A DNA stretch of 64,000 nucleotides. Origin: Planctomycetota bacterium. Its GTDB lineage: Bacteria; Planctomycetota; MHYJ01; WSZJ01. The notes under the pieces are model-generated. The model was not told where the DNA came from, did no database searches, and was given only the letters and a program-made list of their open reading frames with translations. The DNA lies in NCBI GenBank assembly GCA_038060895.1, contig JBBTCT010000027.1, forward strand, positions 94,000 to 157,999, given 5' to 3'. This document shows, piece after piece, positions 1-64,000 of this stretch. Position 1 is the first letter of the stretch, and the number at the start of each line of letters is the position of its first letter. Both the position numbers and the translations under genes were made by a program.

Positions 1-2
1 CC

Positions 3-455
3 ACGCACCTCGACGGGCACCAGCACCTTCACCTTGTCCCGCGCGTCGCGGCCGGCCTGCTCGCCCTCTCGGTGCCGCGACGGGTCCGCCTCGTATTCGA
101 ACATCCCGACGGCACGATCATGGCCGGGCCCGACAAGGCGGCGTACCTCAACCGCTTCCGCGAAATGTCCGCCGCTTCCCGCCCGCTGTGGGAAGCGGCC
201 GGCTGGCGCTGGCCGGAACGGCACCTCGGCGCGGGCTTGATCGGAGCCGTGCACCCCGGGACGCTCCTGCGCCTCCTCGATCTCGTCGGGGATGGCATTT
301 CCGAAGTCCTCGTCCACCCCGGCTACCCGCAGGCCGGCTCGCTTCCGTTCTCGACGTCGGAGCGCGAAATCGAGCTCGAGGCCCTTCTCGACCCGCGCAT
401 CCGCGAAGGGATCGGTGCGCGCGGCCTGACGCTCTCGAACTGGAGCGCCGTGTAG
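3..455 (+). CDS. ChbG/YdjC/HpnK-family carbohydrate deacetylase (5'-truncated by window edge)
   Basis: Frame is open from base 3 and reads THLDGHQHLH...GISEVLVHPGY...EREIELEALL, the hallmark YdjC motifs. Confidence 0.85.
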   Translation, partial: THLDGHQHLHLVPRVAAGLLALSVPRRVRLVFEHPDGTIMAGPDKAAYLNRFREMSAASRPLWEAAGWRWPERHLGAGLIGAVHPGTLLRLLDLVGDGISEVLVHPGYPQAGSLPFSTSEREIELEALLDPRIREGIGARGLTLSNWSAV

Positions 456-458
456 CCC

Positions 459-1487
459 TTGGAAATCGCGCTCGTCGTACCGGCGTATGGCACGGTCACG
501 GGGAACTCGATTTCCGCGCGGCGCATCCTGCAGGGGATCGTCGCCTCGGGCTCACTCGCAAAGGTCCTCGACGTTGAAGCGCTGGGCGTCTACATCCCGA
601 ACGTGATTGCGGCGTACGAGCCCGACGTTGTCCACGCGTTCCACGCCCGCAAAACCGGCTTCCTCGTCCGCGACTCTCGTCCCCTCGTCATTTCCCTCAC
701 GGGGACTGACGTAGGGCGCGACCTGGCGGTGCCGGACCACAAAGCAGAGGTCCTGGCCGCATGCCGCGCGGCTTTCGCGCTGGTCGTTCACCATCGCGAA
801 ACCGCCGCGCCGCTCCTGGAAGCGGATCCCTCGCTCGCGGCGAAGATACGAATCGTTCCGAAAGGAATGGGACTGCTCGAGGAAGCGCCCTTCCCGATGC
901 GGGAGACGTTTTCGATTCCGTCCGACCGACCGGTTTTCCTGATGCCGGGCGGGATCCGGCCCGTCAAAGGTCAACTGCGGGCGATTCATGCGCTGGACAA
1001 TCTCGGGATTGAGCTTGTGATCGCCGGCCCGCGGCTGGACGAGGAGTACGGGAAGCGGGTTGTCGAGGCGGCGCGGGAACGGCCGTGGGTTCGCCTCATT
1101 GAGATCCGTCCGCACGCACGGATGGCGGGCGCCTACCGCGAGGCCGACGTCGTCCTGAACGCCTCGGATGTCGAAGGGATGTCGAACGCAATCCTGGAAG
1201 CGATGTACTTCGCCCGCCCCGTGCTGGCTGCGGACATCCCCGGCAACCGCAGCCTGGTTGAGCCGGGCGTGACCGGGTTGATGTTCAGCAGCGACGCCGA
1301 GTTGCGCGAAGCCGCCCGCCGGCTCGCAACGGATGCCGCTCTTCGCTCCACCCTCGGCACGGGCGGCGCGATCCGCGCCAGGGCCCGGCATTCCGCGGAA
1401 GCCGAGGCGAAGGCGATGATGGAGATCTACCGGGAGGCGGCAGCCTCGATGGCCGGCGTCAAACGGACGCCAACCGTGCTGCCGTAA
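459..1487 (+). CDS. GT4-family glycosyltransferase (SenB/GLT1D1-like clade)
   Basis: GT-B motifs: GN-x-x-SARR, HAFHARK, LTGTD, IRPVKG, SDVEGMSNAILEAM, ADIPGN. Confidence 0.85.
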   Translation: MEIALVVPAYGTVTGNSISARRILQGIVASGSLAKVLDVEALGVYIPNVIAAYEPDVVHAFHARKTGFLVRDSRPLVISLTGTDVGRDLAVPDHKAEVLAACRAAFALVVHHRETAAPLLEADPSLAAKIRIVPKGMGLLEEAPFPMRETFSIPSDRPVFLMPGGIRPVKGQLRAIHALDNLGIELVIAGPRLDEEYGKRVVEAARERPWVRLIEIRPHARMAGAYREADVVLNASDVEGMSNAILEAMYFARPVLAADIPGNRSLVEPGVTGLMFSSDAELREAARRLATDAALRSTLGTGGAIRARARHSAEAEAKAMMEIYREAAASMAGVKRTPTVLP

Positions 1488-2692
1488 TGCGTCGCAATTT
1501 CATCCTCCTCTGGCTCGGGCAGTTCATTTCGCAGGCGGGCGACGCGTTGCTCTCCGCCGTTCTCGTTTTTCTCGTGCTGGCGCTGAGCCCGGAAGGAGTC
1601 GGCGGCGGACGCGCCGGGCTCGTTCGTTTTGCCGGGACCGTTCCATTCCTGCTCCTGAGCCCGCTCGCGGGGATGCTCGCCGACCGCGTCGATCGCCGGC
1701 GGCTGATGATCGTTTCCGACGTCGCGCGCGCCGCGGTCCTGCTTGCCATCCCGTTCCTCTGGCAGGCAGGGGAGTTGACCTGGCTCACGCTCGCCGTCGC
1801 GGCGTTCCTCGTCTCCACCTTCTCCAGCGCCTTCTCCCCGGCGATGAGCGCGTTCGTCCCGGACATCGCCGAAGGCCTGGCGCTCGTCCGCGCCAACGCT
1901 CTTCTCCAGACCTCCACCCAGCTGGCTATGATCGGAGGCATGCTGGTCGCCGCCGTGGCCCTCGGGGCCGCCGGTCCGGAGAGTGCGAAGCGGCCCGGCA
2001 CCATGGTCGTCCTCATCGCCGCAAACGGCGCCACCTTCCTCTTCTCGGCCGCCTGCCTCCGCTTCATCCGCACAGCCCCACGCCCCCCGCGCCCGGCAAC
2101 CCGCCCCGCCGCCGGGCTCACCCTCGCCCTCCGATCCCCACTCTTCCGCGCCCTCCTCTTCCTCACCGCCGTCGATAATTTCTTCATCATGGGACCGGCC
2201 ATGGTCGGAAGCGCCATTCTGCTGAAGACGACTTTCGGGCTCGGAGTGAAGGAACTCGCGATCTTCGAGGCGTGCCTTGCGGGGGGATGGTTCTGCGGGA
2301 GCATCTGGCTCGCTAGAAGAGCGACGTTTTTCCTGCCGAAAGGGAAGCTGCTGCTCCTCGGGATGTTCCTGGACGGGGTGACGTACATCCCGTTCTTCTG
2401 GATCCGGTCGTTTCCCCTGCTGTGCCTCGCGGTGTTCGTCCATGGCCTCACCATCCCGCTCATCACCGTCCCGCGCACCGTCCTCGTCCAGGAGCGGATC
2501 CCCCGCGAGATGCAGGCCCAGGCGTTCTCCCTCGTGCAGCTCACGGTCATCGGATTCACCTCGCTGTCCGTTCTCGCCACCGGCTGGCTAGGCGACCGGA
2601 TCGGCGCCCCGGCGCTCTTCCTCGGAGCCGGAATCGGGGCGATGGTGGGGCTCGCGGGCGCGTTCTCCCGGGCGCTTCGGCAGGCCACATGA
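1487..2692 (+). CDS. MFS transporter (DHA3/MFS_3-like efflux)
   Basis: About 12 hydrophobic segments, LWLGQFISQAGD start, motif A GMLADRVDRRRLM; translationally coupled to the glycosyltransferase. Confidence 0.85.
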   Translation: MRRNFILLWLGQFISQAGDALLSAVLVFLVLALSPEGVGGGRAGLVRFAGTVPFLLLSPLAGMLADRVDRRRLMIVSDVARAAVLLAIPFLWQAGELTWLTLAVAAFLVSTFSSAFSPAMSAFVPDIAEGLALVRANALLQTSTQLAMIGGMLVAAVALGAAGPESAKRPGTMVVLIAANGATFLFSAACLRFIRTAPRPPRPATRPAAGLTLALRSPLFRALLFLTAVDNFFIMGPAMVGSAILLKTTFGLGVKELAIFEACLAGGWFCGSIWLARRATFFLPKGKLLLLGMFLDGVTYIPFFWIRSFPLLCLAVFVHGLTIPLITVPRTVLVQERIPREMQAQAFSLVQLTVIGFTSLSVLATGWLGDRIGAPALFLGAGIGAMVGLAGAFSRALRQAT

Positions 2693-2729
2693 AGTGCGTG
2701 TAGCGCCTCATTATTATCAAACGCCCCTA

Positions 2730-2757
2730 TTGACATAGAGGCATCTCATCATATAAT
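2730..2757 (+). promoter_or_regulatory. sigma70 promoter of recQ, probably leaderless
   Basis: Exact TTGACA (2730-2735), 16-nt spacer, exact TATAAT (2752-2757); ATG follows 6 nt later. Confidence 0.8.
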
Positions 2758-2763
2758 GGAGGC

Positions 2764-4698
2764 ATGAACCTCGAATCCGACTTGAAGCGGCTCTTCGGCC
2801 ACGAACGCTTCCTTCCCGGCCAGAAACCCCTCGTCGAGGCCCTGCTCGGCGGGCGCGACGCCCTCGGAATCCTCCCCACGGGCGGCGGCAAGTCCCTCTG
2901 TTACCAGCTTCCGGCCTTTCTCAGGCCCGGCCTCACCGTCGTGGTCTCACCTCTCATTGCCCTCATGAAGGACCAGGTGGATGGGCTGAGGCGAAGAGGC
3001 ATCCCGGGATCTGCGGAGATTCACTCACACCTCCCGGCCGGTGAAGGAATGCGGCGGATCCGAGAAGCGGCGGCCGGCCGGCTGCGGCTGCTTTACCTCT
3101 CGCCGGAGCGCCTGTCGATCCCCGGCACCGTGACGGCCCTTCGGCGTGCGGGAGTGGCGCGCTTCGTCGTCGACGAAGCCCACTGCATTTCTCACTGGGG
3201 GCACGACTTCCGCCCCGACTACCTTGGGCTGTCGCCGCACGCAGCGGCGCTCGGGGCAGGAGCAACTCTCGCGCTGACGGCGACCGCGACCCCGCGTGTC
3301 CGTGCGGAAATCGTGGCTCGGCTCGGGCTGCGATCGCCCTGCGTCATCGTGAACCCGTTCGACCGGCCCAATCTGTTTCTCGGGGCCCGCAGGGTCGCCG
3401 AGGAGAAGAAGGTGGATGCCGCGGCGGGCGTGCTGGGCCGGGAAGGATCGGCGATCGCCTACGTTGGCCGCCAGAAGGACGCCGTGGAAGTCGCCGCGGC
3501 TCTCGTCGAACGCGGCATTTCCGCCGTTCCGTACCACGGCGGAATGGACAGCAAGCAGCGCGCCAGCAACCAGGACGCCTGGATCCGGGGACGCGCCCGC
3601 GTCGTCGTGGGAACCGTCGCCTTCGGGATGGGAATCGACAAGCCCGACGTCCGCGCCGTGGTCCATCTCCACCTCCCAGGATCGCTGGAGGCCTATTACC
3701 AGGAAATCGGCCGTGCCGGGCGCGACGGAGAGCCGGCGAACTGCTGGCTTCTGCACAGCCCGCGCAATTCGTCGCTTCACCACTTCTTCATCGAGCGCCG
3801 CTATCCCACCGAGGCCGAGATTCGCGTCGTACACGAGCGACTCCTCCTGGGAGAAGGGCCCCCGCCACCGCGGGAATTCCCTCCCGAGAAGTGGCAGTCC
3901 GCCCGCGCCTGGCTCATGGAGAAGGGGCTCATGGCTCCCGGCCGCCCCCTTGCGCCTCTTCCGTTGACGCTGGACCTCGCTTCTCTTCAAGCCCGCAAAG
4001 CCGCCGACCTCGCGCGCCTCGCGGCCGTCGAATCGTGGGCCGATGGCGACCGGTGCCGCAGGGCGGCGCTTCTGAGGTACTTCGGCGAGCGCCCTTCGCC
4101 GGACCTGGACTGCCGCAACTGCGACGCGTGTCGCCGATCTCCCGGCGATCATGCGCAGGCACGGGAGATGGGCGTCTATACGGGGCGGAGGGATCCCGAC
4201 GAAGAAGCGGTGCGTTCCGCGGTTCTGGCGGCGGCCACTGAGCTCGGTCCGCGAGGGATTTCCAGGCGCGTGCTCGACCAGATCCTCGCCGGGCGGGCGG
4301 AACCCGCGGCCCGAAAGGGGCTCCACCGGTCCGCCCACCTGGGTTCGCTGGAGGGACTCGCGGCGCAGCGGCTGATAGAGACGAAGAAGGCCCTGGTCGA
4401 GGAGGGGACCTTCGACGAGGTGCCCGGACCGGCCGCAACCTGGCTCCCGGGAAGTCCGCGGCCCGTTGTGCCGCACGCGGAAGCGGTCCGGATTCTACGG
4501 CTGGTGGCGGGGGATCTGGCGAGGCTCACACGGACGCAAGCGGCGCGCCGGCTGGGCGGGGATGCGGCGTTCTGGGCGGAGCGGATTGAGCTTCTCGCGC
4601 GGTCGGGGTATGTCGATTCGGACGGGGAAGCGCGGCTGGTGCTGACGCCGAAGGGGATGGAGGCGGTGGCGACGGCGGAGAGGCGGGGGGCTGTTTAG
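2764..4698 (+). CDS. recQ: RecQ-family ATP-dependent DNA helicase
   Basis: PTGGGKSLCYQLP, VDEAHCISHWGHDFRPDY, TATAT, AFGMGIDKPDVR, YYQEIGRAGRDG, Zn site CRR...DCRNCDAC; C-terminus diverged with no clear HRDC domain. Confidence 0.9.
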   Translation: MNLESDLKRLFGHERFLPGQKPLVEALLGGRDALGILPTGGGKSLCYQLPAFLRPGLTVVVSPLIALMKDQVDGLRRRGIPGSAEIHSHLPAGEGMRRIREAAAGRLRLLYLSPERLSIPGTVTALRRAGVARFVVDEAHCISHWGHDFRPDYLGLSPHAAALGAGATLALTATATPRVRAEIVARLGLRSPCVIVNPFDRPNLFLGARRVAEEKKVDAAAGVLGREGSAIAYVGRQKDAVEVAAALVERGISAVPYHGGMDSKQRASNQDAWIRGRARVVVGTVAFGMGIDKPDVRAVVHLHLPGSLEAYYQEIGRAGRDGEPANCWLLHSPRNSSLHHFFIERRYPTEAEIRVVHERLLLGEGPPPPREFPPEKWQSARAWLMEKGLMAPGRPLAPLPLTLDLASLQARKAADLARLAAVESWADGDRCRRAALLRYFGERPSPDLDCRNCDACRRSPGDHAQAREMGVYTGRRDPDEEAVRSAVLAAATELGPRGISRRVLDQILAGRAEPAARKGLHRSAHLGSLEGLAAQRLIETKKALVEEGTFDEVPGPAATWLPGSPRPVVPHAEAVRILRLVAGDLARLTRTQAARRLGGDAAFWAERIELLARSGYVDSDGEARLVLTPKGMEAVATAERRGAV

Positions 4699-4722
4699 AC
4701 CACGGCTTACATCGTCGCAGGT

Positions 4723-4889
4723 ACACGGAGTTCACGAAGGACACGGAAGACACAGAAAAATGAACTTGAACGAGTTGACCTACGCCGTGATTGGCGGCGC
4801 GATAGAAGTTCACGGGGTGTCGGGGGCCTGGGTTGCTCGAAGGAACATACTAGGTCTGCCTGCCTCTGTGCTCTGCGTGAACTCCGTGT
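4723..4889. repeat. Inverted repeat of 9-mer units flanking a GxxExxY remnant
   Basis: Left units acacggagt/tcacgaagg/acacggaag/acacagaaa (4723-4758); right units cctctgtgc/tctgcgtga/actccgtgt (4863-4889). A perfect 14-bp match, ACACGGAGTTCACG / CGTGAACTCCGTGT, extends to about 27 bp with mismatches and G-U pairs. Confidence 0.85.
4760..4862 (+). pseudogene. GxxExxY (PD-(D/E)XK nuclease-like) protein pseudogene fragment
   Basis: MNLNELTYAVIGGAIEVHGVS, a frameshift in the G-run at 4822-4826, then GPGLLEGTY*VCL; matches the family N-terminus (IIGAAIEVH..LGPGLLE..Y..CL). The rest of the gene is absent. Confidence 0.8.
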
Positions 4890-4919
4890 CAGACAGTAAG
4901 CGAGCGTCGCTCCCTGCCG

Positions 4920-5624
4920 TCACTGAACGCTCTTCCACGCGCTCCCCTCCGGCACATTGAGCGCCCATCCCCCGGGCGCTCCCGGCCACGACAACTGTCC
5001 CCCTCTCGAGTTTTCCATCATCGTTGCTCCCGGCGGCGGAGCGCCCCCTGGTCCGGGACCTTCGAGGTCGCGTGCCCAGATCGCGCCCGATTCGAGCAAA
5101 ATAAAAACATGGTGGCCCGTCGATTCCGGCTCCGCAGGCCAGGCCGTGAAACCGAACTTCGAGGGGTTGGAAGGGCCTCCCGCCTGGTACGGCCGCGCGG
5201 GATCCGAGTTGTCGGTGGTCATCGCGCGGAACAGGTAGCCGGCGTGCGGGACGGCGTAACCGGAGACCAGCATCGCCGTCACCTGCGGACGAGTCCCGCC
5301 CGAAGTCGCCAGCGCCGGCGCGCCGTCCGCCTTCGCCAGATCCGCGGAGATCAGTCCCCAGGGCGCCCCGTCATGGTTGGCGACCCGGTACAAACCGGAC
5401 CAGTCCTGGGTCCAGAAGTCCGCTTCACCATTGCCGTCCGCATCATTCTGCCGCCAGGCGGTCTCGGTGATCGCGACGTGCCGGAGAGCCGCGACCGCCT
5501 GGGACTCGTTGGAGGCGAGCCTGGCTCGCGAGAGGCTGGTCAACGCGATGGAGAAGAGCATGATCGAGATGGCGAGCACGATCAGCAGCTCGATCAACGT
5601 GAAGGCGGCGGCGCGACGTCTCAT
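4920..5624 (-). CDS. Prepilin-type N-terminal cleavage/methylation protein with DUF2950-like domain
   Basis: AFTLIELLIV pilin motif; PHAGYLF...FGFTAWPAE...TG..VFI resembles DUF2950; DADGNGEAD is a possible Ca-binding loop. Confidence 0.75.
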   Translation of the reverse strand: MRRRAAAFTLIELLIVLAISIMLFSIALTSLSRARLASNESQAVAALRHVAITETAWRQNDADGNGEADFWTQDWSGLYRVANHDGAPWGLISADLAKADGAPALATSGGTRPQVTAMLVSGYAVPHAGYLFRAMTTDNSDPARPYQAGGPSNPSKFGFTAWPAEPESTGHHVFILLESGAIWARDLEGPGPGGAPPPGATMMENSRGGQLSWPGAPGGWALNVPEGSAWKSVQ

Positions 5625-5659
5625 GGATCCATTCTAAGCGACGTGAGCCGGATGCGCCT

Positions 5660-7189
5660 TTATCGCCTCGTCACGAAAGTGACCCTTCCGGGCTCCGGCG
5701 GCGGGACGATGGCTCCGCCCTCGAAGCGGCGGAGGAGCGCGGCCTGAAGCGTCGTGGGCAGGGCCTTGCGCGGGACGCGAGGCTCGTCGGGCGAGCCCAG
5801 AACTTTCTTCCCGGCAGAATCAGACGCGAGTCGATTGGCGGCGAAGAGCGTGGAGGCGAGAGTGTAGGTCTTCGCGGGGTCAAGCGGCTGGCCGCCAACC
5901 TTGAGGCCGAGGATGCGCTGGCCGGCGGGCTTTTTCGCGTCGACGGCGAATTCAAGCCCGGAGACCGGGTAGTCGAGGCGCCCTTCGCGAAACGCCCCAT
6001 CCAGAAGTGTCCTGAGGTCCGCGCCGGTGATCGAGAAGACGACGAGGGTGTCTTCAAACGGGGCGGCCATGTACAGATCCCGACCCGTCACGGGGCCGCC
6101 GGGCAGGTCGTTGCGGATGCCGCCGCTGTTGATGAACGCTGCGTCCGCGTTTGCCGCGATGCGGATTCCGTCGGCGACGAGAAGCCCGAGGGGGCTCTCC
6201 GCCCCGCGGCCGATGAAGGCGGCGGTTGCGCCGGCGGGCTTATCAAGCTCGGTCCGGACGTACTTCTTCACGAGCTCGGCGGCTGCGGGGTCCTCCTTGA
6301 CCGAAGCGTCGATTGCGATCAGGCGCGCCTCCCGCGACGTCACCTTGCGGGATTCCATGTCGTACTTGAGATCGACGCGCCCGAGCGAGGCGCCGTCGCA
6401 TCCCGCCTGGACGATGAGCGTGCCACCGCGTTCAAACCCCTTTGGAAACTCGCGGTGATCGTGGCCGCCGACGATCAGGTCCCAGCCAGGCGCTTTTTCC
6501 GCGAGACGCGCGTCGGACTGGCTGCCGAGGTGCGTCAACGCAATGACGATGTCCGCTTCCGTGCGGGCGCGCTTCATGTAGAACGCCCCCTGGGGGGCGT
6601 AATCGGGCCCGAAATCGAGGTCAAGGACGTGCTCCGGGAGATTCATATTCGGAGTGCCGGACGTCGTGAACCCGATGACGGCGATCTTCAATTCCCCGGC
6701 CCGGAGGACCACGTAGGCCTTGGCGTATTCGACGATCGCCGCGACGGTGGCCGCCGGATCGACGCGCGTGACGGTGCAGGTCAGGAAGGGGAACTTTGCC
6801 AACCCGGCCAGCGCGGCGACGTTCTTGTCCCCGTAGGCCCATTCGTGATTCCCCAGCGCCATGGCGTCGTACTTTGCAAAGTTCATCCAGGCGGTCACCG
6901 CTTCGCCTTTGGTCACGTTTCCTTCCGGTGTTCCGTGAAAGAAGTCGCCGGCGTCGAGCAGCAGGACGGCGCGGCCCTCCTTCAATGCAGCCTCGCGCTC
7001 GGCCGCGATCGCCGTCGCGAGCCGAGCGACGCCTCCCCGGTCCGGCTTGCGCGCCCCTGAGGTCTCAAACTCGGACTGCGGCAGCATCGCCCCGTGGAGG
7101 TCATTGGTGTGGAGGATCGTGACGGTGCGCGTTTCCGCGGCCGCCGCGAGGGCGAAGAGGAGGGGGAGCCAGCGGAGGAAGCGAAGCAT
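5660..7189 (-). CDS. Secreted bifunctional metallophosphoesterase/5'-nucleotidase
   Basis: Signal peptide, HTNDLHG, LLDAGD, LGNHE, LTHLG, GGHDH, NSGGIR, PFED. Confidence 0.9.
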   Translation of the reverse strand: MLRFLRWLPLLFALAAAAETRTVTILHTNDLHGAMLPQSEFETSGARKPDRGGVARLATAIAAEREAALKEGRAVLLLDAGDFFHGTPEGNVTKGEAVTAWMNFAKYDAMALGNHEWAYGDKNVAALAGLAKFPFLTCTVTRVDPAATVAAIVEYAKAYVVLRAGELKIAVIGFTTSGTPNMNLPEHVLDLDFGPDYAPQGAFYMKRARTEADIVIALTHLGSQSDARLAEKAPGWDLIVGGHDHREFPKGFERGGTLIVQAGCDGASLGRVDLKYDMESRKVTSREARLIAIDASVKEDPAAAELVKKYVRTELDKPAGATAAFIGRGAESPLGLLVADGIRIAANADAAFINSGGIRNDLPGGPVTGRDLYMAAPFEDTLVVFSITGADLRTLLDGAFREGRLDYPVSGLEFAVDAKKPAGQRILGLKVGGQPLDPAKTYTLASTLFAANRLASDSAGKKVLGSPDEPRVPRKALPTTLQAALLRRFEGGAIVPPPEPGRVTFVTRR

Positions 7190-7353
7190 GAGTTTGAGGG
7201 GAGTAGTTTATCGCGAATTCGTGGGAGCGGGTGAACCGTCGCGCATCATCCAGCGTCCATAACGTGTGCCGTCGGGTGGCCGTACCGGGCCGCGCGGCGT
7301 GATGCTACGATTCCCCAGGAAGCTGTTGCCCACGACTCCGGAGGCTCGCCCTC

Positions 7354-8268
7354 ATGCTTCGTCTTTTCGCCCTCGTTGCGCTCTGCCTCGCCGCGCCGGT
7401 TGCGGCGCTGGCCGATGCCGGCGTGGAAGAAAAATTTCAGGCGCTTCTCGCGAAACTCGCCGACGACGCGTGGGCGGTCAGGGAACAGGCGGAGCAGGAC
7501 ATGGTCGCGCTGGGTCCGGAAGCGCGCCCCCTGATCGAGCGCGAGATCGGGCAGGTGAAGGATGCGGAAGTGAAAATGCGCCTGAAGAACGCTCTCGCCG
7601 AAATCGGAAAACCGCGCTGGGCGACGGGGATGAAGGCCGCCATGGAACAGTCGGCGCGCGCCGGGAAACCCATTCTCCTTGTCTGCGCGGATGGCCCACT
7701 TGACGCTCCTCGCTCCCGGGCGGGAGAAGCGCTTCGGCGCGAGCTCGCCTCGCCCATCCTCGCCAACGAGCTGAACTCGCGCTTCATCCTCCTCTGGTGG
7801 AGCGCGGAAGTCGCCGGAGCACCCGACGACCGCGATCCGAAGGCGGCGCCGTCCGAAGAGGGAGACACCGGGCCGACCGGGATGATCGGGCTCTATTTCT
7901 GCACGGCGAAGGGCGTCGTCCGGCACTACCTGCCGGGCTGGTGGTCGGGAGAGATGATTCGTGAAGACCTCGACCGGCTCAAACCGGTCTTCGCGGCTTC
8001 CGACTCCGGCGAGTGCGTCCGGGCGCGGACCGCGCAGGTGCGGTTGCTGGAAGCTGCCAACGAGAAAAAGGCCGCGGAAAACCCGGCGGAGATGGCCAAA
8101 CCTCCCCGGGAGTCCGGGATCGCGCGCGAGGTCGAGCGCACCCGGAGATTCATCGCAGCCTATCGCGCTGGCAGCGACGTCGTGGGGGAGGGAAGCGTCG
8201 AAGGCTACCTGAACCAGAGGATGCGGGACCTGAAGAGCCGCTGGCCCGACGCGCAGAAAGAACGATAG
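7354..8268 (+). CDS. Secreted protein with HEAT-like repeat and thioredoxin-like fold
   Basis: Signal peptide ending in ALA; [16 protein letters not shown]-like segment; W...[16 protein letters not shown] thioredoxin-like start with no CxxC. Confidence 0.6.
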
Positions 8269-8290
8269 CAGCCCGGGTTTCTCCCGCGCG

Positions 8291-8318
8291 TTGACTTGCC
8301 GGACGCCGCGCGTACCAT
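8291..8318 (+). promoter_or_regulatory. Putative sigma70 promoter of the nucleotide-sugar operon
   Basis: TTGACT-16 nt-TACCAT, with an AGGAG Shine-Dalgarno before ATG 8348. Confidence 0.45.
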
Positions 8319-8347
8319 TCGCCCTCAATTCTTCAGCAGGAGCGGTC

Positions 8348-9300
<953 letters not shown>

Positions 9301-9304
<4 letters not shown>

Positions 9305-10278
9305 AGGTCCTGGTCACCGGCGGCGCGGGGTTCATCGGCAGCGTTACGGGCCGGGCGCTCGAAGTCGCCGGGCACGAAGTCGCGGTCTTCGACGACTTCT
9401 CGGCGGGCCACGAGTGGGCTTGCCGGGGAAAGCGGGTTTACCGCGGGGACATCCGGGACCGCGCCGCGCTCAACAAGGCATTCGGGGAGTTCCGGCCGGA
9501 TGCGGCGGTGCACTTCGCAGCCAAGGCGATCGTGCCTGAGTCGGTCTCGAACCCCGGCCTGTACTACGACGTCAACGTCGTCGGGAGCCTGCGGCTCCTC
9601 GAAGCGATGCGGGCTTCGGAATGCCGGAAGATCGTCTTCAGCTCGAGCGCGGCCGTCTACGGCATGCCGGAGCGGACGCCGATCGAAGAGGAGGCGCCGC
9701 AGAATCCGATCAATCCCTACGGGAGGACGAAGAAGCAATTCGAGGAAGCGCTTGAGGACGCGCGCCCGGCGGATGGGCTCGCCTTTGCGTGCCTGAGGTA
9801 CTTCAACGCGTGCGGGGCGGCCCCGGAATGGGGGCTTGGGGAGGTCCGGGAGCACGAAACGCACCTCGTTCCGCTCGTGATTCGCGCGGCGGTGACCGGG
9901 AAGCCCTTCACGGTCTGCGGCACCGACTACGCGACCCGCGACGGCACTTGCGTGAGGGACTACGTGGATGTTCGCGACCTGGCGGACGCCCATGTCCGCG
10001 CGCTCGAGCGCCTCCGTCCGGGGGAGGGAAGCGCGTACAATCTTGGGAGCGAGCGTGGAGTGACGATCCGGGAAGTTGTCACGGCCGCGGGTCGCGTCCT
10101 GGAAAAGCGGGTGCCCTTCGTTGATGGACCGCGGCGACCGGGGGACCCCGCGTCCCTCGTCGCGTCCTGCGCGAAGGCCCGGAAAGTCCTCGGCTGGACT
10201 CCGTGCCGCTCGCTGGACGACTCGATCCGCGCGGTGGCGGAATTTCTCCAATCCCGGGGGGATAGGAGCCTTCCATGA
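9301..10278 (+). CDS. galE: UDP-glucose 4-epimerase
   Basis: [60 protein letters not shown]. Confidence 0.9.
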
Positions 10279-11285
10279 AAACGGTGATCGTGGCGGCGCT
10301 GGCCGCGGTTCTCACGGGGTGCGCGACGCAGGAGAGAGCGCAGGAGGTGGAAACTAACAAGCCCGCCGCGCCGCCGGCCGAGACCGAAGTCCGCGCGGGG
10401 AGGGAACCCGATCCCCCGCCTGCGGCTGCCGCGGGAGGCAACGCCGCGGGCGACCCAGGTCCCGGCGAACAGCCTTTACTTGGACTGCCGGAAGTGGTCG
10501 CCGAGATGGACGGTCACAAAATCACCCGGGAGGAGTTCCTCCGCCGGTCGGTCGAATGGTATGGCCGCGAAGTCCTCGAAGAGATGATCCTGCGCTACGT
10601 GTTCGAGTGCGCGATCAAGGACAGCGGAGCGTCGTTCACGCCGAAGGAACTCACCGCCCGGGTCGACATGGAAATCCAGGCGAGGGAGCGTGAGACACAG
10701 CAGAAGTACAAAATCTCGCTGAATGAGTACCTCGAGAAGCTGGGAAAAACGGTGGATCAGCTCCGAACTGAGATGGAGAAGAACGAGGACCTGCAGCGGC
10801 AGATCCTGCTGGAGTACATGCTCGGATACGCCTACCTCACCGAGCCCCGGGTTTCGCTTTCGCACATCGTCGTCGGGGACGCAGGCAAGGCCGAGGCCCT
10901 TCGCAAGAAGGTGAAAGACGGGGCCGATTTCGCAAAGCTGGCCCAGACAGAATCCGACGACGCCGCTTCAGCGCCGAACGGGGGAAAACTCTCCGAATTC
11001 ATCCGCGGCATGACGCGGCTGGACCCGAAATTCGAGGACGCCGCCTTCGCCCTTCAGAATCCCGGCGAGCTGTCTCCGGTCGTGAAGACCGACATGGGAT
11101 ACCACATCCTGAGGCTGAACCAGCGGTTCCCGGCCAATCCCCAGACGTTCGAGAAGCTGCGGGAGCAGATCAGGGCCATGCAAAAGGAGCGAACGGCGCT
11201 CGATTCGTTCATGAGGCGCCTGCGGAAACAGTACGTGAAGGGGCTGCGGTACGCAGTTCCGGACCTCGCACCAAAGGCCAAGTAG
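10275..11285 (+). CDS. Parvulin/PpiC-type peptidyl-prolyl isomerase lipoprotein (PrsA/SurA-like foldase)
   Basis: Lipobox LTGC; SHIVV, DFAKLAQTESDD, NGGKL, FEDAAFAL, SPVVKTDMGYHIL. Confidence 0.85.
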   Translation: MKTVIVAALAAVLTGCATQERAQEVETNKPAAPPAETEVRAGREPDPPPAAAAGGNAAGDPGPGEQPLLGLPEVVAEMDGHKITREEFLRRSVEWYGREVLEEMILRYVFECAIKDSGASFTPKELTARVDMEIQARERETQQKYKISLNEYLEKLGKTVDQLRTEMEKNEDLQRQILLEYMLGYAYLTEPRVSLSHIVVGDAGKAEALRKKVKDGADFAKLAQTESDDAASAPNGGKLSEFIRGMTRLDPKFEDAAFALQNPGELSPVVKTDMGYHILRLNQRFPANPQTFEKLREQIRAMQKERTALDSFMRRLRKQYVKGLRYAVPDLAPKAK

Positions 11286-11402
11286 AGGGGGCCGTCCGGA
11301 TGCAAAGATTCAATTTGTATGCGTTGCGAATTCTTTAAGTTCCTTATTTGTTCTAGTCGAAAGACTGGTGGCTGATATAGTCACTCTGCTGAAAGGAACC
11401 CC

Positions 11403-11828
11403 ATGCCGGCCAAGACTCACCAGAAAGAACTGACGTTTGCCTGCGACCCGCGCCACCTCGTCGATATCCGTGCGGCCGTCCAGTCGATGTGGTCCGATCG
11501 CGGCCTTGCCGAACGTGACGGACGCCTCGTCACCCTGGCCGTGGACGAAGCCCTCGCTTCCATCATCGACCACGCCCGCGGGACCAACCGCCAGGGCGAC
11601 ATCAAGATCTCGATCGACCTCGACGAAACCCGCTTCAGGGCCGTCATCGACGACTTCACCAACCACTGCGATTCCTCCGGCATGATGGAGAACGAGCTGA
11701 GGGCGCACCTGGAGAACGAGCGGAAGCACCAGATGGGGATTTTCCTGATGCGCGAAGTCATGGACGAAGTGAACTACACGTACCGGAAGGGGTTCCAGAA
11801 CGAGCTGACCCTGGTGAAGTTCGTATAA
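11403..11828 (+). CDS. Anti-sigma factor / Ser kinase-like ATP-binding protein (RsbW, HATPase_c_2)
   Basis: LAVDEALASIIDHA, GIFLMREVMDEVNY, NELTLVK; the N-box Asn is replaced by Ser. Confidence 0.8.
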   Translation: MPAKTHQKELTFACDPRHLVDIRAAVQSMWSDRGLAERDGRLVTLAVDEALASIIDHARGTNRQGDIKISIDLDETRFRAVIDDFTNHCDSSGMMENELRAHLENERKHQMGIFLMREVMDEVNYTYRKGFQNELTLVKFV

Positions 11829-11846
11829 AGCTCCCGTTGCACCTTC

Positions 11847-11879
11847 AAACGCCGGCCAAATGGCCGGCGTTTTTGTTTT
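11847..11879 (+). terminator. Rho-independent terminator
   Basis: AAACGCCGGCCA-AA-TGGCCGGCGTTT followed by a T-rich tail. Confidence 0.8.
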
Positions 11880-11933
11880 GGCGGGACCCATTGGATTGCT
11901 TCTGGCACCCCGCCCGGTAGAATTCGCGCCCCC

Positions 11934-12803
11934 ATGACGATCCGAAGCGAAGCCTACCTGCGCGCCATCCTCGAGCACTCCGGGGACGCGATCGTCACGA
12001 CCGACGCCGCGGGGAATGTCGCGGAGTGGAATCCCGCCGCGGAGAACCTGTTCGGCTGGAAGCGCGACGAAATCATGGGGCAGCCGGCGGAGGCGATCTG
12101 GGAGGAGCCGGAGGAAAGGCGCAAGCTGCTCCGGCTGATCGAAAAGAAGGGACGCGTGGTCGATTACGAGACTCGGGCCAAGTCCCGGGACGGCCGGTCG
12201 ATCGACGTCTCGGTCACGATGTCGCAGCTGCGCGACGAGGCCGGCAAGCTTCTGGGGACCATCGGAATCTCCAAGGACATCCGCCGGCGGAAGCGGCTGG
12301 AGCGCGAGCTCAAGCGGCTGGCGATTACCGATTCCCTGACCGGGCTCTATAACCGCGCGCACTTCAATGAGCGCGTCGTCGAAGAGGTCGAGCGCGCCAG
12401 GCGCATGAAGCACCCGCTGTCCATGGCTCTCGCGGACCTGGACGGATTCAAGGAGTACAACGATTCCCAGGGGCACCAGGCGGGAGACGGGGCGCTCCGG
12501 AAGGTCGGGCGCGCTGCGCTGACCACCCTGCGCCGCCACGTCGACCTCGCGTTCCGCTACGGGGGGGACGAGTTCGTTTTCATCTTCCCGGAAGTGGACA
12601 TCGAAGCGGGACGCACCGCAGCCGAGCGGCTGCGCGTCCGGGTCGAACAGGAGGTCGGGCCCGCCATCACGGCCTCAATCGGCGTCTCGGCCATGAAGGA
12701 CGGCATGTCCTCACGCGAACTTGTCCGCGCGGCCGACCTTGCGATGTACCGCGCGAAGGCGAGCGGAGGCAACCGCGTCAGCGCCGGCGGCGCGAAGGCG
12801 TAG
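11934..12803 (+). CDS. PAS-GGDEF diguanylate cyclase
   Basis: PAS/PAC (WNPAAENLFGW...IGISKDI), TDSLTGLYNR, DLDGFKEYND..GH..GD, I-site RHVD, RYGGDEF. Confidence 0.92.
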   Translation: MTIRSEAYLRAILEHSGDAIVTTDAAGNVAEWNPAAENLFGWKRDEIMGQPAEAIWEEPEERRKLLRLIEKKGRVVDYETRAKSRDGRSIDVSVTMSQLRDEAGKLLGTIGISKDIRRRKRLERELKRLAITDSLTGLYNRAHFNERVVEEVERARRMKHPLSMALADLDGFKEYNDSQGHQAGDGALRKVGRAALTTLRRHVDLAFRYGGDEFVFIFPEVDIEAGRTAAERLRVRVEQEVGPAITASIGVSAMKDGMSSRELVRAADLAMYRAKASGGNRVSAGGAKA

Positions 12804-14522
12804 TTACTCGCCCGGCGGTTTCGGCGGGACCGGCGGGGCCTGCGGCCAGTGCTTCAGTTTCTCGACCGCCTCGTCGATCCTCGTCTTTTCATCGCCTGAA
12901 GCGCTCGCCGACTTTCGCTTCAGATCGCGGATCGCCGCTTCCCGGATCGAATTGGCCTCGGCCTTCGCAGATCGCTCGGCGAGGGTCCATTTGTGGCTGG
13001 CGTAGAACGTCTGAAGCGCGTTGAGGGCGTCCACGTAATCGCCTCCGACCATACTGAGGTGGACGTCGTGCAGGACGGCGTCGTACCGGATCCTCGCCTT
13101 GATCTCCCAGAAGGCCGCGAATCCGACCGCAGAGATGATCAACCCGAAAAATGTCGCCCAGACCAGGCGGCGGAACAGCGCCTTCCGGCGGGTCAGTCGC
13201 CCGCTCCGGATGTCCGAAATGCGCTGTTTCAGGTCGGTCCTGGCCGGATCGAGCTTGTTCGCACGCTCGAGAATCACCACTTTCTCGTCGTCGCCGGACA
13301 CCCGGTCCGCCATCGCCTCAAGCTGCCGGACCGCTTCCGTTTTGCGACCGAGAGCGAGAAGGGTCTCGAGCCGGAGCTCCTGCGCCGGCTTGCTCGCGGG
13401 GTCGAGCTCGACCGCGATGTTGAGCGCGGACAGCGCCCGGTCGTGGAGGAGCATTTTCCTCGCCTGCATCGCCAGGCCGAGGGCTGCGGAAGCGGCGTCG
13501 GCGCGCTGGCCGGTGTCCCGGAGGAGCTGCACCAGTTTTTCGCGTGCTGCGGCGTCGTCCGGCGCGCAGGCGACCGCCTTCTTGTAGAGGGACACCGCGA
13601 CCAGCGCTTCTCCCTTTTCCTGGGCCCGGTGAGCCAGCTGCTTGTACTCGCCTGCCGCTTTTGCCGGCTCGCCGTGGCGGATGTAGGCCTCCGCCAGCTT
13701 TTCGCGGACGCCAACGTTTGCATGCTCCGTGTCGAGGGCACGCTGGAAAAGACGGATCGCTTCGGCCGTGCGCGACGCCCGGGAATGTTCTTCGCCCAGG
13801 CGGACCATTTCGTCGCCCGACAGGGCGCGGAGGTGCCCTCCCCGCACCAGTTCCGAAACGGCGTCGTAGGTCGAGAACCGCGTGGACCGAGTCGCCTTTT
13901 CGAGCATGCGCACGGTGTTCGCCCCGTTGCACTGGTCCCAGACGGCCTGCATCAGGGGCGAAAGGCCCTGTGGAGGCTCAGGACGGCGGCGAATGAAAAT
14001 GTCCTCGGGCGAAGCGATGACCTTGTGGATCATCTCCCAATGGTCGCGCCGGCGCGCCGCTTCCATGATCAGGCTGTTGACATCGAGCACGACGCCGAAT
14101 TCCTCGCCGAAGAGCTCTGCGGAGGGGGGGCCCGGGACGAAGTCGAATTTTGCGGGAGACCAGAAGAAGATCTCGACGGAGTTCTCCGTGAGCTCGGCGG
14201 AAAGCAGCCCGCGGAACTGGTCCGCACCCATGGCGCCCTGCGCCTCGGCAAACTCGGCCCACGATTTCTTCGTGCGGCGCTTCTTTTTCACCAGCGACTC
14301 GACGTCCTCCGCGCCCGGGGGAACCCGATTCCGGAAGACCTCTTCCGCGGTCAGCGCCTTGTTGACTCCCCGCGAAAACGACTTCACGGCTCCGCCTTCG
14401 AACGCGAGCCAGGCTTCCCCTCGCTCGCTGGACACATGAAGCGTGCCTGCGAGCTGGTTGGCGGCGATGGAACCGAGGACATCGGCGAGGCCGATCTGGC
14501 CGACGTCACCCTGGAAAGCCAT
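12804..14522 (-). CDS. DUF4388 (PatA-N-like) domain, TPR-repeat membrane protein
   Basis: MAFQGDVGQIGLADVL...GTLHV, SLIMEAARRRDHW, TPR helices and one transmembrane segment near the C-terminus; start moved to ATG 14522. Confidence 0.75.
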   Translation of the reverse strand: MAFQGDVGQIGLADVLGSIAANQLAGTLHVSSERGEAWLAFEGGAVKSFSRGVNKALTAEEVFRNRVPPGAEDVESLVKKKRRTKKSWAEFAEAQGAMGADQFRGLLSAELTENSVEIFFWSPAKFDFVPGPPSAELFGEEFGVVLDVNSLIMEAARRRDHWEMIHKVIASPEDIFIRRRPEPPQGLSPLMQAVWDQCNGANTVRMLEKATRSTRFSTYDAVSELVRGGHLRALSGDEMVRLGEEHSRASRTAEAIRLFQRALDTEHANVGVREKLAEAYIRHGEPAKAAGEYKQLAHRAQEKGEALVAVSLYKKAVACAPDDAAAREKLVQLLRDTGQRADAASAALGLAMQARKMLLHDRALSALNIAVELDPASKPAQELRLETLLALGRKTEAVRQLEAMADRVSGDDEKVVILERANKLDPARTDLKQRISDIRSGRLTRRKALFRRLVWATFFGLIISAVGFAAFWEIKARIRYDAVLHDVHLSMVGGDYVDALNALQTFYASHKWTLAERSAKAEANSIREAAIRDLKRKSASASGDEKTRIDEAVEKLKHWPQAPPVPPKPPGE

Positions 14523-14687
14523 GCGAGGGGGCCCTGAGAAGAGGAGGGTGCATTCTCGCGGGAGTGGCGGCGGCGGGGAAGTGAAAGGGGGCACCCCCGA
14601 CTGGCGCCGCTTGCATTCTCGCCGCCAATTTCCGAACATTTCCGCATGAACCGCATCGCTGCCGTCCCTCTCCGGCCGGAAACGAAC

Positions 14688-15971
14688 ATGACACGCAAAG
14701 CCGCACCGACGATTTCGTCGCGCGCCCCTGCCGTTCTCGCGCCCGTCCTCGGATGGGCGACTTCGCTCGGAGCCGTGCGGGCGTCGGGCTGCCAGGTCGA
14801 ATGCGACGACGGCCGGACGTACCTGGACTTTGCCTGCGGCACGGCGACGCTGGCACTGGGCCACTGCCACCCGGCCGTCGTCGAGGCCGTCGAAAAACAG
14901 GTCCGCACGCTGATGCATACCGGCGGAGTTTTTTACCACGAGCCCATGGTGAAGCTTGGGGAGGCCCTGCTTTCCATCATGCCCGAGGGGCTCGACCGGT
15001 TCTTCTTCTCGAATTCAGGAACCGAAGCGATCGAGGGCGCATTCAAGCTTGCGCGCTATGCCACGGGCCGCCAGGCCGTGATCGCGTTCTCCGGAGGCTT
15101 CCACGGCCGCACCATGGGCGCGCTGTCGCTCACTTCGAGCGCCGCCAAGTACCGCCGCAAATACCGCCCGCTCGTCCCCGAGGTTGTTCACGTTCCGTTC
15201 CCGTCGGCATTCCGGGCCGGGAGCGAAGAAGCGGCGACGCGTGCGACGCTCGCGGAAATCCAGGACATGTTCGAGTCGCGCCTTTCGCCCGACGAAGTCG
15301 CGGCGATCGTTCTTGAGCCCATCCAGGGCGAAGGCGGCTACACCCCGGCTCCGAAGCGCTTCCTGCAGGAGATCCGCAAGCTCTGCGACAAGCATGGCAT
15401 CCTGCTGGTTTTCGACGAGGTCCAGTCCGGTTTTGGCCGCACCGGCGAGTGGTTTGCGGCGCAACATTTTGATGTCTCCCCCGACATCATGGCGGTCGCG
15501 AAGGCCATAGGCGGCGGACTCCCGCTCGGGGCGGTGTGCGCGAAGGCCTCCATCATGGAGAAATGGGAAAAGGGAGCGCACGGAACGACCTTCGGAGGGA
15601 ATCCGGTGGCATGCGCCGCGGCGCTGGCGGTCATCGAGACGATGAAGAAGGAAAAGATCCTCGAGAAGGCGCGCGTTGCCGGAAAGCATTCGACCGAGCG
15701 CCTGCTAACGCTCAAGGCAGAGTGCGCGGTCATCGGCGACGTGCGGGGCCCGGGGCTTATGATCGGGATCGAGTTCGTGAAGAACGGCCGCGAGCCGAAT
15801 GCGGAGCTTGTCGAGGTAGTGCGCAAGAAGTGCCAGGACGCGGGGCTCGTGCTCCTCTACTGCGGTCAGGCGCACAACGTCATCCGGTTCATTCCGCCGC
15901 TGAACGTGAAAAAGACCGATCTTGACCGGGGTCTCGACATTCTCAGGGATTCGCTGAAGTCGAGCCTCTGA
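14688..15971 (+). CDS. Class-III PLP aminotransferase (4-aminobutyrate/acetylornithine aminotransferase-like)
   Basis: LGHCHP, NSGTEAIE, GFHGRTMG, EPIQGEGG, FDEVQSGFGRTG, AKAIGGG, HGTTFGGNP. Confidence 0.88.
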   Translation: MTRKAAPTISSRAPAVLAPVLGWATSLGAVRASGCQVECDDGRTYLDFACGTATLALGHCHPAVVEAVEKQVRTLMHTGGVFYHEPMVKLGEALLSIMPEGLDRFFFSNSGTEAIEGAFKLARYATGRQAVIAFSGGFHGRTMGALSLTSSAAKYRRKYRPLVPEVVHVPFPSAFRAGSEEAATRATLAEIQDMFESRLSPDEVAAIVLEPIQGEGGYTPAPKRFLQEIRKLCDKHGILLVFDEVQSGFGRTGEWFAAQHFDVSPDIMAVAKAIGGGLPLGAVCAKASIMEKWEKGAHGTTFGGNPVACAAALAVIETMKKEKILEKARVAGKHSTERLLTLKAECAVIGDVRGPGLMIGIEFVKNGREPNAELVEVVRKKCQDAGLVLLYCGQAHNVIRFIPPLNVKKTDLDRGLDILRDSLKSSL

Positions 15972-16336
15972 TGCCGAAAGCCGGCGAATCGTTCAAGATC
16001 TTCGTCCTGGACCAGCTGGCCGGATTTCGCGGCGTCGAGGCCCGCCCTATGTTCGGCGGATGGGGGCTGTACGCCGGGGGAGTTTTCTTCGGAATGGTCT
16101 GGAAGGGCGGCGCGTTTCTCCGTGTCGATGAGGAATCCGTGGCGGAGTTCAGGGCTCGGGGAGCCAAGCCGTTCGATCCCCTCAAGGGTCGCCCGATGAA
16201 GAACTACTTCGCGGTCCCCGTGGACGTCCTCGAGGACGCGGACCAGTTCACCGTGTGGTCGCGGCGCGCGCTGGCCGCTTCAAAAGTCGCGCGGACTCCG
16301 CGAACAAGGAAGGCATCGAAACGCTCCGCGAGATAG
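15971..16336 (+). CDS. TfoX/Sxy N-terminal domain protein
   Basis: FVLDQL..RPMFGGWGLY..FFG..YFAVPVDVLED. Confidence 0.8.
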   Translation: MPKAGESFKIFVLDQLAGFRGVEARPMFGGWGLYAGGVFFGMVWKGGAFLRVDEESVAEFRARGAKPFDPLKGRPMKNYFAVPVDVLEDADQFTVWSRRALAASKVARTPRTRKASKRSAR

Positions 16337-16344
16337 CGAGTCGT

Positions 16345-16770
16345 TCAAGCCGGAACGGATGAGAGACAGTGCCCGCATTTTTTCGCCTTGACCGGGATTA
16401 CCATCGCGCACTCGGCGCACGCCTTGGTCGCTGCGGGTGGTGCCGGGGCTTCTTCCTTGTTGCGCATGTTCTGAAGCGTGTTGGCTGCCTTGACCAGCAG
16501 AAAGACTGCCAGCGCCACGATCAGAAAATCGAACACGCTCTGCAGGAAGCTCCCGTACTTCACCAGTACCGGTTTCCCGTCCTTGCCGTCGGCCAGTTTG
16601 ATGGCCAGGTCGACAAAGTTCACCTTCCCGATGGCCATGCCGACCGGCGGCATGACGATGTCCGTCACAAACGAAGTCACAATTTTCCCGAACGCAGCGC
16701 CGACGATGATCCCGACGGCGAGGTCGAGCACGCTTCCGCGCAGGACGAACTGACGGAATTCTTTCAACAT
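16345..16770 (-). CDS. mscL: Large-conductance mechanosensitive channel with C-terminal zinc ribbon
   Basis: MLKEFRQFVLRGSVLDLAVGIIVGAAFGKIVTSFV.DI.MP, YGSFL..FLI; tail CAEC..CGHC. Confidence 0.92.
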   Translation of the reverse strand: MLKEFRQFVLRGSVLDLAVGIIVGAAFGKIVTSFVTDIVMPPVGMAIGKVNFVDLAIKLADGKDGKPVLVKYGSFLQSVFDFLIVALAVFLLVKAANTLQNMRNKEEAPAPPAATKACAECAMVIPVKAKKCGHCLSSVPA

Positions 16771-16801
16771 TGGCTGATCTCCGTTGTGGTGTGTCCGGGC
16801 T

Positions 16802-17803
16802 TCAAAATTTGTATCCGAGGGTGGCGAAGTAAAGGACGTCGTGCCTGAAGTTGTGCGCGGGCGCCTCGTGATCGTAGTCCCAGATCGCCCCGATCCTCAT
16901 CGTCCATCCCTTCCCCAAACCTGCAGAAATCGACGCTTCATCGCGTGCCTGCCAGTTCTTGCCACGCTCGAAGTTCGGGTAGAAGGTCAGGTCGTTGACG
17001 AAGACGAGGCCGAGGAACAGGTCCTGGCGGAAGTGAACGAAGATGCGCGCGCCCAGGTGTCCTTCGTCCGGCGAATTCCTGTAGTCATTGGTCATGTAGG
17101 CAGGACCGACTTCGGCCGAGAGATCGGTGTGGTCGGCCTTGATGAAGTCGTACCCGACGCCGACGCTCGTGACGGTCCCGACGCGGAGGTCCTTTGAGAA
17201 GTCGTGGAGGACCTCCTCGCTGATGTACCCGTAAAACCTCTCCGTGAACTTGTACGCGTACTTGATAAGTCCGTAGGCTTTCCGGTCGGTCGTGACTCCC
17301 CGCTCGCGCCCGTAACGGAAATCGGCCCGGATCTGGAACTTGTCATGCTCCGTTTCGCGCAGCAGGTTGATCGCCCCGAGCCCGCTGATCTTGCGTGAGT
17401 TTCCCCCTGTCTGGTAGTAGCCGAGATCAATCGACCCGTGCCAGGTGGTCGGCGTCTCGTTGATATTCGCGACCTTCGCAGGATCCACTTCAACGGGCCC
17501 CTTCAGCGTTTCTCCTTCGACCTTCAGCGCCCCGGCATCGGTCGTGGACACTTTTCCCTCGATCAGCTGCCCGTCGGCAAGCTTCAGCCTGACCGCGTCT
17601 CCTGTGGACAGCGACTGCACCTGCGCCCAGTCGATCAGCACTTCACCCGCATACGCCGTTTTGAATTTCAGCTTTCCGCCGTTCATGTCCACGACGGTGC
17701 CGCTGAGACGGTCTCCGTTTTTCAGGGTGACGATGTCTTCGGCGGAAGCGGCGACGCCGAGCAGCAGGAGCAGGGCTAGAGTAAACCGCGCGTTCATGGG
17801 CAT
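16802..17803 (-). CDS. DUF481 outer-membrane beta-barrel protein
   Basis: Signal peptide, DIVTLKNGDRLSG N-domain, amphipathic strands, GVGYDF and C-terminal LGYKF beta-signal. Confidence 0.8.
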   Translation of the reverse strand: MPMNARFTLALLLLLGVAASAEDIVTLKNGDRLSGTVVDMNGGKLKFKTAYAGEVLIDWAQVQSLSTGDAVRLKLADGQLIEGKVSTTDAGALKVEGETLKGPVEVDPAKVANINETPTTWHGSIDLGYYQTGGNSRKISGLGAINLLRETEHDKFQIRADFRYGRERGVTTDRKAYGLIKYAYKFTERFYGYISEEVLHDFSKDLRVGTVTSVGVGYDFIKADHTDLSAEVGPAYMTNDYRNSPDEGHLGARIFVHFRQDLFLGLVFVNDLTFYPNFERGKNWQARDEASISAGLGKGWTMRIGAIWDYDHEAPAHNFRHDVLYFATLGYKF

Positions 17804-17861
17804 CTCTCTCCGGGATCGGGTTCGGAAAGGAAGACTATTGCGGTATGCATCCCATTCAATG

Positions 17862-17885
17862 AAAAAGGCCGCCCCGAGGGCGGCC
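17862..17885 (-). terminator. Terminator of the thiC-thi4 operon
   Basis: Minus strand reads GGCCGCCC-TCG-GGGCGGCC-TTTTT. Confidence 0.75.
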
Positions 17886-17906
17886 CGTGGAATCCCGGAG
17901 ATCAAA

Positions 17907-19175
17907 TCAGGGTTTCTTTTTGAAGAAGCGGCTGGTGCTGCCGCGCATCCAGCGATTTGTCTCGGGATTGACCGTCGGAATTCCCGGGTCCGGCGGGGCC
18001 ACTGGCGGAGCATTCAGCGACTGGCTCGGCGGATTCGACGGCGAGCCGCTCTGGGCCTGCGCAACGGGAACGGCGGGGAGGCCGCCGCTGCTGGGCGTCT
18101 GGCTCGGCCGGGCCGGCACCTGCGCCGTGACCGCAGGCTGAAACCCGCTCGGCGTGCGCGTGCCGGAAGCCGGTGTTCCCGGGGCCGGGATGCTGGAGCC
18201 AGGGAATCGACCGGTGGTGACGGGGGCGGCAGGAAGCGACGCCACGCTGCCGAACGACTTGGTCGGCGCAACCGGCGTCGGAGCGCCGGGCGGCGGCGGG
18301 AGCTTGACCTGGACGATGCCGGCGGCCGCGGCCGCGCTGGCCGCCGCCGTCTTGTAACTCTGCGTCGCCGAAGGCGCGGCGGGACGCCGGAGCTTCAGCA
18401 CGATCTGCTCCGCGGCCCTTTCGCCCGAAAGCAGCATCGCGCCGAACGCCGGTCCCATGCGCGGCGTGCCGTGCACCGCAGCGACCGCCAGCCCGCAGAC
18501 CCAGAGATTCGGGAGATACTCGCCCGTCCGCTTCACGACCTCCTCCTCCGACTCCTCGATCCACATCGCCCCGTTTCCGGGCGGCTTCGCACAGATGTTC
18601 CGCTTCGCCAGGATGTTTACGACGGAAGCGTCGTGCCCGGTCGCATCCACGACGATGTGCGCTTCGAGCGGGATCGGGTCCACGTGCGCCGTGCCGCTGG
18701 GCATGCTGTAGAGAGGTGCGTAATTGACGACGAGCCCGTCGAGACGGTTCTCGCGCCAGACCACGTCGCGCACCACCGTCAGGTTCAGGAACTTCGCTCC
18801 CGCCGCGTAGCACGCCGCGATCAGCGCCGCCGTCGCGTGCGGCGGGTCGCACAGGATGATGCCGCTGCCGGCGTCCTGAAGCGGAACCCGGAGCTCTTCC
18901 AGAATCCGGTCGGCCGGCTTGCGGATGGCGGCCTTGTTCGACATGTACCCGCCGTTCCAGAAGCCGCCGCCGAGGTGGTTGCACTGTTCGACGACGACGA
19001 CCTTGAGTCCCTGGCGCGCGAGATTCAGCGCGCAGCACAGCCCGCTCGGCCCGGCGCCGACGACCAGCACTTCGGACTGGATCATCTGGTCAAAATGGTC
19101 GGCCCACGACCGCGTAATTGCCCGGGTGACGTCTGCTTCGCGCCCCTCGGATTGAAAGAATTTGCCGGTTGCCAT
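17907..19175 (-). CDS. thi4: Thi4 adenylated thiazole synthase (non-Cys, sulfide-dependent type) with long low-complexity C-terminal tail
   Basis: VGAGPSGL, LGGGFWNGG, HVDP, DATGHD, GTPRMGP.FGAMLLSG; lies directly downstream of thiC. Confidence 0.9.
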   Translation of the reverse strand: MATGKFFQSEGREADVTRAITRSWADHFDQMIQSEVLVVGAGPSGLCCALNLARQGLKVVVVEQCNHLGGGFWNGGYMSNKAAIRKPADRILEELRVPLQDAGSGIILCDPPHATAALIAACYAAGAKFLNLTVVRDVVWRENRLDGLVVNYAPLYSMPSGTAHVDPIPLEAHIVVDATGHDASVVNILAKRNICAKPPGNGAMWIEESEEEVVKRTGEYLPNLWVCGLAVAAVHGTPRMGPAFGAMLLSGERAAEQIVLKLRRPAAPSATQSYKTAAASAAAAAGIVQVKLPPPPGAPTPVAPTKSFGSVASLPAAPVTTGRFPGSSIPAPGTPASGTRTPSGFQPAVTAQVPARPSQTPSSGGLPAVPVAQAQSGSPSNPPSQSLNAPPVAPPDPGIPTVNPETNRWMRGSTSRFFKKKP

Positions 19176-19177
19176 GA

Positions 19178-22088
<2,911 letters not shown>

Positions 22089-22092
22089 CCGC

Positions 22093-22269
22093 GTGGACTA
22101 CGTGATTATGGCGGTGTGGGCCGGTGCACTCGTTGCAGCGATGCTCATATTCCTGAAGTGGCCGGCGACGTCCGGGGATTCGCGACGTGATCCCAATTGC
22201 GGCCAGGAAGATCCCGACTACGGGGATTCGCCAGGTGATCCGAATTCCGGCCAGGAAGATCCCGACTGA
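22093..22269 (+). CDS. Small membrane protein with duplicated acidic 16-aa tail
   Basis: Hydrophobic N-terminus YVIMAVWAGALVAAMLIFLKW, then GDSRRDPNCGQEDPDY/GDSPGDPNSGQEDPD. Confidence 0.45.
   Translation: MDYVIMAVWAGALVAAMLIFLKWPATSGDSRRDPNCGQEDPDYGDSPGDPNSGQEDPD
22173..22268 (+). repeat. 48-bp tandem duplication
   Basis: 22173-22220 and 22221-22268 are identical at 43 of 48 positions. Confidence 0.9.
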
Positions 22270-22575
22270 GGTTGGCCCGACATGGGGAGACCGATGCGAA
22301 GGCCTGCTGGGCCGGAGGGTGCGTCCTTGCATGCGCTGGTTCTGCCTGCGCGAGACGAGCCGCTGGCCGGGGTCCTGAAACTCCGGACGACGGGGCGGGA
22401 CAGAGAACTCGCCGCCCCGGAGACCGTTGAGCTGAAGTCAACGGTGTACGGACGCTGAGCCGCGACAATTTCACGGGGAATTAGCGCGACCTTCACCGGT
22501 CGCTAGCGCCCGTCGAGTCTCATCTGTCGAAGCCCGACGGGCGCTCCGCGGGCACCCACAAACGAGGAGGCTCCC

Positions 22576-23088
22576 ATGAAGGTTCAGGATCTATGCCGCC
22601 GGAAGCCGAACACCTGCCTTGCGGAAGCGAACCTGGCCGTGGCCGTGGCAAAGCTGTGGGAAGGGGACAGCGGCGCCCTGATCGTCGTGGACGCTTCCGA
22701 CCGGCCGGTCGCCGTGCTGACGGACCGGGACATCGCGATTGCGCTTGGGACGCGGGACGTACCGGCGAGCGCAATTCGAGTGTCGGAGGTGATGTCGAAG
22801 CGGCTCTACACGTGTCTCGTGAATGACGATGTTCGGACGGCCATCCGGATCATGGTCCGAAACGGGGTGCGGCGGCTGCCGGTGATCGACCAGGAAGCGC
22901 ACGTCGCGGGGATGCTGTCCGTGAACGACCTCGTGCTGGAGGCGCGGCCGGCGCGGACCGGAAAGAGCGAGGATCTGACCTGGGCGGACCTGGTGCCGGC
23001 TCTCGACGTCCTGTTCCGGCCATCGAGATCCAGGATTCCGGACAACATGATGGGAGAGGCGGCCATTTTCGCGACGGTCCGGGCCTAG
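22576..23088 (+). CDS. CBS-domain protein, paralogue of 21597..22088
   Basis: KLWEGDSGAL, VLTDRDIAIAL, VRRLPVID, GMLSVNDL; SD GAGGAGG. Confidence 0.85.
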   Translation: MKVQDLCRRKPNTCLAEANLAVAVAKLWEGDSGALIVVDASDRPVAVLTDRDIAIALGTRDVPASAIRVSEVMSKRLYTCLVNDDVRTAIRIMVRNGVRRLPVIDQEAHVAGMLSVNDLVLEARPARTGKSEDLTWADLVPALDVLFRPSRSRIPDNMMGEAAIFATVRA

Positions 23089-23098
23089 CCAAACTCGC

Positions 23099-24097
23099 TC
23101 AGTACGCCGCGAAGGCGCCCTTTTCAGCCGCCGTCAGTCCGCAATCCTCGAGAAGCTGGAGGTCCATCTCCGAGTTTCTGCCGGAGGTCGTCAGGTAATT
23201 GCCGAGCATCGTGGAGCTCGCGCCCGCGAAGAACATCATTCCCTGGAGGTCGCGCAGGCAGACTTCCCGCCCGCCGGCGGTCTTGATGTCCGATTCCGGG
23301 AGGATGAAGCGCGCGACCGCGAGGCAGCGGAGGCACTCGAGCGGCGGCATCTTCGGGATGTCGCCCATGGGAGTCCCCGCCGTCGGGTTGAGGAAGTTGA
23401 CCGGCACCGTGTCGGCGCCCACCTCGCGCAGGTCGAGCAGCATGTCCACGCGGTCTTCCACGGTCTCGCCCATTCCAAAGATTCCGCCGGAACAGATGTG
23501 GATTCCCTCGACCTTCAGAAACCGGATCGTCTGCAGCCGGTCGTCGTACGAATGCGTCGTGCAGATCCGCGGGAAAAACCGGCGGCTCGTTTCCAGGTTG
23601 TGGTTGTACTCGTGCAGTCCGGCTTCCGCGAGCGCCCTCGCGATCGAAGCGTCCTCGATGATGCCGAGGCTCGCGTCCGGGTGAATGATCCCCTCGGCCT
23701 TGATGCGGCGAAGCGACTCGCACACGTTGTCGAGGATCGCTCCCTTCGTCAGGCCGCGCCACGCCGCCACCAGCCCGAAACAGCCGCTGCCGCGCTTCGC
23801 CGCCTCACGCGCTTCCGCCACGATCGCGTCCACGTCCAGCAACTGGTACTCCTGCACTCCCGTCTTGTAGCGCACGCTTTGCGCGCAGAACACGCAGTCC
23901 TCCGCGCACTTCCCGCTCTTCACGTTCATGATCGAACAGAACGTGATCCGGTCCCCGCGGAACTGGTGCCTGATCCGGTTCGCGGCGGCGAAGAGGTCCA
24001 GGAGGTCCGGCCCTTCGTAGGTGAAGAGCTCGAGCGCTTCTTCGCGCGTGACTTTGCCGCCTTTGAGGATCCGGTCGCGGAGTTGGAAGACGTCCAT
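23099..24097 (-). CDS. bioB: Biotin synthase (radical SAM)
   Basis: KSGKCAEDCVFCAQS, YNHNLET, CSGGIFGMGE, VPVNFL, AGGRE, GNYLTT. Confidence 0.95.
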   Translation of the reverse strand: MDVFQLRDRILKGGKVTREEALELFTYEGPDLLDLFAAANRIRHQFRGDRITFCSIMNVKSGKCAEDCVFCAQSVRYKTGVQEYQLLDVDAIVAEAREAAKRGSGCFGLVAAWRGLTKGAILDNVCESLRRIKAEGIIHPDASLGIIEDASIARALAEAGLHEYNHNLETSRRFFPRICTTHSYDDRLQTIRFLKVEGIHICSGGIFGMGETVEDRVDMLLDLREVGADTVPVNFLNPTAGTPMGDIPKMPPLECLRCLAVARFILPESDIKTAGGREVCLRDLQGMMFFAGASSTMLGNYLTTSGRNSEMDLQLLEDCGLTAAEKGAFAAY

Positions 24098-24169
24098 GGT
24101 GGCCTCGAGGTGGTGAAGGGAGGGAGCCACAATCGGGGAAGGAGGGAACGCGGTCAAGAGTTGCGGATT

Positions 24170-27100
24170 TCACTTCTTCGATTCGGCGGCCTCAATCAAC
24201 GTCAGCAGCGCCAGCGCCGTGCCGACGCTTTTCCCCTGCATCTGCCCATCGACGAATCCGCCGTCGATCTCCTGCGTCGGGAGGACCTGCTCGACCAGTT
24301 TCGCGGCGAGGCCGCGCTGGTCGTTCGCGGGGAGGAGGCGGATGGTGCGGGCGGCGTACCAGCAGCCGAAGTAATAGTGATAGGCGTCGTGGACGACGCT
24401 GGCGTCGAAGTGGGACTCCCAGACTTTCGACGTTCCGCGCACTTCTTCCAGGTGCTTGAAAAAGAGGTCGATCGATTCCCGGACGCGGCCGGCCGTCTTT
24501 TCGAAACCGGCCTTCGTGAGGGCCAACTCGATGAGGGGCGACCGCATGGCGGATCCCTCCGGTTGGGAATCTGAAGTCAGCTGTTCCATCCGGGTGCCGT
24601 AATGAAAAACCGCCTTCTTCCCCAGGCGGCACTTCTCGAGCCAGGCGCCCGCGCGCTCCATCATCTTCGGATCGACGGCGACACCCAGCGCCTTGAGCTC
24701 GGCGAGCGACAGCAGGATCGGCGCCGTGTTGAACGTGTGTAGCCGGGGCGCAGGCATGTACGACCACGCGCCTCCCGACTCCATCCGGGCCACCGACTCC
24801 AGCAGCTTCTTCACGCGCTTCGCCGCTGTTTCCTTCTCCGCCCCTTTCGACTCCGCCAGCAGGCGCGTTTCGAGGTGCAGCACGTACGTCACCTGCCAGA
24901 TCCAGTCGCCGGGCCGGTCTTCCCACTCGCGCACGAACTGAATCCCGCGAGCGGCGCCTTCCTTTGCTTTCGCTGCGCGGGCGGCGTCCAGGCGGGGAAG
25001 CGCCGCGCGCAGGGCGCAGACCGCGAGCGCGGAGCGCGCCGGCGCGTAATCAAACTGGGATCCTGTGCCGTCAGCGGGGGAGTCCCCGAGCTTCGGATTC
25101 CGCCACGAGCCGTCGGGGCGCTGCTGCGCGAGCAGGTAGTCCACCCCGGCGTCGATCGCGTCCTCAAGCGACCGCTTCCGTTCCGTTCCGCGCGCCAGCG
25201 GGTCCGCGGCGACCGGCTCGGTCGTCGCCCACTCTTCGAGGAAGGGGCCCGAGCGTGAATACCGAAGCGCGGCCAGTGCGGCCCAGGGGCCGGCGGGCGC
25301 CCTCTCGACGATGCCGCGCCAGGCGTCTTCCGCTTCCGCTCGCTTCCCTGCAGCGTCCTGCAGCAGTCCCTTCACGTATTCCGCCCGGTCGCGTCCCGGG
25401 TCGCCGTCCGGCGCTGGAAATCCCGGGTCGAGTGCCTTGCGCGCTTCGTCGAATCGCCGCTGGCGGGTGAGCAGGTCGGCGAGGAGTGCGGCTCGGGAAA
25501 CGCGAAGACTCTCCGGCGTCCGCATCGCCCTGAGGAGTTTTTCGGCGGCATCCAGGTCCCCCGTCAGCATCGCGATCTCTCCGCGCGCGAGCCCGTGCCA
25601 GTCGTCATTCGCCTGCGAAACGGCGTCCAGTTCGGCTTTCGCCTCGCGGAACGCGCCGCAAGCGAGCAATTCTTCAACGAGCTTGCGCCGAAGGGTCGAA
25701 TCCGCGGGCTGCTTTCTTGCCGCGTCGCGCGCAGCCCCGACCGCGTCGTCGAGTGGCGCCTGCTTCGGATTTACCGCCAGGACTGCCATGCAGGCCTGGT
25801 GAAATCGGGCCGGACTGAAGACGCCCATGTGCGTGACCGCGTGGACGAGTTTTCCGTCAGGAGTCGTCCAGAGGACAGCAGGGGGAACAGAGTCCGCGCA
25901 CCGGGTCCCGAGTTTCTGAAGCGGGTCGACCATGCGGCTCGTTCCCCTGGAAGGGAAGTGCTCCGTGCAAAGACGCAGGCGAAGGAGGACGAACCGCCGC
26001 CCGGCCAGTGAAGCGTTGCGCGGGTCGCCGAGAAGAGCCGTGAGAATCGCCCGCTCCTTGGTGAATCCAGTCTCGAAGCTTCGCACGAATTCCTCTGTCT
26101 GGTTCGGACCAGGCGGGTTGGCCTTGCGAACGTCGTCGGCCCCGTCGTAGCCGTCCTCGAAGTGCCCGTTCTCGTACGGGAGCACGAACGCGACGATCAT
26201 CCGGCCGCTTTTTGCCGCAGTGGAGATTGCTTCCTCCAGGGACTTCGCCCAGGGCAGCCGGTCGATAGAGTTTTCGGCCTGCGGAAGCGGTTTTGCGGGA
26301 GGCGGTGAGGCGAGGACAAGAAGAGCCGCGGCGGCGGCTTCCCGGACGGGGAACGCATTTTTCCCGGTCCGGGGATCGGGAGCGGTGTAGCCGTCCTTCT
26401 CCGACATTTCTCTCAGCCTGGCTTCGACCGCCTTGTTGCCGTGGCCTGTTTTCCCGAGACCTTCGGCGGTGTAGAGGCGGACCGCCCAGACATCGTCGCG
26501 ACTCGCAGCCAGAAGCGCGGGGACGCACTTCGGGGATCCGATTGCGCCCAGGCACCAGGCGGCCATGAAGCGCTGCTGCAGGTCATGGCTCGTGTCCTCG
26601 AGAGCGAGAACGACCTCCGCGATGGCGGCTTCGCCGAACTTCTCGGCGATTGCCTTCCACGCGGCACCGGCCTCGGCGTCCCTTTTCTCCAGCGCGAGAT
26701 CGACCGCGTCCTTGATTTCCTTCGGATCCGCGGGGGCCGGTTTTTCGCCGGCGACGGTGCCGCCGAGTTTTTTCACCAGCGCCTTGAACCGGGCGGGGTC
26801 GGCGCCGAGTGCGCCGGCCAGCATGTCGAGGTCATACAGCCCCTCGAGAAATGCGGTGTCGTACGTCCAGAATACGAACGGGAGCTTTGCGTCCTTCGCG
26901 AGCTTCAGGAACTCGGAGAGCTTCGCGTCGGGCATCCGGTCCGTAGCGCCCCAGGTGATCTTTGCGAGCGCCGGCCCCCCCGCGCGCGCTTCGGCCCGGA
27001 CCTTCGTCGCGGAGGCAATGTCCTCCCTGAAGTCCGCGTCCTCCCGCAGGAAGACGTAAGGCCTCGCGACGTCGACGACCTCTTTCATCGCGGCGAACCA

Positions 27101-27736
27101 CGCGGAGTCCGGCGGATAGACGACGGCGAGCCGGGAGTCCTTCTTCACCTGCGTCATCGCCGCCTTCACTTCCTGCAGGAAGCGCCGGGTCCCGGCGTTG
27201 GCTGCGTCGGCGTCCTTTGCCTTCGCGGCTGCGCAGCCGGCGCACGCGCACCAGTTTCGCGGGTTGTACACGGTGACCTCCTCCAGCGACGGACACCGGC
27301 GGAGAATGTCCGCTGCCCACTTCACGCCCCACGCGCGGGCTTTCTCGCTCGAGAAGCAGATTTCCCGGTGTGACTCGTCCGCGGGCTTTCCGTCCGCGTC
27401 CGCCTGCGTCTCGACTCCGATCTCTTCCGCTTCATGCGCGAAGAACCTCGGCCGGTACATCGCTGCAACTTCGACGCCATCCGCTTTCAGGGCCTTGACG
27501 AGATCATCCACCTTCGCGAAATCCGTCCGGTCCCAGTGAGCCGTGATCCACGCCCAGTCCACGACGACGTGGCGAAAATGTCCTTCGGCCACGAACGCCC
27601 GGATGTCGGCGACGGATTGGTCTTTTCCAATCGACGACGCGAGGACGGCAATTCCCGCTTCATGGGGAGGAGGCTCTGCAATCGAGCCGGACACCAGGAA
27701 GATCAGGAACGCGGTCGCGGCAAGGGCTCGAAGCAT
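24170..27736 (-). CDS. Large secreted multidomain protein (GH-like TIM barrel, HEAT, thioredoxin-like, TPR, prenyltransferase/squalene-oxidase-repeat toroid)
   Basis: Signal peptide; EICFSS..WCACAGC; DDVWAVRLY HEAT; LPWAKSLEEAI..A; TPR-like helices; GVDYLLAQQRPDGSW and QEIDGGF QW-type repeats. Confidence 0.65.
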   Translation of the reverse strand: MLRALAATAFLIFLVSGSIAEPPPHEAGIAVLASSIGKDQSVADIRAFVAEGHFRHVVVDWAWITAHWDRTDFAKVDDLVKALKADGVEVAAMYRPRFFAHEAEEIGVETQADADGKPADESHREICFSSEKARAWGVKWAADILRRCPSLEEVTVYNPRNWCACAGCAAAKAKDADAANAGTRRFLQEVKAAMTQVKKDSRLAVVYPPDSAWFAAMKEVVDVARPYVFLREDADFREDIASATKVRAEARAGGPALAKITWGATDRMPDAKLSEFLKLAKDAKLPFVFWTYDTAFLEGLYDLDMLAGALGADPARFKALVKKLGGTVAGEKPAPADPKEIKDAVDLALEKRDAEAGAAWKAIAEKFGEAAIAEVVLALEDTSHDLQQRFMAAWCLGAIGSPKCVPALLAASRDDVWAVRLYTAEGLGKTGHGNKAVEARLREMSEKDGYTAPDPRTGKNAFPVREAAAAALLVLASPPPAKPLPQAENSIDRLPWAKSLEEAISTAAKSGRMIVAFVLPYENGHFEDGYDGADDVRKANPPGPNQTEEFVRSFETGFTKERAILTALLGDPRNASLAGRRFVLLRLRLCTEHFPSRGTSRMVDPLQKLGTRCADSVPPAVLWTTPDGKLVHAVTHMGVFSPARFHQACMAVLAVNPKQAPLDDAVGAARDAARKQPADSTLRRKLVEELLACGAFREAKAELDAVSQANDDWHGLARGEIAMLTGDLDAAEKLLRAMRTPESLRVSRAALLADLLTRQRRFDEARKALDPGFPAPDGDPGRDRAEYVKGLLQDAAGKRAEAEDAWRGIVERAPAGPWAALAALRYSRSGPFLEEWATTEPVAADPLARGTERKRSLEDAIDAGVDYLLAQQRPDGSWRNPKLGDSPADGTGSQFDYAPARSALAVCALRAALPRLDAARAAKAKEGAARGIQFVREWEDRPGDWIWQVTYVLHLETRLLAESKGAEKETAAKRVKKLLESVARMESGGAWSYMPAPRLHTFNTAPILLSLAELKALGVAVDPKMMERAGAWLEKCRLGKKAVFHYGTRMEQLTSDSQPEGSAMRSPLIELALTKAGFEKTAGRVRESIDLFFKHLEEVRGTSKVWESHFDASVVHDAYHYYFGCWYAARTIRLLPANDQRGLAAKLVEQVLPTQEIDGGFVDGQMQGKSVGTALALLTLIEAAESKK

Positions 27737-27769
27737 GAGATCACCCGGAATGCGATTCCCAGCATGGTA

Positions 27770-28918
27770 TCAGCGGCGGCGCTTCCACTCCGTCATCGCA
27801 TCGAGCAGCCCGTCGATCTGCGCGGGTGCGTGCGCGGCCGTCACGGTGATCCTGAGCCTCGCGGTCCCGGTCGGAACCGCCGGGGGACGGATCGGGTGGA
27901 CGAAGAATCCTTTTTCGAGAAGGAATTCGCTCGTCGCGACCGCCGCTTTGTTTTCACCGACGACGACCGGGAGAATCGGGACCCGCGGGTCGCCGTGCGT
28001 GTCGTAGCCGACCTGGGTGAGCCCGGAGCGCAACCTCCTGGCGTTGGCCGCGAGCCGCTCACGGTCTTCCGGCCTTTTCTGGACCAGCACCAGGGCCGCC
28101 AGGGCGGCTGCCGCCGCGGCCGCAGGGAGCCCGGTCGTGAACATCAGCGAGCGGGCGAAATTGCGCAGCAGGCCGCACGCGTCCCTCGATCCAGCGACAA
28201 GGGCCCCTACTCCCCCAAGAGCTTTCGAAAGTGTCAGCATCCGAAAGTCCGGCCGAATTCCCGCTTCAGCGCATACCCCCCGCCCGCCCGGCCCGATCAC
28301 CCCCGTCGCATGCGCTTCGTCCACCGCGAAAAGCGCTCCTCGCGCCGCCTGCGCCATCTCCGCAACCGGTGCGACGTCGCCGTCCATGCTGAAGACCGTG
28401 TCGGTGACGAAGAGCCTGCGCCCCGCGGCGGTAACCAGGGCTCGCTGAAGCGCTTCGGGATCTGAGTGGGGGAGAACGATGACGGCGGCCCCGGAAGTCC
28501 GGCACGCGTCGATCAGCGATGCATGGTTCATTTCGTCGCTCAGGACGGCATCGCCGCGACCCACCGTCGCGCCGATCATTCCTGCATTGGCGGAAGCGCC
28601 GCTGGGGAACAGCACCGAGTCCTCTTCGCCCAGCCATTCCGCGACGGCGCGCTCCAGCGCGGCGTGCGGCCGTTGCGTCCCGCAGACGAGCCGGCTGGCG
28701 CCCGTCCCCCATCCCCATTCGTCGATGGCCCGTTTCGCGGCATCCCGCACCTCGGGATGATTCGCGTAGCCGAGGTAATCATTCGAAGAGAAATTCGCCA
28801 CTTCCCGCCCGTCGAGCCGCAAGACGGGCCCCTGGGGCGCATCGAAGACGCGGATCGAACGCAGTCCGTCCTGACGCACTGCGTCATCCAGTCTGTCGCG
28901 AAAGGGGGAGTCGGACAT
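27770..28918 (-). CDS. bioF: 8-amino-7-oxononanoate synthase
   Basis: NFSSNDYLG, GTGASRLV, DEMNHASLID, VFSMDGD, VDEAHA, TLSKALG, IRPPAVP..RLR. Confidence 0.92.
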   Translation of the reverse strand: MSDSPFRDRLDDAVRQDGLRSIRVFDAPQGPVLRLDGREVANFSSNDYLGYANHPEVRDAAKRAIDEWGWGTGASRLVCGTQRPHAALERAVAEWLGEEDSVLFPSGASANAGMIGATVGRGDAVLSDEMNHASLIDACRTSGAAVIVLPHSDPEALQRALVTAAGRRLFVTDTVFSMDGDVAPVAEMAQAARGALFAVDEAHATGVIGPGGRGVCAEAGIRPDFRMLTLSKALGGVGALVAGSRDACGLLRNFARSLMFTTGLPAAAAAAALAALVLVQKRPEDRERLAANARRLRSGLTQVGYDTHGDPRVPILPVVVGENKAAVATSEFLLEKGFFVHPIRPPAVPTGTARLRITVTAAHAPAQIDGLLDAMTEWKRRR

Positions 28919-29030
28919 GGGGGCGTGACAATAGCGGGGGTTCGCCGGGCATGGAAGCGAGATGAGTGCGGGAATTCCCGCGTGAGCGCGCTTCACGCTG
29001 CGGGCTTCCTGTGACAGAATCCCGCCCCCC

Positions 29031-30062
29031 ATGAAAAAACTCCCGTGGTTGCTCGCGATCGCAGGCTGCTCCGCCGCGCTGGACCCTCTGCCGCCGAATC
29101 CTCGCGCTGACGAAAAGCGCCTGCCCGGCCTGCAGCAGCTCACTTTCAGCGGCGAGAACGCGGAGGCTTACTTTTCGGCCGACGGCCGGCGGCTCATCCT
29201 GCAGTCCACCCACGGCGACATGGAGGCGGACCAGATTTTCATTCTGCCGGTTACCGGTGGAGAGATGACGCGGGTCTCGACAGGCAAAGGTAAGTGCACG
29301 TGCGCGTGGTTCTTTCCCGACGGGAAGAGAATTCTCTTCGCCTCGACTCACCTTGCGGGTGACGAGCCGCCGCCGAAGCCGGACTACTCGAAAGGGTACG
29401 TGTGGGCGGTGCACGACGAGTACGACATCTACACGGCCAACGAGGACGGCACCGGACTGAAGCGCGTGACGGAGAATCCCCGCTACGACGCCGAGGGGAC
29501 GATGAACCATGACGGGAGCCGGATCGTCTTCACGAGCCACCGCGACGGGGATCTCGACATCTATTCGATGAAGCCCGACGGGACGGACGTGAAGCGACTG
29601 ACGGACGAGCCGGGGTATGACGGAGGCGCGGTTTACTCGCCCGACGGCGCGAAAATCGTGTACCGCTCGTTCCATCCAACCGGGTTGGCGCTCGAGGAAT
29701 TCCGGGCCCTGCTCTCTGAGGCCAGGGTCCGCCCGACCACGATGGAACTCTGGGTCATGGACGCCGACGGCTCGCGCCGCCGCCAGATCACGAAGCTCGG
29801 CGGCGCGAATTTCGCCCCGGCCTGGCACCCCGACGGCGAACGCATCATTTTTGCCTCCAATCACCTCGATCCGAAATCCCGCAATTTCGACCTCTTCCTC
29901 GTGAACGAAGACGGCTCCGGCCTTGTACGCGTGACTACCAGCGACACGTTCGACGGCTTCCCGATGTTCAGCAGCGACGGGAAGCGCCTGGTGTTTGCTT
30001 CGAACCGGGACAGCGCGGTGAAAGGCGAGACGAACATCTTTCTCGCCGATTGGGAGGAGTAG
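29031..30062 (+). CDS. PD40/TolB-like beta-propeller protein, probable lipoprotein
   Basis: IAGC lipobox; GENAEAYFS, repeated SPDG..IVF.S.R, GYDGG, FDGFPMFS. Confidence 0.8.
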   Translation: MKKLPWLLAIAGCSAALDPLPPNPRADEKRLPGLQQLTFSGENAEAYFSADGRRLILQSTHGDMEADQIFILPVTGGEMTRVSTGKGKCTCAWFFPDGKRILFASTHLAGDEPPPKPDYSKGYVWAVHDEYDIYTANEDGTGLKRVTENPRYDAEGTMNHDGSRIVFTSHRDGDLDIYSMKPDGTDVKRLTDEPGYDGGAVYSPDGAKIVYRSFHPTGLALEEFRALLSEARVRPTTMELWVMDADGSRRRQITKLGGANFAPAWHPDGERIIFASNHLDPKSRNFDLFLVNEDGSGLVRVTTSDTFDGFPMFSSDGKRLVFASNRDSAVKGETNIFLADWEE

Positions 30063-30117
30063 GGCCCGGCGCGGTTCCCCTTCATTCGTCGCGCCGGCTG
30101 GCGCATAATCCGACCCC

Positions 30118-33100
30118 GTGTTGACCCCGGAAGACCTCGCCCTCGCCCAATCCCTGCTGAAGAGCGGCCGCATTCCGGCTGAGGCGCTTCAGCACCAGAT
30201 TTCCCTCATCGCCGCCGCCCCCGGGAAAAGCCTGGGGGCCTCGCTCGAGGAAGCGGGACTGTTGCCGCGCGGCGAACTCGCGCGCCTGACGGAGACGTTC
30301 GCCTCCAAGGGGACCCGGGTACCCGCGATCGCCGTTGGGGCAGGCGGGCGGAAGAAACTGGGCCGGTACGAGCTGGTCCGGGAACTCGGAAGAGGCGGAA
30401 TGGGCGTCGTCTACGAGGGATTCGAGCCGGGATTGAAACGGCGCGTCGCGATCAAGACGATCATCGCCGGCGAAGGAGCCCCGGAGGACATGGTCGAGAG
30501 GTTCGTGCGCGAGTCGCGCGCCGCCGCGGCACTTCAGCATCCGAACATCGTGCAGGTCTACGAAGTCGGCGAGGCGGACGGCGTGAAATACTTCGCCATG
30601 GAATACGTCGAGGGTACTTCCCTCGACAAGGTCATCAAGCAAGACGGCGCCCTTCCGCCGCGCCGCGCGCTCCGGATTGCCGCCGAGGCGGCCCGGGCGC
30701 TTCAGCATGCGCATGAAAAGGGGATCATTCACCGCGACGTGAAGCCGGGAAACATCCTGCTCGCGGAGGTTCCCGACGCTTCGCTCGTGCGCTCCATGGA
30801 TGGCGGGGAGCGCCCCGAGCGGATCCTGCTGACGGACTTCGGGCTCGCGAAAGAAATGGGCGGGTCTTCTTCGCTGACCCTGAGCGGAAACCTGATCGGC
30901 ACCCCGGCGTACATGAGCCCCGAGCAGGCCGCAGGCAAGATCCGGGAAATCGATGCCCGCAGCGACGTCTACTCCCTCGGCGCCGTCCTCTACGAATTGC
31001 TGGCCGGAAAACCCCCGTTCGGCGGCGACACGCTCGCTTCCGTCCTCTCTGACATCCGGTCCATCGACGCCAGGCCGCTGCGCGGAGTGCGCCAGGGCGT
31101 CCATCGCGACGTGGAGTTGATCGTCCAGAAGGCGATGGCGAAGGACAAGGACCGCCGATACGGTTCCGCCGCCGAATTCGCCGACGACATCGAACGATGG
31201 CTGGGCGGGGAAGCGGTCGTCGCCGCTCCGCCCACGCTCATTTACCGGGTTGCCCGCTTCGCGCGCCGCCGCCGCGCCGCCCTTCTCTCCGCCGCGGCCT
31301 GTCTCGTCGCCGTTGGTTCCCTCGGCGGCTGGCTCGGCTGGCGCCATGTGAGGGACCGTGCAGAAGCGGCCCAGCGCGCCGCGAGCGAAGCACAAGGCAG
31401 GGAGACGCGGGCAAAAGATCATGTGATCGCGGCGTACCGCCTCATCGACCGGGCGGAATTCGACGGCGCGATGGTGGAGCTGAAACTGGCGGAAGCGGAG
31501 GTTCCGGGGTTTGCCGCGGCCGTCACATCCGCCCGCGAATGCCGCCGGAAACGGTCGATCCACGCGATGTCGGAAGCCCTGTCGCGCGAGAACTGGAAGG
31601 GAGCGCTGGCGATCGCGGAGGTGTCCGCCGAGTTTCGCTCGGATCCTGAGATCGTGGTGCTCACGCGTCGCGCGCACGGCACGTGCTCGATCGAGGTGAC
31701 CTCGGCCGAACCGGGAATCGAAGCGGACATGGGAGCGCCCGAGCCGGGAGTGCCCTGGGAGGAAGGTTCTTTTCCCGCGATGGAACTCGCGCGGCGGGTC
31801 GGCCTGTGCCGGCCGCTGGGTTCAGCACCCGTGGCAAAATTCGACGCGGGCTTTGGAGATCATCTCGTCGTCCTGAGCCGCGCGGGCAAAGCCGTGCGAG
31901 TCATCCCGCTCCGGCTTTCCCGCAGCACGGACCTTCGAATCGATTACCGAGTGCTGCGGCCTGGATCGGTCCCCGGCGCGACCCACGAGACCCTCTCCGC
32001 TGCGCTCAAGGATGCACTTCCCGGCAACATCGTGGAACTTCACGGCGGCTCTCACTCCCTGCTGGAGACCAGAATTCCGGCCGGGGTCATGATCCGGGCC
32101 GTCGAGGGAACCGAGCCTCACATCGTTTCTCCCGAGGGACACACGAGTTTTGACGGAATCCGGGCGCACGGGGCGGTTCTCGAAGGCCTTACCTTTGAGC
32201 CCTCAATAGGATCGGGACTGGTGTTCAACGGCGCCTTCAGGCCGGTCATCCGGCGATGCCAATTCGACAAGGTCGGCGCACGCACGCTCGACTTCACCAA
32301 CTCCGACGATTGGCTCGTGCGCGATTGCCGGATAGCCGGGCCCCGCCGCTACGGCGTGGCTGCTGAAAACAGCCTCGGAGGAACCGTGTTTCGGGTCGAT
32401 TGCCGCAACTCTTCCGACGCGGGTTTCGAACTCTCCGGCCGCCGCCAGCGCGTGATCCAGTGCGTGGTGGAAGATTGCGCCAAACTCGGCGTCGGCATCG
32501 AAGGCCAGGACGCCGTCGTCACCGGCTGCCGGATTGCCCGAAGCGGCGTCCAGGGACTCGTGGTCGTGAAGGCGTTCGGCGCCCGCCTCGAAGACAACCT
32601 CCTGCTCGGCAATTGCCATCGCCCCGCCGGCGACGAACCATCCTCGGTCGTCATCTATGACAGCGGCCGCGTCCGCTTCCGCTTCAACACGATCGTCGGC
32701 GGCAAGGGCGTTGGCCTGGGCATCAAGATGTGCGGCGGCTATTTCGAATCCTGGATCGCTTCGGGAATCGAGGGAAGAGCCTTCCATCTCCACGGAATGC
32801 CGGGGCCCGGAATTGACGTCGAGGACGCCACGACGCTCGACTGGTTCGTCACCTGGAACTGCCGGCTCTGGGGGCGCTTCGATACCGTCGAGTTTCCGAA
32901 GATCACGGATGCGACGAACAGCCCGCGGATTGACGGGACGCAGGGATGGAAAGCCGCGCGCGAGGTCGTCGAGTGCGATCCCGGATTTGTCGATCCGGAA
33001 CACGGCGACTACCGCCTGTCGCGCGAGAGCACGGCGCGCGGAAAGGGGCGGGATGGCGCCGACCCCGGCGTCCGGTGGGAAGCGCTTTCGGCCGACCTGA

Positions 33101-33270
33101 AGGACGGCCACGAGTGGCTTCGGCGCGAAAACGGACGGACGCTGGCTCGCGAGGGGATCCGGGCCTTCGTCGGCAACGACCCGACCCGCGCCCGTCGCCT
33201 CGCCGCGCAGGCCGCCGCCCTGGCGCCGGGAGATCCCGCAGTGATGGAACTGGAGGGGCGCCTGAAGTGA
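30118..33270 (+). CDS. Membrane Ser/Thr (Hanks) kinase with PEGA-like and parallel beta-helix ectodomain, copy 1
   Basis: LGRGGMGVVY, VAIK, HRDVKPGN, DFGLA, GTPAYMSPEQ; transmembrane segment; LGSAPV..GDHLVVLSR; TLSAALKDALPGNIVEL; DPGFVDPEHGDYRL. Confidence 0.88.
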   Translation: MLTPEDLALAQSLLKSGRIPAEALQHQISLIAAAPGKSLGASLEEAGLLPRGELARLTETFASKGTRVPAIAVGAGGRKKLGRYELVRELGRGGMGVVYEGFEPGLKRRVAIKTIIAGEGAPEDMVERFVRESRAAAALQHPNIVQVYEVGEADGVKYFAMEYVEGTSLDKVIKQDGALPPRRALRIAAEAARALQHAHEKGIIHRDVKPGNILLAEVPDASLVRSMDGGERPERILLTDFGLAKEMGGSSSLTLSGNLIGTPAYMSPEQAAGKIREIDARSDVYSLGAVLYELLAGKPPFGGDTLASVLSDIRSIDARPLRGVRQGVHRDVELIVQKAMAKDKDRRYGSAAEFADDIERWLGGEAVVAAPPTLIYRVARFARRRRAALLSAAACLVAVGSLGGWLGWRHVRDRAEAAQRAASEAQGRETRAKDHVIAAYRLIDRAEFDGAMVELKLAEAEVPGFAAAVTSARECRRKRSIHAMSEALSRENWKGALAIAEVSAEFRSDPEIVVLTRRAHGTCSIEVTSAEPGIEADMGAPEPGVPWEEGSFPAMELARRVGLCRPLGSAPVAKFDAGFGDHLVVLSRAGKAVRVIPLRLSRSTDLRIDYRVLRPGSVPGATHETLSAALKDALPGNIVELHGGSHSLLETRIPAGVMIRAVEGTEPHIVSPEGHTSFDGIRAHGAVLEGLTFEPSIGSGLVFNGAFRPVIRRCQFDKVGARTLDFTNSDDWLVRDCRIAGPRRYGVAAENSLGGTVFRVDCRNSSDAGFELSGRRQRVIQCVVEDCAKLGVGIEGQDAVVTGCRIARSGVQGLVVVKAFGARLEDNLLLGNCHRPAGDEPSSVVIYDSGRVRFRFNTIVGGKGVGLGIKMCGGYFESWIASGIEGRAFHLHGMPGPGIDVEDATTLDWFVTWNCRLWGRFDTVEFPKITDATNSPRIDGTQGWKAAREVVECDPGFVDPEHGDYRLSRESTARGKGRDGADPGVRWEALSADLKDGHEWLRRENGRTLAREGIRAFVGNDPTRARRLAAQAAALAPGDPAVMELEGRLK

Positions 33271-36200
33271 TAACGGCCGAAGATCTCGCCCTCGCGCAGT
33301 CGCTCCTCGCCTCGGGACGGGTCGATGCGACAGAGATCGAGAAGGCCCTCGCATCGCTGGGCGCGGAGAACTCTGGAAAGCGGCTGAAAGAGGTGCTGGC
33401 CGCGAGAGGGCTTCTTCAATCGGACGGCGCGGCGAAATACGGCGCAACCATCGTTCCCGGCTCGCTGGTGGGAGAGCCGCAGTCCGCGGACGGCTCCCGC
33501 AAACCCGTTGCCGTTCCCGAGACGTTCGACCGGACCATCATGGCGTCGGGATCCGGGAAATCGCTTCCCTCTCCACAACCCGACCCCGCGGTTCGCCCCG
33601 CTCGACGCATCGGCCGATTCGAACTGATGGACGAAATCGCACGAGGCGGAATGGGAATCGTTTACCGCGCCTTCGAGCCGGCGTTGAACAGGCACGTCGC
33701 GCTCAAGGTCCTCATCGCAGGTCAGAACGCGTCCGACGACCAGGTCCAGCGCTTCATTCGCGAAGCTCGAGCCGCAGCGGGCCTCCACCATCCGAACATC
33801 GTGCAGGTCTTCGAAGTCGGCGAAGAAACCGGCTCGCACTGGTTCGCAATGGAACTCGTGGACGGCGCGTCGCTCGACAAGATCATGAAGCAGCAGGGCT
33901 CCTTCCCGCCAAGAACCGCGCTTCGAATCGCACGCGATATCGCCCGCGCCCTTCACTTCGCGCACCAGAAGGGAATCGTCCACCGCGATGTGAAGCCGGG
34001 GAACATCATGGTCGCGTCCTCCGGCAAAGGCGCGGCGTCATCCGTCTCCGGCGACGCCCGCCCGATGCGCGTCCTCCTCGGCGACTTCGGGCTCGCCCGC
34101 GACGCTTCCGCCGGCGCCGGCCTCACCCTCAGCGGAAATCTGCTGGGCACGCCCGCCTACATGAGTCCCGAGCAGGCATCGGGCCGCACGAAGGACATCG
34201 ACGCCCAGAGCGATGTCTTCGGCCTCGGGTCCGTTCTCTACGAACTTCTCTGCGGCAAGCCGCCCTTCCAGGCGTCCTCACTCGGCGACATCCTCTCGAT
34301 GATCATGGGAAGCGACGCCCCGCCGCTTCGCAAGGCCCGGCCAGGCCTGCACCGCGACATCGAACTGATCGTCTCGAAGGCGATGGCGAAAGAGAAGGCC
34401 CGGCGGTACGCGACCGCCGGGGACTTTGCGGACGACATTGACCGGTACCTCAACGGGGAGGCGATTCTCGCGGAGGCTCCGTCGGCCGTGTACAGGGTGG
34501 TGCGCTGGTCCCGGGTTCATGCGCCCCTGGCGGTCGCGGGCACGGTGGCGCTGGTTGCGCTGATCGCGATGGGCGGCATTCTGTTGAAGCGCGCCTGGAA
34601 CCGCCGGATGGACGATCGCCAGCGGCAGGAGGCTGCGAGCAGAGAACTTCAGGAGAAGGTCACCACGGCGTTGCGCGAAGCGGTCGAACTTGCAAATGCG
34701 GGAGAGTTCGGCGAAGCGGACGTACGGCTGGCCGCGGCGCGGAAGCTCGAACCGGGGAACTCATCCATCGAAGCCGCCGCCCGCCACCTGAAGCTCGCGT
34801 TCCTGATAAAACGCGTCGGCGAGGTTGCGGCAAAGCCGGATCCGTCGGAAGAGGAAGTCGCGATCGCGAGATCGCTTCTTGCGATGCACTCCGACCTGGC
34901 CGGGGATCCGGACGTGCGCCGGATGGCACGCCAGGTCGAAGGAACGTGTTCCTGGTCGCTGGCCTCCGACGTGGAGGGGCTTGAGGTCGACCTTGCGTCC
35001 GCGGAACCCGGGATCTATTGGGATGAGGAAACCTTCCCGCGGGTGGCCGAGGCGCGCGGCGCAGGGTTGTGCAAGCGCATCGGAGAAGCTCCTGTCGCCC
35101 CGCAGGACGCGCCCTACGGCGAGTACCTCATCATCCTCAGCCGCGAAGGGCATCCGGTCCGAATCATCCCGATGAACCTGCGTCGCAACACGACTGCCGC
35201 GATGGAGCACCGCGTGTTGCGCGTCGGGAAGTCGCCGGATGCAACCCATTCGCGTGTGGAAGACGCGCTCTTCGAGGCTCGTGCCGGCAACTCGATTCTC
35301 CTGGAGAACGAGGTGTTCGGGGGCATTGAAGTTCACAGCAAGCCAGGCCTCCTGATCGGCGCCATTCCCGGCGCCCGTCCGGCCCTGAGCAACTCTGCCG
35401 GGCATTCGATCTACGCCTCGGACTGTTACGGCATTCGCTTGCGCGACCTCACGATCACTTCCGTTTCTGGAACCATCTGCTCCCTCACAACCAGCTCGCG
35501 GGCTTCCGTCATCCGCTGCCGGGCCACCGTTCCTGGATCCGCAGGGCTCGGAGCCCTCAACAGCGGTGATTGGCACGCCCGCGACAGCGTGTTCATGGCA
35601 GGCCAGGCCGGCTACGGGATCCACTCCGACCGCCTGCCCGGATGCCTCGCATTTCGGGTCACGGTCGAGGGCGGAGGCTGGTGTTCCGTCGTCTCCGCCG
35701 GCGACCGGGCACGATTCATCCAGTGCCGTTTCTCAAAAGGCCAGCTCGCCGCCATGACCCTCCAGGGCCCCGACTCCGAGCTCGTCGAATGCGAATTCCG
35801 GGACTGCCCGAACTGGGGGGTGCTCACCGAAGGCCGGTCGGAGAGAGCCTTGATCCGTGATTGCCACTTCGTTCAGTGCGGCGCGCGTCCTTCCTCTTCC
35901 GTCTATGCCGGTGCTCTCGTCGTCTCCAACGGTGGAATCGTCGAGCACAATACGTTTGCAGGATGCGCCTTCGCGGCCATCACCTTCCTGGGAAGCGGCT
36001 CCATTCGTGACAACCTCTTTGCCCCCGTCCTCGATTTCACAAAGGTCGACGGCGGGGTCCTCCCCGGCGGTCCCGTCTTCCTCCGCGGCGATGAGGACGG
36101 TCCGTGCCTCGAAGGAAACTTCTACGCATCCAGCACCCTGGCGGGGCGGGTCCGCGAAACGAAATGCTCTACCGAAGAGGTGTTTGCCCGGGAAGCGGCG

Positions 36201-36539
36201 GGCATGAACTGCCCCATCGGCAAGGCTCCGCCTCTCCGGAATCTCGACGCCCCTGCCGCCGCGACTCTCCTGCCGGAAGGCGGCCTCGCTCCAGGCAGCC
36301 CGCTGCTGACGGCTGCCACCGATGGCGGTCCGGTGGGAGTCCGCTTCAACGCCCTCGCCGCCGATACGATCGCGAGCGAGGAGTGGATGAAGAGGGACAT
36401 CGGGCGGCTTTACGCGTGGAGGGGGACGGAGGCGCTGAACAAGGGAGACCGTGCGGCGGCCGCGCACTACCTCGCGAAAGCTCACCTGATGGCCGCTTCC
36501 GACCCCGCCGTGAACGACCTGGCGGCGCGGCTGAAATAA
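33267..36539 (+). CDS. Membrane Ser/Thr (Hanks) kinase with PEGA-like and beta-helix ectodomain, copy 2
   Basis: GTG start overlaps the TGA of copy 1 (GTGA); MITAEDLALAQSLL matches MLTPEDLALAQSLL; all kinase motifs are intact and the domain order is the same. Confidence 0.88.
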   Translation: MITAEDLALAQSLLASGRVDATEIEKALASLGAENSGKRLKEVLAARGLLQSDGAAKYGATIVPGSLVGEPQSADGSRKPVAVPETFDRTIMASGSGKSLPSPQPDPAVRPARRIGRFELMDEIARGGMGIVYRAFEPALNRHVALKVLIAGQNASDDQVQRFIREARAAAGLHHPNIVQVFEVGEETGSHWFAMELVDGASLDKIMKQQGSFPPRTALRIARDIARALHFAHQKGIVHRDVKPGNIMVASSGKGAASSVSGDARPMRVLLGDFGLARDASAGAGLTLSGNLLGTPAYMSPEQASGRTKDIDAQSDVFGLGSVLYELLCGKPPFQASSLGDILSMIMGSDAPPLRKARPGLHRDIELIVSKAMAKEKARRYATAGDFADDIDRYLNGEAILAEAPSAVYRVVRWSRVHAPLAVAGTVALVALIAMGGILLKRAWNRRMDDRQRQEAASRELQEKVTTALREAVELANAGEFGEADVRLAAARKLEPGNSSIEAAARHLKLAFLIKRVGEVAAKPDPSEEEVAIARSLLAMHSDLAGDPDVRRMARQVEGTCSWSLASDVEGLEVDLASAEPGIYWDEETFPRVAEARGAGLCKRIGEAPVAPQDAPYGEYLIILSREGHPVRIIPMNLRRNTTAAMEHRVLRVGKSPDATHSRVEDALFEARAGNSILLENEVFGGIEVHSKPGLLIGAIPGARPALSNSAGHSIYASDCYGIRLRDLTITSVSGTICSLTTSSRASVIRCRATVPGSAGLGALNSGDWHARDSVFMAGQAGYGIHSDRLPGCLAFRVTVEGGGWCSVVSAGDRARFIQCRFSKGQLAAMTLQGPDSELVECEFRDCPNWGVLTEGRSERALIRDCHFVQCGARPSSSVYAGALVVSNGGIVEHNTFAGCAFAAITFLGSGSIRDNLFAPVLDFTKVDGGVLPGGPVFLRGDEDGPCLEGNFYASSTLAGRVRETKCSTEEVFAREAAGMNCPIGKAPPLRNLDAPAAATLLPEGGLAPGSPLLTAATDGGPVGVRFNALAADTIASEEWMKRDIGRLYAWRGTEALNKGDRAAAAHYLAKAHLMAASDPAVNDLAARLK

Positions 36540-36650
36540 CCCGTTTCTGTCAGCCCGGAACTTGACGGGGCCTCCGTCGCTTTGATTGAATCCACGTCAT
36601 CAGCCCGCGAAATTCCTTCGCGGGTTTGTCGTTTTTGCGGGGAGGAAGAC

Positions 36651-37121
36651 GTGACGGACATCGTTCCCATGTCTCCAGATGGATTCGAGACGGCGAAGGC
36701 AAAGCTGAAGCGCATGAAGGAAGTCGAGCGGAAGCAGCTTGAGATCCGCCTTGGAGAGGCGCGCGAGCTGGGAGACCTGTCCGAGAATTCGGAGTACGAG
36801 TCGGCGCGAGCCGATCTCTGGTTGCTCGACCAGCGGGTTACGGAGCTGGAAGACCGGCTGGCGCGAGTGCAGGTCGTGGACCCGAGCAGCCAGCCGAAGG
36901 ACGCGGTGCTGTTCGGCGCGAAGGTGAAGTGCATCGACATGAAATCGAAGGAAGAGGAGCTGTTTGAGCTGGTCGGGGAGGGGGAAGCGGACCCGATGCA
37001 GAACAAGATCTCGATTTCGGCGCCGATTGCGCAGGCGCTGATCGGAAAGAAGATCGGGGAGATCGCGGAGGTGAAAGCGCCGAGGGGGACGATCAAGTAC
37101 AAGGTGATAGCGATTTCGTAG
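36651..37121 (+). CDS. greA: Transcription elongation factor GreA
   Basis: ARELGDLSENSEYESAR, FGAKV, LVGEGEAD, ISISAPIAQALIGK; GTG start after GGAGG. Confidence 0.93.
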   Translation: MTDIVPMSPDGFETAKAKLKRMKEVERKQLEIRLGEARELGDLSENSEYESARADLWLLDQRVTELEDRLARVQVVDPSSQPKDAVLFGAKVKCIDMKSKEEELFELVGEGEADPMQNKISISAPIAQALIGKKIGEIAEVKAPRGTIKYKVIAIS

Positions 37122-37133
37122 AAACGGGAGCGA

Positions 37134-37186
37134 CGAAACGAAAAACCCCGGCGAGGACGGATGCTTCGCCGGGGTTTTGTGTTTCG
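37134..37186. terminator. Bidirectional terminator between greA and the convergent monooxygenase gene
   Basis: AAAACCCCGGCGAG...CTTCGCCGGGGTTTT, A-tract on the left and T-tract on the right. Confidence 0.85.
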
Positions 37187-37194
37187 CGGGCGGC

Positions 37195-39000
37195 TTACTT
37201 CTTTTTCTTCCGTGGTTTCGTCAAATCCTCTTTGTCCTCGACGTACCCGACATAACCCAGGCACATCTCGTCGCTCGTCTTCTCTCCCCAGTAGACATTC
37301 TTCGGCGGCCGGTTCGGATTGCGCGGGTTCTTGTCTGAGTTGTCGTACACGGCGGTGTAGAGAATCTTCGAGCCAGCCGGCAACTTGAGTGGTGTCCTGG
37401 GCATGTACGCGTCCTGCCACTTGAAATCCCAGTCGGCGATCTCGATCACGGTCTGTTCCTTGCCGTCGGGGAATCGCGCGACCATTTTGGCCGACTTTCC
37501 GAGCAGGTGCTGGTGCGGTGACACGACGAAGACGGTGCAGTCCTTCGTGAAACTCCAGCCAGCCTTGACCTCGTGGCGCTCCGCGCCCGCGGGAATCTCG
37601 AACGAAGCGTTCACCATCTCCGCCCAGCGGATCTGCTGCTTGATCGGCGTTTTCGAGAAGTAAAGGCCGAGGCGCGTCTTGTCCTTCTGTGGCGTGCCGC
37701 AGCGGTTGTAGTGAATCTGAAGAACGACGTCAGCGCCCTTCTTGAGTTTGCGCCCGACCCCTTCCGGAAGGGAATAGGGCATGTCTCCAGGAGCCCAACC
37801 GCCCATCTCGCCGGTCGGGATGAACCCGGGCCAGGTCCCCTCGCCCGGGTATCCCAGTCCTTCGGCCGCAGCGTCCAGCTTCCGCGCCGTCCCGCTCGTA
37901 TCGATGTACGCCAGGACGTGGTGGACGATCCGCGGATTTCCGGGACGGATCTCAGTCGCCGTCACCCACGTGTCCTCGGGCAGATCCGTGCGGCAGACGA
38001 AGTGCCGGTACTCATCCGCCGGGCCCGTCCCGCTGAGATCGAAAACCGCCTCCATTTCCAGCACGAGGTCCGGCGGTCCCAGGATCCACTCGTCCTTGAA
38101 CACAGGCATCGGCGGCTCAAGGGAGGCATCTCCCATGGGAGCGCCGCAGTCGGCCCACTTCAATATTGTGTCGATCTGGTCCGGCGTCAGCCTCCGGTCG
38201 TTCAGGAACGCGAGGCCGTCCGACGGCTTCCAGGGCGGCATGCGCTTTTCGGAAACGGCGCTCCGGATTTCCTTCGCGAAGGCGCTGGCATGCTCGTAGT
38301 CGGTCAACTTGAAGGGGCCGATCTGTCCCGAGCGGTGGCAGGCCACGCAGTTCTGCTGCACGATAGGTGCGACGTCCTTGGCCCAGGTGACGGGCCCGTC
38401 CTTCGGCGGGGCGTCCCGGCGCAGGGCGCAGCCGCGCGGCAATGTCTCCGGTTCCGCAACGTCCTTGCCCGAGAGCACCGCGTCCAGCGCTTCGCGCAGT
38501 TCGCGCCGCTTCGGCCGTCCTCCCATGGGGTCGTCGTCAACCCGGCCCCGGTAGCGCACCACGCGTTTCTGGTCGAGAACCACGACCGTCGGAACGGTCT
38601 CGATTCCCAGTCGGTCTGCGAGCGCGTGGTCGCCGTCACGCAGCACCGGGAAGGCGATCTCGCGCTCTTTCGCGTACGCCGCGAGTTCCTGCTGTTCGTT
38701 GTAGTTCGAATCGACGCCCAGCATCGACACGCCCTGTTCCGAGTACTCCTTCAGGATCCCTGCCAGCTCCGGAAGGTACCGGTTCGAAATCGGGCATTGC
38801 GTGCTGAGAAACACGAGAACCACGGCCTTCCGGTCGGACAGGGAAGCGAGAGTCCGCTCCTCGCCGCCCTGGTCCTTGAGCGCGAAACCGTCCAGCGATA
38901 CGCCCGGCGCTCCCGGTTTCGGTTCGGCGGAGGGACGCAGGAAAACAGCGGAAACGAAGAGCGCGGACAGGGCGATTCGCAGCGTTTTCATGGGCCTCAA
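37195..39000 (-). CDS. Secreted redoxin (AhpC/TSA) + haem c + PHM/DBH-type copper monooxygenase fusion, copy A
   Basis: TQCPISNRY, YRGRVDD, GC; NCVACHR..MPPW; VHHV, QIHY, PHQH, DEMC. Confidence 0.8.
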   Translation of the reverse strand: MRPMKTLRIALSALFVSAVFLRPSAEPKPGAPGVSLDGFALKDQGGEERTLASLSDRKAVVLVFLSTQCPISNRYLPELAGILKEYSEQGVSMLGVDSNYNEQQELAAYAKEREIAFPVLRDGDHALADRLGIETVPTVVVLDQKRVVRYRGRVDDDPMGGRPKRRELREALDAVLSGKDVAEPETLPRGCALRRDAPPKDGPVTWAKDVAPIVQQNCVACHRSGQIGPFKLTDYEHASAFAKEIRSAVSEKRMPPWKPSDGLAFLNDRRLTPDQIDTILKWADCGAPMGDASLEPPMPVFKDEWILGPPDLVLEMEAVFDLSGTGPADEYRHFVCRTDLPEDTWVTATEIRPGNPRIVHHVLAYIDTSGTARKLDAAAEGLGYPGEGTWPGFIPTGEMGGWAPGDMPYSLPEGVGRKLKKGADVVLQIHYNRCGTPQKDKTRLGLYFSKTPIKQQIRWAEMVNASFEIPAGAERHEVKAGWSFTKDCTVFVVSPHQHLLGKSAKMVARFPDGKEQTVIEIADWDFKWQDAYMPRTPLKLPAGSKILYTAVYDNSDKNPRNPNRPPKNVYWGEKTSDEMCLGYVGYVEDKEDLTKPRKKKK

Positions 39001-39007
39001 CCGTTCC

Positions 39008-40795
39008 TCATTTCTTTTTTGCCTTCGTCAGGTCCTCGTTGTCCTTCACGTAGTTCACGTACCCAAGGCACATTTCGTCAGACGTGTTTTCTCCCCACCG
39101 GATGTTCTTCGGCGGGCTGTGCGGGTTCCTCGGATTTTCCTCCGAGTTGTCATACGCGAACGTCAGCTCGACTCGCGAGCCGCCCTTGAGGTGGAGAGGC
39201 TCGGCGAAGTGATACGTGTCCTGCCACTTGAAGTCCCAATCGGCAATCTCCACGAGCGGAATCTTCTTTCCGCGGGGGGTCTCGGCAACCATGCTCGTCT
39301 TCTTCGCGAGGAGATGGGCGTGCGGCATCACGGAAATCACCGTGATGTTGCGGCTCACCGGCCACGACGCGCGGACTTCCCATTCGGACTCACCGGCCGG
39401 GATCCGGAACCACGGGTTGATGATGCGCGCCTGGTAGAGCCGCTGCTTGACCGGCCCCTTCGCGAAGTGCAGCCCGATCTTCGTCCGGTCCTTCTGCATC
39501 TTTCCCGTCGGGTTGTTGTAGTGGATCTGCAGGACCAGCGTTGAGTCCTTCGGGAGCTTCCTCGCAACCCCGTCCGGCAGCGGACGCGCGAAGAAACCGG
39601 GCGTCCATCCTCCCATTTCCCCCGTCGGAAGGAACCCGGGCCAGGCACCGCCGCCGCTGTAGCCGATCCCTTCTTCGTCCGCGTCGAGACGTTCGGCCGT
39701 TCCCGTCTGGTCGATGTAGTTCAGGACGTGGTGCACGATCCGGGGATTCCCGGGCATCACCTCCACGGCCGACACCCACTTGTCCTCGGTCCACTTCGTC
39801 GGCATCAGGAAATGCCAGTACAGGTCCGGTCCCGCTCGGACTTCGAAATCCACCCCCGCGTCGAGGACCATGTCCGGCTCGCCCAGAACCCAGTCGCTCT
39901 TGAACTCAGGAAGAGCCGGCTCTTCCTTCGGGTTTCCTTCCGGCGTGCCTTCGTCAACCCACTTCACGACCGTGTCGATCTGCTCCTGCGTCAGCTTTCG
40001 CTCGCCGTGCATGGCCCGCCCCGCCACGGGCTTCCAGGGAGGCATTCTCTTGTCCACCACCGCGCTCTTGATTTCCTGCGCGAAGGCGCTGACGTGGTTG
40101 AAATCGACAAGGGGCATCGGCCCGATCTGGCCTGGCCGGTGGCACTGCACGCAATTCTGGTAGATGATCGGCGCAACGTCCTTCGCCCAGGTCACTGAGC
40201 CGTCTTTCTTGGGCGCTTCGCGGCGTATCGTGCAGCCGCGCGCGGGAGTTTCCGCCTTCGGGACTTCGCGCCCCTCGAGAATCGCATCGAGTGCCGCGCG
40301 CACGTCGTCTCCCGTTGTCGCAAACCCCATCTGGGTCCGGTCGATCCGGCCGCGATACCGGATCGTGAATTTTTCGTCCACTACGAGCGCAGTCGGAGTC
40401 ACTTCGATTCCCAGCGCGTCCGCCAGGACGTGGTCGGCGTCCCGGAGAATCGTGAAGGGAATCTCGCGCTCCTTTGCGTCGGCGGCGATCTCCGCCTGTT
40501 CGTTCTGGTTCGAATTCACGGTGATGAGCCGGATTTCCCTGCCCTTATAGTCCGCCGCAATTTTCGCGAGTTCCGGGATGTAGCGGATGCACTGCGGGCA
40601 CTGCGTCCCGGTGAAGATCACTACGAGCGCCTTCGCGCCCGCAAAATCTGCCCGCTGCTTCATCTTCATGTCCGCGTCCGGAAGGGAGAACTCCGGGAGG
40701 AGCTTCGGGCGCGGAGGCGGCTCGGCGGCGTTGCGGGCGGGGAAGAGGACGAGCGAGGCGGCGGCCGAGAAGGCGAACACGAAGAGACGTCGCAT
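39008..40795 (-). CDS. Secreted redoxin + haem c + copper monooxygenase fusion, copy B
   Basis: TQCPQC, YRGRID, GC; NCVQCHR..MPPW; VHHV, QIHY, PHAH, DEMC; start moved to ATG 40795 (signal peptide MRRLFVFAF). Confidence 0.8.
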   Translation of the reverse strand: MRRLFVFAFSAAASLVLFPARNAAEPPPRPKLLPEFSLPDADMKMKQRADFAGAKALVVIFTGTQCPQCIRYIPELAKIAADYKGREIRLITVNSNQNEQAEIAADAKEREIPFTILRDADHVLADALGIEVTPTALVVDEKFTIRYRGRIDRTQMGFATTGDDVRAALDAILEGREVPKAETPARGCTIRREAPKKDGSVTWAKDVAPIIYQNCVQCHRPGQIGPMPLVDFNHVSAFAQEIKSAVVDKRMPPWKPVAGRAMHGERKLTQEQIDTVVKWVDEGTPEGNPKEEPALPEFKSDWVLGEPDMVLDAGVDFEVRAGPDLYWHFLMPTKWTEDKWVSAVEVMPGNPRIVHHVLNYIDQTGTAERLDADEEGIGYSGGGAWPGFLPTGEMGGWTPGFFARPLPDGVARKLPKDSTLVLQIHYNNPTGKMQKDRTKIGLHFAKGPVKQRLYQARIINPWFRIPAGESEWEVRASWPVSRNITVISVMPHAHLLAKKTSMVAETPRGKKIPLVEIADWDFKWQDTYHFAEPLHLKGGSRVELTFAYDNSEENPRNPHSPPKNIRWGENTSDEMCLGYVNYVKDNEDLTKAKKK

Positions 40796-40985
40796 GCAGG
40801 ATCCCCCGTAAGAGATGCGTGAAAGCCGTGAAGAAGGCTGCCTATCCGTACGGATCAGAACGCCCGGTGTTTGCCGAAGCAGCGCGCCGAGGCAGCCGGA
40901 CAAGCGGGTTTTTTCTCGGGCTCTGAGTGTGAAAACCGTATAAAGAACGCCCTACAGCTGTTCCCCCTGCCTGCAGGAGCGCCGC

Positions 40986-42476
40986 ATGCCCCTCATCCGG
41001 GTTAAAGCCGGAGCCGAAGTCGGACGCACGACCGACATCACGAACGAGGTGATCACGATCGGTCGTGACCCGAATGCGATGGTCAAGGTCATGGACCACG
41101 GGGTGTCGCGCCAGCACGCGGAGATTTTCAAGATCGGCGAGATGTGCTTTATCCGCGATCTGAAGTCCACGAACGGAACGTTCGTGAACGACCAGAAGAT
41201 CACGGAAGAGTTGCTGCGGGCGGGCGACCTGGTGCGCATCGGCAACACGATCCTGACCTTCGAGGACGGGGGCGCGCCGCGCGCCGAGGAAAAGCAGGTC
41301 GATTTCGACCAGGGGCGCGAGCTGTCGGCGCACTCGACGATCGAGCTGAAACTGGACCGCACACCGGACAAGAATCTCCCGCCGGCTGAGAAGGTCGGCA
41401 AGGAACTTGAAAACCGCAACCTCTCCGCCCTCTACGACGTCGCGCGCATCATCGGGACGGAACGCGACGCCCAGGGACTCCTCAACAAGATCCTCGAACT
41501 CGCCCTTCAGTCCACGAACGCCGACACCGGCTACCTGCTGCTCCTCGAAAAGGGAACGGGGAAGCTCGTCCCCAAGGCCGCCATCTCCAAGGAAAAGACC
41601 GAGCCGAAGATCTCGCGCACGATCGTCAAGCGCGTCATGCAATACGCCCGCGCCATCCTGACGAGCGACGCCATGCTCGATTCGCGGTTCGCCGGCAGCG
41701 AATCGATCGTCATGAAGAACATCAAGTCGGTCATCTGCGCGCCGCTCGTCAGCCGCGACAAGATCACCGGCATTCTCTACCTGCACTCGAGCAAGGTGGC
41801 GCAGGAATTCAGCAGCGAGGATCTCGAACTCGCCACGGCCATATCGCTTCAGGCCGGGATGGCGATCAGCGCCTTCTCGTCCGGCGAGGTGCTTCGCAAG
41901 ACGCTCGTGTCCTTCGTCAAGACGCTGGTGACGGCCACGGAAATCCGCGACCCGAAAATGCAGGGCCACTCCGAGCGCGTTGCCAATTTTTCAATGGCGA
42001 TCGGCGCCCAGATGAAGCTTCCGAAAGCCGAGCTTCAGCGGATCCATCTCGCCGCCCTCCTGCACGACATCGGGAAGATGGGACTGCCGCTTCACGCACC
42101 CGACGGCTCCGACAAGGAAAAGTGGAAGGAAGAACACGTCAACCTCGGCGAGAAACTCGTTTCGAGCATCGAGGGATTCGAAGACGTGCTGCCCGGCGTC
42201 AAGTACCACCACGAGTACCTCGACGGAAGCGGTTTTCCGCACAAGCTCAAGGGGGACGCCATTCCGCAGATCGCGCGGATCCTGGCGGTCGCCAATGATT
42301 TTGACAACTCAACCGCCCGGGGCGGACTCAAGGGCGAGGGGTTGCCCGTGAAAGAAGTGCTGATCGACATGGGCCGCGCCGGATCGGGCAAGTACGACGA
42401 CGCGGTCATCCAGGCGCTCCTGGTCTGCCACAGAAACGGGACGCTGTTCGAGCCGTCGACGCCGTTCGAGATGTAG
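40986..42476 (+). CDS. FHA-GAF-HD-GYP domain protein
   Basis: FHA IGR..VSRQHA..DLKSTNGTFVN; GAF SVICAPL..GILYL; GHSERV, LHDIGK, HHEYLDGSGFP. Confidence 0.88.
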   Translation: MPLIRVKAGAEVGRTTDITNEVITIGRDPNAMVKVMDHGVSRQHAEIFKIGEMCFIRDLKSTNGTFVNDQKITEELLRAGDLVRIGNTILTFEDGGAPRAEEKQVDFDQGRELSAHSTIELKLDRTPDKNLPPAEKVGKELENRNLSALYDVARIIGTERDAQGLLNKILELALQSTNADTGYLLLLEKGTGKLVPKAAISKEKTEPKISRTIVKRVMQYARAILTSDAMLDSRFAGSESIVMKNIKSVICAPLVSRDKITGILYLHSSKVAQEFSSEDLELATAISLQAGMAISAFSSGEVLRKTLVSFVKTLVTATEIRDPKMQGHSERVANFSMAIGAQMKLPKAELQRIHLAALLHDIGKMGLPLHAPDGSDKEKWKEEHVNLGEKLVSSIEGFEDVLPGVKYHHEYLDGSGFPHKLKGDAIPQIARILAVANDFDNSTARGGLKGEGLPVKEVLIDMGRAGSGKYDDAVIQALLVCHRNGTLFEPSTPFEM

Positions 42477-42524
42477 CAACTCCCAGGCGCCTGAGGTCAT
42501 CGACGCCCGTCGGAGACTTGACCT

Positions 42525-43877
42525 GTGAGCCTCGTGCCCGGCCTCGCTTCAATCGCGGGGCCGTCCTCCATATCGCCCGAGCAACGCAAGCGTTCCCTGT
42601 TCGTCTCGATCGTCGACGGCTGCTTTCACGGCGGCATGGTCGGCTTCGGCGAGACGTACGTGGGCGCGTGGGCGGTGTTTCTCGGCGCAACCCCGGTCCT
42701 CGCGGCCGCCCTTGGCTCGTGGCCGCCCCTTCTCGGCGCCATCTTCGGGGCGTTTGCGGTCGATCTGGTGGATCGCCTGAAGCGCCGCAAGAGGATCACG
42801 GTCGCCGGGGCGGGCCTGGCCGGGCTGGTGTATCCGCTGCTCATCATCCTTCCCCTGGCCTTCCCGCGCTTCGGCGCCCATGCCGCCGTTTTCTGCTGGT
42901 TGCTCTACTTCGCGGGCAACAACGTCGCCGGCCCGCCCTGGAACTCGTGGATGGGAGACCTCGTGCCGGCAGCAAGCCGCGGGGCGTATTTCGGGAAGCG
43001 GTCCGGGCTGATCAATGCCGTCACGTTTGGTTGCCTGCTGATCGCCGGCTGGATGCTCGACCACTTCCGCGCGGCGGGCCGCGAGAGAGACGGATTCCTG
43101 CTCTGCCTCGCGATCGCCGGCCTGCTCAAGTTCATCTCGGTAGGCTTCCTGACGCGCGTTGCGGAACCGCCGTACGCTCCCCGCACGAGCGACTACTTCA
43201 CCTTTCGCCAGTTCCTCGGTCGGTCGATGCATTCCAACTTCGCCTGGTTTACGTTCGGGATCGCGCTGATGTATTTCTGCGTCCATCTCTCCGGCCCGTT
43301 TTTCATTCTCTACCAGCTGAAGACGCTCGGCTGGACCTACTCACAGCTCATGATCTCGATCGGCGTCCAGACCATGTCCGCCTTCCTGACGCAGCGATGG
43401 TGGGGAAGAGTTGGCGACCGCCGCGGATCTCAGTTCGTTCTCGTCCTCAGCGGCGTCGTTTGCGCCATCCTCCCGCTTCTCTGGTGTTTCACCACCACCT
43501 TCTGGCTCATCCTGGGCATCCAGGTTCTTGCGGGGTTCGGGTGGGGAGGATTCAACCTTGCGACGGGGAACTTCCTCTTTGAAGCGGTGACGCCCGAGAA
43601 ACGCGCGCGGTGCGCCGCCTACTTCAACGTCATTACTTCGATAGGCATCATCATCGGAGCCACGGTCGGGGCCTTTCTCGTCGCTCATGTGCCGGGGAAT
43701 TGGAATCTTGCCTCGCCGTTCCTGGTCGTCTTCGGCCTTTCCGGCTTGCTTCGCTTTCCGATCGTTCTGCTGTGGCTCCGGGGAGTGAAGGACGGGGAAA
43801 AGGCCCACGTCGAGCTGAAGGAACGGGCGCGGCAGATCGCGGTCGTCGTGAAGGGGGACCCCGGGGACGCCCAGTAA
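42525..43877 (+). CDS. MFS transporter
   Basis: About 12 TM segments; PPWNSWMGDLVP..RGAYFG.R, WGRVGDRRG. Confidence 0.8.
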   Translation: MSLVPGLASIAGPSSISPEQRKRSLFVSIVDGCFHGGMVGFGETYVGAWAVFLGATPVLAAALGSWPPLLGAIFGAFAVDLVDRLKRRKRITVAGAGLAGLVYPLLIILPLAFPRFGAHAAVFCWLLYFAGNNVAGPPWNSWMGDLVPAASRGAYFGKRSGLINAVTFGCLLIAGWMLDHFRAAGRERDGFLLCLAIAGLLKFISVGFLTRVAEPPYAPRTSDYFTFRQFLGRSMHSNFAWFTFGIALMYFCVHLSGPFFILYQLKTLGWTYSQLMISIGVQTMSAFLTQRWWGRVGDRRGSQFVLVLSGVVCAILPLLWCFTTTFWLILGIQVLAGFGWGGFNLATGNFLFEAVTPEKRARCAAYFNVITSIGIIIGATVGAFLVAHVPGNWNLASPFLVVFGLSGLLRFPIVLLWLRGVKDGEKAHVELKERARQIAVVVKGDPGDAQ

Positions 43878-43929
43878 CGGCGGCCGGGCGCCCGGATTCC
43901 GGACGCGCCGGCCGCACGAACTTTCGCCA

Positions 43930-45501
43930 TTACTTCGACAGATCCCGCGCGTCCTTCACCATCTCCACGAACTCAGCTCGGTAACCCTCGGCGTCCCGGC
44001 CCAACCCGCCCTTCGCCAGCTCGAGCACGAGGTTCCAGCTGGTCTGACCCTTGTGCGGCGAACTGCGGAGGAGCATCCCGAATGCGGCGACCGAGGCCGC
44101 GAAGTCGAACTCGGGCGTGCCAACGGCGTCGCTTCCGGGATCGTTGACGGCGATCTCGAAGCGTTCGCTGGTCTCGCCATCGGGCAGCTTGTAGCGCAGC
44201 TTCACGGTGCAGAGCTCTGCAGATCCGGCGCCGCTGGCAGTCGTGGGCGCCTGGTATTTCAGCGAGTCAATGTGTCCACCCGGGACCGCTTCACCCGCCG
44301 GAACAATTTCGTAAAGGGCGGTGACCTGGTGGCCCGCGCCGATCTCGCCGGCGTCCTTCGTGTCGTCATTGAAGTCCTGGTTTGCCATGACGCGGTTCTC
44401 GTACCCGATCAGGCGGTACCCTGCGACCTTCGCCGGGTTGAACTCGACCTGGATCTTCACGTCCTTCGCAATCGTGATCAGCGTGCCGGTCGCCTGCTCG
44501 ACGAGGACCTTGCGGCCCTCCTTCACCGAATCGATGTACGCCGCGTTCCCGTTTCCCTTGTCTGCGAGTTGCTGCATCCTGGCGTCGGCATAATTTCCGC
44601 GGCCGAACCCGAGAACGCTCAGGAACACGCCCGACTTCCGCTTCTCCTCGATCAGCCGGACCAGGTCTCCCTCACTCGTCACGCCTACGTTGAAGTCGCC
44701 GTCGGTGCACAGGATCACGCGGTTGACGCCGCCTTTGACGAAGTTTTCCTGCGCGACCTGGTACGCCAGCTCAATGCCCTGCGCGCCATTCGTCGAACCG
44801 CCGGCATGCAGCCGGTCGAGGGCCTTTTCAATCGCATCGCGCGCCGCGCCGGTCGTCGGCGGAAGCACGAGCCCCGAGCTGCCCGCGTAAACGACCATCG
44901 ACACCGTGTCCTTCACGCGCATCTGCTTCACCAGCATCCGCAGGCACTTCTTCACCAGCGGCAGCCTGTCCTGCGGTTCCATCGACCCGGACACATCGAT
45001 CAGGAACACCAGGTTCGCCCGCGGCGCTTCTTCCAGCTCCACCTTCTTCCCCTGGATCCCGATCCGGGCCAGCCGGTGCTTGGGCTCCCACGGCGCCGGC
45101 CGGACTTCGATCGCGGCCGAGAACGGTTTCCCGTCGGACGGCGGGGCGTAGTCGTAAGAGAAGTAGTTAACCATTTCCTCGAGCCGGACCGCGCCGGGCG
45201 GCGGCAATTGGCCCTCATTAATGAAGCGACGCACGTTGGCGTACGACGCGGTGTCCACGTCGATCGAGAAAGTCGAGAGCGGCTCGTCCGCGACGCGGAA
45301 GAACGGGTTGTCCTGGAAGTGCGCGTACTCTTCGGTGTTGAACTCCGGGTCCGCAACAGGAGGCGCCGCGTCCTGCACGAACCCGACTTCGCGGCACGCA
45401 GGCGCGGGCATGCCGCTCATGTCCGAGCTTCCACACCCTGCAATTCCCGTCGCAACCGTCAATGCCGCCAACCTCTTGATACATGCTGAATGCAGTTTCA
45501 T
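43930..45501 (-). CDS. YfbK-like VWA domain lipoprotein (vWF_A + VWA + DUF3520)
   Basis: IAGC lipobox; STFSIDVDTASY, RLEEMVNYF.Y, MIDAS DVSGSM, TDGDFNVG, DFNDD.KDAGEIG. Confidence 0.88.
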   Translation of the reverse strand: MKLHSACIKRLAALTVATGIAGCGSSDMSGMPAPACREVGFVQDAAPPVADPEFNTEEYAHFQDNPFFRVADEPLSTFSIDVDTASYANVRRFINEGQLPPPGAVRLEEMVNYFSYDYAPPSDGKPFSAAIEVRPAPWEPKHRLARIGIQGKKVELEEAPRANLVFLIDVSGSMEPQDRLPLVKKCLRMLVKQMRVKDTVSMVVYAGSSGLVLPPTTGAARDAIEKALDRLHAGGSTNGAQGIELAYQVAQENFVKGGVNRVILCTDGDFNVGVTSEGDLVRLIEEKRKSGVFLSVLGFGRGNYADARMQQLADKGNGNAAYIDSVKEGRKVLVEQATGTLITIAKDVKIQVEFNPAKVAGYRLIGYENRVMANQDFNDDTKDAGEIGAGHQVTALYEIVPAGEAVPGGHIDSLKYQAPTTASGAGSAELCTVKLRYKLPDGETSERFEIAVNDPGSDAVGTPEFDFAASVAAFGMLLRSSPHKGQTSWNLVLELAKGGLGRDAEGYRAEFVEMVKDARDLSK

Positions 45502-45663
45502 CCTCACCCTCCGTAATGAGCCGGTCGTGCCGGCGAGTCGCCCCCTGTCACGGACGAGCATGAAGCGGGGAAGTGGCGCGGAGGTTCGCGGAATTGGTTC
45601 GGAATATTCGGGCGGCGTACGGCGCCGAGGTAGGATGCCCCGGGATCACTTTGAGGGGGACCC

Positions 45664-46512
45664 GTGCCACAACCTGCTTCCGCTTCCGGTCGCATTCCCG
45701 TCGTCTGCCCGTGCGGCGCGAATTTCACCGTCGAATCGAAATTCGCCGGCCGGCAGGGAAAGTGTCCCAAGTGCGGCCAGTCGATCCTCGTCCCGACGCC
45801 GCAGGCCCGTGTCTCCTGCCCCAAATGTCACTTCTTGAACCGGGCCGAAGATGTGCGGTGCTCCCAGTGCGGAGAGTTCCTGCGAGAGCCGGCGCCCGGT
45901 GAGGCCGTGCCCAAGACGGCGATGGAAGCCATCGAGGAACGGCGCGGCACGCGCCGGACGACTCGCCCGCCCGCGGCTCTTCCGCCCCAGGATGCACAGG
46001 ACGCCCCGGCAGGCGAAGCTCCATCGGCAGAACCCGTCGCACGGCGCGCGCCCGCCCTGCGCAGCAAACTCGCCGAACTTGAAAAGCCGCGCCGTTCCGT
46101 CGTCCTCCGCTTCCTCGTGTTCCTCATCCTTGGTGGCGGCGCCGCGGCCGGGACTTTCTACGGCGGTCGCAGCTACGCCGAGCCGAAGATCTCGGCCCCC
46201 CGCGAGGCTGAAGCGGAAGCGCGCAAAAACGTCTGGCCCGCGAAATCGCTCGATGTCCTGCACGACGGCCTCAAGGCGCTGTCGAAAGCAATGCCTCGCG
46301 ACACAATTTCCAACCGGGAGACGCCGGAAGAAATGGCGCTTCGCACAACCATCGAGGCCGAGATCGCCCGCCTGAAGAAGGAAAACCAGGACGCCGTGAG
46401 GAAGGCGGACGCGGCGCACGCGGAGATGGAAAAGTGGCAGCTCGGCTGGTACGCGGCGATCGTGCTGGCGGGACTGCTGGCGGGACTGATCGGCTGGAAG
46501 CTGTCGGGCTAA
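45664..46512 (+). CDS. Zinc-ribbon membrane protein
   Basis: CPCG..CPKCG and CPKC..CSQCG, Pro-rich linker, two TM segments, coiled coil. Confidence 0.65.
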   Translation: MPQPASASGRIPVVCPCGANFTVESKFAGRQGKCPKCGQSILVPTPQARVSCPKCHFLNRAEDVRCSQCGEFLREPAPGEAVPKTAMEAIEERRGTRRTTRPPAALPPQDAQDAPAGEAPSAEPVARRAPALRSKLAELEKPRRSVVLRFLVFLILGGGAAAGTFYGGRSYAEPKISAPREAEAEARKNVWPAKSLDVLHDGLKALSKAMPRDTISNRETPEEMALRTTIEAEIARLKKENQDAVRKADAAHAEMEKWQLGWYAAIVLAGLLAGLIGWKLSG

Positions 46513-47639
46513 CGCCCCAGGTCCACCTCGTCCTCACCGCGCAGATCGTTCAGCCGGAACGCCACCGCCACGCGCTTCGCCTTCGGCAGCCGCTCGAACG
46601 CCCGCTCCAGCGCGTTTTCATCGCCGCAGGCGCGGGCGGCCCAAGGGTCCTCAAGATCGGCCTCCGCGACGGTCACGACCTCTCCCGCGCGGGCCAGAAG
46701 CGCCAGTCCGACCGCTGGATGATCGGTCGCTTTCAGCCATTTCCTGATCGCGGGCGCGACGTCCTTCAGGTGAGGCAGGATCGCCATGGCCGCGTCCCAA
46801 CGCAGCGGAAGGGCGCGGTCGCCAAGCCGGTCGTCGAGGGCGGGGAGGAGAAGCGCCGACGGGGACTTGCCGGAGAAGATTTTGGAGGCGGCTTGCAGGC
46901 CCGAGACCGGGTCGTCCGGCGGCGTGGTCGAGTCGCGAACGCACGCCATCGCGCCCGAATCGATGAATCGATCCCACTCCTCGCGATTGGCGGGCGCGGG
47001 CGCGGCCGCAAGGGCCGTTCGTTCGGCGTGAGCCTTGGCGGCTGAAGCGGCCTGCGCGGCGAATTCGGTTTCCTCGCCGGCGCGGAGAGCCAGCCCGGCC
47101 AGACGGTGATGCGCGCGGTACCGGGTGTTGGCGAAGAAGAGCGCCTCTTCGAGCGACAACGCGCTCTCGACCAGGTGGCTGCTGAGTCCGGCTGCGGCCC
47201 CATAAGCGGACTTCGCGCGGTCTTTCTTTCCTCGCCACTCCCATTCCTCGCCCCAGGCGAGCAGAACGTCGGTCAGCTCATGGACGGCGCGCGTGCGAAC
47301 CGGGGCGGGCGAAGGGGAGCGGTCGGAATCGAGGTTGGCCCGGGCGCGGGCGCGGTCCCCGAAGTCAATCGAGGCAGCGTCGGCGGCCTGGCGTGCATAT
47401 TCGCTCGCCTCGAGAACACGGCCGTCGGCGAGGGCGATGAGCGCTTCCACGAGGGAAACGGCGCCATTGGGGTCGCCGGCCGTCTTGGCGCGGCGGACCT
47501 CGTCGAGGAGCTCACGGCGGTGGGACGGGCCCTTCTCCAGGAGTTCGGAGAGGCGGGGACCGGCGTCTGGAATGGGAGCCGGGTCCGCCATCGCCCGGTG
47601 GGCAAGGGCGAGGGCGAGGGCGAAGGTGGAGAAGCGCAC
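46509..47639 (-). CDS. Secreted alpha-helical hypothetical protein
   Basis: Signal-peptide-like start; 376-aa Ala/Leu-rich ORF fills the gap and overlaps the stop of the convergent gene. Confidence 0.55.
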   Translation of the reverse strand: MRFSTFALALALAHRAMADPAPIPDAGPRLSELLEKGPSHRRELLDEVRRAKTAGDPNGAVSLVEALIALADGRVLEASEYARQAADAASIDFGDRARARANLDSDRSPSPAPVRTRAVHELTDVLLAWGEEWEWRGKKDRAKSAYGAAAGLSSHLVESALSLEEALFFANTRYRAHHRLAGLALRAGEETEFAAQAASAAKAHAERTALAAAPAPANREEWDRFIDSGAMACVRDSTTPPDDPVSGLQAASKIFSGKSPSALLLPALDDRLGDRALPLRWDAAMAILPHLKDVAPAIRKWLKATDHPAVGLALLARAGEVVTVAEADLEDPWAARACGDENALERAFERLPKAKRVAVAFRLNDLRGEDEVDLGR

Positions 47640-47655
47640 ATGGGGTTATCGGCGC

Positions 47656-47897
47656 GTTGGGGGTTTGGAGTTTTGGGTTCCGGAAGTTGAGATCCGGGTT
47701 CCGGGTTCAGAGTTCCGTGTGGGGTTGAGAGTCTGGAGTTGGCAGTTAACCCCGGAACGCAGGGGGCCGCGCGTGACCCCGGACTGAACTCCGCCCCAAG
47801 AACTCCCTCAACAACTCCCAACTCGAAACTCCCAACCCCACACGGAACGCTGAACCCGGAACCCGGATCTCAACTTCCGGAACTCCAAACCCCCAAC
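47656..47897. repeat. Long inverted repeat (about 85-bp arms) built from heptamer units
   Basis: 47656-47747 is the reverse complement of 47813-47897 apart from about 5 substitutions and one extra 7-nt unit (ttgggtt); units such as GGAGTTG, CGGGTTC, GGGGTTT. Confidence 0.92.
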
Positions 47898-47936
47898 TCC
47901 CGCACCACCACCTTTTCCGCTATCGTGACCCGGCCC

Positions 47937-49565
47937 ATGCCGCCACAACCCCGCTACCTGACCAATTTTGACGCCCGCCGCATTCCGTGGCGCAGCACCG
48001 ACATCCTGATCATCGGCGGCGGAGTCGCCGGCCTGCGCGCCGCAGTCGAGGCCGGGAAGAAGGCCCGCGTCCTGCTCGTGATGAAGAAGACTCTTCACGA
48101 TTCCAACACCGAATGGGCCCAGGGCGGGGTCGCCGCCGCGCTCGACCGAGGCGATTCCATCGCTTCACATGTCCGCGACACCCTCGACGCCGGCAAGGGG
48201 ATCGCCAACGCCCGCGTCGTCCGGACCGTGATCAAGGAAGGCGCGCAGCGCGTCAAGGAGCTCATCGCCTGGGGCACGCAGTTCGACCGGTCGTCCGGCG
48301 AAATCCGCTTCGCCCGCGAGGGCGGCCACTCGCGCGCCCGCATCCTGCACGCCCACGGCGACGCGACCGGCGCCGAGATCGCCCGCGCGCTGATCGAACG
48401 CGTAAAGGCACAGCCCAACGTCGAGGTGCTCGAGAGCGCGTTCGTCCTCGACCTCGTCGTGAAAGGCGGCCGGTGCTGCGGCGCCCTGGTAGTGGGGGGG
48501 GATGGAGCGAAGAGCGGGATCGCCGCGGGCGCGACGATCCTTGCGACCGGCGGCTGCGGCCAGCTCTACCGCGAAACCACGAACCCCGAAGTCGCCACCG
48601 GCGACGGCCTCGCCATCGCCCACCGCGCCGGCGCCGAACTCGAGGACATGGAATTCGTCCAGTTCCACCCGACCGCGCTCTACATCGCCGGCGCCGCACG
48701 CGCCCTCATGAGCGAGGCCGTGCGCGGTGAAGGCGCGTTGCTGCGCGACCGCCTGAAGCGGCGCTTCATGCCCGACTACCACCCCGACGCCGAGCTCGCC
48801 CCGCGAGACACCGTTTCGCGCGCGATCGTGCGTCAGATGCGCGCGACCAGCGACACCCAGGTGTACCTCGACCTCACCCATCTCCCCGCGACGAAAATCC
48901 GCGAGCGCTTCCCCGGCCTCGCGAAACTCTGCCGCTCCTTCGGCCTCGACATCGCCCGCGACCCGATCCCCGTCCGCCCCGCCGCGCACTACATGGTCGG
49001 CGGCGTGAAGACGGACCTGCGCGGGCGGACGTCGCTCCCGGGCCTCTGGGCCGCGGGGGAGTGCGGGTGTGCCGAATTCCACGGCGCGAACCGGCTGGGG
49101 TCGAATTCGCTGCTCGAAGGACTCGTCACGGGCGTGCGCGCGGCAAATGACGCACTGCGTCAAACCGGCGGGCAGGCGGGCAGGCGGGCGGGTGGGCCGG
49201 CTTCGCGCCGCAACGCCGCGATCTCCCTGACCGCCAACGACTCCCAGTCCACCGGCGAAGGTCTCCCACCCGTCGACGTCGTCGACCTCCGCGCTTCACT
49301 CAAAGCCCTCATGTGGCGCGAAGTCGGCGTCGAACGCGACGGCGACGGCCTCCGCCGCGCCCTCCAGACCATCGACTTCTGGAAGAAGTACGTCCTCCCG
49401 CGCGAATTCAGCACCGTCGCAGGATGGGAACTCCAGAACATGCTCACCGTCAGCGGGATCGTCGCGAAGTGCGCGCTCGCTCGCGACGAGAGTCGCGGAA
49501 CGCATTACCGGACGGACTTTCCGGAGACAGACGACAAGAAGTGGAAGCGGCACCAGGTCGTCTGA
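47937..49565 (+). CDS. nadB: L-aspartate oxidase
   Basis: IIGGGVAGL, SNTEWAQGGVAA, REGGHS..RILHA.GDATG, MEFVQFHPT, SEAVRGEG, ELAPRD, AHYMVGG, HGANRLGSNSLLE, ESRGTHYR.DFP. Confidence 0.93.
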   Translation: MPPQPRYLTNFDARRIPWRSTDILIIGGGVAGLRAAVEAGKKARVLLVMKKTLHDSNTEWAQGGVAAALDRGDSIASHVRDTLDAGKGIANARVVRTVIKEGAQRVKELIAWGTQFDRSSGEIRFAREGGHSRARILHAHGDATGAEIARALIERVKAQPNVEVLESAFVLDLVVKGGRCCGALVVGGDGAKSGIAAGATILATGGCGQLYRETTNPEVATGDGLAIAHRAGAELEDMEFVQFHPTALYIAGAARALMSEAVRGEGALLRDRLKRRFMPDYHPDAELAPRDTVSRAIVRQMRATSDTQVYLDLTHLPATKIRERFPGLAKLCRSFGLDIARDPIPVRPAAHYMVGGVKTDLRGRTSLPGLWAAGECGCAEFHGANRLGSNSLLEGLVTGVRAANDALRQTGGQAGRRAGGPASRRNAAISLTANDSQSTGEGLPPVDVVDLRASLKALMWREVGVERDGDGLRRALQTIDFWKKYVLPREFSTVAGWELQNMLTVSGIVAKCALARDESRGTHYRTDFPETDDKKWKRHQVV

Positions 49566-49571
49566 CCGGAC

Positions 49572-50258
49572 TTACTTTCCGCGATCGAGAGCGACATCGT
49601 CAGCGAGCCAGTCGTCAAATTGCTGACGCTGAATCTCACTGAGTATCGCGCGAACTTCTTCCGCGAACACTTGCTCGCGCTTCTTGATCGCCGCTTCGAT
49701 GTCCGCCCGTGTCCATCCGGGGTGCTCCGCTCTTGCGAAATCCAGCTGGATGGAGGCGTTTTTCGCCAAGACCGAACCCAGTTGTGGAATCTGTTGGACC
49801 TGCAAATCCAGCAATCCGCAGAGTTCACAGAGGAGCTGGCGAGTTCGGGCGAACACGGGACCGGGCGGGAAAGGTTTTTCGCCGTGCAAGCGGCCGAATT
49901 CAAGTTCCTCACGTTCGAGACGTCGAAGTTCAGCCCTCAAGGCCCCCTGTGCAACCATACGGTCGATCAACTCTTCGATCCCAGCACTCTCGGTATGCCG
50001 CAAGGGCCTGAAGGGTTCGACACCCCAGTTGTCCTTCCAGCGAACATCGGAGGGTTCTCCCACTGGAGGGAGCATTGTTACTTCCGACGGACCAGGACGC
50101 CTCGCCGCTTCGAATGCCTCGAAGGCAAGTCGTTCCCTCTCAAGGCGACTCTGATCCGCTTTTACGCCTGCTCGTTGCCAACCATAAATGAGAATCGACG
50201 CTGCTATGAGCAGCAGCATTCCCGAGACAGCCAGCGAGACGCGCCATCGAACGCTCAT
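49572..50258 (-). CDS. Hypothetical membrane-anchored protein
   Basis: N-terminal TM (VSLAVSGMLLLIAASILIYGW), helical body, ILSEIQRQQFD end; visibly less GC-rich than neighbours. Confidence 0.5.
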   Translation of the reverse strand: MSVRWRVSLAVSGMLLLIAASILIYGWQRAGVKADQSRLERERLAFEAFEAARRPGPSEVTMLPPVGEPSDVRWKDNWGVEPFRPLRHTESAGIEELIDRMVAQGALRAELRRLEREELEFGRLHGEKPFPPGPVFARTRQLLCELCGLLDLQVQQIPQLGSVLAKNASIQLDFARAEHPGWTRADIEAAIKKREQVFAEEVRAILSEIQRQQFDDWLADDVALDRGK

Positions 50259-50337
50259 GAGTGGATTGTATCGCGGGCGCTCCTCCAGAACCTGCCGGAT
50301 CGTGGGCACTCTTCCGAGCGTGATGTAAAGTGCGCCC

Positions 50338-50874
50338 ATGGCTTGGATCTACGACCTGACGGTGGACTTCGAAAAAAACGAGCGTGCGGCGAAAGCGTTT
50401 GCGGACGCGGTCTCGAAGCGGCTCGGGATTTTTGAGTCGGGGACTGCCGTGCAGCGACTGCACAAGCCCACCGTTTTCCGCCCGCAGGACGGACGGGGAG
50501 ACCGGGTGCATGTGTCCGTGATTCCGGTCGGCGTGAGCCTGGAACTGCCCGCGGACAAGGGCCTCGAGGTTCAGGACTTCGGCGACGACGTTCCGCAGTC
50601 GATTCCGCTGGCACTGCTGGAACTGCTTCGCGGGAACACTGCGTTCGCGATGGCGATGCCGGGTTGGGAAGCGGAGTGGCTCGGACTTGAGGCGCTGATC
50701 GAGGATTACGAAGAGGACATCGAGATGGGGACGCTTCATGGCCTGGTGATCGCCGATCGGTTGATCCCGCAACTGGCGAAATCGAGGCATTGGAAGGAGT
50801 GGGCGCCCGGGTATTCGTGGTTGCCGTTTCCAGGGACGGAGCCGAAACGTGCGCCGAAGAAGGGGAAGAAGTAG
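50338..50874 (+). CDS. Hypothetical protein
   Basis: 178-aa ORF with host-like codon usage; TAAAGT lies 6 nt before the ATG. Confidence 0.55.
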   Translation: MAWIYDLTVDFEKNERAAKAFADAVSKRLGIFESGTAVQRLHKPTVFRPQDGRGDRVHVSVIPVGVSLELPADKGLEVQDFGDDVPQSIPLALLELLRGNTAFAMAMPGWEAEWLGLEALIEDYEEDIEMGTLHGLVIADRLIPQLAKSRHWKEWAPGYSWLPFPGTEPKRAPKKGKK

Positions 50875-51002
50875 CTCCTGGCGCCTGTCAATCTGGCAAC
50901 ACCTGGGACCGCTTGTCATGAAAGCTCGGAGGGCGATCGCTTTCGCGGCGCCACAAGTCTTTGCGGCTGAAACCTTTACGCGAAGGCAGCTTCCCAGAAC
51001 AA

Positions 51003-51018
51003 GGGCATAACTTTTGCT
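51003..51018 (+). promoter_or_regulatory. Putative sigma54 (-24/-12) promoter of dnaK
   Basis: gGGCAtaacttTTGCt: GG at 51004-5, 10 nt, GC at 51016-7. Confidence 0.6.
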
Positions 51019-51064
51019 TTTTAGCTCCTCAGCCCAGTTCTAACCCCAAGAGGAGCGCGCACTC

Positions 51065-53002
51065 ATGAGCAAGACCATCGGCATCGACCTCGGAACGACC
51101 AACTCTGTCGTCTCCGTCATGGAGGGTTCGACAACCACCGTCATCACCACGCCCGAAGGCTCGCGCCTCCTTCCCTCCGTCGTCGGCTTCACCGAAAAGG
51201 GCGAACGCCTCGTCGGATACATGGCCAAGCGCCAGGCCGTCACCAACCCTCGCAACACGGTCTACTCCATCAAGCGCTTCATGGGCCGCCGCCGCAGCGA
51301 ATGCAAATCGGAAGAAGAACTCGTCCCCTACACGGTGGTCGGCGGGCCGAACGATCCGGTGAAAGTCGAAATCCGCGGGAAGCAGTACACCCCGGTCGAA
51401 GTCAGCGCGATCATCCTGCAGTCGCTGAAAGAAGCGGCGGAAGCGTATCTCGGCGAGAAAGTGACGGACGCGGTCATCACGGTGCCGGCCTACTTCAACG
51501 ACTCGCAGCGGCAGGCGACGAAGGATGCCGGGAAGATCGCCGGCCTCGAAGTGAAGCGCATCATCAACGAGCCGACGGCGGCCGCGCTGGCTTACGGGCT
51601 CGACAAGAAGGGGAACGAAAAGGTCGTCGTGTACGACCTGGGCGGCGGCACGTTCGACATCAGCGTGCTCGAGGTCGGCGACGGCGTCGTCGAAGTCAAG
51701 GCGACGAACGGCGACACGCACCTGGGCGGCGACGACTTCGACAAGAAGGTCATCGACCACATCGCCGATGAGTTCAAGAAGCAGTACGGCGTCGACCTGC
51801 GCAAGGACCAGATGGCGCTTCAGCGCCTGAAGGAGGCCGCCGAGAAGGCCAAGATTGAGCTCTCGAGTTCGATGGAGACCGAAGTCAACCTGCCGTTCAT
51901 CACTGCGGACGCCTCCGGCCCGAAGCACCTGCAGCTGAAAATCACGCGGGCGAAGCTGGAGCAGCTGATCGGGGACCTGATCGAGAAGACGCTGGGGCCG
52001 GTGAAGCAGTGCATCACGGACGCGAAGATGAAGCCGGAGGACATCGACGAGGTGCTGCTGGTGGGCGGATCGACGCGGATCCCGATGGTGGCGAAGCTGG
52101 TGAAGGACTACTTCAAGAAGGAACCGAACCGTTCGGTGAATCCGGACGAGGTGGTGAGCGTCGGGGCGGCGATCCAGGGGGCGGTCCTGAAGGGCGAGGT
52201 GAAGGACGTGCTGCTCCTGGACGTGACGCCGCTGTCGCTCGGGATCGAGACGCTGGGCGGGGTGTCAACGAAGCTGATCGAGCGCAACACCACGATCCCG
52301 AAATCGGTGAAGCAGACGTTTTCGACGGCGGCGGACAACCAGCCGGGCGTGGAAGTCCACGTGCTGCAGGGCGAGCGCCCGATGGCGAAGGACAACCGGA
52401 CGCTCGGAAAATTCCACCTCGACGGCCTTCCGCCGGCGCCGCGCGGCATGCCGCAGATCGAAGTCACGTTCGACATCGACGCGAACGGAATCCTGAACGT
52501 GAGCGCGAAGGACCTCGGGACGGGGAAGAGCAACTCGGTCCAGGTCAAGGCGTCCACGGGCCTGAGCGAGGCCGAGATCAACAAGATGGTGAAGGAGGCC
52601 GAGGCGAACCGCGAGTCCGACGAGAAGAAGAAGGAACTGATCGACGTGCGGAACAAGGCCGAGGCGATGGTCTGGTCGATCGAGAAGAGCCTGCGCGACA
52701 ACAAGGACATCGCGAGCGCCGACGAGAAGAAGGCGATCGACGAAGCGATTGCAGCGGTGAACAAGGTCAAGGACGGCGAGGACAAGGAGAAGCTCGAGAG
52801 CGCGCTGGCGGACCTGGAGAAGGCGTCGCACTCGGTTGCGGAAAAACTCTACGCCGAGGCGACGAAGAAACAGCAGGCGGCGCAGGGACAGCCGGCGGGA
52901 GACGGGAGTCCGGAGGCGGGAGAAACGGCAGGGAAGGGCGCGAAAAAGGCGAAGGGCGCGGGAGACGAGAACATCATTGATGCGGAGTTTGAGACGAAGT
53001 AG
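51065..53002 (+). CDS. dnaK: Chaperone DnaK (Hsp70)
   Basis: [59 protein letters not shown]. Confidence 0.98.
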
Positions 53003-53024
53003 GCGGCGTTGGTTTGCTGACAAC

Positions 53025-53055
53025 CTCCCGGCCGTCAACGGCCGGGAGTTTTTTT
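53025..53055 (+). terminator. Rho-independent terminator of dnaK
   Basis: CTCCCGGCCGT-CA-ACGGCCGGGAG followed by T7. Confidence 0.88.
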
Positions 53056-53162
53056 ATCCGCGGCTGTTTCCGCGTCATCCGATTTCATCCGCGTATTCTG
53101 TTCCTTCCTGGAAAACAGAATACGCGGATAGAGGCGGATAACGCGGAAACCGCCGCGGATAA
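53054..53162. repeat. Inverted repeat (49-bp arms) with recurring ATCCGCG units
   Basis: ttatccgcggc.gtttccgcgt.atccg.....atccgcgtattctgtt (53054-53102) pairs with 53114-53162 around an 11-nt loop. Confidence 0.88.
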
Positions 53163-53284
53163 GGCCCTTTTGTGGGCCGAGCAACAATGATTAAGACTCT
53201 TAATGTCCAACCGGTGCCCTTAACCCCCCAAGCCCCTTCAACTTAGGCCTTGCCCAGCCCCGGGCACCCCGCTTCAATAGCCCC

Positions 53285-54313
53285 GTGGCCATGATCGAAG
53301 TAACAAACCTGATAAAGCGCTACGCGGGATTCACCGCAGTCGACAACATCTCCTTCACCGTCGACAAGGGCGAAATCGTCGGCTTCCTCGGCAAGAACGG
53401 AGCCGGCAAATCCACGACGATGAAGATGCTCTCGTGTTTCTTCCCACCGACCTATGGCAGCGCCCGGGTCGCCGGCTTCGACTGCGTCACCGACTCAATG
53501 GAAGTCCGCCGGCGGATCGGGTACATGCCGGAGCGCGTGCCCCTTTACGAGGACATGCGCGTCGAGGAGTACCTCGATTACCGCGCTCGGCTCCGCGGCG
53601 TTCCCCGGCGCGACCGTTCGCACGCGGTCAACGAGGTCATCTCGACGATCGGGCTGAAGGACATGCGGCGCAAGCTGATCGGCGCGCTCTCGAAAGGGTA
53701 CCGGCAGCGCACGGGCCTGGCCGAGGCCATCGTCCACAAACCCGAATTGCTCATTCTCGACGAGCCCACCGCGGGGCTCGACCCCGGGCAGATCCGCCAG
53801 GTCCGCGAAGTCATCAAGGAACTCGGGAAGCGGACGACCCTGCTCCTCTCCACGCACATCCTCTCCGAAGTAGAAATCACCGCGACGCGGATTCTCCTCA
53901 TCCACCGGGGCCGCATCGTCGCCAACGGCTCCCCGGGCTCCCTCGTCGGCGGTGACCAGAGCTCGCGCCGCTTCCGCGCCGAAATTCGCGGACCTGTCGC
54001 GATGATCGAGGCGATGCTGAAGGGGCTTCCCGGGATCCAGGGGATCACCATCGCTCCGGGCGAGGAGTGGAGCGTGTTCACCTTCGACTCCGCGCCCGAG
54101 CTGGACCTGCGAGCGGATGTCGCGAAGTTCGTGGTGGACAACGGGTGGGACCTGCGCGAGCTGACCGAAGAGAAGCGGACGCTCGAGGACCTGTTCGTTA
54201 AGATCACGACGACCGATGAAGTCGGGGTAGCGCCGGTACGCGCCATCGTGCCGGATCCCCTGGTCGCCGGGACGTTGCCGCCGGAGACCTCCGAAGGCGG
54301 TCCCGCCGTATGA
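53285..54313 (+). CDS. ABC transporter ATP-binding protein (GldA-like)
   Basis: GFLGKNGAGKST, LSKGYRQR, ILDEPTAGLDP.Q, LSTHIL. Confidence 0.9.
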   Translation: MAMIEVTNLIKRYAGFTAVDNISFTVDKGEIVGFLGKNGAGKSTTMKMLSCFFPPTYGSARVAGFDCVTDSMEVRRRIGYMPERVPLYEDMRVEEYLDYRARLRGVPRRDRSHAVNEVISTIGLKDMRRKLIGALSKGYRQRTGLAEAIVHKPELLILDEPTAGLDPGQIRQVREVIKELGKRTTLLLSTHILSEVEITATRILLIHRGRIVANGSPGSLVGGDQSSRRFRAEIRGPVAMIEAMLKGLPGIQGITIAPGEEWSVFTFDSAPELDLRADVAKFVVDNGWDLRELTEEKRTLEDLFVKITTTDEVGVAPVRAIVPDPLVAGTLPPETSEGGPAV

Positions 54314-55050
54314 TGAACCTCCCGGCCCTCACGAAACGCGAATTCACGGCGAACTTCTACGCGCCGATGGCCTACGTCATCGCGACGTTCTACCTGCTTT
54401 TCGCGGGTCTCAGCTTCTACATCCTGCTCCGGGACCAGCGCGACGCGAACGCCATGCGGTCCCTGCTCACGTTCCTCGGGTTCATCCACACGATCTTCAT
54501 CCCGATGGTCACGATGCGCCTGATCAGCGAAGAACGGAAGAGCGGGACGCTGGAAATGCTCGTGACGGCGCCCGTTTCCGACACCGAGATTGCTATTTCC
54601 AAATTCCTCGGCGCAACGCTTTTCACGGCGCTCATGATCGCGCCCACGATGCTCTTCACCTGGGTGCTGACGCGGATCAACGGCCGCCCGGACGTCGGAA
54701 TGATCCAGGCTTCCTACCTCGGGCTTCTTCTGCTCTCCATGTCGTTCATCGCCCTCGGCCTCTTCATTTCTTCCCTTACGGCAAACCAGATCGTCGCCGC
54801 CATCCTCACGTTCGTCACCCTGTTCACTTTCTACTTCCTCGTCGGCTTCCTCTCGGGCTCCACCGAGTCGCTTCCTTTCCACGACAAGATCCCGTGGCCT
54901 GACATCCTCAACTACATGTACTTCGGCGCACACCTGCAGTCCTTCGGCAAGGGGCTCGTGGACTCGCGCGACGTCGTGTACTTCCTGTCCGTCATCGCGC
55001 TCGGGATCTTCCTCACGATCAAATCCCTCGAGTCGAGGCGCTGGAGATGA
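54310..55050 (+). CDS. ABC-2 permease (GldF-like)
   Basis: KRE..F..P.AY, TMRLISEERKSGTLEML.TAP, NQIVAA, LESRRW. Confidence 0.88.
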   Translation: MMNLPALTKREFTANFYAPMAYVIATFYLLFAGLSFYILLRDQRDANAMRSLLTFLGFIHTIFIPMVTMRLISEERKSGTLEMLVTAPVSDTEIAISKFLGATLFTALMIAPTMLFTWVLTRINGRPDVGMIQASYLGLLLLSMSFIALGLFISSLTANQIVAAILTFVTLFTFYFLVGFLSGSTESLPFHDKIPWPDILNYMYFGAHLQSFGKGLVDSRDVVYFLSVIALGIFLTIKSLESRRWR

Positions 55051-56612
55051 CCGCTCCTGCACCTGCCCCGCACTGGGGAACGAAGGCGCGCTTCGGCGTC
55101 GCCTCCGCCGTCGGCCTGCAGCTTCTTCTCCTGGCCGGGATCATCGTCGCCGCGAACTGGATCTCCACGCGCCGATACCGGCGCTGGGACTGGACGGACG
55201 ACGTGACGTACACGCTCGGGGACGGAACGAAGCAGTTGCTCGGAAAGATCTCGGCGGAGGACAAGAAGTACCAGATCGTGGCGTTCTACCTGCCGGACGA
55301 AGACGGCGCGTGGGAATCGGCGCTGAAGCGGACGCAGGATCTGCTGGAGGAGTACCGGACGCGCTCGCGGGACCGGATTGAGTGGGAAATCGTGTCGGTG
55401 GCGAGCGTCGGGGGCGGCGGGGTGCAAGCCGCGCAGAAAAAGCATGACCTCCGGTCGCAGATCGGCGCCAACGACGTGGTCTTCAAGCGGGGAGAGACGG
55501 AGCGCGTGGTGAACCTGCGCGAGTTTTTCGGACAGCAGTGGGACGACATGGGACCGCGGGGCGTGCCGAAGCTGACGTCGTTCAACGGCGAGGCCATCGT
55601 GACGTCCACGCTCAAGGTGCTCTCGCAGGACAAACCGATCGTGCTCGCTTTCACGACGGGGCACGAAGAGGTCTCCACCGAGGACATGCAGGGCCCGGCC
55701 GAGTGGGGCGCGTTTTCCAACGGCCTGCTGCGCCAGCGCGAGGGGTACTCGGTCCGCACCCTTTCGCTTCCGCCCGGCGCCAGCGTGCCTCAGGACGCCA
55801 GCGTGCTGGTCATCGCGGGACCGAAACGCGACTTCAACGAGGGCGAACTGACTTCGGTTCAGGTCTTCCTCGCGCGGGGCGGGCGGTTGCTGGTCACGCT
55901 GGATTCGGGGCCGGAAATGTCGGACCGGCCGCTTCCAAACCTGTACAAGTTCCTCGGCGGGATGGGAATCACGCCCCAGACGCTGATGGTGCTGGACCCG
56001 GACAATTCACCCGAGCAGCTCGTCCAGGTGCCGGGAGGCTTCCAGCGCAAGAAAGACATCGGCACGTTCTTCCTCTCCGGTTTCGACCGGAAGCACCCGG
56101 TGACCGGCAAGTTCGACGCCGACAAGAATGTGGCAATGCTCGGCGCCTGCGCGCTCTTCCTGGAGAAGGACGCCGTGCCGGAAGGGCTGACGCTGACGGA
56201 ACTGGCGCGGTGCGGAAGCGATGGCTGGGGAGAGAAGGACTACCCGCGGGACCAGAAGATGACTCCGGACCGCGACGAGCCGGGGCCGCTGACAGTGGCG
56301 GCGGCGGTGAGCGGGCGCCTCAAGGGATCCACGGTCGAGGATGAGATGCGCCTCGTCGTGATCGGGGACACGACCGGACAGGCGAACGGCATCCAGAAGG
56401 AACTCCGGTCGCCGGACCTCGTGCTCAACTCGATCCGCTGGCTCGCGAAGCAGGAATACCTCATCGGTGTGGACCCGAAAGTTCCGGAGGACCGGTCCCT
56501 GATTCTGACACCCAAGCAGGACGACTACGTTTTCCGCGTCTGCGTCATCCTCCTTCCTTCGCTCGCCATCGCGTTCGGCCTCACGATGTTCATGACGAGG
56601 AGGTCGGCATGA
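55047..56612 (+). CDS. GldG-family ABC auxiliary protein
   Basis: RWDWT..YTL..T..LL, FTTGHEE, LVIAGPKRD, GGRLLV, RLVVIGD, NSIRWL; TM at each end. Confidence 0.85.
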   Translation: MTAPAPAPHWGTKARFGVASAVGLQLLLLAGIIVAANWISTRRYRRWDWTDDVTYTLGDGTKQLLGKISAEDKKYQIVAFYLPDEDGAWESALKRTQDLLEEYRTRSRDRIEWEIVSVASVGGGGVQAAQKKHDLRSQIGANDVVFKRGETERVVNLREFFGQQWDDMGPRGVPKLTSFNGEAIVTSTLKVLSQDKPIVLAFTTGHEEVSTEDMQGPAEWGAFSNGLLRQREGYSVRTLSLPPGASVPQDASVLVIAGPKRDFNEGELTSVQVFLARGGRLLVTLDSGPEMSDRPLPNLYKFLGGMGITPQTLMVLDPDNSPEQLVQVPGGFQRKKDIGTFFLSGFDRKHPVTGKFDADKNVAMLGACALFLEKDAVPEGLTLTELARCGSDGWGEKDYPRDQKMTPDRDEPGPLTVAAAVSGRLKGSTVEDEMRLVVIGDTTGQANGIQKELRSPDLVLNSIRWLAKQEYLIGVDPKVPEDRSLILTPKQDDYVFRVCVILLPSLAIAFGLTMFMTRRSA

Positions 56613-58372
56613 AGGGGATGAAGAGAACCACGCTGATCATGGTGGTTCTGGGGCTCGGAATCGGAGGATGGGTCTGGTGGGAATCCCGGCGGGGGGAAGA
56701 AGACGACGGAAAGGTCCGGCTGTCGGTCGAAATTTTCCCGTTTGTCGGCGAAGAAGTGACTCAGGTCGAGCTCGTCAAAGCAGGCGCGACGATCGCGGTC
56801 GCGAAAATGGACGGGGTCTGGCGCATGACGTCGCCTCGTGCCTGGCCGGCCGGCGACATCGCGATGATGACCATGCTTCGCGGCGTGGATCCGTCAGAGA
56901 AGGCGTGGCCGCTTCCCTCAGGGGAGAAGCCGCCCGATGCCGCGGTCCACGGGCTGGACGCTCCGACCCTGACGGTGACGCTTTCCGCGTCCGACGGCCG
57001 GAAGGCTTCGATTGCGTTCGGAAAGTCGCTGGGCGCTGGCGACAAGACTTTCGCCCGGCGCGCAGGCCAGAGCGAAGTCCTGACCGTTTCCAGCGCGATG
57101 TTTGCGGCGTTCGACCGGACGCCGGAATCGCTGCGCGACACCGGATTCTGCCGCTTCAACTCGAAGGAACTCCGTTCGATCGCGTACTCGGCGGCAGGGA
57201 AAGACGTGGTCGTTGCGCGGCAGGGACGCGGGTGGCGGCTGTCGAAGGCGGTGGACGACCTGGCGGACCCTGCGGCGGTCGAGGAGTGGGTCTCCCGCCT
57301 TGCGACGGCGACCAGCGCGACGATGCTGCCGAGGCCCAGGCCGGCCCGATCGGAGTACGGGCTGGATCCGGCCTTCGCGGAGTTCGAAATCGAACTCACG
57401 GGCAAGAAAATCCGGGTCAGCGTCGGGGCGCCCGTAGCGGAGGGTGAGAAACGGCGCTGGGCGGACACGAGCGAGTACCCGGATGACATCGGGACGATGG
57501 ACGACCAGGTCCTCCAGCTCGTCACGCCGCTGGCGGGCGCGCTTCGCGCCAACCGGGCACTTCCGTGGCCGATGAACGAAGTCGAAGTCTTTTCGGCGTC
57601 GGGAGCTGCCGATTTCGAAGTTCGTAAGGACGCAGGCGCGTGGACCGTCGTGAAACCTGCGGTCATCGCCTACTTTGACCCGGCACGCGTCGATATCCTG
57701 CTTCGCCAGCTGGGGACGTCACAGGTCAATGCAAGGTCCCCCGCCTCGGCCGCCCCGGCCGGCGCCCTCCACATGGTTTTCAGGTTCGGGAAGGGGGCCG
57801 AGGCCGTCGACCAAGCGGCCGACCTGTGGACGGACGGGACCGACACGTTTTTTCGCACCGCCGATCCCGAACGCGTCGTCCGCGAGCTCGGAACTTCCGC
57901 CTGGGTCCACGCCTCTGCCGGCGCCTTCTTCTTCCGCGATCCCCGCGTTCCCACCGGCCTGATGCCGCTTCAGGTCAAGAGCGTCTCCGTGACCGATCGG
58001 AACGGAGTCATCTGGGTGGAGGCGGAATTCAACGGGCGCGCGTGGCTGCAGACCTCGGCCGTCGCGGGCGGCAAGGTCCTGGACACCAACAAGATGAGCG
58101 CGTTCAACCAGTTCTGGACGGGAATGGTGGCGGAAACCTGGGTCGCAGCCAAGAGGGAAGCGCCCGAGGTCGGACTCTCGGGAACCCCGGTCTGGAAGAT
58201 CCGCATCACACCGGACCCGGGGCGCGCCGGAAGCGCGGCGGTGCGGGAGTTTCTCGTCGGGCTGGACGGGCCGGGGAACACCATGTACGCGGTGCTGGAC
58301 GGAGATCCGAACGTGTTCCTCGTGCCTCCCAACGTCGCCGGCATGCTGCGGGGAGGGATCTGGAAGGAATGA
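56609..58372 (+). CDS. DUF4340 domain protein
   Basis: N-terminal TM; repeated W.m..P..A, YGLDP/HGLDAP and LRD units; last gene of the Gld-type operon. Confidence 0.75.
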   Translation: MKGMKRTTLIMVVLGLGIGGWVWWESRRGEEDDGKVRLSVEIFPFVGEEVTQVELVKAGATIAVAKMDGVWRMTSPRAWPAGDIAMMTMLRGVDPSEKAWPLPSGEKPPDAAVHGLDAPTLTVTLSASDGRKASIAFGKSLGAGDKTFARRAGQSEVLTVSSAMFAAFDRTPESLRDTGFCRFNSKELRSIAYSAAGKDVVVARQGRGWRLSKAVDDLADPAAVEEWVSRLATATSATMLPRPRPARSEYGLDPAFAEFEIELTGKKIRVSVGAPVAEGEKRRWADTSEYPDDIGTMDDQVLQLVTPLAGALRANRALPWPMNEVEVFSASGAADFEVRKDAGAWTVVKPAVIAYFDPARVDILLRQLGTSQVNARSPASAAPAGALHMVFRFGKGAEAVDQAADLWTDGTDTFFRTADPERVVRELGTSAWVHASAGAFFFRDPRVPTGLMPLQVKSVSVTDRNGVIWVEAEFNGRAWLQTSAVAGGKVLDTNKMSAFNQFWTGMVAETWVAAKREAPEVGLSGTPVWKIRITPDPGRAGSAAVREFLVGLDGPGNTMYAVLDGDPNVFLVPPNVAGMLRGGIWKE

Positions 58373-58460
58373 ACGGGCCAATGCTCTCCTTCCACAAATC
58401 CTCGCCTTCCCCCTCTCAACCCCCTAGAATTTGCCCCTTCAACCGCGTGGGGATTCATCG

Positions 58461-58928
58461 ATGGACGTCGACGGGATCAAGAAGCTCATCACGCTGATGA
58501 ACGACAACGACCTCTGCGAACTCGAGGTCGAAGAGGACGGCCGGAAGGTGCGGCTGCGCAAACACGAGGCGCAGGCGCCTTCGGGCGGCATGATGGTCTC
58601 AATGCCGATGGGGATGACCCCGGCGCCCTCGGGAGCAAATACATCTGCCGCTTCCTCGCCTGCCGCGAAGCCGGCGCGCACGGACGTCTTCGAGGTCAAA
58701 TCGCCCCTCGTCGGCACATTCTATCGCTCGGCGAAGCCCGGGACGCCCTCGTTCGTCGAAATCAACGACCGGGTCGGCGCCGAGAAGACGCTCTGCATCA
58801 TCGAAGCCATGAAGGTGATGAACGAAATCAAGGCCGAGATCGAGGGCGTCGTCGAAGCGGTCCTCGTCAACAACGGCGAACCGGTCGAGTTCAACCAGCC
58901 GCTTTTCCTGATCCGCAAGGACGCGTAG
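58461..58928 (+). CDS. accB: Acetyl-CoA carboxylase biotin carboxyl carrier protein
   Basis: SPLVGTFYR, IIEAMKVMNEI, PVEFNQPLF. Confidence 0.95.
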   Translation: MDVDGIKKLITLMNDNDLCELEVEEDGRKVRLRKHEAQAPSGGMMVSMPMGMTPAPSGANTSAASSPAAKPARTDVFEVKSPLVGTFYRSAKPGTPSFVEINDRVGAEKTLCIIEAMKVMNEIKAEIEGVVEAVLVNNGEPVEFNQPLFLIRKDA

Positions 58929-58934
58929 ATCCCC

Positions 58935-60278
58935 GTGTTCAACCGGATCCTCATCGCGAATCGCGGCGAGATCGCGCTGCGTGTCATCCGCGCCTGCCAG
59001 GACATGGGCATCGGAACCGTCTGCGTCTATTCCGAAGCAGACAGGAACGCGGCCTACCTCAAGTACGCCGACGAAGCGATCTGCATCGGCCCCGGCCCGG
59101 CGGCGAAATCCTACCTGGACATCAGCCGCATCATCAGCGCCGCCGAGGTTTCCGACGTCGAAGCGATCCACCCCGGGTACGGCTTCCTCAGCGAAAACCC
59201 CCACTTCGCCGAGGTCTGCGCTTCCTGCAACATCGAGTTCATCGGCCCGCCGCCGGAATCGATGCGGATGCTGGGCAACAAGGCGCGCTGCCGCGAGCTG
59301 GCAAAGAAGACGGGCGTGCCGACGGTGAGTGGAAGCGAGATCATCGACAGCGAGGAGAAAGGGCTGGCGGTTGCCCGGGAGGTCGGCTACCCGGTGATGA
59401 TCAAGGCCGCGGCGGGGGGAGGCGGCCGCGGGATGCGGATGGCGCACAACGACATCAGCCTGGTCTCAGGCCTGCTGAGCGCAAGCGCGGAGGCGGGCGC
59501 CGCGTTTGGCGACGCCTCCGTGTTCGTCGAGAAGTACATCGAGAAGGCGCGCCACATCGAGATCCAGGTCATCGGCGACAAGCACGGGAACATGGTGCAC
59601 CTCGGGGAACGCGACTGCTCGCTCCAGAGGCGCCACCAGAAACTGGTCGAAGAGACGCCGAGTCCCGTGGTCGGTCCGGCGCTTCGGATGGAAATGGGGG
59701 CGGCTGCCGTGAAGCTGGCGAAGGCCGCGGGGTACACGAACGCAGGGACGGTGGAGTTCCTGGTGGACCCGAAGGGGCATTACTTCCTGATCGAGATGAA
59801 CACGCGCATCCAGGTCGAGCACGGCATCACCGAGCTCGTGACGGGCGTTGATCTCGTGCGCGAGCAGATCCGGGTCGCGGCGGGGGAGAGGCTGTCGGTG
59901 AAGCAGGAGGACATCCGCTGGAACGGCGTCGCGATCGAATGCCGCATCAACGCCGAGGATCCTGACGCCAATTTCCGCCCGTGCCCCGGCAAGATCACCA
60001 GTTTCTTCGCGCCCGGTGGACCGTGGGTGCGATGGGACAGCCACGTCTACACCGGGTACGAGATTCCGCCGAACTACGATTCGATGGTAGGGAAGTTGAT
60101 GGTGCACAGGCCGACGCGCCAGGAGGCGATAACGTGCATGAGGCGCGCGCTGGAAGAGATCGTGATCGAGGGGGTGAAGACGACGGTGCCGCTGCACCTG
60201 GAGATATTCGGGCACACGCATTTCATCCGGGGACAGGTGGATACGAACTTTGTGGAAGGGTATTTTGCCAAGAAGTGA
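58935..60278 (+). CDS. accC: Acetyl-CoA carboxylase biotin carboxylase
   Basis: [64 protein letters not shown]. Confidence 0.96.
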
Positions 60279-60413
60279 GGACGGCAGGGAATTGGGATGG
60301 GGATTGGGCCGGCCTGGGGCAGCTCGTTCTGCGCCTGGCCGATTCCTCTGGATCACCCCCCACCGCGCCCCTTACACTGGCGACACCCCTGTACGCAACC
60401 GAGGTTTCGCACC

Positions 60414-61052
60414 GTGGAACGCTTTCGCCTTCCCCTTCTCATCCTGGACGGTCTCGTCGCCGTCGTGGCAGCCGTTGCCGCCCTGCTCTGGGCCGTCAAC
60501 ATCCTGACCCCGGACCACCTCGTTCTCGCGACCCAGTACCTCTCGCCGCTCGGGCTCTGGCCCCGCGTCGCCGCCGTCGTCGTCGCGGTCTACCTCGTCC
60601 TCTTCAATGTCCTCTTCGTCACCGTGAATTTTCTCTTCTCCAAATATGCCACGCACCTTGAGTACGCCGCGAGCGAAGGAAACGTCTCGATCGCCATCAG
60701 CGCCGTGGAGGATTCGCTCGTGCGCTCCGCCCGCGAAATCAGCGACCTCGAGGACGTCCGTATTTCGGTCTACAAGGTGCGGCAGAATCCCGCAAAACCA
60801 GTCCGTGTTTTCGCATCCTGCGTGACGTGGGAAGGCGTCAGCGTCCCCGAACTCACCGAGAAGATCCGCGCGCTGCTGAAGGCACGCCTGAAAGAAATCG
60901 CCGACCTGCCGGAAGCGCCCCTCTTCGACATCCACGTCGCGAAGATCCAGGAGCGCGCGGAACCGAAGGAGAAGTCACCGTCGAAGAAGGATGCGAAGAA
61001 GGCGGCGGAGATGTTCCACGGTCCCGAGTATCCCGTGGGAATGGACAACTAG
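60414..61052 (+). CDS. AmaP-like (alkaline-shock membrane anchor) protein
   Basis: Two TMs, then GNVSIAISAVED..VPELTEKIRALLK; position after accBC recalls the Firmicutes accBC-asp23-amaP arrangement. Confidence 0.55.
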   Translation: MERFRLPLLILDGLVAVVAAVAALLWAVNILTPDHLVLATQYLSPLGLWPRVAAVVVAVYLVLFNVLFVTVNFLFSKYATHLEYAASEGNVSIAISAVEDSLVRSAREISDLEDVRISVYKVRQNPAKPVRVFASCVTWEGVSVPELTEKIRALLKARLKEIADLPEAPLFDIHVAKIQERAEPKEKSPSKKDAKKAAEMFHGPEYPVGMDN

Positions 61053-61068
61053 ACCGCCGACATCGGCC

Positions 61069-61641
61069 TCATTCGAGGTTGGTGTGCCGTTTTGCCATTT
61101 CATCGCGCTTCACGTGCAGCTTCTCCATCAGCTTCAGAACCGTGGAGTCGAGCACGATGAGAAGAGCCTGCTCGAACAGTGATCGCTGCGGCTGCGTGGT
61201 TGCAGGTTCTTTCCGGCCGCGGCCGACGGGCGGGGGAGTCGACGGCGCCGGAAGATGAAGGAGGATGTCAGCGGCGTCGCCGAATCTCGTCTCCGAATTC
61301 GCCGTAATCAGGACGACTTTCGCGTCCACTTCTCTCGCACTCAGCATTTTCTCCAGCGTCGTGCGCGTTTCGCCGCTTCCGCTGCACGCGATCATCAGGT
61401 CCTCCGGCCCGATGCGCGGGCAGGTGATCTCGCTGGATTCGTGGACCCGCAGTCCCAGGTGGACGAGCCGTGCCGCGAACGCACGCGCCATCAGGCCGGA
61501 GCGTCCCTCGCCGGCCACGAAGACACGATCGGCGGCGGCGACGGCGGAAGCGAGGCGGTCGATCAGGTCGGCGGGGACTTCCTTCAGGACCGCCTCAAGT
61601 TCCTTGAGGATTCGTTGCGAGTGGGGGTTCACGGCGGCCAT
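61069..61641 (-). CDS. hxlB: 6-phospho-3-hexuloisomerase-like SIS protein
   Basis: RVFVAGEGRSGL..AFA.RL.HLG, SGSGET, QPQRSLFEQ, HTNLE C-terminus. Confidence 0.8.
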   Translation of the reverse strand: MAAVNPHSQRILKELEAVLKEVPADLIDRLASAVAAADRVFVAGEGRSGLMARAFAARLVHLGLRVHESSEITCPRIGPEDLMIACSGSGETRTTLEKMLSAREVDAKVVLITANSETRFGDAADILLHLPAPSTPPPVGRGRKEPATTQPQRSLFEQALLIVLDSTVLKLMEKLHVKRDEMAKRHTNLE

Positions 61642-61707
61642 TGAAACGCAAGCGGGAGCAATTGCCAAACAGCGAGACGCCGGGGCGGGGCAGCGTGATA
61701 ATCGTGC

Positions 61708-62514
61708 ATGCGCTGTCCCACCGTCTTTCTCGAAGCGGCCGTCGAGGCCGCCCTCCTGGGCGGAGAAATTGTGCGCCGGGCCGGACGGCGAGCGCATACC
61801 GTTTCGTTCAAGGGGGCGACGGACCTGGTCACGTCCACGGACCGCGCGTCCGAGCGCGCGATCATGAAGCACCTCGGCAAGCGCTTCCCGGACCACGGCT
61901 TTCTCGGCGAAGAGGGCGGGAGGCGCGCGGGAGCTGAGTACCGCTGGATCGTGGACCCTCTGGACGGAACGATGAACTTCGCGCACGGCATGCCGTACTA
62001 TGACGTTTCGGTTGCGCTCGAGCGGGGTGGGGATGTGCTGGCGGGAGCGATCTACGACCCCGTGCTCGGCGAAATGTACTCGGCCGCGCGTGGGCGCGGG
62101 GCGCGGCGGAATGGAAAGCGAATCCGTGTTTCGACGCGTTCGCCGCTGTCGCAGACGCTTCTGGCCACCGGGTTTTCCAGCGCGCTCCTGGATTCAAGCA
62201 AGGCCGCGCCGGCGCCGCGCCGGGAAGTCCGGGCACAATTCCGCCGCTTCAATGAGTTCTGCCTCCGAGCCCGCGGTGTCCGGCGCCCGGGCGCTGCAGC
62301 CCTCGACCTGGCGTATGTCGCCTGCGGCATCTTCGACGGCTTCTGGGAAGGCTCGCTGAAGGCCTGGGACGTCGCGGCGGGCTGGGTGCTCGTCGAAGAG
62401 GCGGGCGGGGTGGTGACGGACTTTCACGGAAAGCGGCTGGACCTGTTCAACGGCGAGTTCGTGTGTTCGAACGGCCGGGTGCACCGCGAGATGTTGCGGG
62501 TGATCGGCCGGTAG
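61708..62514 (+). CDS. suhB: Inositol monophosphatase family protein
   Basis: DLVT..D..SE, GEEG, WIVDPLDGTMNF, GAAALDLAYVACG, WDVAAG..LVEEAGG. Confidence 0.85.
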   Translation: MRCPTVFLEAAVEAALLGGEIVRRAGRRAHTVSFKGATDLVTSTDRASERAIMKHLGKRFPDHGFLGEEGGRRAGAEYRWIVDPLDGTMNFAHGMPYYDVSVALERGGDVLAGAIYDPVLGEMYSAARGRGARRNGKRIRVSTRSPLSQTLLATGFSSALLDSSKAAPAPRREVRAQFRRFNEFCLRARGVRRPGAAALDLAYVACGIFDGFWEGSLKAWDVAAGWVLVEEAGGVVTDFHGKRLDLFNGEFVCSNGRVHREMLRVIGR

Positions 62515-62531
62515 GGCCTGCCGCCGCCGCG

Positions 62532-63143
62532 CTACGGGAATCGTCCGTGGCTCATCCCGGCCATCGAGAAGAACCCGACGTACCCGCACCACAGAAGCAG
62601 GTTGATGTACCCGATGACGAGTCCGATGTTCGCGAGAGTTTCTCCGGTCTGCGTCCCGTTGCTGCGCTTCACCTGCCCCCGCGCCATGTGCCCGCAGATG
62701 ACCGCGGGAATCGAGCAGAGCGGGCCGAGGCAGGCCCACGATGCGATGGCGAGCACGAGGGAAGCGGTCGCGAGTCCGTTCGTCTGTGCGGGGGCGCCGT
62801 AGGGCGCCGGGACCGTGCCGGAAGGGGAGAACGACGCGGGCGCGAAGGCGCCCTGGCCCGGAGGCTTGCCGCAGGCAGGACAGAATCCCGCGGCGGCCGG
62901 GAGCCCGACGCCGCAATGGGGGCAGAACAGGGGCGGAGGCGCGGCGCCGGGCTGGAAACCTCCCGCGGGTGAAGGCGCGCTCACCGGAACGGATTCTCCA
63001 GCGACCGGAGCCGGCGGCATCCCCGCGCTGACCTTTGCGACAAACACCTGGTAGCACTTCGGGCACCGCACCTGCTTGCCGGAGTGCTCTTCAAGAACCT
63101 GAAGCGATTGTCCGCAGTGATCGCACGAGACGTTGATGGGCAT
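62532..63143 (-). CDS. Zinc-ribbon + DUF4190 membrane protein
   Basis: CDHC..CPKC and CPHC..CPAC; NGLATASLVL..AVICGHMA..I..G..LA..GLVIG. Confidence 0.8.
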   Translation of the reverse strand: MPINVSCDHCGQSLQVLEEHSGKQVRCPKCYQVFVAKVSAGMPPAPVAGESVPVSAPSPAGGFQPGAAPPPLFCPHCGVGLPAAAGFCPACGKPPGQGAFAPASFSPSGTVPAPYGAPAQTNGLATASLVLAIASWACLGPLCSIPAVICGHMARGQVKRSNGTQTGETLANIGLVIGYINLLLWCGYVGFFSMAGMSHGRFP

Positions 63144-63162
63144 GGGGGGCTCCTGAGGCCGG

Positions 63163-63840
63163 CTACTTGAGCTTCTTGCCGTCCGAGTTGTAGTGGACGC
63201 GAGCGGGGTCACGGAAGACGTTGATGAGCGACCACGGGGTCCATCCGTCGGTCAGTGTGAGGACGATTCCGATGGCGCCCATGATGATACCGGCGAGCGC
63301 GAGATTGTCGCCCGCGAGCTGGCCGTTCGCGCCACGAATCTTGTGGCGCGCCTTGTATCCGATGAGGACGGCAGGAATGCCGGTCAGGAGGTGAAAGCAG
63401 GCGATGGAAAGGATGCCGAGAATGAAAGCGGTCTTGGCCTGGGGAAGCAGCTTTGCGCCAGGAAGGGCCTGCAAAGGAGGACTGAAGATCTCGTTGAAGG
63501 AGCCGGTGGGCTGGGCCAGGGACGGCTGGGCAGCCGGCGCTTGGGGCGGTGTTCCAGGAAGAGTGGGGGGAGTCGGAGAATCGACGTGATTTGACGCTCC
63601 GGGGGCCGCTCCCGAGAGGGCAGGGGGAGGCGAGGTGGCGCCGGCGTACCCGCCGGGGGGTGTCCATGTTTGTGCAAACGGCGACGGCGCGCCGCCACCG
63701 CCCGCCGAGGGGGGAGACACCGTGGAAGACCGAGCGATGAAGACTGAGTCGCACTTCGGGCATCGCACGCGCCAGCCGACGTGCTCGAGATCGACTTCGA
63801 GCGCGGTGTTGCAGGAAGCGCAGGGAACCGCGACGGGCAT
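63163..63840 (-). CDS. Zinc-ribbon + DUF4190 membrane protein (tandem paralogue)
   Basis: CASC..CPKC, Pro-rich linker, AFILGILS..GIPAVLIG..A..KI..G..LALAGIIMG. Confidence 0.8.
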   Translation of the reverse strand: MPVAVPCASCNTALEVDLEHVGWRVRCPKCDSVFIARSSTVSPPSAGGGGAPSPFAQTWTPPGGYAGATSPPPALSGAAPGASNHVDSPTPPTLPGTPPQAPAAQPSLAQPTGSFNEIFSPPLQALPGAKLLPQAKTAFILGILSIACFHLLTGIPAVLIGYKARHKIRGANGQLAGDNLALAGIIMGAIGIVLTLTDGWTPWSLINVFRDPARVHYNSDGKKLK

Positions 63841-64000
63841 GGAACCGGATTCTAGCAGGTTGGAGTCCACGCCTATTGAGGTAGGGAGGGCGGCGCGCCT
63901 TTAGAGGATTTTGGAAATGGGTGGGGTGTCGGCGGCGCGCCGAAATTCAACTTCAACTTCCATGAGAAGGCCCTCCCGATCAAGGGCGAATTAGAGAGTG

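Follow-up and report, generated by a model that had tools for sequence, protein, structure and literature searches.

The locus analysed here raised the question why a Thi4 protein, in other respects an ordinary enzyme of thiamine synthesis, should continue for 160 residues beyond the end of its catalytic domain, and what such a tail might do. The gene is located in a stretch of 64,000 nucleotides from the genome of a Planctomycetota bacterium, which is called the window throughout the paper and to which all positions refer. It occupies positions 17907-19175 of the minus strand and encodes, from an ATG at 19175, a protein of 422 amino acids. This ATG lies 2 nt past the thiC stop codon (TGA at 19178-19180), with GGTGGAGG found 10 nt upstream of it, and the Thi4 homologues share the same start methionine. 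The thi4 stop codon is followed, after 20 nt, by a terminator-like hairpin. The operon thus reads TPP riboswitch, thiC, thi4, terminator, which is a thiamine-pathway context. A neighbourhood comparison (thiC, thi4, DUF481, MscL, TfoX_N) revealed ordinary synteny within one genus only. The positions of all features are summarized in Table 1. Directly 3' of the thi4 terminator, a DUF481 protein with a signal-peptide-like N-terminus is encoded (window 16802-17800, minus strand), which was found syntenic in 5 of 7 related loci. The MscL channel protein (window 16345-16770, minus strand), matched by Pfam over residues 1-121 of 141, carries an extra short C-terminal stretch whose CxxC...CxxC pattern may represent a small zinc ribbon.

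Table 1. Features of the thiC-thi4 operon and of the Thi4 protein, given in window positions and ordered in the direction of transcription.
Feature	Position	Strand	Remarks
TPP riboswitch, operon head	20602..20704	minus	Rfam RF00059, 65.3 bits (gathering 54.3), full model 1-105
thiC (HMP-P synthase)	19178..20560, 5' limit approximate	minus	Pfam ThiC_Rad_SAM, E 3.9e-195, profile 1-419 of 420
thi4 ORF	17907..19283	minus	open reading frame; coding part from ATG at 19175
Thi4 catalytic domain (predicted), residues 1-262	18390..19175	minus	His164 at the presumed suicide-Cys position
Thi4 C-terminal tail (predicted disordered), residues 263-422	17910..18389	minus	net charge +12; stop at 17907-17909
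TQSY, residues 271-274	18354..18365	minus	TQ[SA][YF] in 7/11 tails, plus TRGF in an eighth
Block A, residues 287-309 (IVQVKLPPPPGAPTPVAPTKSFG)	18249..18317	minus	includes TKSF 305-308; consensus [IVL]VxV[KN]LP...PTPVAPT[KR][SA]F
Variable linker, residues 310-395	17991..18248	minus	many indels
TGRF, residues 321-324, semi-conserved	18204..18215	minus	TGRF/TNRF/TRGF in 6/11 tails; TRAL, ARLA or ARVA in others
Block C, residues 396-421 (DPGIPTVNPETNRWMRGSTSRFFKKK)	17913..17990	minus	includes TNRW 406-409 and TSRF 414-417; consensus IPTVxPETxRWxRG[SG]TSR[FY]F[KR]KK
Intrinsic terminator-like hairpin	17866..17886	minus	9-pair stem, 8 GC pairs, then T run TTTTCATTGA

The extent of the catalytic domain was deduced from profile and structure matches. 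Pfam Thi4 (PF01946) covered residues 17-244 (E 4e-61, 206.7 bits with a cut-off of 26.2, profile 1-235 of 235), and the NCBIfam equivalog TIGR00292 for sulfide-dependent ADP-thiazole synthase covered residues 13-262 (240.3 bits with a cut-off of 148.3, profile 1-253 of 254). The best solved relatives were the methanogen Thi4 chains 4y4m (E 1.3e-59) and 4y4n, which aligned to residues 12-264 and stop there. Since TIGR00292 ends at residue 262 and both chains end opposite residue 264, residues 263-422 were defined as the tail. In the AlphaFold2 model, 237 residues of the core reached a pLDDT of at least 90. The core is mildly acidic with a net charge of -4. Its residue H164, part of TAHVDP, stands opposite the LHIDP His of 4y4m and the SCMDPN Cys of a eukaryote-type homologue, and was invariant across the 11 tailed sequences of our alignment. 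We take residue 164 to be the sulfur-donor position, i.e., that of the suicide Cys. His was reported at the sulfur-donor position in 171 of 199 non-Cys THI4s (PMC8454699, accessible text). As His164 replaces the suicide Cys of the fungal and plant enzymes, the protein belongs to the non-Cys, His-type, catalytic, sulfide-dependent class delineated there. Residues 1-262 form a complete His-type, sulfide-dependent Thi4. The same full-length catalytic domain with a His at the suicide-Cys position is found in the Methanocaldococcus jannaschii (4Y4M), Methanococcus igneus (4Y4N) and Thermovibrio ammonificans THI4 proteins. However, these proteins end 0-2 residues past the last core helix, while the protein described here runs on for 160 residues. 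In the accessible text of PMC8454699 a C-terminal tail of Thi4 is not mentioned (0 occurrences each of "tail" and "extension").

The sequence-only reading had proposed a disordered tail of about 160 amino acids, and this was borne out: the frame of 422 codons stays open through residues 263-422, and the distal stop lies just ahead of the terminator. As every characterised Thi4 ends near residue 262 and long frames stay open by chance in high-GC DNA, the tail could in principle reflect non-functional read-through, mis-assembly or a sequencing error, with the real protein ending near residue 262. The distribution of the tail spoke against this. A search with the entire protein yielded matches including the tail in each of the 7 other genomes of the genus (5 in one piece, 1 in two pieces, 1 cut by a contig end). 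Eight independently assembled genomes therefore keep the frame open, all indels being multiples of three. Among 33 other genomes from 13 other families of the class, this query found only Rossmann-motif matches (residues ~27-95) and no Thi4. In 185,579 species genomes, 70 Thi4 loci were detected. Seven of these carried a tail of 111-168 amino acids, all from Planctomycetota including one labelled Candidatus Brocadiia; the remaining 63, mostly Nitrospirota at 51-61% identity, end 2-11 amino acids past the core. In a set of 1.84 billion cluster representatives, the tailed proteins formed a cluster of their own, and none of the matches listed aligned beyond residue 285. Close homologues of the tailed protein thus do not stop at residue ~262.

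Contigs from another study were identical over tail, stop codon and terminator. A DNA contig of 1021 nt covered positions 17700-18339 with 0 differences and no indels. An RNA-library contig (X6, 18261-18491) spanned the core/tail junction with 0 differences, which is no proof of transcription, as RNA libraries may contain DNA. Uncovered parts of the contig-matching run carry no meaning. At window positions 19259-19296, many short contigs from several runs were stacked at summed depths of 272 and 423 with flanks diverging on both sides, which fits a highly conserved thiC segment common to many organisms of the samples. Selection was estimated at a dS of 0.7-2, where synonymous sites are near saturation. 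The dN/dS values ranged from 0.04 to 0.14 in the core, from 0.16 to 0.48 over the tail as a whole, from 0.17 to 0.51 in the central linker and from 0 to 0.09 in the last 26-27 residues, corresponding to block C. By this measure, block C is as constrained as the catalytic core. Values well below 1 against a near-saturated dS indicate that the tail is translated and under purifying selection. We are aware of the fact that all tailed sequences stem from one genus-level clade, so that conservation was measured among kin. The terminator, moreover, follows the distal stop and not residue 262. Taking together the tails of the same genus, the dN/dS values and the identical contigs of another study, the artefact explanation is effectively refuted, and we assign it a practically negligible probability.

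Pro, Ala, Ser, Thr and Gly contribute 66% of the tail (P33, A26, S20, T14 and G13 of 160 residues), its pI is ~12, and neither Pfam nor NCBIfam matched residues 263-422. AlphaFold2, run with an alignment of 44 sequences, gave a pLDDT mostly below 50 for the tail with a modest rise between residues 391 and 410 (55-69). Aligning 11 tailed proteins, no two of which had tails more than 90% identical, resolved the tail into block A, a linker of variable length and block C. In block A, V290, L292, P293, P301 and F308 were invariant, and T300, V302, A303, P304 and T305 were conserved in at least 90% of the 11 tails. A block A profile detected no further significant copies within the tail, which is thus not a detectable tandem repeat. 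In block C, 19 of 26 positions were invariant in the 11 sequences, and the polar or small residues N/S403, P404, E405, T406, G412, T414 and S415 were kept as strictly as the hydrophobic ones. In 3 of the 11 sequences, 2-25 residues follow this peptide, and a C-terminal degron is for that reason unlikely. On the sequence level we thus show a tail that is conserved under purifying selection, with an anatomy of motifs and spacers unique to this Thi4 clade. As a separate observation, block A contains PVAPT[KR] (residues 301-306 of the present protein, P0001; window 18258-18275), kept in 9 of 11 tails with PIAPTK in P0002 and PVAHTR in L008. This agrees with the class II SH3 ligand consensus, PxxPx[KR].

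Five of the seven aromatic residues of the tail are found at +3 from a Thr (TQSY 271, TKSF 305, TGRF 321, TNRW 406, TSRF 414), as had been pointed out from the sequence alone; the coordinates of two of these motifs were verified by hand. Shuffling the tail 100,000 times gave a mean motif count of 0.60 and 5 or more motifs at a frequency of 3e-5, a post-hoc value, as the statistic was picked after the pattern had been seen. Whether the motifs are conserved while the spacers drift was the check suggested there, and a comparison of the 11 tails answered it largely in the affirmative. TNRW/TGRW and TSRF/TSRY were each kept in 11 of 11 tails and T[KR][SA]F in 10 of 11 (SRSF in the eleventh), so that three motifs were present in 10-11 tails and the other two in 6-8, with spacers varying in sequence and length. 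Within the motifs, the Thr and the aromatic residue were constant and the two middle residues varied, and motifs survived turnover, e.g., from TQSY to TRGF or from TGRF to TNRF or TRGF. The two best-kept motifs (TNRW, TSRF) are located in block C and TKSF in block A, where most neighbouring positions were conserved too. Overall, 53 aromatic sites were counted in the 11 tails, omitting the second residue of an aromatic pair, and the residue at -3 was Thr in 45, Ser in 2, Pro in 4 and Ala in 2 cases, at an overall tail content of 10.5% Thr and 8.6% Ser. The aromatic residues mostly adjoin R or K. Among the 3,877 ORFs of a rough proteome, 577 disorder-like segments were recognized. Across these, Thr was found at -3 of aromatic residues in 9.3% versus a background of 7.5%, and the Thi4 tail ranked first with 5 motifs, the next best segment having 2. 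As there is nearly no Thr bias in the other disorder-like segments, the Thr-x-x-aromatic rule belongs to the Thi4 tail and not to the composition of the organism.

The conserved blocks were found in no other protein of the genome or of the large collections searched, and hence there was no shared-motif clue to a reader. The C-terminal peptide of 40 amino acids matched nothing beyond Thi4 in its own genome (next best E 0.98), and profiles of blocks A and C detected only Thi4 among 80,749 six-frame pieces of this genome (next best E 0.1 and 0.088, respectively). In 5.8 billion protein clusters, searched for longer proteins only, all 6 matches among 10 candidates were tailed Thi4. A degenerate DNA pattern hit 6 stretches in species-genome contigs, all on contigs of known tailed Thi4, and 0 stretches in a non-exhaustive collection of metagenome contigs (two tailed proteins bear a JGI source label). 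When a protein atlas was searched with the tail, no usable match by features was returned, and structural matches had a TM of at most 0.30.

With respect to its evolutionary setting, the core was closest to the Thi4 of Nitrospirota in the species-genome scan, and among the relatives searched Thi4 was found only in this genus. ThiG, which is the common thiazole synthase of bacteria, scored above the cut-off in 12 of 13 genomes searched (own genome plus relatives), including 6 of 7 other genomes of the genus and 5 of 5 outgroups. As ThiG is present across the relatives and Thi4 was found in the genus only, Thi4 is an extra thiazole route gained in the genus. The own genome encodes ThiG at C27:56511-57242, ~37 kb before the window start, and thereby two thiazole routes. 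The tail originated within this lineage or in the line leading to it.

What could the tail be good for? It is a genuine, translated and clade-specific extension, predicted to be intrinsically disordered, of a catalytic Thi4 that is ordinary in other respects, and we consider it slightly more probable than not that it tethers the enzyme to a specific, putative macromolecular partner. The core serves thiamine synthesis under the control of the TPP riboswitch, and the tail would act as a flexible tether bearing short linear motifs, namely the five Thr-x-x-aromatic units, block A and the near-invariant C-terminal peptide. These motifs would dock the enzyme onto the putative partner. Since octamers were reported for solved Thi4 relatives (PMC8454699, accessible text), one particle may display eight tails, and an octamer assumed in this way would allow multivalent binding. 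A folded oligomeric core, a disordered linker of variable length and strongly selected peptides are the elements that make up a tethered docking motif. Such an architecture is known from FtsZ, where a folded core is followed by a variable disordered linker and a conserved C-terminal peptide. Here, as in FtsZ, an oligomerising core and a variable linker are joined to a short conserved peptide for docking, the end of which is basic. This is an analogy only, as there is no sequence relation and, unlike in FtsZ, residues follow the peptide in some of the Thi4 tails.

Who might read the motifs? The FHA domain of RNF8, from the eukaryotic DNA-damage system, binds the TQXF cluster of MDC1. Both in these ligand clusters and in the Thi4 tail, a disordered region presents the Thr-x-x-aromatic unit several times, with Thr and not Ser, and one unit of the tail is literally TQ[SA][YF]; however, the flanks differ, and phosphorylation and an FHA reader of the Thi4 tail are putative. 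Worded as a phospho-switch, in line with the sequence-only reading, Hanks kinases would phosphorylate the Thr of the Thr-x-x-aromatic units, FHA proteins would bind pThr together with the aromatic residue at +3, and the octamer would turn into a regulated multivalent hub or condensate, a possible but not a likely explanation. It draws on the preference for Thr over Ser at -3 of the aromatic residues (45 versus 2). FHA domains are described to discriminate pThr from pSer and to reject the latter (PMC3146460, available passages), so that a Thr-only signature fits FHA. Likewise, the constant Thr and aromatic positions with their variable middle residues agree with it, and the aromatic residue at +3 fits both the selection of pTxxY/F by the RNF8 FHA domain (PMC13262263, available passages) and the large hydrophobic residue at +3 reportedly preferred by mycobacterial Hanks kinases (PMC5686395, quoting Prisic 2010). 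The genome of 5.4 Mb is unusually rich in both domains, with 132 Pkinase and 24 FHA matches. However, the FHA and kinase genes are unlinked to thi4, with 12-23 kb between it and the closest of them, and other disordered segments of this kinase-rich genome lack the motif. The kinase motif as quoted wants acidic residues before the Thr, while the context in the tail is basic or Pro-rich except for E405, and the choice of an aromatic residue at +3 is described as unusual among FHA domains. The conservation of block C exceeds the needs of a pTxxF ligand. As nearly every position is conserved beyond Thr and the aromatic residue, phospho-docking or condensate formation is offered as a good hypothesis only. 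A bacterial precedent is Rv1747 of Mycobacterium tuberculosis, for which the available text of PMC8339232 describes clustering driven by pThr and FHA. There, multivalent pThr/FHA interactions take place on a disordered segment; however, its linker is bound by FHA domains of the same protein and a kinase is encoded next to it, while the Thi4 studied here has neither. Within the docking explanation, recognition of pThr by an FHA domain is, tentatively, the leading specific mechanism. The further step to a phospho-regulated hub, in which each of eight tails would contribute up to five pThr-x-x-aromatic sites and the octamer thereby ~40 FHA-docking sites, written by the greatly expanded Hanks-kinase network and read by FHA proteins, we regard as unlikely. 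If true, the enzyme could be clustered, sequestered or switched, as a bacterial counterpart of RNF8-type pTxxF/Y reading and of condensates of the Rv1747 type.

The tail might also interact with Thi4 itself, the basic tail folding back on the acidic core of its own or a neighbouring octamer and gating the active-site pore or stabilising the ring, or Arg/aromatic stickers linking octamers into assemblies that need no further partner. The charges are complementary (tail +12, core -4), the tail aromatics mostly stand next to R or K, and helix 206-216 has gained acidic residues through core substitutions specific to the tailed clade. Comparing 7 tailed with 61 untailed sequences (1 tailed and 2 untailed loci were left out as truncated), E208 replaces the R of 53 of 61 untailed relatives and E212 the L or M of 47 of 61. 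However, two untailed relatives (L037, L041) have EESEE too, a linker of ~90-130 residues exceeds what folding back needs, and sticker-type association needs no invariant peptide of 26 residues. The tail was modelled undocked in the AlphaFold2 monomer, and a complex prediction of core 1-265 with peptide 383-422 gave scores of 0.02, 0.32 and 0.13 (median 0.13 versus a mark of 0.32), which counts for neither side. Self-interaction is thus distinctly improbable in our view. Least probable among the functional explanations, and by our estimate only a slight chance, is an electrostatic anchoring in which the basic-aromatic C-terminus (RWMRGSTSRFFKKK) would bind anionic membranes, nucleic acid or polyphosphate and localise the enzyme. 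The high pI of the tail, the net charge of +4 and four large hydrophobic residues of block C, and a helical hydrophobic moment of 0.5-0.57 around residues 401-418 would suit such a role. However, the linker carries little charge (just +3 in 87 residues), Gly, Ser and Thr break the putative helix, the mean hydrophobicity is -0.3 to -0.5, and the AlphaFold2 model predicts no helix there. Membrane-targeting helices conserve character and not sequence, for which the strict conservation of polar and small residues is atypical. As these residues of block C are kept as strictly as the hydrophobic ones, a specific protein interface is favoured over membrane or polyanion binding and over sticker-type self-association. 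Targeting as cargo to encapsulins or microcompartments found no support, with 0 matches for PF04454 and PF00936 in the genome, whose completeness of 86.5% leaves a small doubt.

Short linear motifs in disordered tails are central to eukaryotic regulation, and little of their bacterial repertoire has been mapped. In the present case, one lineage has added such a tail to a textbook metabolic enzyme, and its nearest relatives without a tail provide a clean contrast. The enzyme family is known; the new part would be the lineage-specific regulatory appendage with its putative function. If docking involves a phospho-Thr module as reader, the Planctomycetota would have a link between cofactor synthesis and Ser/Thr signalling. 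Otherwise, the near-invariant peptide of 26 residues is a ready bait for a new Thi4 partner. Non-Cys Thi4 enzymes are, in addition, of interest for crop engineering (PMC8454699, accessible text).

Further proteins were noted elsewhere in the window. On the plus strand, 30118-33267 and 32946-36536 each encode a large Hanks-type kinase protein that has a right-handed beta-helix region at its C-terminal side, and both belong to the 132 Pkinase matches. The product of 40986-42473 (plus strand) combines FHA, GAF and HD (HD_5) domains, and would couple the reading of phospho-Thr to a possible nucleotide-signal hydrolase.
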